NCBI GenBank assembly: GCA_951406725.2
Contig: OX597818.1
Location: forward strand, 8,308,001 to 8,372,000
DNA: 64,000 bases
From: Octopus vulgaris
Lineage: Eukaryota
Direction of reading: 5' to 3'
The position numbers were made by a program, and so were the translations under genes. Shown here piece by piece: positions 1-64,000 of the stretch (positions are counted from its first letter, which is position 1; every line of letters starts with the position of its first letter). The notes beneath the pieces are model-generated. The model saw only the letters and a program-made list of their open reading frames with translations. It did no database searches and was not told the origin of the DNA.

Positions 1-91
1 CAGATTGGGTATATCTATATATGTGTGACGTGCGTGCAAGTGTCTGAGAATGTGTATGTAAGTATGAGTCTCTTTCTATCTTTATATATAA

Positions 92-93
<2 letters not shown>

Positions 94-150
<57 letters not shown>
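94..150. repeat. (TG)n microsatellite
   Basis: Pure TG run seen directly. Confidence 0.97.
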
Positions 151-152
<2 letters not shown>

Positions 153-510
153 GGCGCATGGCTAGGTGGTTAGAGCTTCGAAGTTACGATCGTGAGGTTG
201 TGAGTCTGATTCCCGGGCCGGGTTGCCTGCCGTGCTCTTCAGCATGACACTTTGTTTCACGTTGCTCCTGTTACCTCAGCTGTAGAAATCAGATGCGACA
301 TCGGTGGTGGCAAGCTCTATCGGCATTTGCCTTTCCCTTGGATAACATGGGTGGCGTAGTGAGGGGAGGATGGTATGCGCGGGCGACTGCTGGTCTTCAA
401 TAAAATCAACCTCAGGTTGTGCGTTCGCCGATGAGGCGACTTTGCTCCCAGACTTGTACCCCGGAGGTGCACCTCCTACGTGCAACGATGGTCACTCGTG
501 ACCGACGGAA
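151..510 (+). mobile_element. tRNA-derived SINE
   Basis: Head GGCGCATGGCTAGGTGGTTAGAGC (A box) ... GAGTCTGATTCCC (degenerate B box), followed by a GTGCTCTTCAGCATGACACTT central-domain-like motif. 3' boundary approximate. Confidence 0.75.
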
Positions 511-534
511 TCGAGTAGAGTAGCCTATATATAT

Positions 535-1000
<466 letters not shown>

Positions 1001-1001
1001 A

Positions 1002-2200
1002 ACTATATATCCATTTTAAAATTCACTGTCTGTGTGCCTGTTTGTGTGTTTGCGTGTTAGTGTGAATCTCCTCTATGCATGGTTAATTTCGCATGAAGGT
1101 TTTTTCATTACTCGAGGAAAGTTCTCGGGGTTCAAATTTTGGCCCTTGCCCACATAGGGGGCTGTAGCCGCACGTTCTTTACAACCCTTCCGATTTTTTT
1201 CCGCGTATTCCTAAGTTTTAGATGACGGAGATTCCGAATATGCTAATAAAACATGTTTTCGAAATTTTGAATTCTCCTCGCCCCACCAAATTTTAAATTT
1301 TTAGCTTATTTGCAAGTTTTATTTTTTGTTTCAATCTAGGGGGAAAACACGGAGAAAATAATTTTAATTCCAATTTTTCAATCAAGACATTTATCCACAC
1401 ACCCATCGCCATTCCACCCAGTTGTCTAACACTGAAAATGAACTGCTAAAAATAAAAGCTAACTGTATGAATTTTTCTGTTTGTGTGTGCGTACGCGCAA
1501 CAATTTCTACAGCTTATACGAATGAACAGAAAAAGTAAAGAGAAATATGTTTTATGTACCTGTCGTATACGTCCGTTTCAGTTTTTTTTCGTTTTAAAGG
1601 TAAACGATTCTGATAGAAGCAAACACTATTGAATAATTTACCGTCATAAGTCTTCGACACCCAATTTTTTTTAAAGTAAATTAAACGCTTTTTAATTGTA
1701 ATAATGAAACAAGGGAGGAAGTCCGTACCACCAAAATTAATTTCTCTCGCAAAAGAGACAGTGATATTTTCTCTATTTTTCTATATTTAATTAAAAGAAA
1801 AATATGTTGTTCACAAAAACGTTACAATTTTACTAATTCATCGATCAGTCACTGAACCAGGATTTTAATTTCATTTCATACACACTATGCTACCATTTGT
1901 ATGGAGAATTGCAAACATGGCATGTAAAGATAACTTATTTTAATAGAATTTTTATAAGTACATTTTCGTAAATGTTTTTCTTGTACCCCTCGCCCCCACA
2001 ATGTTTTTCTTGTGCCCCTCGCCCCTGTACAATACGCACATGGATACATATGAATGAAGCCCCATTTTGGAAGTATGTTAAAGTTTTTATCATTTTGGAA
2101 TGAAAAACATAAGCGTAGCTGGTGAGCGAGTGACTAAACGTGTAGAATTTTGTTGGGATTAATCTAATGTATTGACAGCAAGGTTTGAAAGACGCACTTT
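1002..2200 (+). mobile_element. Probable Helitron 5' non-coding region
   Basis: CTATATAT... followed by CTGTCTGTGTGCCTGTTTGTG degenerate (GTCT)n, typical of Helitron/HINE 5' ends. Same orientation as the Helitron helicase and CTAG end at 10337-12465. The link between the two parts is inferred. Confidence 0.4.
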
Positions 2201-2214
2201 TCTTACAAACATTA

Positions 2215-2475
2215 TGATGGAGACAGAGAAAGACACACCACCCACTTCAACGACTACGAAACAGTAGGAGGAGACGATGAAAAGAAAGGCAGTTACGACG
2301 GAAGCAATAGCACTGTTGTCAACTTCTACAAATGTAAATGACGGTGAATGACAGGTGGCTGAGAGGAAGAGGAAAAAAGCAAATTACTCCTTCTCCCCCT
2401 CCCACAGAGAGACAAAAAAGCAAATTACAAGACTTTACAAACAAGAACACGCATGAACATTTAAAAGAAACAAGA
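2215..2475 (+). mobile_element. Truncated fragment of the ORF1-only element B family (C-terminal region), inverted relative to 3478-3752
   Basis: GATGGAGACAGAGAAAGACACACC...CTTCAACGACT...GAATGACAGGTGGCTG...TTACAAACAAGAACACGCATGAACATTTAA is a diverged reverse complement of 3478-3752. Confidence 0.85.
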
Positions 2476-2886
2476 ACTGGAATCGCTATGATGTAAAACA
2501 TAAATTTCGATGTTTCACACAACTTATGTAATTTTCAGAAGAAAAAAAAAACAGTACGGTTTCTAGATATCGAAAGGTCATCATACAGACGCACGTCCGG
2601 GGAAAACTCATATTAAATTCATATAAGTCATTCATCCATTCGGTCCTTTAGGCAATATACACTGTAGGATATCTTTCAATTTATACAATAAAATTTATAG
2701 ATTTTAAAGTTCATTATTCCCGTGATATAAGTTACAGATATCGACATGAGTTATTCAAATAATTGTTCGTGGAATGGATCTAGTAAAATTAGCTAGAGTA
2801 CACTCGATATTACATATTTAAATCGATGTGACTGTTTCTACTTGGATAGGGATTTGAAATTATATCTTGATAAACTTTTCAATGTT

Positions 2887-2908
2887 AATAATAATAACAA
2901 TAATAATG

Positions 2909-2975
<67 letters not shown>

Positions 2976-2992
2976 GAGTAATAATAATAATA

Positions 2993-3065
<73 letters not shown>

Positions 3066-3126
3066 GAAGAATAATAATAAGAAGAAGAAGAAGAAGAAGA
3101 AGAAGAACAACAACAACAACAACAAC
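2887..3126. repeat. Compound (AAT)n-(AAG)n-(AAC)n microsatellite
   Basis: Seen directly. Confidence 0.97.
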
Positions 3127-3307
3127 ATCGAAAAATATATTAGGAATGAGAACCCAGGTTCGAAATTTCCCCAAGGTACCTGATGAAGGCTGGAGGGTAT
3201 ATCTGCCGAAACGTTGTTTTAACAACAACAAGATGAGGACAAATATCCGTCAAATGTAAATAGTGTAAATAGTATACATAATTCCTCATCTCTTAAATAT
3301 AGAAGTG
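3127..3307 (+). mobile_element. Short Penelope-pLTR/retrozyme-like repeat carrying a hammerhead motif
   Basis: CTGATGA-AGGC...GCC-GAAACGTT at 3180-3216, followed by an AT-rich tail. Confidence 0.65.
3174..3222 (+). ncRNA. Minimal type I hammerhead ribozyme-like motif (helix I degenerate)
   Basis: Intact CUGAUGA (3180-3186) and GAAA (3208-3211) boxes, helix II GGC/GCC, palindromic AACGUU in the helix III position as in Penelope minimal hammerheads. Confidence 0.6.
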
Positions 3308-3309
3308 TA

Positions 3310-4817
3310 TTACATGTGAGGCCGAAAAAAAGAGAAATCGTGAATGCATGAATGTATAATTAATAACTGAAAAGATGAAATGATGGTCACCCGTGCCGCA
3401 CGACTCAGATTTTTTTTTCACTTTGCTTGGTGATGTCACATCAGTTTTTTTTGTTTTTTTCTCTTTTTATTCTTTTCACTTGTTCCTGTTAAATGTTCAC
3501 GTGTGTTCTTGTTTGTAACGTTTTGTAGTTTTGGGGTATTTTTTTTGTGGGAGAGGGAGAACGAGTAATTTTCTTTATTTTCTTCCTCCCAGCCACCTGT
3601 CATTCATCATCATTTACCTTTTTTAGAAGTTGTCAACGGTACTATTTCCCCCGTCGTAACTGTCTAACCTTCCACTCTCTCCTCCTGATGCTTCTTCTTC
3701 CGCTCTGCAGTCGTTGAAGTAGAAGGTGTGTCTTTCTCTGTCTCCACCATCACCTTCTTCTGCTTGTCCTCCTCTTCCATTCTTTACTGCTGCATACTGG
3801 CCTTCGTCCGACTTTCTCCCTGTGTCTCAGGTTTTAGGTCTTGAGAAACGTTTTTCTTATGTGTCCCTTTTGCCCACACCCGAAGTACTTTGGTACTCTG
3901 CCCTGTACAACGAAAGTCACTCTTGTATCATCCGGAAGGATGATGAACTCTGGTATGCTATCAACATCTGTGTGTGTGGCCTGGATTGTCGCTCTTACGT
4001 CCCTGCCAAACTAGTTTAAGGCACTTTTTTCTTCCAACTCCTATAGTTTTACGTCTTTTATGTTGGTAAAGGCCGCCGCCAGGAGTCACATTGGTTTGAT
4101 TTCCGGGTCGAATTCGTTTACCATTATTTTCGTTGTTCTTTTACTGGGATAAAACGGCTAAAGAGCTAATCCGCTTCTCGGCAGGGTGGTCGCCGCGTCT
4201 ATCTTGGCATCACTCTCAACCACAAACTGCGCCTCCGCCGTTCCGAACTTTCTTCCGCGCTTAACGAGCACCAATTTATAAATAACATGCTTTAATGTCC
4301 TTTCAATTTCCTCTATTGATGCTACCTCTATTTTCTGGTCTTCAGAAATAGCGGCCCATAAACAAGTGTTCTTTTCTTAATTCCTTCCATCACCTCCTTG
4401 TGGGGAGTTAGTTTCACATTGTCTCCCCCCACCACTGAAGAAATGACTGGAACTTCTCGACTGCCTCCGGCTTGATATTGTAACATTTCATCCTTCTTGG
4501 TGCCGCAGCCGCATAATCCTCCGTACTTTCTACGGATTCACTTGAGTAGTCCGCCTGATCCTCTCTCTCCAATAGCTCATAAAATGTGTCGTCATCCATT
4601 TTGTGTAGGACATACTACACAAAATGTAAACGCTTCACCCACAAACGGGGAAACCAAGAAGAAACCAGCCTGTGAAAGCTAGCAATGTGTCGCAAGACAC
4701 TAGCGGTTTTTCAATAATTTTTAGAACAAAGGCAATACCAAAAGGGAAAATTTGCAAGAAAATCAACGGCAATTCAACATTAACACAGCGCAACATGGTA
4801 GCAAACACACCACACTT
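3310..4817 (-). mobile_element. ORF1-only Tx1/L1-like element B (no RT; 3' end lost)
   Basis: Disrupted ORF1-like frame plus a 3' UTR motif shared with element A (CATTTCATCTT-TTCA.TTAT...TATACAT). Boundaries approximate. Confidence 0.65.
3420..4599 (-). pseudogene. LINE ORF1/Gag-like protein B (RRM-like region + degenerate CCHC zinc knuckle)
   Basis: Manual translation across stops and frameshifts: MDDDTFYELL..DYAAAA..VKLTPHKEVMEGIKKRTLVY..KIEVASIEEIERTL..KRGRKFGTAEAQF..DPEIKPM*LLAAA..IILPDDTRVTFVVQGRVPKYFGCGQKGHIRKT. Confidence 0.75.
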
Positions 4818-4830
4818 GACTACCAAAACG

Positions 4831-6702
4831 TTCTTCTTTTCTTTATTTGGGACCCGGGTCCTAACAAAGAGGGAGCAACACGAGGACAGACAGAACACCA
4901 CAGTGAGAACAAAAAACATAAAAAGAATGAAAAAAATGAAGATGTATATAAAAATGATAATGAAAGAAGATGAAATGGCTGCATTGAGCCCCACTCTCAT
5001 GCAGTACCATTTAACAGTTACTTTATACAATTACATCAATCGTTCTTACAAACTCTTTCTTTTTGTATCGTTCTTTTTCCAAATTTTCCAAATTTTTAAC
5101 AGTCTACTTTTCCTGTTTTGTTTTAAACAAATTTTACTTACATGCATTTTTTAAACGTACATTAATGGGTTTAGATTTTCGAAATCCACGACTGGTGGTA
5201 ACTCGTCAAACTCAATTTCAACCCCCAGTGCTTCTATGTTGATTCCAAATAGTTCTTGTAATTTCTCACATCTCTCTCTATCTATGATGATTCCGTTAGT
5301 CTTTTCCGGATATTTTCTGGAGGCAGCCTTACTCTTATTATTGATTTATACTTTAAGAGCTTTTTCTCTATTGTTGTACTTTTGGTAAACCTGACCATAT
5401 GCCACTTGTATGTTTTCCCTTTTCATCTCCTCTTGCTTCAGCTGCGATCCTGGGTTGTCCGGGCGTGAGAAAAAATCATAAAAGCTGCCTCCTTCCACAT
5501 CCTGTTGTAGTACTGTTGCAATGCCTTTTAGAGCCTATTGTAATACTGTTTCTGCCTCTGCACCGTCTTCCATTATTAATACTGTTGGTGTCTCGAACCT
5601 GTTTCTCTTCTCCTCCATCTCAGTATCTTTCAGCCATTTTTGACTCTCTGGAGGAGAGTTCACTCTTCTTTTCTTTTCCGCCAGTTCACGACTGTGAAGG
5701 ATTCCTCCATTCTGTCTCTGTTACTGGTACTACCTCTTTGGTACACTTTTCATAACTTTTCTCCTCTTCGTTTTCCTTCTCTGGACACCTCACCTTCATA
5801 TGCCCATTTTTGCCGCATAGGAATCATGTTGGCGGTCTTCCTTCTTCTACTACTCGAAGTCTGATGACTTCTGGGAGTATGATTTTCTCTGTGATGCCAT
5901 ACAGCTTTTTTAAACTCACTTGTATGGCAATCTCGAGGCTATACCCCCACCAGTTGACCTTTTTGGTCCTCGTTATCTTGAGGATTGTCACCTCATCCTA
6001 CATACCGTGCATTATGGCTTCCACCAACCACGCTTCCTTTATTTCAGGGAGTGATTTGCCGAATCTTACTTTGGCAACACTTTTGCCACAGTACATCGGC
6101 AGAAGTAGCCATTTCTGTGCCCTTATTGGCACAGTGGACTGGCTTATAGCATCTTCTTCGTTGCCAAACCTTACTTCCATTATGCCGTAATTTCTTCCCC
6201 GTGTATAAAAAGTTGTCAAACTTTTAACATTCTCAAAGCACTTCTCTATTTACTCTATCGGGACGACCTCTACCTTGTTTGAGGACGTGGACAGCGTCCT
6301 GTGAGCTACCGTTCTCTTTGCCACATTATTTCTCAATTCTTCTGGAGAACTCAGCTTTAGACTGACTCCTTCCTTTCCCAGCAATCTGCTTCCTTTCTTC
6401 CATTTCTTTGACTCAATTTTTATTTCCTATACATCAAGAGTGTTGGCATTTATACCTTGCGTAGTTGCCGTTGCGTAAATTTGTCCATGCTTCATCTTTC
6501 TTCCTTTCTCCACTTTTCCCATAGTTGGGGGATAAACAGATTCAGATAACATACAAACAAGACAGTGACGAAAATCCAACAATATTAAGAATTTAACAAA
6601 TCGTGGTACACCCACACATGGAGACCTTTAACAAATATATAATAGCAATGTGTAACAATTTTAACTCACGTTAAAGAAAAGCACTGCCAGCACCCCAAGA
6701 AA
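4831..6702 (-). mobile_element. ORF1-only Tx1/L1-like element A, apparently full length, 7-bp TSD CAAAACG (4824-4830 / 6703-6709)
   Basis: One ORF1-like frame, a ~320-bp 3' UTR ending ...GGGTCCCAAATAAAGAAAAGAAGAA on the minus strand, and a flanking direct repeat. No EN/RT sequence seen. Confidence 0.75.
5151..6522 (-). pseudogene. LINE ORF1/Gag-like protein A (RRM-like region + CCHC zinc knuckle)
   Basis: MGKVEKGRKMKHGQIYATA..LKLSSPEELRNNVAKRTV..KVEVVPIE*IEKCF..TRGRNYGIMEVRF..LLPMYCGK..LPEIKEAWLV..IILPEVIRLRVVVEGRPPT*FLCGKNGHMKVRC..VDFENLNPLMYV*. Several stops and at least one frameshift. Confidence 0.8.
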
Positions 6703-6804
6703 CAAAACGCTCACTCACGACTACTGCCGACCCTTACTCTTTATATGAGTTCGGCTAGACCATTACCCAATCCGCCAGGGGTGTTAATGACTATCGCCAC
6801 AGCA
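6703..6804 (-). repeat. 5' part (U3, TATA box) of the Gypsy 3' LTR
   Basis: Starts TG at 6804 directly after the polypurine tract AAAAGGGGAGA (6805-6815, minus strand). Direct repeat of ~10230-10336. Contains CATATAAAG. Confidence 0.8.
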
Positions 6805-6837
6805 TCTCCCCTTTTAATATTGACTTCCGCTGGAAAC

Positions 6838-6886
<49 letters not shown>

Positions 6887-6890
6887 TTTA
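6838..6890. repeat. (TAT)n microsatellite next to the PPT
   Basis: Seen directly. Confidence 0.95.
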
Positions 6891-9800
6891 TTTTTATTTC
6901 ATCACACCTCCCTTTTTGAGATTTTCCTTCTAGGGAAGTTTCATATTTCTTCCGCTTAGGCACTACTTCCAACTGTTCTATTTGTTTACTCTTTCTTGCG
7001 CTGCTACGTCTATGTTCGTATACTTGTGGTGTTGGAAAATCAAAGGTTTCATAGAACATTCCAATGGGTATCACTTTTCTTTTTATCATATATATGTTTC
7101 TTTTTTTAGCTAGGTTAAATGTCTATTGTGTTCCGATTTTTCCACTTATATATGTCATTTTTGACTATTCTTTTAGTTACTACTCTCTTTTCCCAACCTT
7201 GTCTTCCATTTTTACATATTTTGAAAAACACCTTGTCACTGATAATTTTTTGAAAATCCCTATTTGTTTTTGTTACTGGTAGCAGCTTGTCGAAAACTGC
7301 CTTTATTATCCCATCAAACATTAATTCCGCAAGCGACTTGCTAGAAAGTGCGTTTGGGATTGGTGTTACCCTATAAACCCTCAAGAATTACATCAATGCT
7401 GCATCATCGACTCGCACGTTTCTTGATTGAAGGTATCCACGTAACTTTCCGCTTGCTCGTGAGATCTTGGGTGATACGGAGGAATAGAAATATTTTCAAT
7501 TGAATACCTCTTGTAAAAATTGTTAAATTCATTCGCCGTGAACTGTGTACAGTTATCGGAGACTATGATATCAGGGACACCATACCTAGCAAAAAGTTTG
7601 TGTAGATATTCGACTCTTACCGTGGATGTCGGTTTGCTACTTTTACACATATCTTGTCATTTTTAAAACTATCTGCCACTATTAGATAATATGATAGGTT
7701 TAACGGTTCTGCGGAATCTATGCGTATTGTAGACCATAGAATATCGGTTTTGGGTCAATGTTGAAATTATATAGGATGTCACTTCGCTGCAAGAGTATAT
7801 CCTCAGCAGGATTTTACCAACTTCTCGATATTTAGATCTATTTTGGCCAGTAAACGTAACCCCTCATAAGCGACTGCATTCTAAAAATTCCTGAATATCC
7901 AGCGTGGAATTCCTTTAACATTCGGCCTTGTAGTGAGGTAGATATTACGACACTATGCATACATAAGCACATTATCACATATCGAATACAAATTCGAAAC
8001 TGTCTTACGCCCAGCCACAATATTTTTTATTTGTTTCTTCTGATCTCACTATTTTTATCATTTTTATGATAAACACGTCCGTCTCTACCTTAATTTTTAT
8101 TTCCTCTAACGTCATAGTCAGTTCTCGCATAATAATCCATAATATATGTTTTATTTCAGTTTATCTGTATCTTCTAGTGGTTTGCTGTATTTTGGTAGTA
8201 CTCGTTACAAACCATCTACATGTCCTAATGACTTTGACGGCAAATACTCCATCTTGAAGTCATAATTCAATAGAATCGTTCCTTATCGTAGCAATCTATT
8301 GGCTGTATGACAGGGGATACCATTTTTTGAACTGTAGATCGGCAATAATGATCGGTGGTCTGTCTGCAGATAGAAATTGTTTTTACCTAAAATATGATGG
8401 TTAATGCCTCGTTTTCAATTTGACTGTAGTTTTTGTCATCCGAAGATAATGAACACGAAGCATGAGCTACTTGATTTCAGGCTATCATCTTCATACTTGT
8501 GTAAAATCACAGCTTCGATACCACATTCACTAGCATCTGCTGCCACTACTATTTCTAAATTCGGGTCAAAATGTGATAACGCCAATTCTGACGTTAAGAC
8601 GTTTTTAATATTTTCAAAAGCTTTTCGGCATTCGTCTGACCAGTTTAATAAGTTATTCACAGGTGCTCTTAAATCGTGCATATTCGGTATGTATACCTGG
8701 TAGTAATTTGCAAGCCCCTAAAATACTTGTTACGTTGTAATGTTCGTTGGGGAGGCATATTTTTATTTCACTCGCCCTAGACGAGTCTGGTCTGAATCCA
8801 TTTTCATCAATAACCTGCCCTAGTTATTTTATACTTGGCATAAACAATTCACACGTTCTTCGCTAAGTTTAAAACTATAATATTTTATTCTTTCGAATAC
8901 CTTTTTGATATGCCCTGTATTATGACCTCGAGATTCACTTTTATGAGTATGCTGTCAAGTTAGGCTCCAAAAATGCGAACCGGGGAGTATTATGTTCATA
9001 ATTTGTTGGAAAATTTTACGTGCTACATTTATACCAAAAGGGTTGCATTAAATTTTTACAACCACTTATGAGTATTTATTGTCAAAAATTTTGAGCATTC
9101 GTCATCGACTGTTACCTTACAAATATGCTTCAGATATGCCTCCATTCAATTCGCTAAAATGTATTCCGGACTTGGTAACGGGCATCAAACATTCGTTTAA
9201 TGCCATTGAAAAATCAGCGCATAAGCGGATTTTATTAATTATTTTTGTTGACGTAAAATGTAGGGAACACACATTTTGAGTAATCAATTTTTTCAATAAT
9301 GCCAAGCCTTTTAAGTTTCTCCAATTCTTCGTAGACTTGTTTAAACGCTGCCAAATGTACCGTTTTTTTTTTTTTTTGGTGGGGGGGTTAAGTACCGATA
9401 TAGCGTTTTGTTTCTTTTCAAACTTCGCCTGTGTTTTGTCCGGGCTATATCTTAAATTTATAATCCTCTAGCATTTTTCAGCCACTGTCTGCAGAGTTAT
9501 TTTTGGGTCCTGTTCTAGTTTTGTTAATAGACAGAAACGTATATCAGCATCTTTTCTTGCTGTTAACCATTGAGCAAAAATTAGACGTTTGAACAAATCC
9601 GGGGTTAATTCATTCAATTTGAATTTTTCACACTCTCTGTTAACGACCCGAGCATAAGTGGCAAAATCTTCGTTTTTTTAACTAAATTTAAACATTGCCA
9701 ACAAGTATAGAACAAAGAACTTCTTTTACTGAAAATTCTCGATAAAAAATTTCACTGTTTCATCGAAACAAATCTCACCTCATTTCATCCGCAGAATATA

Positions 9801-10144
9801 GTTACAGTATTTTGCGTCTTCCTCAGGGGATAACTTTCTTAAAAGTAGTCTCACCTACTTTTCGGCATTCCAATTGTTAAATTCATCGTTGGAGGTTTTT
9901 TCGTATCTTCTAAAATATGAAGAGAAAGTAATATTTTCTTTTGGGTTATAAATATATATTCCCATTGTCTGACGCGAATGAACCTGAAGTATTTTCAATC
10001 TTCTTCAACATTACATCCAGTTACTTCTGTCGGTGCTGTTGTTGTTGCTGTTGCAATAGTACTACGCGAGGTAATAAGCCTTCCATGTTAAATCATTTTT
10101 GTGTGAGTTTCGTGTCAAAAATAATTAAACGTCCTACGCAAGAT

Positions 10145-10336
10145 TCGAATATATCATCACCACATTTATATACTGCTACCGGTGGGTATAGGTAATTAAT
10201 GTGTAGCACGACGTACGTCATGAGACTACCAAACACACTCTCTCTCTCTCGTCTACTACCGACCTCTACTCTTTATAAGAGTTCGGCTAGTCCATTCTCC
10301 AATCTACCAGGTGTGTCAGTGACTCTTGCCAAAACA
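10145..10336 (-). repeat. Gypsy 5' LTR (inner boundary approximate)
   Basis: Starts TG at 10336, contains CTTATAAAG. Aligns with 6703-6804 and continues with TTTGGTAGTC, which matches 4818-4830. No clear PBS. Confidence 0.7.
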
Positions 10337-12290
10337 ATATTACACATAGCAACAGACCACTAAACAATGAAATTGACCTGCCTTTGGTCAGACTGTTGAA
10401 GGATATCCAGGTATCAAGAGGGATTCAGCATAGGGACGGATCTACGCTGTGTATCCCAATAATATTGAGTGTTATTTCTTGAGGCTCCATTTGCACACAG
10501 CCCATGGTCCAAAGTGTTTCCTAGATCTGAAGACTTTTAGTAGCCATATATGTATTCTTACAGACAGGTTTGCCCTTTCCATGGCCTCTTTGAAGATGAC
10601 AGTCACTGGAATGTGCCTCTGGATGAGGCAGTTGTTGCAGGTTCTGTATTTCAGTTGCAAAATCTCTTCGCTATTATGCTTCAAGCTTGCAATATCGCTA
10701 GCCTTCGCCGACTGTGGGAGAAGCACCAGAAATCATTCTGTGAAGAGATTGCTTGCAAATTGCAGAGACAAAACCCAAGGTCTTGAAACCTAGCTGACGG
10801 AGAACATCAGGAATGAAACTCTACTTCTTTTTGAAGACAAGGTCCTTCAGTTTGGAGGAAAACTTTTGCAGGAGTATGTCTTGCCAAATCCAATAAGAGA
10901 ATAGCAAAAAATAGACCTGGAAATTTTAAAGGAGACAGCCTATAACATCAACAATGTCAAATGAGTATGTAACAGAGAGTGAGCTTAAGCATTTGACTGA
11001 GCAATGGACAGCTTAGAATTTCATGGCTCAAGAGCAAAAGGGTGGTCTGTTCATTTTGGGTGCTCCTGTGGGCACTGGCAAAATCTTGATCAACCTCTTT
11101 TTTAGGAAAAGTTCATCTAGATTGGTTTATTTCATTGGTGGTGGCGTCTTCTGGAATCACAGCAACTCTTTTGGCATGTGGTCGAACACCTAATTCTATT
11201 TTCAAGCTTCCTTTGAATTTAGTTAGGACATAGAGTTCAATTTGCCTCATCTGTAAGACATCAGCAAAGGCTAAGGTCTTGCAGCAGATGTGCTTGATTG
11301 TCTGGGATGAATGCATCATACTTGAATATTTGAAGCTGTTGACCGCAGCCTAAGAGATTTGAGAGGAAAGAATATTCTCATGGGTGGTGTCACCACCGTA
11401 GTCTTGGCTGGTGATTGGAGACAAACACTTTCGGTGATCCAAAAAGGTACAAAGACAGATGAACGAAAGGACTGTCCCAAGCAATCCTATCTGTGGAGGT
11501 AAGTGACCGAACTGCCCCTGACATTTAATATGAGGGCCCAATTATTTGCTGATCAAACTGCTGGGCTGTTTTCATGCAAGCGCTTGAACATATGGAATGG
11601 GCAACTACATTCTGTCCACGAAATACAGCAACACAGGCTACCCTGTGGTGAGATGGTACCTACTGTCAATGATCTCAAAATGCATGTGTTTCCAAACATT
11701 GTACAAAATGTTAGCAAGTCAGTAGCTATGTGAGCCAGCCATCTTAGCTCCACGTAATGATGGTGTAGACAAATCAGGATCTGTTGCAACTGTTGCCAGA
11801 ACAAAACAGTCTTTCAAATCCATCAACACTGTCATTGATCAGGACCAATCTGTAGTGTTTCAACTGAGTTCCTGAACCCTCTATAGCCATCTGACATGCC
11901 GTCTCACAACTTAACATTAGCAAGGGGGTCCCCAATCATGCTGCTCAATAATCTGGATCCACCTCACCTCTGCCATAACACTAGACTGGTGGTGAAAGCC
12001 ATGCAACCCCCAGAAGCAGGAATTATCACTGAGAAATATAAAAGTGACGATATCTTCATTTCATTCGACAGATCCCGTTAATTCCATCTGACCTCCCGTT
12101 TTGATTTAAACGGTTCCAGTTCCCCGTAAAACTACGTTTTCCTATGTAGATATAGAAATCGCAAGAACAATCTCTCAAGTTTTTGGACTTAACCTTGCTT
12201 CTCCTTACTTCTCTCATGTGCAATTATATGTAGAATATTCGCGCGTTGGAAGGCCCAAAACTCTTTTTATTTAAACCTCAAATTAAATGA
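10337..12290 (+). pseudogene. Helitron RepHel C-terminal part with PIF1-family helicase (many stops and frameshifts)
   Basis: ECYFLRLHLH..GP..F.DLKT; Walker A GAPVGTGK; VASSGITATL; GRTPNSIFKLP; LIVWDEC; LAGDWRQTL; PSHNLTLARGSPIMLLNNLDPPHLCHNTRL; RFQFPVKL; KSQEQSL; FSHVQLYV..SRV. Confidence 0.93.
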
Positions 12291-12435
12291 CACACTGAAA
12301 ACATTGTAAGTTCTACAAAATTAAGCTGTGATTTGTTTTGATAACATTGCTTATACTCACGTCATTTGATAGAATTTCTCTAAAAATATATTTCTATCAA
12401 AATAAATATGTTTATTTCCTTTAACATTCTTTAAA

Positions 12436-12465
12436 CCTCCGAGAAACGCCGGGTACGTAGACTAG
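12436..12465 (+). mobile_element. Helitron 3' terminus (GC hairpin + CTAG|T)
   Basis: CTCCGAGAAACGCCGGG, then 8 nt, then CTAG (12462-12465) followed by T. Confidence 0.85.
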
Positions 12466-12533
12466 TATATATGTGTGTGCATGTGTGCGCGCGTATGTGC
12501 GTGTGTGTAAGCATGTAAGTATGTATACGTAAG

Positions 12534-12572
<39 letters not shown>

Positions 12573-13627
12573 AGGTATTCTAATATATACACACGTGCGT
12601 CAATGAATGTACGCGTGCTTGTTTCAACTACAATTACATGTGTACAATTAATAAATCAACTTCTTCACTCATTATGTCGATAGACCCTGACTTTTTAATA
12701 AATGGCTGAATCTAATTTGTACTTTGTACTACAGAATAAGAGTAGCTCACACAACCACTGTCTAGTATTGCGAAATATGCATTGTTTTATCACGGCCCTG
12801 CTGGAAAATATGGAATATCCACTACAGAGTTCGTGGGAATATATTTTATGGATATTTCATGGTTTATATCTCATAAATAGATATAAAGATTGCTCTAAAA
12901 TTTGACTTAGAAACGCTCTGTCTCTCACATGCCCTATCTTTCTTCGGATAAACACAAGATCGAATCATATTCACACTTCAATTGTCTGCGCATTAACAGA
13001 TCATTATCTCTTGTACTTGGGAATTCAGTAGCATTCAGCTGAATTTGGAATGCTATGTTTGAAGTAAAATTTAAAAGAAGTAATTTGTATGGAAACAAAC
13101 AGTAGTATGTATACCTTAAATTGAATACACATGCGAATATTTGTTTGTTTACCAATATCAAATTGAAACGTTTAATTGAATTTCTTTTCACTGAAACACA
13201 AATAATTGACGATTTGATATATAAACTGTGAACCAGTTACAATAAATGAACAATTTTAGAGTGAGTAAAATGCAGACGTATTGCATGTATGTATATTAAC
13301 ACCCCCACACACACACACACTTGAGTACAGTTTTAAACGAGCGTTTTTCTGCAACTATTAAACATCATCTTAGTTTACTAATGACTTTCACTTAGTCTTC
13401 TTTCGTCTTCCGTTTCACACGAATTTTCCGTCTCGTACTATTTCCTGTCTATGTATGAAGCCCCTGTTCTCTTGATTCAGTTGCACCAACCTCAAATACT
13501 GAGTAGAGAAAAGCTTCAATCATTTTGTTTAATTTTCTCCTTGTCCAATTCTCTCGTAAATGAAATTTGCCCGTAGGGCTTGATTATATTACTAACTTCA
13601 GTAATTTCACTCTCTCCATTCTGTAGA

Positions 13628-13667
13628 TTCTCTCTCACTCTCTCTTTCTCTCTCACACACACCCATT

Positions 13668-13755
<88 letters not shown>
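13628..13755. repeat. Compound (CT)n/(TA)n/(TG)n microsatellite
   Basis: Seen directly. Confidence 0.95.
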
Positions 13756-13756
<1 letters not shown>

Positions 13757-13915
13757 TGTTTGTCCGCACCAACATCGCTTGACAACCTATGCTGGTATGA
13801 GACCAATAGAATAAGTACTAGGCTTATAAAGAATATCCTGGGGTCGATTTTCTCGACTAAAATCGGTGCTGCAGCATAGCCACAGTCACATGACTGAAAC
13901 AAGTAAAAGAGGAAT
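13756..13915 (+). mobile_element. 3' fragment of the SINE family at 24891-25290
   Basis: AGAATAAGTACTAGGCTTA...CTGGGGTCGA...CAGTCACATGACTGAAACAAGTAAAAGAG matches the reverse complement of 24900-25010. Confidence 0.85.
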
Positions 13916-15740
13916 AGAGTACCCAAATGATCTCGAAGCTGTGTTATGATTTGTCTGTAGAGAGAACGCGGTACACTACTTGAGTTTTAGAATATTAATG
14001 CCTTTTACGAAATCAGTTTTATTTTTTCTCGCTCACTTGTCACTACATGATCAGTTGCTAGCGTACTATAAATAACTTAAAACCTTTTTTAAAGAAATGA
14101 ATGAGATATAACAGAAGAAAATGTCCGGATGTATAGACTAGTATTAGTGATCTTCTTCAAAGATAAGCTGGAGCAGATTCTTTTATGAATACTATAAAGA
14201 ATAAGGTATACACAATTGCACTTAAATCCATTTTGTACAGATGCGTATAACCAATTGGGAGTTCTAAGGTGTATGCAATTGTCTTAATATGGAAATACCG
14301 TAAACTGATATTACAATATACTATGCCATTGTCTGCAAGTTGAGCTTCTGTTATATATTGATTATGCATCAATGGACAATAACCGAAGATCTAAAATAAT
14401 TTTCTCGTTTTGAAGTCAATAGTAGACATGGTGAACTGAATACTGAGATGGAAAAACTTGACACCTTTAATCTCAAAGCCGGAAAATATTAAAAGCATTT
14501 ATTTTGACTTAGACACACAAACAAAGTTTATAGAAATAACTTTATTGCGTGCAGTGATATACATATTAAACATTGAATGTATGTATGTAAATGCATATTA
14601 TTTAATAGGAAAATATTTATTCACCCTTTCGTGGATAGCGACGTTTGGATAGCAAGTTTTCTTCACTTCATTAGAATTTAAAATATTCAAATAAATACAC
14701 GGTTACAAAATATCCGGCAGACAAAAGAAAACCACCAGAAAATATTAAGATAATAGTATATAATAAGAAATATTTTTCTTGAAAATATTACAAATATGAT
14801 GTGTTTATGTAGGCTTGGTGGCGGGCAATGAGTGAAGGAGACGGAATTATAGGAACTGAGAAGAGTGATAATGAGGAAGAAGAGCTTCTCATATATATGT
14901 ATGCATGTGTGACAAGAAATATGTGAAATGATGTATACAACAGAATAACGATTTAAAAATTTAATTAGCTCATGCACATATGAGTAACGTGTCCACACCT
15001 CGTTTATATATTATTGGGAACAATATATTTTTACTATATTGCAACGTTCGTGTTTAGAATGTAAAAAAATTTGGAAAAAATTAGTTATTCACCGCTTTCA
15101 TTTTATATTAAAGAACACTTCATTTAATAATCGTTATTATAAGCACAACAGTTTGAATCGAAAGAGCTGAATGAAATTTAAATATTAGAAGGTATCATCT
15201 GCAATAAGAAAGCGTGAGTATATAGACCATTCTTCCTTATATTCAATGTGTGAAAAAAATGAATGTTGAGATTACAGACGCATCATTTCAGTTTGTTAAC
15301 CACTACACAAAGTAGACCAGATTTCCTTCCCCATTTAAAGTTATAGAATATTCAACTGCAAGCAAAACAGAAACGGAATTATTACCGTGGTTGATTTACT
15401 ACACTATCGCTTATCAATCGGAGTCAACTCTGGTCTTTCACTAGTAAAGACAGTATTACTTAATGTAGTCTAGTGATTAATTTCTAATACATTGTGCTTC
15501 TGTAACTCTCAACATCGAGAAATAGTGAAGAGGCGTCTGGAGACTGGATATACTGGAAAATAAAATTATATAAGTTAATAAAATTATCTGTCATATGCAA
15601 ATCCACAAGCGAAAGAAGATATCGGCATAGAAATGCAATCTGTTATTTGCAAGTGGTAATTTGCGTCAAACTTCAAACAATATATAAAAACGTGTAATGT
15701 ACCATTAAATGGGATAGGTACATGGTACTGGACAGTTGTA

Positions 15741-15934
15741 CAGTAACCCTCGCCATATCGCAGTTCACCTATCGCGCACGAAGTACATCGTAGATTTTTC
15801 TAGCTAATATATTTAAATTTATATCGCAGACTACTCAGCATAACACGAGTTTCTGCGACTGATAGATATTTATATTTTTCACCTATCACGGGAGGTTTTG
15901 GAACGTAACACCCGCGATAATCGAGGGATTACTG
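15741..15934. mobile_element. pogo/Tigger-type MITE
   Basis: TA|CAGTAACCCTCG ... CGAGGGATTACTG|TA: TIRs beginning CAGT and a TA TSD. Confidence 0.88.
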
Positions 15935-17081
15935 TAGTCGTTAAAGGCATACAAGTGTAGAAGTTATGCCGACACAGGAGACTAGAAGAATATAAAATAG
16001 CAAAAGTGATGCTAACTCAATGCGTAATTAGCAAAGAACGGAAAATATTCCCAGTGTTGAGCAACATGAGATTTAGAAGCGTGAAGCGTTTAGAATTCGG
16101 AAATAGTGTTTTGCTATGTATGAGAAATTATGAAAATGCAATTTCACTGGCTAATGTGGTCAAAACAGTGGTGTTAAAATAATCACTGAATTGCATATTA
16201 AACGCGATCAAAATGTGGGAAAGGGCAACACACCTAGTAGTACAGAAAGAATGTTAAACAATTTTGACCATATTTTCTTCAAAGTATTATAGATAATATG
16301 AAAGCAGATAAAACAGAACGCCACAAGGAATATTCGACAGTCTGATGAAAACGGAAACAAACTTATCACGTATAGTCAATCATGTTTTAGTTTAGCCCGA
16401 GAGTAGCCAGATAGATTGGGCATATCATTGAAGCTATTGCAGCCCTCGATTATGTTGTTTAGAGAAATATTTTCTAGTCTGTTCTGTAGTTCACTAAATA
16501 TAATATAAAAGACTATACCTGAGGGAATTTACTATTTCGAAATAATTTGCACTGCTTTATTGCTTTCAAATGTAGATACTCCCAATGTTTCATCTTGCAA
16601 AATTATTGCTATGAATGCAAAACTACAAAGTAACTGTAGGTTTATCAATCTGACTGACCAAGAGTTAATAACATAGATAACTTAGAGAAGAGCTGAGTCA
16701 GATGAGATACATTTTTGTTTTATATCAGCACAGAAAAGAAAGATAACATCTAATGAATGGCACAAGAAGTTGTTAGGTAATGCAAATCATTTTATCTTAT
16801 CTCACCGACGTTGAGCACCCCATCGTTAGGATAACATGTTCCCTGTTTTGGTCGTCCCTCAGAAAATGGGCATCTATATATATCGATTTTGAGAAGTATG
16901 ACAGCCAGGAAGAATTAAAATGTTAACAGAGAACAGAAAAAAAGTGAGAGCAAGCAGTATATTAATGCAGGATGTTAGTGTGTAGGAAAGTGCCAACGAT
17001 AGCTTGGTTATCAACAACCTCTAATATGCTTGAACAAATATTAAAAGGCACCGAAAACATCTTGGTCTATTAGCCGATTAA

Positions 17082-17082
17082 C

Positions 17083-17127
<45 letters not shown>

Positions 17128-17202
17128 ATCTGTGTGTCTGTGTCTGTGTATGTGTGTGTGTGTGTGCGTGTTTGTATGTATGTATGTATGTATGTATGTA
17201 TG

Positions 17203-17241
<39 letters not shown>
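17082..17241. repeat. Compound (TA)n/(TG)n/(TATG)n microsatellite
   Basis: Seen directly. Confidence 0.95.
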
Positions 17242-17243
<2 letters not shown>

Positions 17244-18024
17244 TAAGCTAGCAAACATAGGAATTTTTAAATTTTGGGAAAGCATATACTGGAATTTAAT
17301 TATGATCACTGAACTTGTGTAGGAATTCTATACTCTATGAATAATCTAAATTATGCGTGTACCAATGATGTTGTAAGATCTCAGGTAGTTCGACAGACGA
17401 AAAAACTGTCATATTTAAGATATGTAGTGTAACAGCTATAAGGAAGAAGCCAAACAATGAATACTTTTCAATAACGGAACCTGTAAATTGCAAATTTGTT
17501 ACCTAGATGATAGATGTGTCCTGCGACAAGGTGAAAAAACCTCAGGTTACTATAATTCAGTAGGCATATAAATTGCTTCCTTCTTTGCATAAACACTACA
17601 CTGAATTATCCTTATGTGATAATTACATTGTTGTAGAATTGCTAAACATAGACACTGGATAGAATTTCAATAAAATGTGGCGTGAATGCTGCTTTCTATG
17701 TGTATTCGAAAGGGTGTGAGAAAATGAAATACAGATCAGTTGAGAAACAGGATATCTTACGAGAAACGGGTGATGTCGAGAGATGATACTACAGGTATTG
17801 AAATATATAAAGTAATTCAGATGAAGGTGTGTGCAAAGCTATCAAACTACAAACAGCACATGCAGGAAAAAAACGATGAAATCTTACACAAAATGGTGGT
17901 CACCAAATTGACATTATGTATATCATTGCATTTTTCGTTGTATTTTATCTTAATTAGCCTTTTAGAAAACGATGCACGAATAAATAACGCCGTTAAGCTC
18001 CACACCGACAACCCCGACGCACAA

Positions 18025-18065
<41 letters not shown>

Positions 18066-19847
18066 TACAATCTATATATATTTGTTTGAATGTGTGTACG
18101 CGCACGCGCGTATGTTTGTATATACATAATTCACATATATGTTTAAACACATATACCAGAACACATAATTATATATAGCAGATGTATTGAGCATATGTAG
18201 AGAATTCACAGGAGATTTTCTATCAGATAACTGTATGACTCACGCACACAATAAACACAATTAAATATGGCCGCCATACTAATGAGAACACATATTAATA
18301 AAATATGAACAGATTTCCTAGTGGCGCAGTTAATTTGGAATCATTTTGAATAAATAATAATGAAATCTGAACTAACACACAATCTTTAATTTGATTTTCG
18401 GAAAATTATTCTGACAACTTTTAAATTATATATCATTTTCAAGTATAAAGCTCATGCTTATCCGTTCTTCTTTCTCTTTATTTGAAAAAAATTACACGAT
18501 CTGTCTCTTCGTGTTTCTTTTTCATATATTGCTTTTTTTTATCCTTCCAATTAAAGGATAAATTAAATAGCTAAAGATCGAAGTAAACGAGCACTGTGAT
18601 TTGATGTTTAATAAAAAGTTTCATCGTTTGTTTATCAGAGGTTCATTTATAATTTTTTCGTGTTTTTCTTTTAATAATCTGTTCAATTTTTTCGTCAAAT
18701 TTAATTATCTTCCGTTGAAAATTAGACGTATCAATGAAAAATATTCATAGATTGATTGCTCCTGAATTAGTTTCTCTCTTTTATCTGACCAACTGGCATT
18801 AACTCTGAATAATGCTCAGAAGATTTGTAAGGAAAAGAGTATTATTTTATTTCTACTTACATGCATAATTGTATTGTTACTTATATTTGTGAAATATAAC
18901 TCTTCATACTTCATTAACAAGATAAATAACTTGTCTTGACTTGTTATTGATTTCTTCCAGTGCATCTCCTTCCACATTCCAGTTATAGTCATGATTTACT
19001 TAAACGCACACAAAACAACAAATCAGAAAACCTGCTTCTTAAAATCTCAACCATTTCTTTTTACCTCACTACCAAATTCACACTTAAATGCTGGCACAAG
19101 CACAAAAACAAGCAGTAATTAGGTAAAGAATTCTTTCGAAATCTCTCTCTCTCTCTCTCTCTTTCTTTTTCTCTCTCACCCTATTTCTGACCCTCTCTCT
19201 CTCTCTCTCCAAATATCCATTTCTGTTTTATGTTTCTTACACTGGTATTACATTACAGATGTTCTCATTTGGTCTCATTTGTTTCCTCTACCTGAATCTC
19301 ATAGTCCTCACTCTTTTCTCTCCTCTTAATCTTTCTTAAACAAACACATCCTGCATATATGCATTCTCGAAGAAATTGTATACATGCTAAGAAACACTGA
19401 CAGAGACTTTATACAAACAAGATTTCTTACGTAGTGGGACGAGGATATACATAAACATTAGCAGAGAGAAAATCAAAATCACGAACACACGCAAAGAGAA
19501 AAATAGGAAAATATAAAATATACAAAGCCCAAGGTTGAGATCAATATCCATTAGAATTTAATTACACATTTGTTTAAAAGAAAAGGAGGGCCACAATTTT
19601 TAATCAAAATAATGAAGATGGTAATTATTTTAATAACATATGCATTTTCTATTTTTGAGGTTTATTGCTAGCGCATTATGGAAATAGGTGTGTAGAATAT
19701 ATTTCGTCTGCGTTGATGTAACACTCATTTAATATATATACATATTGACGCACAAAAACCAGTATAGAATATCATATACACATTGATATTCACATACACA
19801 TGTATGTGTATATAGATAAATAGATCGAGGTAGTGAGAGAGAGAGAG

Positions 19848-19883
<36 letters not shown>

Positions 19884-22800
19884 GGCGAGAGACAAAAACA
19901 AATCGAACAAAATAATAACAAAGTAATTAACTTATACTTATTTCATCGACCACGAAATGTTGAAAGGCAAAGTCTAATTGAGATAAACAAACAGAGAAGT
20001 AAAGAGAATATGAAGACATAGAAAGGAAATACGGTACTGGAAGAGCGTAGGATCACGAAGAGATACAATAGTAATGTACAATGAAGGTGAGATCGCCAAT
20101 GAAAAAGATATAGAAACTATTCTAAAGTTTCTGGTTATAATTTATGAAAGAAAGAAAAAAGTTATAACAACAACAATCATAATAATAAGTTCCAAATTTG
20201 TGATGTATGTTTGCAGGTCTTGTGTCATGTAACATGGAAGTCGGGGAGCGCGATAGAAAGAGTGACAGTGAAGATATAGACTAGTTAAGGTGAAAGTAGA
20301 AAAAACAAATGTGTAAAAATAAGACAAAAATAAATTTTGAGAGACAGAGGGGAAAAATGGAAGATGAGCGGATAGCAAAGGACAGAATTGTAAACAAAGT
20401 TACAGAAATACGTTAAACGAGAATTGGTGTGGTGGCTAAAGGGATATGTATGTGTTCGCGTGTGTGTATATTGAACCCATTATGAGTGTTCCCTACCATC
20501 TGCTATTTCCATCCTAATGACGGAGATATCAGGAATAAAATTATTCTCATTCGCAAAACTTATCTGGTTTAATCATCAACTCGAGTGGAGTAGGTGTGAC
20601 GTTGAACGAAGACATTTGTGGTTGTCCTGAAGATATACCATTTTGCCAAAAAATTAGAGAAGGTAACATTCTCTGAGATTCCTGACAAATTTCGACCACA
20701 CTTTCTCACAGCGAGGAAATACCTGCAGCTTGCTTATTGTCAATCCCTGTTAATACAATATCAGCCAAAACGCTCAAGCAACGAAAACACAAATGTACAA
20801 GTGGAATTAAAACTAAAGTTAATTACCATATATATAATTCAGCTGATGTTACTATTCTTCATTTCTACCTATCATTTCAGAGATAGATTTCTATCACCTC
20901 ATTTCTCGTTGCGACTGTACACACTTTTCATAAACTCACTGCAGCACCTATCATACTGATTTTGTTGATTCTTCGATAAACAAAATCCTTTAGAAAAGGT
21001 TACCGCTGTCCATGAAATAGTTCATTTTCCTAAAAGTAATGTGTCACATGTACATTTAGGCGTTTAAATAATATTATGTAAATTTTTATTTAGGCAAATA
21101 GCGCTACATTAGGTATTATTTTATGTCTGATGGATACTTGTTTTGAGAAGTACATTACTCAAATACTAAATTCTGCTTGAAATAAACCGTGAAATTCTTT
21201 GTTTTGTTTGAACATATATGCGTATGCTGGCGCTTAGTAGAATGACATTAGGAACACAGCCGGAACGATTGAGTTATAAAGCAACAATCTTAAGTATACA
21301 TGAATGCCAGTGCCATATTATCGACTATCTTGTCTCTTATACTTCACTTGTGTCTGAAACGTGATGCTGAGGTATTGTACTAGTGACAGAAAATTGTGTT
21401 AATGGGAAATTGAGAGATACCTCTGGAAATTATTTCTTGAGTGTTCACAGTGAAGTAACTGTGTTTGAAGACTCTCCATCATTTGCTGAGCTGGAAAACG
21501 GTGAAAGTAAATGCAGAAACAATAAATATGATGCACGTTTTAGAAATGTAATATGGGAAATTTTGATGAACAAGGCTTGTGAGATATGCTCCAGCGGATA
21601 AGCAATGTGTTTCTAAATCATAAACTAGACCAGTGAAGCTAAATTCTCCTGCAGCAATATTTTCATGGTCAGATATCAATTCTTCCAAGCTGTAAAATCA
21701 CTCTAACATGAAATGTGATTAATAATACTTGCAACATGCTATCAGAATAAGGCAAGTATATTAATTCATATCGTTGTGTAAGGATACCAAACCATCGCAT
21801 CCTACACTACATCATATCATGGAGCACCCTGCTTGTGCTTGCACCGGAGTTTAATCTGCCAGTGTTTTATTTCAGGGCATTAATCAATTCATTGTTCAAC
21901 ATTCCACTTAAATAGCTGCCTAGAAATTGGAAATTATTAATTGTTGACAGGGAAATAAATGACACTTTCTGTAATTGTAACCAAGTAGACCGAATGACGA
22001 AATTTTCAGTGAAATAGCTAAACGTAACACATAGATTTATTTTCAGTTTTCATCTGCCTAAACAATTTTGCACACTCCTGCATATATTCGGTGCACTGTG
22101 GGGATGCTGATCTCTCTCCATTTTTAATAACAAGTGTTCTGTTCAAAGTATGTAACTCCTACAGATTCAAGAATGAAACTAAGTTTGAGTGACATATATT
22201 ATTCTTCCCACCATGACTCTTACCGTTGGCTTTGGGTGGGTCTAATATTTCTTTCTGTAATATTAGTATATTAATGTTACTTTTAGTCAACATATTGTAA
22301 TTGATTCCCCTAGTATAATATAGTAGGTATTTTATCTGATGAAAATGTCCTAAACCAATAAAGAATTAAGATATTACTCTGTCAACGAGAAAACAGAAAT
22401 TGTTTCATTTCACAACAAAACATAATCAATATTATCGGTCTGAGTGTATAACTGTCTTCATGCTAATTTTCTGATTATTTTCCCCTCCACTGCAATTCCA
22501 CAAAAAGTCGTTTCTGTTTTTTTCATTCCTCCGAATAAAGAAGTGCAAAAAGGTTGAACTATCACCATCTGAATGTGTAGTCATTTAGCTTTATGTCAAC
22601 CATGCTTGACGCGACTTTGATACAATATATAAAACTCTTAACCATCCTGGTTTAGTCAAGTTTTATCATAGTGCACCCTAATCGACGTAAGATACACAAT
22701 ACGTCCTCTGTTAAACACACCATCATCGATATAGATGTTAAGTTAAATTCTCTAAAAATTATTTGTGACATAAGAAATTCAAAAGTTGTTTCTTGAGTAT

Positions 22801-23947
22801 GAGCTGGGCATAACTTGCGGTTATCGATTAATGAATTGTGAGTGTGATATACCTGACCTCAGTTAAATTTATTTCGCCATACAATAATTAATTTGAAAGA
22901 TAAAGAACTACGCAGACATTGAAAATATATCTCTTTTAAAGAAATGACTACTGCGCTAACCTTCTTTACTGAGTAAACTTTCGGCTATTACGGTAGAATT
23001 TCCTGGGTGTCAATTGGACTTCAATGTTTGCTCTCTGTCTCTTTAATAACAATCGATTTGCCTAGAATTGTCTTTCAAATGACATTGTATGTTATATCTG
23101 TACGTACAAAATCCTCTTATTTTAAATCGTCTTAAGCTAAGTTTATTCCATGGAAAATGGAATAGAATATTCAAAGAAATTATAATGGAGCTAAGTGTCT
23201 GACTTTGTAAAGCGCGATCTGGTAACAGTAAGAGTAACAATAAAAGTAGTTTAGTAGCCGACTACTGTGAAGCCATTAACAAATACAGCTAATTAGCCGC
23301 TTAGCCGCAGTGTTATTTGGACGGCTTAGTTTTCTAAATATCGTATTACAAGATATTCTGTATAATCGATTTACGTAGCACAAGAACTGCGTTGCGTTGT
23401 ATTCCAATTATAGTATTTACCTCTTTTGCGACAGACGTTCAAATGCTCTGTCTTTAAACCTCTTACTTTCGGTTACGTATAATCTTATTCGCTAAACTGA
23501 GTTTCAAGGTACGTATGCTTATTTATTGGCGGCGCCGGATAAGGAAACACCAGAAAGAAATATAAATATTTAGAATTTTCTCATAAAACAATGGCACTGA
23601 ATAACGCGCAATATAAGTTGTTAAATATTCTCTGCATTGTAGTTTATCAAATTAATCACGAAGAATTATGTGCTAACCTTTCATCTTACCCTAGATAAAA
23701 TATAGTATTTTTCTTGTGTCGACTAATGGGCAATTGTTATCAGGTATGGCGCCCACTTAGAATTCTGAAACAATTAGACTTACAGTTATTGTTCAATATT
23801 TCCGTTCACACAGAAAGTTCTAAACAAACAAAGAAAAAATATAGAGCATCGACTTAAACGAATCCGTCAGACCTAAACCAAACGTGTCATTTATCGCCAG
23901 ATCCCTTGATTTGGGGACTATTTTTCATTAAATGTTTTGGTTATATC

Positions 23948-25651
23948 ATTGTTTACTGATAATAGCACAAGTCTGCATTTTTAAATGTCATAAATGATGA
24001 TTGGCTACTTATAGCTGATTCTGAACCATTTTATAATATTGATTTCGAATATGTTTTTAGTTTTCGCCTATCGCGTACAGATTTTGCACAAATGGGTGCC
24101 TAAGATATGATCACTTTTCTTGTCATTCATTCTCTTTTGTGACAGATTTTTAGATAAAAAAAAGTCTGATGATTTAAGAACAAATGGCTAGAACAACAAT
24201 ACAAAAAATATGAATAATATAGGTAGGCCTACATATTAACTAAATATATATTTTTAATGCACTTACCATGGCTTTAAAGTAATTTTACTCTGTTTCAGGT
24301 CTCCCTTTCTTTGATTTCCTTCCAGTTTTTGGTAGATGCTTACAGTCTCTCTTTAGGGCTCAGCAATAATCCACCAACATGTTTACATTCCACCTATTCT
24401 GGTACCTTTGCTCCATTTCTTTAACGTCCTGGTGAAATCTCTCACCGTGCTCTTCGCTTAGATTGCCAAGGAACTCCGGGAAATAGTCGAGTTGTGAGTA
24501 AAGGAAGTGCATTTTAACACACATGATGCATCCAAGCCCTTTGAAGTTTTGGAACATGCTATTAACTATGACTTAGTAATTTGAACACTTATTCTTTCCC
24601 AAAAAGTTCTCGACAACACACTTGAAGCACAACTCGACTATTTCCCGGAGTTCCTTGGCAATCTAAGCGAAGAGCACGGTGAGAGATTTCACCAGGACGT
24701 TAAAGAAATGGAGCAAAGGTACTAGAGAATAGGTGGAATGTAAACATTGTGGTGGATTATTGCTGAGCCCTAAAGAGAGACTGTAAGCATCTACCAAAAA
24801 CTGGAAGGAAATCAAAGAATAGGAGACCTGAAACAGAGTAAAATTACTTTAAAGCCATTAAAAATGTATATTTAGTTAATATGTAGGCCTACTCTTTTAC
24901 TCTTTTACTCTTTTACTTGTTTCAGTCATTTGACTGCGGCCATGCTGGATCACCGCCTTTAATCGAGCAACTCGACCCCAGGACTTATTCTTTTTGTAAG
25001 CCCAGTACTTATTCCGAACCGCTAAGTAACGGGGACATAAACACACCAGCATCGGTTATCAAGCAATGCTAGGAGACAAACACAGACACACAAACGTATA
25101 CACACACATTCATATATACATATATACGACAGGCTTCTTTCAGTTTCCGTCTACCAAAGCCAATCACAAGGCATTGGTCGGCCCGAGGCTAGAGCAGAAG
25201 ACACTTGCCCAAGATGCCACGCAGTGGGACTGAACCCTGAACCATGTGGTTGGTTAGCAAGCTACTTACCACACAGCCACTCCTGCGCCTATATTATTCA
25301 TATTTTTTGTATTATTGTTCTAGCCATTTGTTCTTAAATTCATCAGACTTTTTTTTTTATCTAAAAATCTGTCACAAAAGAGAATGAATGACAAGAAAAG
25401 TGATGGCAGTCGCAAACCTATGCCTGTTTTGCGACTCATTCTTGAATTTCTCATACACTGGAAAACAAATATTCCAGCTTTGATTTTCTCACTGGCTATA
25501 GCTAGGAATATTTTTGAGAGATACTGCAAATATGTCTTACAGACAAAGATGATAGCAGTAATTTAGTAGGTTCAAAACACAGGTCTGTGCAAAATGTTTT
25601 TCTATCCAAGAAAGAAACGTTTCCTGTGTGACCAGATTTTAATCACCCAGT
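23948..25651 (-). mobile_element. DNA transposon remnant, probably Chapaev3 (CMC), rearranged by an internal inverted duplication
   Basis: Transposase pieces SEKIKAGIFV, FKCVVENFLG, KMHFLYSQLDYFPEFLGNLSEEHGERFHQDVKEMEQRYQNRWNVNMLVDYC. Family assignment is from recall of the HSHLDFFP..SDEHGERFHQ motif. Ends approximate. Confidence 0.7.
24891..25290 (-). mobile_element. Full-length tRNA-derived SINE with (AAAGAGTA)n-like tail
   Basis: Head AGGCGCAGGAGTGGCTGTGTGGTAAG...GGTTCAGTCCCACTGCG, central CTTGGGCAAGTGTCTT. Present in only one arm of the inverted duplication. Confidence 0.92.
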
Positions 25652-26462
25652 GCTTTTTATTAGCTCTTCTGTCCCATTCACATAAGAAAAGCCAAATTTT
25701 TGTGAAGCCTGCTTGTTGGCCTGAAAGTATGCGCACAATTTTGCAATCTCCACACACACGCCAGTGATATTCTGCATAATTTATATTTAATTTTGTTTTT
25801 ACATTGTAATACGTCTACTTAAAAAAAAAAATTATAATACGTCTACTTAAGTTGTACGGAATGTACTATTGGAATGGACGAATACTTATTTCCATTACAT
25901 CCTTCAAACTCATTCTCAGCAAAAAATGGTAACAACTCGTGTTCTCTGTAACAATACCAAGAGAAGACGGTTCCCGGTAACAAAAAAGGTTTTCATTTTC
26001 AGCCTAGAGCCAAGAGGTTCCGCTGCATCTTTTGGTAGGTTAAGCTTTCTCTCGAAATATTGTGTAAATAACTGTGGACATTAGATTTTGACAGTAGTGT
26101 AGTCGTCGTCTCTTCTTCACATTTTCTTCTTCTTCACTATCTGACGTAAAATTCTTCAAACCAAATGATGGGGATGATAATGACTAGAATGTGTAATAGA
26201 CCGTATAACCGAGGAAATACTATAATATTCTATCTTATGTTTATTTACTGCACTGTAGCCACCGACTTTAGTGATGCAGAAATAACAATCGTCACCGTAG
26301 TTACTCGGTTCTCGCCACACCATTGGTATTTTTTACTGGCTTGCCAGAGTTTCTACTCCTCCACGAAAGTGCGACATGCTTTGTGTGGAGTCCAAGTTTT
26401 GTCTTAATCACTGAATTTAACATCAAGTTAAGCGAAGTATATATTTTTTACAAGATCAGTTA

Positions 26463-27256
26463 TACACAGAAACCGCAAAAGAAACATGTGTTTTCAAACG
26501 TCACTCTTATATGGTAAATTCAGAAATTTTAATTTGGAGATGCAAGTGTAATTATTCTAACATATGCTGGTTCATGTCGGAGACATAATTTGCAGGTAAC
26601 CTTTCAACTTTCCCTGAAAAGTGATACTAAAACGCAGCTGCACTGAATGCCGTGGTTTGCAGTCGCAAACAATTGTCATGAAAACCGAAATGCACGTGAA
26701 TCTGATGGAGGTTATGGATATAAAAATCAACTGCAACTGCTTTCCTGGAATTCCTAATTTGGACGTATCGAATATGGCCCGATTGTCAGCAGCGAGGAGA
26801 GAACAAATTGTCGGCCGATTTCTTGCAGGGCAGCGTGCCCGGAATGTTGCGAAAGATTACAATGTCCATGTAAGCACCATCTATCATCAGCAACAACGAT
26901 GCCTTGCACCAACAGCACTGCAGACCGTCCCGTGATCGCTCCAGACGGGCCAGCGCGACAGCTCATGAAACCTTTGTCATTGGACAGCCGCCCATCAGCG
27001 AGGACAGTGTGAAATGAAGGATACACTTCTACTTTACGTCGTCCGAGGATATTTTCTTGAGACAGTACAACAAAAATATAAACGCAATTGATTCGAATAT
27101 CATCAAATCCCCAATGATCATCAAATCCCCAATGTGCTCACTCTAGTTTTATCAGTGTGTGAAAATATAGCATTTTCAATTTTTATGGAGCCAACAGTGA
27201 ATGCTACTCAAAACAACTCAGTAACAAACATTTTGCGCGTCCTGTTCATCGCGTGT
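26463..27256 (+). mobile_element. Internally deleted Tc1-like transposon
   Basis: MARLSAARREQIVGRFLAGQRARNVAKDYNVHVSTIY..DRP resembles a Tc1 paired-like HTH. Degenerate TA|CAC..GTG termini. Confidence 0.65.
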
Positions 27257-28030
27257 GTCCTCCAACGAAAGACCTTAGAAGTAACGGTAACTGAAATTCG
27301 GAAACATTGGTCTAATAATACTTTGTTAGTGTTTTATTTCTTTTACTTTGTTCTTCTGAGCAAGGAATTCACTATTTGATATAGATATTGCAGTAATTTT
27401 GCAATATAAATGGTTAAGTCTCACCAGATTCGAAGAATACTACTCTTGCTATAAATAGATTTCAAAACTATTTCTCCTACCGTCAGCTAATGGAATGTAT
27501 TATTGAATTGAAGTTTGGTTTAAATTAATTAACATTTTTTACTATTTAGACTGCAATAATGAAAATAATTCTTCAGCTTTGGATAAGCACGAAAGGGTGT
27601 ACAATGTAATAGCAAGAATATTTGAAGTAATATTCAAAGTTGCAACGTCATACACATGCACACATTAGCTGGTACATAAGTACACATATATGCATATAAA
27701 ATAAAAAGAAATGCGTAAAAATACAGTGTGATTAGATTCAGAATCTTGTAGGAGATTTATATTTTAAACCAACAAACTTTGAACCGCGTGATCGCACTAA
27801 ATTGGCAAATAAATAGAATGCAAATACATGTACACTCATGTGTCTACGTGTATAAACGTGTATCTATCAATATACATGTATAAATACATTATACATATAA
27901 TTATATGTATGTATGAGCCTATTGATCATCTATCTATTCAACTTTCTTTTTGCCATGCAAGCACAAGCATTAATATAGCGATGCTCACTCAGGGACCAAC
28001 ATATATGTGTATACTCACACACAAATATAG

Positions 28031-28088
<58 letters not shown>

Positions 28089-30599
28089 CACTGGCATATA
28101 TAACTACATATATATGCCTATATTTAAGAATGTGTGTACATATTTATATGCCGGCACAAAGACTAACTCATTCAGGTACCATTACGCATGCATATAAAAA
28201 TAGTAGTCATAAAATAGCATAAGAAAATATTTATACATAAACACTGACATAAATTTGGATGAAGGCTCACAATTATCTATATGCGGCTGTCTCCCAAGCA
28301 GGCTTATCTTGAAAATTGTGATTTATATAGGATATAAAACACTGAAGCATGCTGGGACATACGAACATAAAATTATTTATCAATAATGCATACCTTCACA
28401 TAACCAATCTTCCATTAGATGTGAAAGTACGCTTATATGGAAATACATATGCGTCTATAGATGTGAATGTCCAAGTGTGTGTGAGTCTATATTTATAGCT
28501 AATGATGAGTGTATACTATATATTTGTGGCAATGGAATATATATTGTCTTTGTAATAATATAAAAAAATAACATATCTTTGAGGAAAATTTTTGTGAACT
28601 TGTATGTAAACTCTCATAGAAATATATTTTATGTACAAGCACTTTCAAGTACACACCTATATACTCAACCATTCTTGCAAACACACAAATAACACAAAGA
28701 CACACAGTCACTCGAATCACACACACACTCGAAAGCACACATGCGCACACACACATACACACTCGCGCGCACGCACATACATATGACTACCACACTCTTA
28801 AACACGCAACTATATGCTCCAAATAATATACACATATACATACAGACAAATAAGAAAGCTAAAATTTAGAAACAAGATATACTTCTGTTTTAAAAATGGA
28901 AAATGATATAGAAAATCTTTTTCTTCATTAAATTCGATAATTCTCTCTTGCTCAATTTCCTGGTTTCATACTTCTCGGAAAAAACATCTCTTATTTCTTG
29001 GAAAATGGCATCTAGCAAATTTGTCATGTTTATATTTTTATTACATGTTTTACAGCGCAGGGGAAATGTGTTGAGTATGATATTTGCAGAGCCTCACATT
29101 TCTGGACAAGAAAGCATATTGATGCAGGATCTTGTTTGATATTGTTGCAACATGATAAACACGAATAAATTTATCAATATCCAAATAGTATTGATAAATA
29201 AAGCAGAATTTAAAGTGACGACCCATAGTTAATATAAAGCTATTCAGATTAGAGTTTTATAGAATTTTTCTATTAATTCTTTGGGTATAGGAGCAGAGCA
29301 CTCGTGTATCTATTGTTTGGAGCAATAGTGCTTCAAATATTGAAAAAGTAGCTCCTGGTGTATGTAATGATACATCCCAGTAGAACATAAGCAAATCTAT
29401 ACCTATGGATTTATGCGCAGCCTCCAGACACTGTAATACATATAGAATATGTAATAGCAAACTTTATTTACAATATGTCATTTTTATGTCTACGTGAACA
29501 AACTAACCACAAAAGTAACTTCGTAAAAACGCTTTTAATGCATTTTTAAAAGTTAGCCATAGCATCAGTAGTTATCACACTGCCGCATCATCATTTAGAT
29601 TTTCTTCTGCTCTGTTCCATTTTAGTTCAATCACAATTGTATGTTTCCACATTTTAACGTTTATGTTTTTATCACTATGTTCTCTGATGACTCACAATGT
29701 GTGAATATGATAGGGTCTATTGATTTCATATAATTCCAGTTATTGTCCTCCTTATATAAAATAAATGCACCTAGCAATACTCTCACGAAAACCAATCTAA
29801 TCTATTTCCCCTGTTCTAGCTATTATCTATTAGGCGTTAATTATGACTAGCTCAAATACTAATAAGCCAAATGAGTAATATTTAAATAACATAGCATAAC
29901 TATATATTCTATATTTACTATTAATATAGGCTGAAGAAGAAAAACTACAGTATGGCAAACAGTAACGACAGAATTATATTAAGATTAATTTTGAAGATTG
30001 TTATACCTTATAAGTAAGGAAAAATGCTCATCTGCGAATAAAGGACATCATATGTGAGCATCAACGAGTTCCCTGCGAGGAAAAATTAAATATGAGATCA
30101 TAGCCAAATAGTATTTGAAAAACCGCAAAAGAAATGAAATAAAAGTGTAATTCATTTAATGAACTCATTTCAAGTCGAAACATTTCTCTTGTATGAAGCG
30201 TTGTTACAGCCAGAAACCGTATCACAGGAAAACATGTTCTCTCAAAGAGTTAACACTAAGCATACAGATCCATCTCCTACAATAACTGCCCAAACGAAAA
30301 ACAAAACTAAAGGATAACGATCGGCAGATGAAGACTACATTTGAGCTTTACATACATTCTACTTTGCGACACTGTACCAGGACATCCATAGAAATGAGAA
30401 AAGAAACATTTGAGATTTTGAAAGGAAAATGATACAGATATAACGAAAACATTATGCAAAATATATTTTCAATCTTTCGACGAGAAGAGAAAGTTCCCGA
30501 AACTGAAATAGACAAACTCATACACAAAACATTCTGAATGTAAACCGAAACCCCTAACAACTCAAAAGAATGGACTACAACCAAAGAAAAGAAGCACCT

Positions 30600-31860
30600 A
30601 AAACAGTCATAGTAGATGTGTGCGGAATTTTAGCGGCAATGTACTGAACTGTACGGAGAGCGCAGTGGGGCGGAGCTCAATTTGAACTCCACAACCTACC
30701 TGGTAGCATGCAGCATCTTTTGGACAGGGATGCGTGGTTCTTCAAAATGCCTATAATAGCTAAAGATATACGGGTCGCGATGACTAGTTGCGCAACTGAG
30801 GAGTCTAAGGAGCTGGATGGTCTGACCTTCGAGTTTTATCGTAATACCCCAAAGTTTTCAGTAATCTCTTCGCGGATGTGTAAGACTGATGGCTACAAAA
30901 CGGGAGAATTCCCAGTGCTGTGATCCGCGGTGTAGGGGGTCATGCTAAGAAAACACTCGAACAATAGGGACCAAATAGATACTTTTTAGGCACGTAACTC
31001 CGTTAAATTCGGATTACAGGATTATATCCTAGACATTTGTCAAGAAGCTGATGCTTGTCATCAATTAACTTGTTGGTGACGCGCAGACACGTGCTGTATC
31101 ATATATATCTATCCCCGGCAACCTCCAACTCACGTCTTCAGTCTTAGAGTGTTTCCGTAAGAAATCGTACATGGGCGGGACCATGATCAATTTGGTTCAA
31201 TCAAAAACGTTTGATAGGGCAGATCACCAATGCTTGGAGGCTGTCCTCGCATCGGCTGGTTTCAGTCCCGTTTCCAGAGGCTGGATCACTGTGTTTGCTG
31301 TCCATCTGCTGTCACCAGCTGTTGAAGGTGTTCATGCAGTGGTTAATGATGTGAAGACATGTACAGACACTTCCATATCTCCAGCGTTTCCTTAACAGTG
31401 AGCAAGTGTTGTCATCGTTTGCCAGGCAGGATTTTCTGGAGCTGTTTTCATTGCCAGAGACAATATATACAGTGGATCAAGTATAGATCGAAAAGTGGAG
31501 CTTGGCACTTGGAGTGTTACAAGCCCTCACAGGCCTCACAGCTCACAGCCAGTTGGAAATACAAACGGTGAAAGTACCACATTGGAGTTTTTTAGGGGAT
31601 TGGTGGCGAGCAAGAGCGATGACTTCATCGGGGAGCTACAGACGTCGGGAGAGATCGAGTGGCTGGTCTTTTCCGGTGGACTTGTAGGCAGGAGCCGATG
31701 GATAATTTCTAGAAATCTCTGGCCTGGCAGTGCTACCGGTCCGAGAAAGGTATACAGGAACGGAAGTGCTGTCAGACAGACTTCTCCGAGATGTGCGTAG
31801 AGTTATGAAATAGCTCTGAATGCTTTCATCCAGTGTCCAGCCATTGCTGACTTTTGGAGT
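30600..31860 (+). mobile_element. Tx1/L1-clade LINE ORF2 remnant (RT + C-terminal zinc finger)
   Basis: LDGLTFEFY, RHVTPLNSDYRI, INLVQSKTFDRADHQCLEAVL (LDQ.KAFDRVDH), LPVR..VYRNGS...PRC. Internally deleted. Confidence 0.85.
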
Positions 31861-32439
31861 TTTGTACAACTTAACAAATTTGTCCTCGAGGAAGCAATGA
31901 AGAAAAGGCAGCAAACAAGATGATCTAATATTCTGCTTTCTTCTAAATACACTTATGCATCTTCTAAGCAATATAATGAGACAACAGCATTAGTTTGCAA
32001 TTATAAATAACCTGCAAAAGAAGAGTTTACTATTAAAATTGAAATGAATTAATTCTAGCGAATCATTAGAATACACTGAAGATGTCAGTGCGTAATGAAC
32101 ATGAAAGGGTTGAAACAATTGTTAATGTTGCGTTCCTTTGCACTGGAATAATTTTTTTTATTATTTTACGTGAAGGTCTAAGGATATGTAACTCATTGTA
32201 GCCCGACGATTTTTCATCTTATATTTGTTTTAATAGTACATGTTGGTTTAGTATTTGTTTGCTTTTTTGTACTATTCTATTATTACCGTGGTAACACGCG
32301 TGTATGTGCATGTGGGTGCATGTGTGTTAATATATTTGTGCATATGTGTATATGTATATATTTACATTTGTGTATATGTAAATATATGTGTGTATGTGTA
32401 GGTGCGTTTAATTTTTTTAATTTTAAAAGTGGAGTGTAC

Positions 32440-32590
32440 TTTACGTTGTGAGTTCAATTCCCACCAAGGACGGACTTACGTTCCATTCTTTCGGGGTTGA
32501 TGAAATAAAATACCAGCATAGACTGGAGTAGATGTAATCCACTTGACCCTGTGTTAAAAGTGATTGGCAATTTGACAAAATGTGAAAGTA
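32440..32590 (+). mobile_element. SINE fragment (family of 44945-45151)
   Basis: TTTACGTTGTGAGTTCAATTCC...CTTTCGGGGTTGATGAAATAA similarity. Confidence 0.7.
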
Positions 32591-33244
32591 ACAACTCTTC
32601 CTTCAAAATTTGTAGACATCTTTTGTCATATGCAACGATTTATGTTCTCAGTTTGTAACATCTACGCAATCTTCTGCATTTTGTAAGATTCCCTTCCTTT
32701 GTTTCTTAAATGCTTTTAGATTTGCACGGTTATAAAATCATTTGATTACAAAGGTAGTTGTTTTGTATATACGTAAGGTTAAACATAAAACAAATAAAAA
32801 ACAATATTTTTCAATAAAGACATTTTTTGATCATATAAATAGTGAAATAACTGAAAAAATGTGTCTGGAATAAATGTTTTGAATAGTTTTTAAACAAAAA
32901 TTGAAATAAATTACTGATATACCGAAATATTTATTGACATGTATGTGAATGTAAAGGTTACTGGAGAGCAAAGGAAATTATTCCATCCTGACAATCATCT
33001 AAAACTTATAATGGTATTTTTTTCTTAATATCAATATGTTTGTCTCTATATACTTAATTCACAACAATATTTTCTAAAGTTCATTTGATGGCATTTTTTA
33101 CTGTCTTTGAAGGACACACATTAAAGATTCTTCTCCATCAACCCCAAATAAAAGTTAGTTTTTACTTTTCTTGACATTTAAGTAATGTTTGCGTATACTC
33201 CTATATATTTAAGTATGTGTATATAAGCATGTACACACACAAAT

Positions 33245-33288
<44 letters not shown>

Positions 33289-34404
33289 AACATATATATA
33301 TATTTACGTATGTATATATATATATACTTCTATGTGTAACTTTATGTATATAATATACATATGTATATGCATACATATATACATTCATACATACATTCCA
33401 CTCTCAGGAAGATATTCAGACATTTTGACTGAAAGACGGAAACGAAAAGGGACTTCAACCATAATGCATCATGACTAAATGCAATAAGGAGAGACTACTG
33501 TACCAAAAACCTCGCTAGAAATGACGCGGAAATTTTCACTGTAGCTGTTGGCAAACTGCATAATGGAAAACACTGGGATAGGACCTTATATTTAGATACT
33601 GCTATAAGAGGCTTACATCTTTTAAGAAGTCACTGATATGTATATTCAAAAGCATTTGGGAATGCCAGGTTGACACATCAAATTGGATTGCCTTATCAGA
33701 AACGAATCTTGTAGTTGATAATGAAATCACCGAGTTAGCAGAAAATTGTAGACCCAATGATTGCCTCAACATTACGTACAGATTTAGACAACCTGCGTCT
33801 CCAAGAAGGGTGTGCGGGTATATGACGATGAACAAAGCTCTACTATTCGAAGTAAAAAGTATAGCTAGATTATAGGAGGGCATTTGATTCTATTTCCCAC
33901 AGAAGCCTGCTGAAGTGTCTCACATGGTAAATGTGACTGCTAGCTTAATGGATAGCATTGAGAAGATCGCAGACACCTGGCAACAATCCTTGCACTCAGA
34001 CCTGAGAGCAAAACTATCGTCTCTTATGTTATAAATATTCTATTTACTTTGATATTAATTCATTATCACTCCTGCTACAAATATGAAATGGCTACAGTCT
34101 GTGTTCTGAAATCGTTATAGATATTAATGTAGTCCATAATTTCATTGTGACTGTCCAAAAACTTTGTGCTAAAGATTTTGAAAATGACAAAAATTATCAG
34201 AAATTAATACCAACGCGTGTCTTCTGAGACAGGAAACGTATTTGGCCATAAGAAACGTTCATATTTGATGGCTGAATGCGGAGTCCCCCAACACAAACCT
34301 GTGTATCGATGGTCTTACTAACTCTCCTGTTGTACACCCATAATTTTACAAGTACCTACGCCTTGATAAAAACATATCACACCAATAATTTTTAGAATCC
34401 TAGT

Positions 34405-34690
34405 TTATTACACAATTACCTCTCTTGCCAAGCCGCTATGCTACGAGGAAGTAAACACACCAACAGTGACTGTGAAGCGGTGATAGAGAACAAACACAGA
34501 CACAAAGTCACACAGAGATATATAAATATACATATATACGACGGGCTTCTTTCAGTTTCTGTCCGGCAAATCCACAAGGCTTTTGAGCGTCCCGAGGCTA
34601 TAGTAGAAGTTACTCACAGAAGGTGTCACTCAGTGGAATAAAACAGCAACTATGTTGTTAAGAAGCAAACTTCTTACAACACATCCACCC
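34405..34690 (-). mobile_element. Degenerate SINE (family of 24891-25290)
   Basis: ATATACGACGGGCTTCTTTCAGTTTC...CCCGAGGCTATAGTAGAAG matches 25120-25200. Confidence 0.8.
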
Positions 34691-34927
34691 TACTACTAAA
34701 TAGAACGCATATGAAATATACTTTCGATACAAATAGATTATAATCCTGACGTATTCCGAACACTCAGCCGTTTGATCTGGTGTGGGACGTGCTTGATACA
34801 TCCCCAGATTTTAGTTCCAGAATAAGTCGAAGTTAAATAATTTGAAATACCTTGTAAATGATAATCTGAATGTAGTTTGTTTCTGTTCGTTGTGTAAATT
34901 TGTAGTAGATTTAAGATTACTGATATA

Positions 34928-36058
34928 TCGGGTCATTCATTCTTAATGACCTAACAATTTTTGCTTTATAAAATTGAAGAGGTACATCGCCACTTTTCGA
35001 AATGTAATTCATGGTGTCTGATTGTATTGTGTGTTTTCTCTTGTAAATCATTTTGGTGAACCGATGGATAGATAAAAAATATGCATTGTTTATGAGTATG
35101 AGTTCCGTCCGGGAAACAATGCAGTCCAGACAGCTCTCAAAATATCGATGAGGGGTTTCGTGAATATGTGGCATATGCGCTGTGCATGGATGGTTGAGAA
35201 GTTACGGTTTGGTGACTTTACTCTTGAAAGTCAGCCCTGTAGGAGACTTGAGATCAAGGTGAATAATGGTAAACTGGAAAATGTGGTAGAAGCGGATTCC
35301 TCTCAAACTACGCGTGTGTTAGCAGCAAGGTTTGATGTTTACATTCCAACTGTATTGGTCCATCTGAAACAAATCGGCAAGGTAAAGAAGCTGGATAAGT
35401 GGGTAACACATGAACTGAAAAAACCTCAAATGCTGTTCTTTGTGCCACGATATAAACGCGAACCATTTTTGCATCGCAATTGTACGTGTAATGACAAATG
35501 GATTCTTTTCAAAAATAGCAATCGTTTTGCATGCTGTGTGAATAGAGACGAAGTGCTAATGGTATCTGTTTGATGTTCCAGCGCTGGTGTTATCCACTAC
35601 AGCTTCATGGGATTTGGTAAATCAATTAAATGTATATATGAACCAATTGTATGAAATAATGAGTGAATTTACAATTAAACAACCGAGATTGGTGAATAGA
35701 TAATGCTCGACAATATGTTGCACAAAGAACGCTACTCGAATTACAGGAACTGAGCTTCGAAGTCATATGTTATCCTCCATATTCACTAGACCTTGCACCA
35801 ACTGACTATCACGTCTTCCAGGTATTAGACAACATTTTGCTAGGAAAAACTTCAAATCTGAAGAAGATACAAAAAACAGCCTCTCGTGAGTTTTTCACCT
35901 ATTGCTCTCCAGAATCCTTCGCTACCGGCATAAATAAGCTACAGATAAAATGGCAAATTTGTGTTAATAATTTTGGGGCATAGTTTGATTACCCGCATTG
36001 AGAAAGAGTTAAATAAGCTTTAAGTTCACAATCGGATAGTTAATTCTTAATGTCCTGA
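34928..36058 (+). mobile_element. mariner (DD34D) transposon, decayed
   Basis: YEFRPGNNA, LKQIGKVKKLDKWVTHEL, FLHR..TCNDKWI, PPYSLDLAPTDYH. TA-flanked termini TCGGGTCATT/AATGTCCTGA. Confidence 0.9.
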
Positions 36059-36959
36059 TATAATTAGTTGTATAATATTTCAAATAAGCAAAGGGTTTTA
36101 CAGCCGTTAGACTAATGTAATCAATGAAGAAATATTTTTGTTTCATGTATGCTCGTGAAGGATGGAAATTGTTAAGGAAATATTTATTGTTGCCAAATGA
36201 CTGTTTTGGAATCAAAGCAATGTTTCATTGTCGGTAAATGTAGCTCAACGTATTCAGTAGAGTAATTCGTAAACGAAATGATATTGACTGGATTAAAAAT
36301 GGCATATTCACACAGGAAATATATCCTTTGAGTTATCTGCAAGAATGATATGTGATTTCCTAAATAATCTATAATATGAGTATGATCCAAATGTATATTT
36401 TGATATGAAGCAATGTAGTTATTGCAATAAATTGTATACCAAATGTTAAGACGTTAGTGCTTGTTTTATGAGGGTAAGTTGAAAATTATTCAACGTATCT
36501 AGTTTTGTCATTCAGTACCTTTCAAATCTTTCGAAATTTTCGTATAAGTCGTGAAAAAGGTGATTACTAATAACTGTTTTCACAGATTACTAAGATTTAT
36601 TAATCCGAAGCAAAATGTTCAGAATCTTGTATTTTATTTACAATGCTCACATGTGCATGCATTATTTTATTCATTTATTTATTCATTGTTGCTATTTTCA
36701 TTAGCATCTCCCTTCGATTCTGTTTCTATTTCTTGCCGAGTGTAATCCTGACACCTTCAGCAGAGAAGGGTACTGTGTATATTGGCAGGTCATTAAAATA
36801 AACACACCATATTGTTCATTTACAAAGTCATGTTAACATGTTAGAGAGAAAAAAGAAAAAATACAAAATAAGAAAGTAAACAAATAAAATGAGGAGTGGA
36901 GGAAAAAATTCACAGCGACAGTGCTTTTCTCAATACATGTGAGGTACCAGTTAAGACAA

Positions 36960-37900
36960 TCTGTTGCATTTCCTACATGGCTGCTAAACCGGAGATCATT
37001 CTTAAATAAATTTTAGTTCATTTTTGGATCGTTCGAAGTGCTCCTACAATCACTGGTATTGTAACCGTTTTGAGATGCCGCATATTTTCGATTTCGATTA
37101 TCAAATTCTTTTGCAAAGATATTATGGTTACAGTGTATGCTCATGTTAATCAAAAAACAAACCTTATTGTTGTGGTCTTTCACAACAATATCTTTTTTTT
37201 TTGCATTAATGACCCGGTCTGTACATAATGGGAAGTCCCAAAGAATAGTTACATTTTCTCCCTTGGTTACGGCCTAAGAGTGGTGCTTTTACCATTTGTC
37301 AGCAGCTTTCATTTTATAATGCCGACATAGTATCCAATGTAGATACTGGTGAGCTCTGCCATGTCTCGATTTGTACTCTATAGGTGCTAAAAGCTTAAAA
37401 CCATAGATTAGATAATCCAGTGTTTCTATCCCATCGTTGCACTATCGGCAGTTTGGGTCTACTCCATTTTTCATGACATTGGTTTGATAGTTCCGGAACA
37501 ATAAGCCAAGATAAAACCTTTACTCTCTGCCTTTATCCCTGAGCTCCGTAGCCACCAATGGGTGTGCTTCTATTCTACATCCGCTTGTTTGCCACTGTCC
37601 ACATATTTGCTACGCAGAGGTTTTTGTTCCCACCTATCAGCCAATTGTGCAAACGCATTTTGCTTTGCTGCTGATATAACCTTCTTTACAACAACAGTTA
37701 CTGTAGTTCCATCACGTTCTTCAACCTGGGTATTATGCATAAACTCACCTGCTCTCCTTCATAACAGAGTGAAGCTTTTTAAGTCCTGCATGGTTTTCAA
37801 CGAGTTTTAGCATCCAATTGTTTGTTGCTTCAAGATATTTTGCCAAAGTTCATCTGTCTTTATGTTCTGATTATCTCGCTGACTTCGACTTGTGTTTTAT
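36960..37900 (-). mobile_element. Dong/R4-type (RLE) LINE, C-terminal remnant
   Basis: WLRSSGIKAESKGFI, CR*C..IET (CCHC), RH..HQYLHWILC, WDFPLCTDRVI..DIVV, IEIENMRHLKTVTIPVIVGAL. Confidence 0.85.
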
Positions 37901-40149
37901 TTGTTCGTGGTTCATAAAGTAAGTACAGGTTGAGTACTGAGTCGATATCATGAACTCGACCCGTCTTCTAAATTTCCGGGTTTTATACCTGTACTAGAAT
38001 TGTTTAATGTTATTAGTGGTTGTCAATAGTCATATTTTTAATGGTTGCTTTCACTGCATTTCTATGGTTTAACTTGGTTTTTCTCTTCCTGAAATTCTGA
38101 AGTGTCTTCACACAATGTATTTGTAGCAACTATCATTGCTGCTTTCTGTATATCAAGCCTATTGGTATGGCCTGTAATTTTATTTACATTCAATTTTTCT
38201 TATCCTCAAAATACCTATTATTTTTGGTAAGCTTTCTGTTGAAAAGAGTAGGATATATTTTCCTTTATTTGAAGAAATAACTAGTATAAAATTAAATACA
38301 TTATGCAAAATCTCTCACGGAATCAAGTTTGCACAGCCCAGTGATCTGACTTCGTTGTTGTACGCTAAAGTAGCGATGACCTGATGCCAAGTTGAATAAA
38401 ATCGAATACTGAGTATAGATAGACGTCTAAAGTGCATCACCAGTTTGTTTCCAGTTTGTCCTCATGATCAATCTTAGATAATAATCACACGCTACAGCCT
38501 CCAATGTTTCTATTCAGAAATTGTAGTTCCTTTCAGAAATCAGCTACATAATACATCCTAATTTTACTTTCGAGGATTTATGTAAATTCAACTTGTTTTC
38601 TGCTACGAATTTGAAATCAGTTTCCTTACCTTTATTCCATTAAATATCCGAGATAAATTTAATACATTTTACAACATCAAATATTAACAAAATTCATATC
38701 CCTGGATATGCATCACTACCTCCATTCATCTACAGTTAGAAAAAATGCTATTCTGTTAGTTATGCCTTCATTATATTCTGTACCATTTTACCATTTCAAT
38801 TAACCTTTTCACCAAATTTTGTTTCTCAACAATTGTTGGATCTCCTAGTATTTATTTATTTGGTATTTTATTACCATGAAAGGTCGGTATCTAAAAATAA
38901 TTGAAAAAGAAAACATATATAAACACTTCTTGATAATATATCTCCATTGTGATAAGCACTTACTGCCTCTAAAATACAGATGAGTTTGCAATTTTTGATT
39001 TACATCAAATATGTATTCAGTGATAGTTAACAGGAAACCAGTTTTGCCAATTCCAGATAATATATTAGACGTATGAAAATCCCGAAATGTTTTTCTTATT
39101 GTGAAAAGTCACATTCCATAAGGTTATCTGAGAAAAAAGTCACCTTCCGCTGAAAAGCACATCTACATTACTTGCGTTAACTGCTGTATACCGTAATAAA
39201 GGCAATTACAGCTACAAAACGACATTAATGGTAAACGGCAACACCAAAAACGAAAATCACTGTTCCTAAGTTAGGTACATGTCCAGCGATTTTTATTGGC
39301 GGCGGTTAAATGCTTTCTTGCATGCAGTGTATTAATAATAATGCTTTCTTCTTTAGCCGTGGTAATAATCAGCACAGGTTAGTTAGATCATTGAAGAAAC
39401 AATTGTGACTTTGTAACATTGTATAGCGTCTCAATTGTTCTGTACGTTAGTCGTGACTGAAAAGTCATAACAGCACTAGAAATGTGTAACTTCTTCTTGA
39501 GGAAGTTATGCTTGCCAAATAAAGTGAGAGTGTTTATAGACTGTAATGGTCAAACTAATGGCTTTCTCGCTGTCATTCACTACCGGGCTCCATACACCAG
39601 CAACAACGAAATGACTTTAACACAAGCAACAACAATGATATATCCGGCTACTTTATTAGTACTTGAAAGCCTGGTTTTAATCTGTATTACTGTGAGGAAA
39701 TATAGAAGGAATAAAACATAAATACAAATGAAAATAAGCGTCCTCATGAGACATCGCATTTATTGATTTATATTAGTCCAATATTTAAAAGAACGTCTGA
39801 CACCTGAAGAAAAAATTGAGCATTCGAACATATAAAGGGGCGTAAGAATTTCCTCTATCTACTACCCGTTCTGCAGTATGTATATCATAAAAATAGTAAG
39901 GATTTTCAGTATGACTGACATATATACTTAGTTACTTTCCTCAATTTTCTGTTCTTGTCTAAAAATAAAAATTAAAAGATCGATCTTAACTTTTATGTAT
40001 CTAGTTACGGTTACAAATTTACCATTCAATTGCAGTAGTCAACGGACTCTAATAAATCCAAGCGCCAAACTTTCTGACTTATAATGATAGTTCCAAGGAA
40101 AAAATGAACTAAAAAACAAATAATATTGGACATACATACTAATTGCGGA

Positions 40150-41700
40150 TGAGACCAAGGCACAAGCGTCTGTTGTAGGTTTCATCGCTGACGAATTGGG
40201 GCAAGGATTGCTAGGGATTATCGTGATACATCAAAAACCCGGGTATGAGTATAATCTATAAAGTAGTGGGACCCTCGGGCCCTAGTTTTAGGGTTTCAGG
40301 AGTGTGGAACTGGCCATGAGTGTTAGCACCTGTAAGGGTCTCAGGTATGGGTTAACGAGCAAACCCCTGTCATTGGGGTGGGGGAGGTCATTAGAATCGC
40401 CGGATTCCCTGTGTGAACCACTAAAACGGGCAGGAGCGAAATGACTGGGAGTCCTCTCCTAGTAAACCCATGATCCTAAATGGACGGCAAGAAAAAGACA
40501 AGAGTTGAGAGAAGGTTAGCACCAAATCTCACACTAGTACTAGAGTCATGGATTGTGCGTGGATGTAGAACAAGTGAGATAAAGACGAGAGGAGGGAGTG
40601 TAATAATGATGATGGACGTGCTGAAAGATAAGGGGTAGTATCAGTTTGGGGATGAGACTGAACGAGTGTCTGGAGTGAGAGGGAGAGCGTTCGTGGGGGA
40701 GCCACATTGCTGATGACTGAGCGTGTGAAGAAGAGTGTAATAGAGTGGAGGGAAATATCTTGAAGCTTAATGTGGGTTAAGATGAGGTGGGGAGGAGAGA
40801 TGTGTGTGTGTGTTTTAGTACATATGGTCCAGAGAGTGAAAGAAGTAGAGTGGTTCTCGAGGGAAGTGACAGAGTGAGTGGATGGGGTGAGGAAAAACTG
40901 GTTATGTGGTGGCTTGGGTGATTTGAATGCGCGAGTGAGAAATGAGGAAGTAGAACATGTAGTAGTAAAATGTGGAGTTCCTAACTGGAATGTGAGTGGA
41001 AGGAGGTTCTTGGAAGTTTGTATAGAGCAGGAGTTGGTTGTGGGGAATAGTCTTTTCAAAAAGTGGGAGGAGAATAAGTTCACGTGGTCGAGAGTAGAGG
41101 GATGAACAGTAGTGAATAGGAACTTGATGGACAATATATTAATTGATAAAAGTGTGGTAGAAAGTTTGGTGTATGAGAGATAAAGGTGGAAGAGTGTCAG
41201 ATCACTTCTTAGTACAAGATAAGGAGTGCTCAAAATGTAATGCTAGACGAGTGGCAGGGAGGAGAGGTGTTACGACGCTGTGAGAACTGGAAAGGAGACG
41301 TAAGGAGCAAGCGTATGTAGTGAAAGTGAGAGGTGAATATGAACAGGTTAAAGAAGGGGAGGTAGGAGATTGGAGGAGGAGTGGAAGGCTTTTAGAGAGG
41401 CAGTAATGAGAAATGCCTCTGATGTATATGGTACAGTGTTTGGAATGGGTGTGAGGGATGGTAGTGAGTGGTGGAATGGGCAGGTAACGGAAGCAGTGGC
41501 AGAGAAGAAAAGGCCTTTGAAGAGTGGTTGCAGAAAGGGGATGGAGAGGCTTATGATCGCTACAGAGAAGTGAAGAAGTGAACAAGGAGAGTGGTGAGGG
41601 TGTCGAAATGGGAGGCGAGTGAAAGGTTCAGAAAAAAGTTGAGTGAAAATAAAAAGATAATGTTAAAAGATTTAAAAGGCCAAACAATGAAAATAGATTA
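40150..41700 (+). mobile_element. RTE-clade LINE, 5' region and APE endonuclease, truncated before RT
   Basis: GDLNARV..CGVPNWNVSGRRFLEVCIEQELVVGNSLFKK..KFTW, SDH, EEEWKAFREAV..EWWN. Confidence 0.88.
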
Positions 41701-43790
41701 TGTAAGAAGAGGTAACATAAACTAAAAGTAAGTTACCTGGTAATCTTTGGTCTTATATATATACAATATTTCGGGACATACAAGTCCCTTCTTCGGGGTT
41801 AAAAAGGAACTGTCCTTGGTATGATGTTTTTTTGTCGGAGATAAAATAATTCTATGATTATATTTGAATTTTCTTGCGTTTCTCTTCCTTGTGAATATTA
41901 GTAACGTCAGTTATTAAATTATCGCTCCTCAAATCAATTTTCATCACGTCTTTTCTAATATGTAGCAAATGTGCCTGTGCGTGTATGTCATGTTCTGTAT
42001 TGCGTGCTAAGATCCAATCTATTATTTATTTGTGGGTTTAATTTATAGATAATCAAAGCTTCCTTAATTCTTAAGTTGCCGAGGTTTCTATCATTGGCTT
42101 CAGTACTGATTTTAATTTGTTTGTTATTTTTACATTTATCAATGTGATTTTTGAATGGGGAGATGTGTGCTGAGATGTTCCTTAATGCGAGTTTGCAAAG
42201 TTCGAGTTGTGCTGCCTATATAAAACGCCTTACATTCGTTGCATTCTATTCGGTATACTGCATGTGTCCGCTGGCACATACCTGTATCACGGTTAGGAGA
42301 GTTAGTTTATGATCATTGATTGTTGTCTCAAGATTGCTTTTTATTCAGCTATCCGCGCAGAGAGGGGCCGGAATATGCTAATTGTATGTCTAGTCCTTCG
42401 TTGCGTATGACTCTACGAATTGCTGTAGTTATGCTTTCATTGAAATGTGGTAATTCCATGAAGCAGGTGTTAAGGAAGGTCTTATGTCTGCGGCGCTTTT
42501 GGCTTTTAATTCGGTTTATTATGACATTAATACTAAGCTGCAGCAACACGTGGCAGTAACGTCTTTCTCGACAAAGCTTTTTGAATATAACAGCAAAAAT
42601 GAGACCGACTAAGTCTTTTTTTATTTAAGCATTATATGATGGGTCACGAAAGTCTGCACAGATCACCCTTTTCTTTTCGTGGAGTTTACAAATGTGCAGA
42701 GAATATCCCCTGCCAAGGTTGTTAAATGCACGGAACTATAAGATGGTACCATACAAAAAGACATATATCTGGCCCAGGCCGCAATAACTTATCAGACGGG
42801 AAAATTCACGGGCAGAAAGACAAGAAAACTGTATTTCCATAAGCATAATTCGTCAGAGACAGCAAGTCAGACGGACGTGGAAGGAACGCTGGAAAAAACG
42901 ATGACTGGCATTTAGCATATCTCGAAAACCAAGAAATTTTCGAGCATTTCAGTGAACATCAGACTGAATCTCTGACCATGAAACACCCCGTGGTTCCCTT
43001 TGGTGCAAAAAATGTTCTCCAGCCATCGCATTTTGGAACAAGGACAGTGGGAGTGAAGATTTCAGAAATGCCACCTGACGTAAATGTATGGTGTATTTTA
43101 GCGTGCATTTTATTTAAAGATATTCAGACTCCTAGAATTCTTGCTCTCCCACTCCTTGTGAAAGCAACATCATCCGTTTGTCAGACGGTCCATATGTTTA
43201 CCAGGCATCCCGTGGCTAATGATGCGCAGGTATGTGCTTAGGCTGCGACATCGCCGACGTCTCATCGAGACTGAAGCACGTGTTCACCGTTTGCTACACA
43301 ATATTTTCCACAGCTCGTTTCATTGACGGAACTACAGTCCTGGATAAATTGTAGACCGAGAAAGGGCGTTCAGTCCTTGCTCAATTGGGCAAGCGGTCGG
43401 TGGAATATTCAAATTTGAATTATATAGGGGAATGTGAATGAGTCCACTCTGAGTCTACACCTGTATGCCTAAGGACGGGATGGGGGTGAGAAGGAGAGAG
43501 GTGCTCACCTGAGATGTCTTTTGTAGTCGGGGAGACCGGAATATGTTAGATTTCTTAGTTTACAAGATGTAAAATTTGTCGATGAAGATATTTTAGATAC
43601 GACAATGTTAGTTACAGCAATGGTTATAATATGATAAATTAATTAGAGAGATGATTATTACAAAATAAGAAGAATGATAACGAGCATTTCGCTGCGACAA
43701 TAACGCTGCTGAATATATTCATAAGAAAGACGATTTTTTTAATATGATAAATACAATGCTAGTGATAGTTATCGTATAAGAAAAAATATT
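41700..43790 (-). mobile_element. Penelope-like element remnant (GIY-YIG end, pLTR, probable N-terminal piece) with an unassigned internal segment
   Basis: VYRIECNECKAFYIGSTTRTLQTRIK at ~42180-42260; hammerhead-like motif at 41764-41798. Extent beyond 42550 is uncertain. Confidence 0.7.
41764..41798 (-). ncRNA. Hammerhead-like motif in Penelope pLTR (core variant CCGAAGA)
   Basis: CCGAAGA-A-GGGAC-UUGUAU-GUCCC-GAAAUAUUG: perfect 5-bp helix II, palindromic AAUAUU. Confidence 0.55.
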
Positions 43791-44859
43791 CTTTGTTTTA
43801 ATGACAGTAGTTATGATACCATAATAAAATTTGTCTTCGTCATCATTCTATGTACATATGCATGGATAAACAGCTTCCTAAGTTCTACTTAACATCCACA
43901 TATCGTTGTTTGCAAACCAGGAACAAGTACCGAAACCAGCACCAAATAAATAATTCTTTTTCTCTGTAACTAAGGTAACTACTTATTTGGTCAATGAATA
44001 ACAAACAATCTTCCTCATTTTAAAATGTCAGTTATTTGAAACTGTATGCATAAAACAAGATTTAGGTTATATATTTTATTTCCACCTCTGGGAATTTTCA
44101 TTTGTATAACACTAGAAATAAAAATATATGTAGCACGGAAGGAGTGAAAACTGATCTGGTATTACACATGAATAAATATGTGTGCAACACATGAGCATAT
44201 ACTAATTCAGGCGAGTGTTGTGTAAGGGTAAGCACGCTTAGCTTAATGCTGGTGATGCATAAACTAGAAAGTATATTTTATGGGAACACATATACATATA
44301 TCACTTTTGTCTGCAGTACTAGAAAGAATGTGTTGGTGCGTGTGTACATGCACACACAAGCACACGCACGCGCACGCACACACACATAAATGAGGTATAT
44401 TTGTGCGTGTAACTTTATTATTGATTGTAATGCCCCTGTTACAGTTGTTGCTGTTGTATGATATATATATATATGTGTGTGCATGAGTGTAGATATGCGT
44501 GTATTTATCCTTGCATTTGTACATATGTGTGACTGTATAGTAATACAACACAATACGAACAAAAGTACGTACTCAGGTCTACTAAAATGCCGGGCCAATT
44601 TTCATGAGATTATATATGGTCACTGAATATGCAAGAAGTAGCACAGTATCACATTCGAATCGCACCTTAGTGTCTTTAAATTGCAGAGATCCATATAACA
44701 CATTTCTATATAATTGTCCTTGACTCCAAGCGGGATTGGCAATTCATCGGCAAATAACAGAGGATTTCTCGATCGAATCTAGCATACGTCAAACAACATC
44801 AAGTGAAAATTTCTATTCGAAAAGCATCGATCAGTTTTTAACAGAATGATGAATCAATA

Positions 44860-47430
44860 GACAAAGCCAGACAAAATAGTGTCCTGAGTGAAGCCCCTCG
44901 TTGTATCTATCGTACTTTTTCAAAGCTAATATCGCAGCTGTTACAAGGTGGCGAGCTGGCAGAAACGTTAGTACGACGGGTGAAATACTTAGCGGAATTT
45001 CCTATATCTTTACGTTCCGAGTTCAAATTCCCCAGACTTTACCTTTCAACCTTCCGGGCTCGATAAATTAAGTACGAGTAGCGCACTGGGGTCGATCTAA
45101 TCGACTGGCTCCCTCCCACAGAAGTTCGGATCTTGTGCCTAGAGTAGAAAAAATATCGCAGTTGTTACTGTACTTTGTCTTTCTCAGTCCACTGCAGTTT
45201 TCCTTTCCCTGCAGCTAGTCCCTGCCGATGATATTTTCAATAGGTGTTGTGCATTGTCGGCAGTCTCTTAGTTCTCAGTTCTGTTATCTTTGTTTTCCTT
45301 AGCTATGTCTTTGTCACTTTTATTGAAGGGGTAATGTATCTTATTACTGGAATGACTGATGTTTTGATTGCTTTGATATTTCCTGCGTTTGTGTTGTTTA
45401 GAGTACATTCCAAATTTTCTTTTTCAGTTTGGAGATCTCTCTTTCCTTTCCCATTCTTTATCCTATTATCTCACATCATGCCTCTGTACTTGTGTCCTTC
45501 GTTATTTCTCAACTTTGTAATGGTATTATTTTCTGGAAATTTTATGCCATCAGAATTTATATTGCAGTCTATCTTCATATTTAGCTCTGCATTTATTTAC
45601 TCCAAACTGTATCCCAATATCCTTGATTAATACTCTTTCTGTGTGAATTAGAGAATCCAGAACGTTTTCAATATTTTGCATTTCACTTTTTTTCCGATCC
45701 ACAGTTCATGCTCTATAACCGATTGTTGCTGTTCTTCCATTACTTCGATATTATTTCTTGAATTGCGTACTCCCCACTTACAATTTTCTCCATGTCTTCG
45801 AGTTTTATATCGTTTCCAGAATTCCCAAATACATATGCACAAGTAATTTTATCAATTCTTTATCTGCACATATAGTATTTTGAATACCTGACTTCTTTCA
45901 TACCTTTCTCTCGTTTCGTTATCAAAATGGTCTTTTCGAAACCGAATTCCATTACTAGATCATATTAGAAAATTGCAATACCTTGCAAAATATTTTCTGG
46001 CTGCTTCTCAATTTTGGCATAAACCTTTCAATCATCCATGAACACGATTTATTTGACCATACTCATATTTCTCAAAAGCTATTTTGATTTACCATAATAT
46101 AAGACTGTGCACTATCATGTTCTATATAAATAGTAACTTTGAAAGTTATCACATCTGATATTCACCTTCACAAACTCTTTCCTTCACTAAAGTCAGTGCG
46201 CAAATATTTCATGCTTTCCTTAACCAGTTACCTCATGCTTTCTACCATTTCATACATTGTCATCCTTTTACTTATCAATCGCTGCGGCATCAAGCTACAT
46301 TCCTTGTTTTTGTAATGCAGCCACGACACATCCTATTCCATCTCTTTGTGTTTGACATTGTATCAACTACAATCTGATCCATAGTTGTCGTACTTAGTCT
46401 TCTGCACCCTTTCTGTTTCACTGAAGGTAAAATATTTTTTTCCCACATGTTTGTATAACTGTCAAGACACCGGTCATAAACTTCCACATATGCATCAAAC
46501 AAGTTATGACAATAATTTATCTTTCATTAGGTCGACCTTCATTTGAGAACTTGTTTCTTCTGTAGTCACTAATGAAGGTGTGCTGTGATGCTTTCATCCA
46601 ATCGTATGCATGTTAGTCTTGCACTCCATCGAGGCCACATCCATTCCAGTTTTTAAACTTCAATCTCGCCGATTACAGGTCAACATTGACATACTCTAGT
46701 AATTTCTTAATAATTTCTCTCCACACCTCTGTTAGACACTCAGCACTTTCTATATATCTCACTGACCTATTCCCCATTTCTCCAAAACGCTTATAGTTCT
46801 CCGTGTTAGAAATTACTTCCTTATGCTTTTCTCTCCCTATCTCCCGAAAACAATTGTCTTCTATTTCATTGAGACAAACTATTCTGTTTCAAACCATTGC
46901 ATTTAATATCATGTGTTTCGCAGTATGTAATCGTTTTCACCAAATATTTTACTTCGCAAATTCCTAGGATCTCTTTTTCATCGTCCAAGTCTTCTTCAAC
47001 ACTTATTATCATTCATCAAGCTTCCCCATATTCACTAGGTACACCATTCAACAATCTCAGGTAAAACATGATTCATTCATTTTCATTTCTTCATATCCTA
47101 CCCCTTCATTTCCACTTACTACTTCCCATGATTCACACCATACTCGGTCATTTTCTTTCCCTATAATCCAAACGTTTATTCGAATTGTCATTGTCTAGCG
47201 TATCTGTAGTTGGTGGGAAGCATATTCTCTCCATTTGATTCATGAGACCACTTTTCTTTCGCTCACTTCTCAGTCAAAATTCAATTGTTTACTTCTAATA
47301 CTCGGTCCATTTCTCTCACAGTGCATTTTGATTTCGATCCTAATCGTGATGAATGGTTTGCAAACGACCTCCCGGGGCTTGACCACACATTCCGTGGCCC
47401 TCTGGCACAACAGCTATACTGTAGACGGTT
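44860..47430 (-). mobile_element. Highly decayed Dong/R4-type LINE (RT and 3' end)
   Basis: KDIGIQFGVNKC (DIGM.FG..KC RT motif) and other degenerate RLE-LINE motifs. Boundaries approximate. Confidence 0.6.
44945..45151 (+). mobile_element. SINE with 17-bp TSD
   Basis: AAGGTGGCGAGCTGGCAGAAACGTTAG...GAGTTCAAATTC. Flanked by AATATCGCAGCTGTTAC (44928-44944) and AATATCGCAGTTGTTAC (45152-45168). Confidence 0.92.
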
Positions 47431-47629
47431 ATGGCCCTGCTGGCTCAGTTATGAATAATTTAGTTTGATATCTTGTGTTTGTATCTGTATTTGCAACTCA
47501 ATATGATACGATCACTAGTTTTAAAGTAGCGTTTCTAAAGTTGTGTAATAGCCAGTACATTTATAGTAACACGATCACTATGTGGATTACCAACCAAATT
47601 TAAGAACGTCCTACACCACCTAATGTATA

Positions 47630-47815
47630 TGTTCGATGGCCGTTGACTCTCATGTGTTGCTCTGCCTTTTGGTGGGTTTTGTTTTCCATTCTTCTGAGTT
47701 CAAATCATATGGAGGTCGACTTTGCATTTCATCCTTGTCATCGACTAGTCCTTTCCTTTAAAATTACTGGGCTTTTGACAAAATTCCAAAACAGTCCTCA
47801 TCGTCGTCGTCGTCG

Positions 47816-47882
<67 letters not shown>

Positions 47883-47885
47883 AGT
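47630..47885 (+). repeat. SINE fragment followed by (CGT)n-(CAT)n microsatellite
   Basis: TTCTGAGTTCAAATC..GGAGGTCGACTTTGCATTTCATCCTT, then a CAT array at 47815-47882. Confidence 0.8.
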
Positions 47886-49006
47886 CATCCTGGTGGTTTC
47901 TTTTGTTATTACTAATATTTATTACTACTGTAAACGGAAATATATTTGACAAATATGTAAAAACAATGTCAAATACATTTTAACTGTTGCTGTTGCTTTG
48001 TTGATTCAGACTGTTTTTCTGGTGTGTTTACTGTTTATAAGTTTTCTGAATTTTTTACGGAAATGCAATTCTACTGGCTTCCATAGAATATATAATTATA
48101 CAGTGAAGGAATATATTCTTTTCATAGTTTAAAACCTTTTTATATTTCTTGTTCACATTTTGTATTAAGGTTTTCCATTTCTATGTTTGTAAAGAAAAAA
48201 GGTAAAAAGATGAAATTATATTTCTGGAATAGAAATGAATAGAAAAAGATACAGCAGCTCTTATGACACTCTACTACATCCTATATCAAATAATCAAACG
48301 GAATGAACCAGAAAAAAAGTATTTTTTGAATTTCGTCTTAATATCAGATATTCATAAAATTGCTATAGATGCATCGATAACGGTTGGAATTTTCTTGTGC
48401 ATAATTTGAAACCTTAGCATTGTTTAAGACACCTAGGTAGATTCTGCATTATTGGAGGATTAGGTCTACAATAAGAAGGATGCCTTAAGTAAATATATTA
48501 AGCATTTGCTATATACAGAGTACATCATTCATTGACAAATCCAGACGCACCTTACTAACTCACAGAGAATATTACCAACTAGTTGAGAAGAAAGATGCTC
48601 TCTCATTGCTCAGTATTTTCAGGTGCTCACTATGCTAAAAGATATTTCTTAAGCGCCGATCGAAGAGAAACAATGAAATTTAAGTTTCTCACAATCTCCC
48701 TTTTATGTAAGAATGATATTGCTGGAAGTCAATCTTTGTATTACTTGTTGAATGTAAACAGTACCTAAATAGTGTTTGAAGAAAGTTTAGAGGATTTCAT
48801 TTCTGTTGATGAAAAAAGAACCTGTGAACTGCATCGTGCAGGATTTGACTATTAAGACAGATTGCAAGTCATTCGAGGTACGTTGGTATATTCTAGTAGA
48901 GATTGGTCAGCAGTAATACTTAAGAGGTAAAGTTTTGCCCTGCAAATTTTTCATGGATAATCTATTTGATACTGAGACGTAATACATCATGATTCATTTC
49001 TGTAGC

Positions 49007-49046
<40 letters not shown>

Positions 49047-52000
49047 TTATATCTTATTTAACATGAGTATACTATCAAAATTATCTCATACGAGCATATA
49101 AAGCTAAAAACCACAAACGTGTATCACAGAAAACGAAGATCATTCAGTACTGGTGGTGAAATTGCTAAATCTTCTGTTTCTCTGCATGTCAACAGTATCA
49201 GGTATCCACAATAAGCCCGTGCTTTGAGAAAAATAGTGTGTACTGATGTATAGATAAACAGTGATTAAGTGTTCATTGAGATTTGAAATAGTTGGCAAAT
49301 AAGGTAAAAATTCTCAATTAGCAACGGAAATTATATTCATTCAGAATAACATCCTGTATATCTTAATTAACCTGAATGTACCACCGAAAGACACAAAATT
49401 GCTGTCTAAATTTGTCTAAGCATGCTTGAAATATTATGGTTAAAATCAAACTATTTTACAGGTATACCCTGGCGGTAACCAATAGTTGTATGCAGAACAG
49501 ATACTTTACGAGTGTTTTAATGATAATTTCGTGCACTTACCATCATAATAATTTCAATTAAAATACTTGGTCAAAGAAGAAAAATATCAATATTGTTTCA
49601 AAGTCTAATATCTTATTAATAATTTCAGTATTAACGACATACGATACGAGATATGTTCACATCTCATGAGTTTACCCAGGGAACTACAGGTATTACATTA
49701 TGTGCCTATGCAGTGATTAGAGATGCAGTAAGTAAAAATAAACACTGATAACATGTAGGTATGAACATTAACATCCTTCAAAAGATAAATCATGTTCATT
49801 AATTAATCTGAATTCACACCAGTATGAAACTTGTTAACATCCTACATTGCATTGAAAATAGGTCAACAGAATAGCAAAAATGTACCCTGGAGCATTGTGC
49901 AAAAGTGGCTAAAGTATGTTCCTACACTCCAAACAAGCGCACACATTTCATTCACCATTTATCCTTGATGGTCCCCTCTGAAATTGTTGTTCCTTCCTTG
50001 AAACACACCATTTTTGATTACAGATGTTTGAGTATGGAACTTCAAACTCATTAATAAAATATCCATTATATACATAGACTAGAAGAAGTGAAAACGATCA
50101 CAAGATGGCTGCTCTTCCGCAGGCAGGTTCACACAGAAAGGCAAACTTTGAAAGTAAATTTTCTGCAATTCTGTTTCATCCAGTTATTTGAGTTTACACA
50201 TTTGCATAATAAGTCAACTGAGTAAATGTAAAGACCATTTTTAAACTATGATTTTAAATAGCAATGCAAATAAATCATTTCAATGATATTTTGCTTATCT
50301 ATAAATTAATAATGAAACAACATCTGAACCAAAATCTTATTTCTGAACTACTTCGCCCCAATAGCAACACGATAATTAGGAGATATACAGTATAGGTAAT
50401 TCAATCTGAAGTAGCTGAAAGATAGTGTTTTTCTTCACAAATTACTACTTACAATTTTCTGTGCAAATCTACAATTTATTTTTAAAACATTTGTTTGTAT
50501 CTAGCATCAGTTACTTTTAACTACTTGTGAAGCAAAATGTGCATTGTTAAGGGAGTTTATGTATTAATATTGCCACTGCATTTTACTCTTATCTGGGACA
50601 ATATTTACAAATATCTACCTTTTGTTTTCTAAGTTATTTGAGAGAGAAAATTATTATTTATGAAGATATTTCCTATATATTCCTGAAAACTGATTCGCCT
50701 TCTGGCCATTGTATCTGCATTCGAAACTAGAACATGAGCTAATGTACTTTGTGATACACAAAACTAGAATGTAGGACAGATGACGACGGTTTGAATGCCT
50801 TTAGTTATTTGCCAGGCAGTTATCTGTCTCTAACATGCTTCGGTAAGAATTAGTTCGAGAATATAAGATCTAATCTTGACTCCAAATTTTTTTTTTCTTT
50901 AGGTTACAATTTACCACTATGTTTACTAAAAGGTATACTACCTCACGATTCTGTTAAAATTCCGAACTGTTAAGCAATTCTGCGAACGTAGAAGTATTTT
51001 TCTTGCATATTCTTTCATCTCTGAAGCAAAACGCATCATTTTTCGGCGCAAATTAAATCCGATTTTGTTCGATTACTCCACCGGGGTAATTCCTTTTCTT
51101 GAAAAAAAAAATGACACCCAACTTAAAACATAATTGATGATCAGAGGCGTGTACAAATGACTTGGAGCGAAAACTTAAATGCAATGGGAAAAGAAAAACA
51201 AAGGGAGACATAAAAAGGCAAAGAGAGAGAGAGAGAGAGATGTAGAAAAGAGAAGTGAGAGACATAGAATTTGGGAGAGAAAAAGCAAGAGAGAGAGAGA
51301 GAGAGAGAGGGAGGGAGGGAAATGAAAGCGCCAATGCCCTCTTTAATAACAGAACCACTGTTCTAGCCACGGCAACGACGTCATGAAGAAAAACACCTTG
51401 CAGTTTACTTGGGACAACTCAGATACTGAAAGATAAACAGTCGAACAAGTGCCACGCCAGTGAACGCAATCATAACAAGGAGATTAGAGAGAACATTATG
51501 TGTGCTTCTATAAGTAAAACTGATCACGCAGACAATTTACCACAAGCAAGAATATATAAACAAATATAATTGCGTTATTACGTGTTTAAGTTTCATAAAA
51601 TATTTCGTCGCTAACGTTCATAGCATATTAGTAAACAAATATTAATAAATAAAAGTAGAAACATTAGTAAAGAAAACTAGAAAACGATAATATCCACAGT
51701 CCCAAAAAAATTGGAAGATTCTTTAGAGTTTGGTCTCCTTGTACATCGCAAGAATGATAACTATTTATATATAGTATGACGTGTGACTAAAGTACGAGTC
51801 ACCGGTATGACCCCCAACCACCATCTACAGGGGCTACAATGGAAGAGCCCAAAAAGGTTATAGCACACTAGTCAACTTTCTAAAAGAAAAAAATATAAGA
51901 GCATGTCTCTTGTGTTACACGTGTTTCCTGACACCTGAGAAATTAACTGACACACAGACGTCTGGTTGGTCGAAGGGTGCGAGCTAGTGCATGAGGTATT

Positions 52001-52933
52001 GGAAGGAAGATGCTGCATACGTGAAGAAACAGACCACCTCAAGTCTTTCTGCAGAGGTGTGTGGAATATACAGATTAAATTTGACCATAGCTGCCATGAA
52101 ACCTCGAAGCTCTACAACCATAATGACAGAAGCACTCTCACCGACAAAGGATTCCTCTTAACACATTCACAACTTGCACAGGGACTTTTGTCACAAACAC
52201 CAACATCATTACCGACCTGTAGAGCACTAACACTAACCGAGAACATAAACAAAAAGTGCCGCCGAATCAAACTCAGTTCTCCTTCAACAGTCTCTACGAC
52301 CTCGGACTTAGAAAAGGCATACGACAAAATATCCAACTGCACATTGTAGGTGGCATTTCGTTGAACGAATATAAAAACGGAACAGAAAAAGATAGATCAA
52401 CTGCCTTTACCCCTAAAACTGAGCCTCTATTCGAAAAGCAAACACCGCAAAAGACGCACTCAGACCGATGAAATAGACCCTTTTCGTAATCATCTTCCTT
52501 AACTATGGATAATTAGTAGCAACCGCTGTGTCAGCGCTTGCAGTTTCACCAGTCATTTTTCTATTGTGCAAATTCTTACACATCTTAAGTCTTTCAAACC
52601 GGCATTTACGAGACAAAAATGTTTTTTCATTGGAAGTCTCATCTTCTCCCTGCAACTCATCAATAAACTATTAGCTTTTTTATGAACTATCATTGTATTT
52701 ATAAGCACATTCCGGTTCTTTTTCATAATATTTCAGTCAGTTCAACTTGACAGTGTCAATTCAGGCATCTTCAATTGAAGGTAAATCCAACAGCAGAGAT
52801 AAATCCAACAAGTACGTAGAAAAAATATATTGGCCCACAAAATAGCTATTGTGAGGGCATAAAATGGTCTTAACCCTATAGATTTAGTAATGAAAATGAG
52901 AGGAAAAAGTGAACTGAAGAAGAGAAAGTACTA

Positions 52934-54141
52934 TTAGGTCGTCAAGTATGAAATTTGTAGAAAAGAAAAAAAATAGTTTACTGCTGTTTTCTAAATAGCA
53001 GAGAATAGTTTTATTCAACAAAGTTTGCACCTATATTGTCAATACACTGCCATTTCAGCAGTAGCTTGTACAACCCGGAACTGTAAAGGTCTGGCAATCT
53101 AGAGTCAATAAAATTTTAGAAGGCCTGTTTTGAAAAAGTTATTCAAATTCTGGAAGAAATATTAGTCACTAGGGTCAAGATCAGCTGAGTATAGTGGATG
53201 GAGAACTTTCAACTCCAACTCCTGTAGTGTGGGCAATGTCATTTTTACTGTGTGGTCTTGCAATAAAATAGGAGTGGATCTGCTGACTAATTTAGGCTGT
53301 TATTTTGTAAGTCTGCAGAATTTGGTCCACTTGGCTGCAGTATATTTCGGTCGTGATTGATGAACCAGGTTTAATGAAATCATAATGGATGACACATGCG
53401 CCAGACCACCAAACACACACCATAACCTTCTTTTGATGAATTTTGCTTTTTGGACTGTGATTTGGTGGCTCATCTTCCTTCAACCATTGTGCTGAACGTT
53501 GTCGGTCGTTGTACTGGATTCGTTTCTCGTCACATGTTACAATTCGATTAAAAAATTATTCATTTTTGTGCCGAGTAAGTAGCATAATGCAGGCTTCCAA
53601 ACTTCCTTTTCTCTGATTTTCATTGAGTTCGTGTGGAACACACTTATCTAACTTTTTTACTTTACTGATTTGAACTAGCTGAGTCAATATATTATTTGCT
53701 TGTTAACACAAAACAACAACAATTCACGGGCACTTTCAGAGGGATCCGACTCGAGGGTGGCTCGCATTGCTCATTTGCGAGGTAAAAGTTACCAGAACGA
53801 AATTTTGCAAACCAATTTGATACAGTCTGCTGTGTAACACATTATATTGAAATACTCTATTGATATTCCGAGCTGTCTGTGATGCTGTATTCCCAAGAAA
53901 GAATTCATATTTCAAAACTCTACGAGTTTCCGACTTATCCATCTCTAAACAAAAAGAGCTAACAAAAAGAAAACGATTTATAAACAGTTTATAATACGCA
54001 AAATGAGTTAGAATAAAGAAATACATGTGTCAGCTTTCTAATAAAAAAATAAAGATGTTCAAAATATAATAATGGCGCGAAATGAGCAGCTGTCAAAATT
54101 TACAATATACCTTACTACAAGTTTCTTACTTGATAACCTAA
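52934..54141 (-). mobile_element. mariner transposon, decayed, both TIRs present
   Basis: TA|TTAGGTCGTCAAGTATGAAA...TTTCTTACTTGATAACCTAA|TA. MDKSETRRVLKYEFFLGNTASQTARNIN, IVTCDEK, KIHQKKVMVCVWW, HPLYSADLDPSD. Confidence 0.93.
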
Positions 54142-54811
54142 TATATGATTACAGTTAGCTGAATGTTTTAGAGGGAATTCGCCCCTTGCACTTCTGAATA
54201 AAGACACATATGTACACACTCATACACACACACTACATATACGCACATACTCATACACACACAGAAACACACACAGAAACACAAGCGGACATACATACAT
54301 CAACACTCTCTCAGACGTGCATACACACAGACACACATATAGAGATGTGATTGCGTACGATACATTCGATGCAGCCAATTGAATTAAAACATTCGTGAGA
54401 TGGTAATGGTATTGATGTGGTTTGCATTGGTTTAGATTTTTGTGACGATAGTCGATTATTGTTGGTAGTGTGGTAGTTATATTGTTCTTGCTAATTGTCT
54501 TCTAGCAGCTGTTTAGAATCAAGGAAACCCCCACATAATTGATATCATTTTATTCAACATTTAAAATATTCTAAGATACCATATTATATGCTTTTATTTG
54601 AAACGTCTTGATTTTCTACTTCGTACAATATAATGAATATAATACTCTTGTTTTTTTGTCTTGTTGATAGAATCACGCATTCACATACACGCACACTCAC
54701 ACACACATAGATATTTACACTCACATTATCTTCATTATATATACATGTGTACATGCGTGAGCATGTATGTTTGTAACATGATAATATTTTTTTCCCTCAA
54801 ACCGTTATATA

Positions 54812-55980
54812 TAGGGTCATCCCATACATAATGTGGTGTTTTCAGTCGCATGAATTAAAAGTCGGAAAGGGACAGAATAAATTACCTCAATCGACTTGCT
54901 ATAAACGGGTAGTAATTTTACCTTGTCCTTCTACTTAGTGGAAGTTTTGAAAAGTGCAGTTCGATTTTAACAGTCATTTTTTAAAAGCTATAATGGAAGT
55001 GACAAAGGAGCATATTCAGCATATTTTGTTTTATGAGTTCACCAAGGCAACAACGCAACAGACAATGCAAGAAATAGTAATGCAGTATGTGGGGTTCGGA
55101 AGATAAGTGTAAGCCAGTGCCAACAGTAGTTCCAGAAATTCCGAAGATCTGTAGAGCTTGATGAGGACGTCCTGCAAGCCCTAGTGGATCAAGATCTCAT
55201 CGTAACTGTTGAGGAGCTAATAGAAAAGCTTCTATTTGGTCATTAAACCATCTTTCGATACCTGCGTGCCATCGGAAAAGTCAGCAAATTGGGTCAATGG
55301 GTACCTCACAAACTTTCAGAGTCTAGTCACACGCAGAGAGTGAATGTGTACTCTTCTTTCCTGTCACGTCTCACGAATGAACCTTTTTTTTTTGACTGAA
55401 TAGTGATTAGTGATGAGAAATGGGTTCTCTATAAAAATGTCAAGCACTGAAGACAGTGGGTAGGGAAAGGGGAAACACCGGCACCCCAAGCTAAAGAAAG
55501 TTTTCAGCCTCGTAAGGCGTTGTTACCTGTTTAGTGGGAAGTGAAAGGTTTAGACCACTTTGAAGTTTTAACCCAAACCAAACGATAACAAAGGAGATCT
55601 ACTGTGAGCAGCTTGAGTGACTTAAGTCAGCGATAGATGAAAAACGATCATCTTTGGTTTCAAGGCCAAAGGTGTTCTTCCACAAAGATAATGCTCAGTG
55701 GAAAACAATGCCCAACCCCCCATATTCGCTGGACATTGCCCCATATGATTAGCATTTATTCGGCAGTCTTAAAAATCATCTAGAAAAATATTAATTCTGT
55801 AGATGAGGTCAGAACAATACTGAAGGAGTATTTTTCGTCAGGAAGAAATGAATTTTGGAAAAGGGGCCTTTAAAGTCTGCCAGATAGACAGAAGTTCATT
55901 GTAGAAAATGAAGGAAAGTATCTTAATTTTGAAAAATAATAGAAGTATAAACAAACCGCATTATTTATGGGATGGCCCAA
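54812..55980 (+). mobile_element. mariner transposon, decayed, both TIRs present
   Basis: TA|TAGGGTCATCCCATACATAATGTGG...CCGCATTATTTATGGGATGGCCCAA|TA. MEVTKEHIQHILFYEF, WVPHKL, IVISDEKWVLY, PPYSLDIAPYD. Confidence 0.93.
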
Positions 55981-57662
55981 TAAAAGCAAGTGTGGCCATT
56001 GACCTCAAATGAAAGTGTAATTTCAAATTGTTCACAATTTAAAACTATGCAATCCGAGTATCTTTAAGAGCGAAATTACTGACTGTATCCCAAAATTAAA
56101 GGTCAAACATGACAATTTCCGCAAACGCAAAATCCCGTATCCTTAGATATCCGTAATGCGGAAGAATTCTTGTATCAATAAATGTTTTTTTACGCTTTCG
56201 TTTGCCAAACTCTGTGTAGATGTAAGTGGTATATACATTTTGTAGATGCTACTCTGTGTAGACGTTATTGATATACATTTCTGATTTTATTGTTTACTGA
56301 AGCCTTAAGTATGATCTGTAGAAAGTAATTGCCATCTGAATAATGTGCGTTTTCCTGCCTATTTTTCGACCCGATTTCTGTCAAATCATAATGCCAGTTA
56401 CTCTTTTATTTGTGTGGCCTCCTACTGTGTTCCTCTATGTAAAGAACTGAGAAAGAGATTTCTCATCTTGCCTCTGTGCGAAGATGTTCAGCTCGTACTT
56501 GTGTTCGGGGATGCCTTTTCCCGGAGCACATCTCTACACCGAAGTGTTTGCATCTCGAAACTGAGTAAATGACCTACAGATCCGCTAGTATTACGATTGC
56601 ATTGAACTATTCATGTGTATCACGTCTACATAATTTGCATTACTTTTCCTACATGTTGAACCCTACAGCTTGGAATCGCTCAACAATATCATTCTACTAT
56701 AATATCTCTCGTGCTTTGTGCAGCTCCATCTATTGAAAACCATTGCCGTTACCTCTGCATCAGCGTTTCTCCACCAGTGCATAGAGACATTTGGTTGAAT
56801 GCATACCAGATCTGACACTCCGACCTAAATTTTTTCTGATCGCATACGAAGGTGAATATTATAAATTGTGTTTAAGAAACGTAATCTCTGGGTTGTAGTT
56901 TTAAAAAGGTTCGATTTCCTGCTTTTTGATCAGATTGAGCAACCGCACTGAGTTTGTCTCGTGTCTGTTTACAGTAAACGAAAGCAAAGATTTCTTGCAG
57001 CTGCAATTTTAAAACTCAAGCGTTATTGAATGCACACACACTCATATAAACTCCCACAAAAGAATGTCCCACATGTAAATGCACATGCATGAATTACGAA
57101 TATGTAAACACATTTATTGTATATCGAAGGATAAAATGAAATTGTGAAGCAATTAGGATATTTTAAGATAACGACAATATATAGCGTAACACCCACACCC
57201 ACACACACACACATACACACCTTTGTATACAGACAATTGAGTGAATATATATAATCGAGCACAAGCCGTTCTGTGAAATGATAGAAAAATATCAAAATAT
57301 TTGTTTTCATGCAGCATCGAGTAAAATTTTACTTAAAGATCTTCAGAATTCGGCAAGTCCTTGTACATTTCTTTTGTGCACATTTCTTTTGTGTCTTCTT
57401 ACCCGATTGTTTGCTGACAATTTTAGTATGCAATACGAGAATATAAATGGAGAAAAAGCAAAAAGGGTATGTGAGGCTGAAGAGCTAAGATTATTTGCAT
57501 AAATTTACTCCGCATATGTCAACTGGCTTCTTCCATACCAACGTAGTTTTGTTCATCATAGCATAATAAATATATAAACAAATAAAACGGATTTTAAACG
57601 CCTGGGTAACAACCAGGTGTCTAGTGTTCATTTTATTATAACAGTATTGATAGTTGCTGTTG

Positions 57663-57665
<3 letters not shown>

Positions 57666-57738
<73 letters not shown>

Positions 57739-57812
57739 CATTATTATTGTTGTTGCTGTAGTAGCTGTTGTTGTTGTTGTTTTGGTGGTGGTGGTGGTGG
57801 TGGTGGTGGCGG
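57666..57812. repeat. Compound (ATT)n-(GTT)n-(GGT)n microsatellite
   Basis: Seen directly. Confidence 0.95.
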
Positions 57813-57849
57813 CAATTGTGGTGCTGCTATTATAAGTATTATTATCATA

Positions 57850-58402
57850 GAGTAAGAGGCCATTGCATGTCATCAGAGTGGCACTGTAGAAAAAATATAC
57901 GAAGCCCTGCATACCCACTATGGCTACACGTCTGATAAGGGTGCATCAGGTACAAGCGTCGCAAGCATATGTGCACAAGATGGTGTTTTCATATTAAGTT
58001 AAACAGCTCATGATTTTGCAGGTGGGATCCAGTAAGAATTTTCTTGAGGTTAAGTAACCCAAACGGCTCAAAAGATCCCTGAATAAGGGTTGTTTAAGGA
58101 TGTTGAACAAAATACCTATGTTTCCAGAGGTGAATTATTCAAACTCCAAAGAATTCCTCTCAACACAAGCCTTTGATGATCCTCCATTACTTCTGCTCGT
58201 GATCAGAGATGCACATATCGTCAGCCAATAAGGGATATTCTCAACTGGTTAACGTCAAACAACTGACAAGCAAGTTGTGGAACTGAGCAGAATATTTGTA
58301 GATCATCGTTTCTACCAAGACAAAAAATGTACATGATAACACATCCAATCAGTTAAAATCAGAAAGCCATGAGAATCACTGCCAGGTACTGCATCACGGC
58401 AT
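57850..58402 (-). mobile_element. Interspersed repeat (SINE or LINE-derived), family unassigned
   Basis: 57865-57920 resembles 59410-59470 (CATCA.AGTG.CACTG...ATAT.CGAAGCCC..TATAC). Bounded by microsatellites on both sides. Strand tentative. Confidence 0.5.
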
Positions 58403-58911
58403 TTCTTCTTCTTCTTCTTCTTCTTCTTCTTCTTCTTCTTCTTCTTCTTCTTCTTCTTCTTCTTCTTCTTCTTCTTCTTCTTCTTCTTCTTCCCCTTCTT
58501 CTTCTTCTTCTTCTTCCCCTTCTTCTTCTTCTTCTTCTTCTTCTTCTTCTTCTTCTTCTTCTTCTTCTTCTTCTTCTTCTTCTTCTTCTTCTTCTTCTTC
58601 TTCTTCTTCTTCTTCTTCTTCTTCTTCTCCGTCTTCTTCTTCTTCGTCTTCTTCTCCGTCTTCTTCTTCTTCTTCTTCTTCTTCTTCGTCTCTTCTTCTT
58701 CTTCTTCTTCTTCTTCTTCTTCTTCTTCTTCTTCTTCTTCTTCTTCTTCTTCTTCTTCTTCTTCTTCTTCTTCTTCTTCTTCTTTTCTTCTTCTTCTTCT
58801 TCTTTCTTCTTCTTCTTCTTCTTCTTCTTCTTCTTCTTCTTCTTCTTCTACTTCTTCTCCTCCTCCTCCTCCTCCTTATCCTTATTATCATTATTGTTAT
58901 TATTATTATTC
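58403..58911. repeat. ~450-bp (CTT)n array grading into (CCT)n and (ATT)n
   Basis: Seen directly. Confidence 0.97.
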
Positions 58912-59280
58912 TATGTTTGACTTCTGCTTTATGTTTGTACAAGTTGGCTCCAAGTCTCACCCAGAGACCTCAAGAGACAACAGGTTGGAAGTTCACGTTG
59001 CTGTTATGCCTAGTGTGCCATATATTTGGGGGATTTTGGTGTTGTACTAGTGAATGTCTAATAAATAAATTTTAAAAAAGTTTGTTTTAATCCTTGAGAT
59101 TACATAGAGAGTATTTTGCGTAGGATATGAGCAGTTCCCATGAGCACTATCTTTTGAATTTCTGCCATTTTCGGGTTTCCTGGTATGTGAGTTAGGTAGC
59201 AATCAGCCCCTTTTGCTATCATTCCCAGGGCACCTATGACAACAGGTATTGTTTTAGTCTTCAGGTTCCACATTTTGCTG
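58912..59280 (-). mobile_element. 5'-truncated Dong/R4-type LINE 3' end embedded in (TAA)n
   Basis: ISKMWNLKTKTIPVVIGALGMIAKGA..EIQKIVLMGTAHILRKILSM* plus 3' UTR, with TAA repeats on both sides. Confidence 0.9.
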
Positions 59281-59287
59281 ATTATTA

Positions 59288-59378
<91 letters not shown>

Positions 59379-59552
59379 CAGTATTATTATTATTATTAAG
59401 AAGCAGTGCGTGCCATCAAAGTGACAAAGTGACACTGGGGTAAGATATGCGAAGCCCAGTATACGCATGAAATACCATGAGAGCCATCAGGACATTATTA
59501 TATCATCATCATCATCATCGACAGCTTCAGTAGTAGTAGTAGTAGTAGTAAG

Positions 59553-59588
<36 letters not shown>

Positions 59589-59590
59589 CT

Positions 59591-59639
<49 letters not shown>

Positions 59640-59790
59640 GAAGCTGTCGATGATGATGATGATGATATAATAATGTCCTGATGGATCTCATGGTATTTCA
59701 TGCGTATAGTGGGCTTCGCATATCTTACCCCAGTGTCACTTTGTCACTTTGATGGCACGCACTGCTTTCTTAATAATAATAATAATACTG

Positions 59791-59862
<72 letters not shown>

Positions 59863-60074
59863 GTAATAATAATAATAATAATAATAGTAATAATAATAAT
59901 AATAATAATAATCAGCAAAATGTGGAACCTGAAGACTAAAACAATACCTGTTGTCATAGGTGCCCTGGGAATGATAGCAAAAGGGGCTGTTTGCTTACCT
60001 AACTCAGATACCAGGAAACCCGAAAATGGCAGAAATTCAAAAGATAGTGCTCATGGGAACTGCTCATATCCTAC

Positions 60075-60082
<8 letters not shown>
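59112..60082. repeat. ~970-bp near-perfect palindrome centred on (TA)n at 59555-59586
   Basis: Arms are reverse complements, apart from microsatellite length differences and a few substitutions or indels. Confidence 0.95.
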
Positions 60083-60133
<51 letters not shown>

Positions 60134-61284
60134 GTATCACATCATACTAGAGGAATTTAAGGATTTCTTCAAATAACTGAAGAGATCTACACCAAGTTCT
60201 TTAATGACAGGTATCGTCAAAACCTCAGTGATTCACGTATCAGTGAATACAGCGTGTCGTGTTTTTTGTCTCCAGTTTCCAAATTGAAATATATGATAAT
60301 GTGTGTAACTTGTTACGAAGTTGATAAAATATAAATACATCTATAAATACTAGCTTCGAAAATTTAAAGTTAAAAACTAGTTAGATGTAATCATTACTTT
60401 ACAGAATCATCCACGGAAATTGAAACTACTCTCAATCGTGTGCGCAAAGATGTGTGTTAGATTACATGACAGGAGCTCATCACGTATCAGGCGTAAAATT
60501 AGGAATGTTAATCTTGCATTGGTTAGTATTTTAAGCACGGAGATATTTCAAATTAAATCTTTTTACGAAGATAATGACAAAAGTGGGTAACATAGTAATG
60601 GGCACGTGAAGTATTTCTGAGTCAAATAAATCCTGTTACTCTACATGCTCAGGGATATTTTAAAAAGTAAAAATTAATATATAAAATAAATATTATTTTC
60701 CAATGCATTAGTAACTATCCTAGTATATTGCACATCAAAGTACTTCAGTTGCAGCACTATTAAAGGCGAACGCATTTATGTAGTGCTATAATAAAATGCT
60801 GCATTGAATATATTTTCAATATATTTTTGTCTTGATTTTCTTTCTACATTTCTATGTACATATTCAGAATATCCAGGGAGTCAATACAAATCTGTGGTTG
60901 ATAGTGGTATACAAACATTACTATAAGTGTAATGTATAAAAAAATGCAGCTTTGCTTTATTGAAACTATAAACGTATACGTCAATGAAGGCTTGCATTTG
61001 CATGATATCTGACGTTAAGTAACAAGACTTTTTTCATGTACTTTTAACATTCACGATTACTCTTTTACTATAGTCTGCACACTATGACAAAAGTCTTAGG
61101 TATACAGAGTCATACAAACACAAACTCACTCACACGTATGTGCGGACGTATGTCCATAAGTCTGCCTTTCAATATGTATGTGTGCATTTGTATGCACATG
61201 TGTGAGTATATATATACAACAGCGTGAAAGAATGTTCCATTATATTAGAAGTAATGAATTTTTTTTTCCATTTTCTATAACCGA

Positions 61285-61313
61285 ACATACATACATATAT
61301 ATATATATATGCA

Positions 61314-61369
<56 letters not shown>

Positions 61370-61376
61370 CACACAT

Positions 61377-61435
<59 letters not shown>

Positions 61436-61478
61436 TTCACATACACATACATACACATACATACACAACATATATATA

Positions 61479-61518
<40 letters not shown>

Positions 61519-61560
61519 TTCACATACACATGCATACACAACATACACGTGTATAATACA
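61285..61560. repeat. Compound (TA)n/(CA)n microsatellite block
   Basis: Seen directly. Confidence 0.95.
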
Positions 61561-62827
61561 TTTCAATTGGAGGAAATGTAATGTGTTTGGGTCTTTTGTG
61601 CATTTTCACTCCACCTTTTTCTTTCTCTACAAGAGTTTTCATATGAGTTGCTAAAAGATATCAATGCTATTAATGTTCGGAGTTCTTCAACTACTACGAT
61701 AGCGGTTAGTCCTAGATTATTTAATACAACGCACCTTAATTATCTTTACGATGTTTTAATTATGCGACAATACAACGCTTACTATTAACAAACTAGTTCT
61801 TAAACCAATGTTTAGGAATGCGATAGTTCTGCAACTGAGAGACATGACATCAGCGAGGTTGAAAAATCCTTAATATTACCTGCACTGATATTACAGGAAG
61901 ATATGTCGTTTGCTTTTGTACCAATTCTTACGTCTTGAAAGCTTTCTGAAGAAAATAAAGATGACCGAATTATTCAAAAGGTGATATGTTAGATTGCCTA
62001 AATAAATAACGATATGTTTTGTCAAGCAAGTCTAGAGGAGACATCGAGATGAATAGACGGATTACTGGACGCCATGAGATATGATGGGTTAAAAACCTTA
62101 GAGCTGATAGGATATTTAATCTCACCATTTCTAAGGAAATATTCGATAAGGCTGCTCACATCTAGAATAATGACCTGGTTCGCTTTGGCTTCAAAGATAA
62201 GATAGTTTACATATCCATCATAAAATTTACTACACGTAATTATAGAGCTTGGCAGACTGAATAGATTAACCTGCTTTCTGTTCGAAAGTTAACACAAGCC
62301 TAGAGGGTGATTTCCTAGTCTGTAGAGACATAGCTATAAGAATTATTTTAATAAATGTTCCGTGAAGGATTATAACAGCTACTATCCCAGCTGGAAAATT
62401 ATTACATGCATGTCACACGAAGAGTCTGCTCCAAAAGTGATGTCAGATTTCTTACATTCCACTAAACAAGGCAGTGCTATAGAATGACTGTTGGTATACT
62501 AAAATATATTAGAATGCATGAGTGTTTATAGGTATATACAGTGAGGGATAGGTAGTGCTGCAGGCAAACACAATTAGGTTTCACGTACACAAAACAGTCA
62601 CACATACAACATGTATACACACGCATGAATATAGAATCAAATAGACGCATATGACAAAATGTATTCAGAAAGATAAACACATGCATCAGTACCTCCACCT
62701 CAGATCACCATGAATTCCGTTTATAGCTACACAGTGAAGAATTCGATGTTTGAGTTAAAATCTATTTGAGCAAGACAACTTGCTTTCTATGCTGAGCATA
62801 TCACACTCACACCTGCCTGTGTAAGTA

Positions 62828-62872
<45 letters not shown>

Positions 62873-63006
62873 CTATTTACCTATATATCTATTTATTCTT
62901 CTTTGAATAATATATAGTCTATTGACTAATTTTTTTTCTCGCTAGACCACTAGTAACAAAGAATTTTTCTATGAATATTCTTGCTACCCTATAAGTTTAA
63001 TTAATG

Positions 63007-63043
<37 letters not shown>

Positions 63044-63069
63044 ATATATACATACGTGTGTGTGTGTGT

Positions 63070-63139
<70 letters not shown>

Positions 63140-63271
63140 AATAAAAGAGTGAAAAAACGACAGAAGGCTTAAATGTTAAAAAATATATATATATATTTGC
63201 GTCAAAATGTCTGGAGAATATTGGAAAAATTTTTTTCCTTTCCTTAAAATGACATAATTTTATAATTTTTA

Positions 63272-63310
63272 AAGAAATACCGGTTTCGCAGTTAGCTCTT
63301 CAAATTTCTT
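63272..63310 (-). ncRNA. Minimal hammerhead-like motif in Penelope pLTR (core variant UUGAAGA)
   Basis: AAGAAAU-UUGAAGA-GC-UAACU-GC-GAAACCGGUA-UUUCUU: helix I AAGAAA/UUUCUU, palindromic ACCGGU, GUA cleavage triplet. Confidence 0.65.
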
Positions 63311-63366
63311 GTGACTTAATGTTTATTTTTAATAACGTAATCCTTGTATTTTTGCTCAGCAGAGTT

Positions 63367-63999
63367 CTAAATAAGGGAAAGGAGTGATAGTCCCGTGGAC
63401 CCCACGTAGTCTTGGTGGCAGCCCGAGCATTTAATGACATAAATTATGTTTTCAGAGGCACAAGTAAAGTTAGATTTGATCTTGAATTTCTGTCCCTCTT
63501 TAAAGAAGAATTCTGATCCTTCCAATGGATTAGGACATGTTGCACAGTTCGATCTACCACATTTTTTTACTTTTGCATCCGTAATTTTAGAAGACAATTT
63601 TGCCTTTGTGAGAATCTTTTTAAGTGATTTAGGCTGTTTGTAGCTTTTAATGATTTGGTGTATGTTTAGAATTTCCTTTAATTTGGGGTTTTTATGAAGT
63701 ATTGGTAAATTCTGGGTGATGATGGTGACAGCTTCTTTGTTTCTGGGGTTGTATGTAGATATGTAAGGTAGTATTTTCGGGGAAGGTATGTTGTTGTGTT
63801 GAACTTTTCTTAAAGTTTCTATGTTGATTTCTGTTGCACGTCTGATCCCATCCTCTATGAGTTGAGTTGGGTAATGTCTGTCAATTAGGGTGTTTTTGAG
63901 TTCTTGCAGTCTGAAGTTCCTGGTATTTTGTTCTGACACTATTGTGCATATCCTTCTTGCAAGGTTGAAGGGGATGTTTGTTTTAGTGTGTCTTGGGTG
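63367..63999 (-). CDS. Penelope RT C-terminal/linker + start of GIY-YIG endonuclease (frame open to window edge; GIY-YIG truncated)
   Basis: HPRHTKTNIPFNLARRICTIVS..L..RHYP..LPYISTYNP..CGRSNCATC..FTCASENIIYVIKCSGCHQDYVGSTG. Confidence 0.88.
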   Translation of the reverse strand, partial: HPRHTKTNIPFNLARRICTIVSEQNTRNFRLQELKNTLIDRHYPTQLIEDGIRRATEINIETLRKVQHNNIPSPKILPYISTYNPRNKEAVTIITQNLPILHKNPKLKEILNIHQIIKSYKQPKSLKKILTKAKLSSKITDAKVKKCGRSNCATCPNPLEGSEFFFKEGQKFKIKSNFTCASENIIYVIKCSGCHQDYVGSTGLSLLSLI

Positions 64000-64000
64000 G

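Follow-up and report, generated by a model that had tools for sequence, protein, structure and literature searches.

An ORF1-only LINE family of Octopus vulgaris inserted in one orientation at the start of the R region of Gypsy LTRs

Nested LINE copies in a Gypsy LTR

The window analysed here is a stretch of 64,000 nucleotides of Octopus vulgaris DNA (positions 8308001-8372000 of contig C5 in a genome of 2.8 Gb). It contains, on the minus strand, a decayed Gypsy retrotransposon with an interrupted LTR, and two LINE copies, A and B, lie at the point of interruption. The relevant features are listed below (L-numbers, here and throughout, are labels of the genomic loci compared).

3310..4817 (approximate), minus: element B, a second ORF1-only element, of a sister subfamily, whose 3' tail is lost; recognised from its translation, its head having at least 22 genomic matches
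4818..4833, minus: 3' copy of the target duplication plus six further LTR bases, common to A and B
4834..6702 (earlier given as 4831-6702), minus: element A, an ORF1-only LINE copy without ORF2
within element A, minus: 5' UTR of about 180 nt; ORF1 at about 6522-5150; CCHC knuckle near 5830-5780
6703..6804, minus: 3' LTR of the host (family LTR1), U3 and first R bases; TATA box at 6740-6745, 5' copy of the duplication at about 6703-6712
6805..6815, minus: polypurine tract, recognised from its sequence; the same tract precedes the LTR1 copies L034, L039 and L049
6816..10164, minus: decayed Gypsy internal region, with RNase H at about 8200-8700 and integrase core at about 7300-7740
10165..10336, minus: uninterrupted 5' LTR of the host, also matching intact LTR1 copies elsewhere

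The host displays the hallmarks of a Gypsy retrotransposon, i.e. an LTR pair, a polypurine tract and RNase H placed before integrase (Pfam RT_RNaseH_2, E = 1.1e-12; rve, E = 8.4e-6). Since the RNase H and integrase remnants lie in Gypsy order between the LTRs, both LTRs belong to one old Gypsy element. Only its 3' LTR is interrupted, the 5' LTR being intact. The first-pass annotation, made from the letters alone, had proposed that A interrupts a Gypsy LTR, and this agrees with the 81% identity between the flank of A (6710-6799) and the 5' LTR (10242-10331). The segment 6703-6804 is LTR rather than part of the element A consensus, since it has at least 36 genomic matches and these are mostly uninterrupted LTRs.

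Element A is a decayed copy, now dead, of a LINE family that encodes ORF1 only and belongs to the L1/Tx1 group. Its ORF1 is broken by several stops and one frameshift, its 3' UTR terminates in AATAAA and a short A-rich tail, and no match to ORF2 was found within positions 1-11000 of the window. It is flanked by CAAAACG at 4824-4830 and 6703-6709, as first reported, and the distance of 36 nt from this repeat to the first T of TATAAA (6745, minus strand) was also borne out. However, the proposed target duplication of 7 bp was too short: it measures 10 bp with one mismatch at A, and duplications of 11–17 bp, in co-oriented insertions, are seen within single loci that are better preserved, so that a duplication is indeed reproduced at other copies. 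The longer duplication starts about 33 nt after the TATA box, and 4831-4837 probably belongs to it. Removal of A had been said to rebuild the LTR; about six more LTR bases (4818-4823) do follow, but the remainder of the LTR is absent from the left part of the window because element B begins there.

The spacer found at 4818..4833 also separates a family tail from a B-type head at L279, L282 and L284, and B-type copies are present at LTR1 elsewhere, directly behind U3 in L293 and before the remaining LTR1 in L388. From these placements, it is likely that B entered this LTR first and that A was then added in front of it. The 3' end of B is cut off by a repeat (3058-3310) which is also present inside ORF1 in L379, and which contains a hammerhead-like motif near 3180-3215, perhaps that of a Penelope-type terminal repeat; Rfam searches found no hammerhead ribozyme in the flanks of 8 loci, this candidate not being among them. 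Other repeats noted in the window are an inverted match (2214-2474) to positions 3479-3750 of B (77%), a decayed segment with helicase-like words, Helitron-like by eye (10400-11500), and a palindrome of about 1 kb (88%) and a tandem repeat (59112-60082 and 58400-58930).

The ORF1-only family and its autonomous relatives

The best 40 of 472 candidates were scored in a search with the 3' end of A, and its 5' end gave at least 35 matches. Complete units with both ends measure 1.3–2.1 kb and consist of a 5' UTR, ORF1 and a 3' UTR, without ORF2. The suggestion of a non-autonomous ORF1-only family is upheld by the absence of an endonuclease downstream of A-type ORF1 in all 55 hits with room downstream (0/55; these are rows, some of them overlapping); among the endonuclease-bearing elements sampled, ORF1, where detected, is only 33–48% identical to the A type. 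Comparison of 11 ORF1 copies gave a median dN/dS of 0.31 (range 0.09–0.75; 49 of 55 pairs computable), the lowest values being found between the most distant copies. This fits past selection on ORF1 in an old ORF1-only lineage; alternatively, the copies may have had separate origins from unsampled autonomous parents. Pfam assigned no family to this ORF1, and its sole homologue in the protein collection is from Octopus sinensis; the family is accordingly not a HAL1 in the strict sense, which derives from mammalian L1. Copies lie inside contigs at many positions and not, as for HeT-A, at chromosome ends only.

A young autonomous family, with 24,975 candidates, has an intact ORF2 of 1130–1133 amino acids at many loci. 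The ORF2 of L121 (1130 amino acids) contains RVT_1, Exo_endo_phos and zf-RVT domains, and thus the APE endonuclease, reverse transcriptase and C-terminal zinc motif of the L1/Tx1 group; its best match among solved structures is human L1 ORF2p (E = 2.7e-71), that to R2 being far weaker. A close reverse transcriptase homologue comes from Argonauta; the homologues are unnamed or hypothetical proteins. A Tx1 affiliation is presumed from the short ORF2 and the target preference. The A-type and young autonomous ORF1 are about 35% identical (31–37% over most rows), with the CCHC motif in the alignment. The structural model of the autonomous ORF1 core (pLDDT 72.7) resembles tandem RRM proteins, and the protein is predicted to contain two RRM-like domains and a CCHC knuckle. 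No BLASTN match exists between the tail of A and that of the young family, whereas an A-like tail (75% over 66 nt) terminates L390, an older ORF2-bearing copy that lies in a B-type array. The young autonomous family is a relative of A and only a putative partner. An ORF2-only partner was considered at L190 and rejected, as ORF1 lies upstream there, broken by a SINE and another insert.

Insertion sites, spacing and leaders

The first-pass annotation had expected most copies to lie in this one LTR. This was not the case: only 1 of 30 3' flanks, that of the window itself, starts with the LTR1 duplication. Among these flanks (n = 30, copies listed), 13 lie in the R-U5 part of five other LTR families (6 in LTR2, 2 each in LTR3, LTR4 and LTR8, 1 in LTR6), 1 in an LTR-like repeat, Z, 1 in repeat R1 and 2 in an AT-rich repeat; 5 run into the head of another member (including the window's) and 8 have no match in the library. 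There was no antisense match, and control stretches matched in 1 of 30 cases; since the target library was made from such flanks, the rate is descriptive and not a test. On the other side, 12 of 30 5' junctions, the window counted, fall behind a library target (8 LTRs, Z, and R1 three times), 1 behind the AT repeat, and 8 full-length ones were flagged as lying behind a family tail.

Was the window an isolated case? That caveat can be lifted, as relatives occupy the same LTR1 site elsewhere and the matching position in unrelated LTR families. The LTR1 site is reused at independent loci (L131, L293 and L388); at L131, a second A copy, bordered by a duplication of 11 bp, divides a solo LTR1 whose two halves are intact. 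In other LTR families, too, copies are split at the corresponding position and retain both halves (L132, L198, L382, L384, L385, L392 and L393), and U3 and R-U5 halves surround single copies or arrays at L382, L384, L385, L388, L392 and L393. When 83 LTR loci from three families were chosen by their U3, family sequence was downstream in sense orientation in 13 and in antisense in 1, and upstream in 0 and 2, respectively; it starts at the site itself, with differing 5' UTRs, in at least 7 of the 83 (L226, L234, L240, L246, L255, L256 and L270). With the LTR4 R region as query, 7 of 19 other rows carried a family tail at the site, three of these 7 probably being duplicates; the corresponding figures were 1 of 19 for LTR8 and 0 of 19 for R1.

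Insertion is thus site- and orientation-specific at LTR R starts, of which we are nearly certain; the proposal of R-region targeting stands in this form, except that the LTR1 sequence is not the target. The duplicated sequences have little in common beyond being purine-rich. The lengths of 11–17 bp come from single loci; the rows for LTR4, LTR6, LTR7 and P281 compare two loci and fix the site only. Arrays arise by repeated insertion, because their units are separated by the duplication of the host LTR; template jumping was rejected as their source for that reason. Z and R1 are both repeats, and a single-copy host promoter was rejected as target for them. Rfam detected no tRNA or snRNA gene at 8 loci, where the targets are LTRs and other repeats, and not Pol III genes of the TRE5/Ty3 type.

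What the targets seem to have in common is the distance from a TATA-like box and not the LTR sequence. Relative to the duplication, this box starts at −30, −32, −31/−33, −31/−33, −37, −30, −33, −31 and −29 to −36. Nine of 10 ORF1-only target families fall in one 8-nt window (permutation corrected for window choice, P about 5e-5, with anchors set by hand). With a window set in advance (−41 to −30), 7 of 13 target families qualified against a background of 18% (P = 0.004). In an eleventh target, R1, which has no TG..CA ends, the box starts at −31. A prediction made in advance for three flanks held for LTR8 and for LTR4 (partly seen before); the third, the AT repeat (L030), was too AT-rich for scoring. 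In a looser test on 18 full-length, non-tandem 5' ends, 12 were positive in a 28-nt window, and 15 other windows gave 1–12 of 18, so that this test decides little by itself. The majority of the targets belong to short Gypsy LTRs that are related to each other and begin their R region with purine-rich sequence, so that a degenerate sequence preference may be involved. TATA boxes and start sites of LTRs are variable, and RNA data are required to place them, according to a passage in PMC3601003.

The young autonomous insertions lie 36–44 nt below TATA-like boxes of non-LTR repeats, 4 of 5 targets falling in another single window (P = 0.036). This family also forms head-to-tail arrays of about 5.26 kb units on C22 (14.22–14.25 Mb; L121-L123), C27 and C30, with about 42 nt between a TATA box and the beginning of the first unit. 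Exceptions are target U162, which has no TATA-like box, and L169, without the TATA segment. The commonest target of the young family is T1, a repeat that is Helitron-like by its ends; at L149 and L165, T1 holds a decayed ORF1-like fragment whose codons form the TATA-like box. Target T4 (L143, L146 and L151) is a tandem repeat in which 3' junctions fall at three points spaced by about 11 nt, which is near the length of one helical turn. At L162 / L299, an array with a 16-bp duplication lies behind CCAAT- and E-box-like motifs, with no TATA; the site is possibly a host gene promoter. An abundant SINE (L190:17-248; 31 copies in the loci compared) has a tail 84–88% like that of the autonomous LINE. 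Among its 31 copies, 11 have a clear duplication, several being microsatellite-like, and the TATA spacing was found in 2 of these 11 (background 0.11), which weakly suggests a role for ORF1 or the 5' leader.

Several copies carry, in front of their own 5' UTR, what appears to be a piece of an earlier host. L186, which lies in Z and is flanked by a duplication of its own, has the LTR3 R start in front of its 5' UTR. The 5' copies in L132, L133, L310 and L186 have a one-base variant in common. The 3' copies of L132 and L133 lack it, as do 9 of the 10 empty LTR3 copies that could be scored (a further 11 could not), which is the pattern expected if a master copy gave rise to RNA whose start lay in the R region of LTR3. 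Similarly, an LTR4-like head is present on the R1 copies L209 and L213 and not on L212. Such short leaders from the R region of an earlier host point to promoter borrowing, and the family is probably transcribed from a borrowed host promoter. Leaders from earlier sites are stacked in the young autonomous family. Drosophila HeT-A also carries stacked 5' tags.

Proposed mechanism, alternatives and known systems

We propose that members of the family insert co-oriented in other transposons, mostly Gypsy LTRs, and would be mobilised in trans by the ORF2 protein of a related LINE, according to the following steps: (i) position and orientation are fixed in many unrelated targets, with the duplications and arrays described above; (ii) judging from general promoter geometry, in which about 30 nt separate the T of TATA from the start of transcription, the first nick would coincide with the start site of the host or fall just behind it; (iii) as the leaders suggest, the RNA would begin in the host R region and a full-length copy would carry a short leader from that host, and 5' joining may be aided where this leader resembles the next target; (iv) ORF1 would be kept, in line with its dN/dS, being needed in cis; and (v), most speculatively, the core promoter, by its bound factors or open DNA, would guide the machinery while local sequence fine-tunes the cut. 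The combination of co-oriented insertion about 30–37 nt below TATA-like boxes of other transposons, borrowed transcription and ORF2 acting in trans is, as a whole, what we consider likely. Whether it is the core promoter that is recognised, or instead a degenerate sequence, is close to evenly balanced, leaning slightly against the core promoter, and a mix of both is plausible. Somewhat more doubtful is the widest form of the proposal, in which the whole lineage, autonomous and ORF1-only, would recognise the Pol II core promoter, cut at the start site about 30–40 nt below TATA, have no promoter of its own and shut off host read-out, with stacked leaders recording its hosts and ORF1 acting as targeting factor.

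These observations could also be explained by ordinary sequence-directed Tx1 targeting, where the endonuclease and the RNA ends would read a degenerate sequence at LTR R starts; the TATA spacing would then reflect how LTRs are laid out, and promoter use would be incidental or would not occur. The T1 junction speaks for it, being fixed to one sequence even though the spacer varies by 3 nt, as does the concentration of young copies in that target (about 26 of 40 end there, among the matches listed); a C also precedes the duplication in T1-T4 and U162, and a passage of PMC4494074 names the endonuclease as the main determinant of target choice in such elements. However, the same 5' UTR type occurs in targets with dissimilar duplications (LTR1, LTR3, LTR4, Z and R1), and the spacing holds too in R1, which lacks LTR ends; we regard this explanation as unlikely.

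Two others, far less probable, concern how the insertions came to be where they are found. A few insertions might have been multiplied by the LTR elements' own copying, and three near-identical junctions on contig C28 (L360, L361 and L365) do look like one event; yet in the window the 3' LTR alone is interrupted, many unrelated host families are involved, solo LTRs have differing flanks and different subfamilies, some 5'-truncated (L388 and L396), are found at one site, so that such hitchhiking is largely refuted already and hardly credible. Random insertion followed by selective survival or detection behind promoters might be suspected because the searches give the best 22–41 matches of large families (e.g. 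the best 40 of 472). Ranking was nevertheless by likeness to the element and not to its flank, dead copies are not position-selected, and agreement of sites at base level together with the strand bias makes this very improbable.

The first-pass annotation knew of no prior description of the combination that it proposed. Tx1 families with a preference for LTR retrotransposons have been reported (PMC4494074), and ORF1-only LINEs are known as well; no description of TATA-spaced LINE targeting was found in the full-text literature, Repbase and most subscription papers being outside the scope of the search. Each ingredient is known; their combination, with TATA spacing across unrelated hosts, was not found described. 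Closest are the target-preferring elements of the Tx1 clade, especially crocodilian Tx1-8_Crp and Tx1-4_AMi, Tx1-Mar and SINEU, which in the relevant passages of PMC4494074 use L1/Tx1-type machinery and transposon targets including LTR retrotransposons, show tandem insertions split by the duplication, and for which (SINEU) transcription driven by the flank was proposed. Target-specific insertion with duplications of about 10–20 bp is expected of the Tx1 clade and is seen in octopus too (11–17 bp). Unlike the octopus family, with its many unrelated targets at fixed spacing, each Tx1 family in those passages prefers one target family or sequence; the main text of PMC4494074 makes no link to TATA or start sites, and the positions inside crocodilian LTR targets may match ours.

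Resemblances to other systems are partial. HAL1 is non-autonomous with ORF1 only, but it comes from mammalian L1 and no target specificity is given in the passage concerned (PMC5753468). Drosophila HeT-A, in the part of PMC5537684 that deals with it, is Gag/ORF1-only, forms head-to-tail arrays, takes its promoter from upstream sequence and uses Gag for targeting; in contrast to the octopus family, it is telomere-bound, carries that promoter in its own 3' UTR and makes no endonuclease target duplication. Dictyostelium TRE5-A and yeast Ty3 also insert at positions specific relative to a transcription start (a TRE5-A ORF1 contact with TFIIIB in vitro; Ty3 at 1–4 bp from the start site; PMC5006619, relevant passages). 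They use Pol III tRNA genes, whereas the octopus targets would be TATA-type, Pol II-like transposon promoters, and the octopus insertions are downstream and co-oriented, so that the host promoter can drive the insert. R2 is similarly co-transcribed with its target, target sequence in its RNA strengthening site-specific integration, but has a single rDNA target, Pol I transcription and a restriction-like endonuclease (cited in a passage of PMC4494074). In an octopus repeat annotation (PMC13282606), L1-Tx1 appears in a table only and the words 'target', 'nested' and 'promoter' are absent.

The observation is real, reproducible and broader than the first-pass annotation supposed, and there is a fair chance that it represents a new targeting mode. 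The target-specific LINEs known so far recognise a sequence in the DNA or attach to Pol III genes; if the proposal is right, insertion at a fixed distance from TATA boxes in Pol II promoters that are unrelated to one another would be added to these modes, and TRE5-A and Ty3 would have a Pol II counterpart, a parasite of the promoters of other transposons. It would also give a reason why ORF1-only elements keep ORF1, a point open to test here given a SINE of similar tail in which the pattern is missing, and the insertions would be a genome-wide marker of transposon start sites. As intact young autonomous copies exist, the mechanism is open to assay. With respect to growth of the octopus genome, the family caps the promoters of Gypsy LTRs by a polyadenylated unit of its own and forms multi-kilobase arrays. 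Finally, one and the same sequence, without a match to ORF1 or ORF2, interrupts LTR1 and LTR3 at the site used by the family (L038 / L307 and L269 / L306), and may be another passenger of the same machinery.
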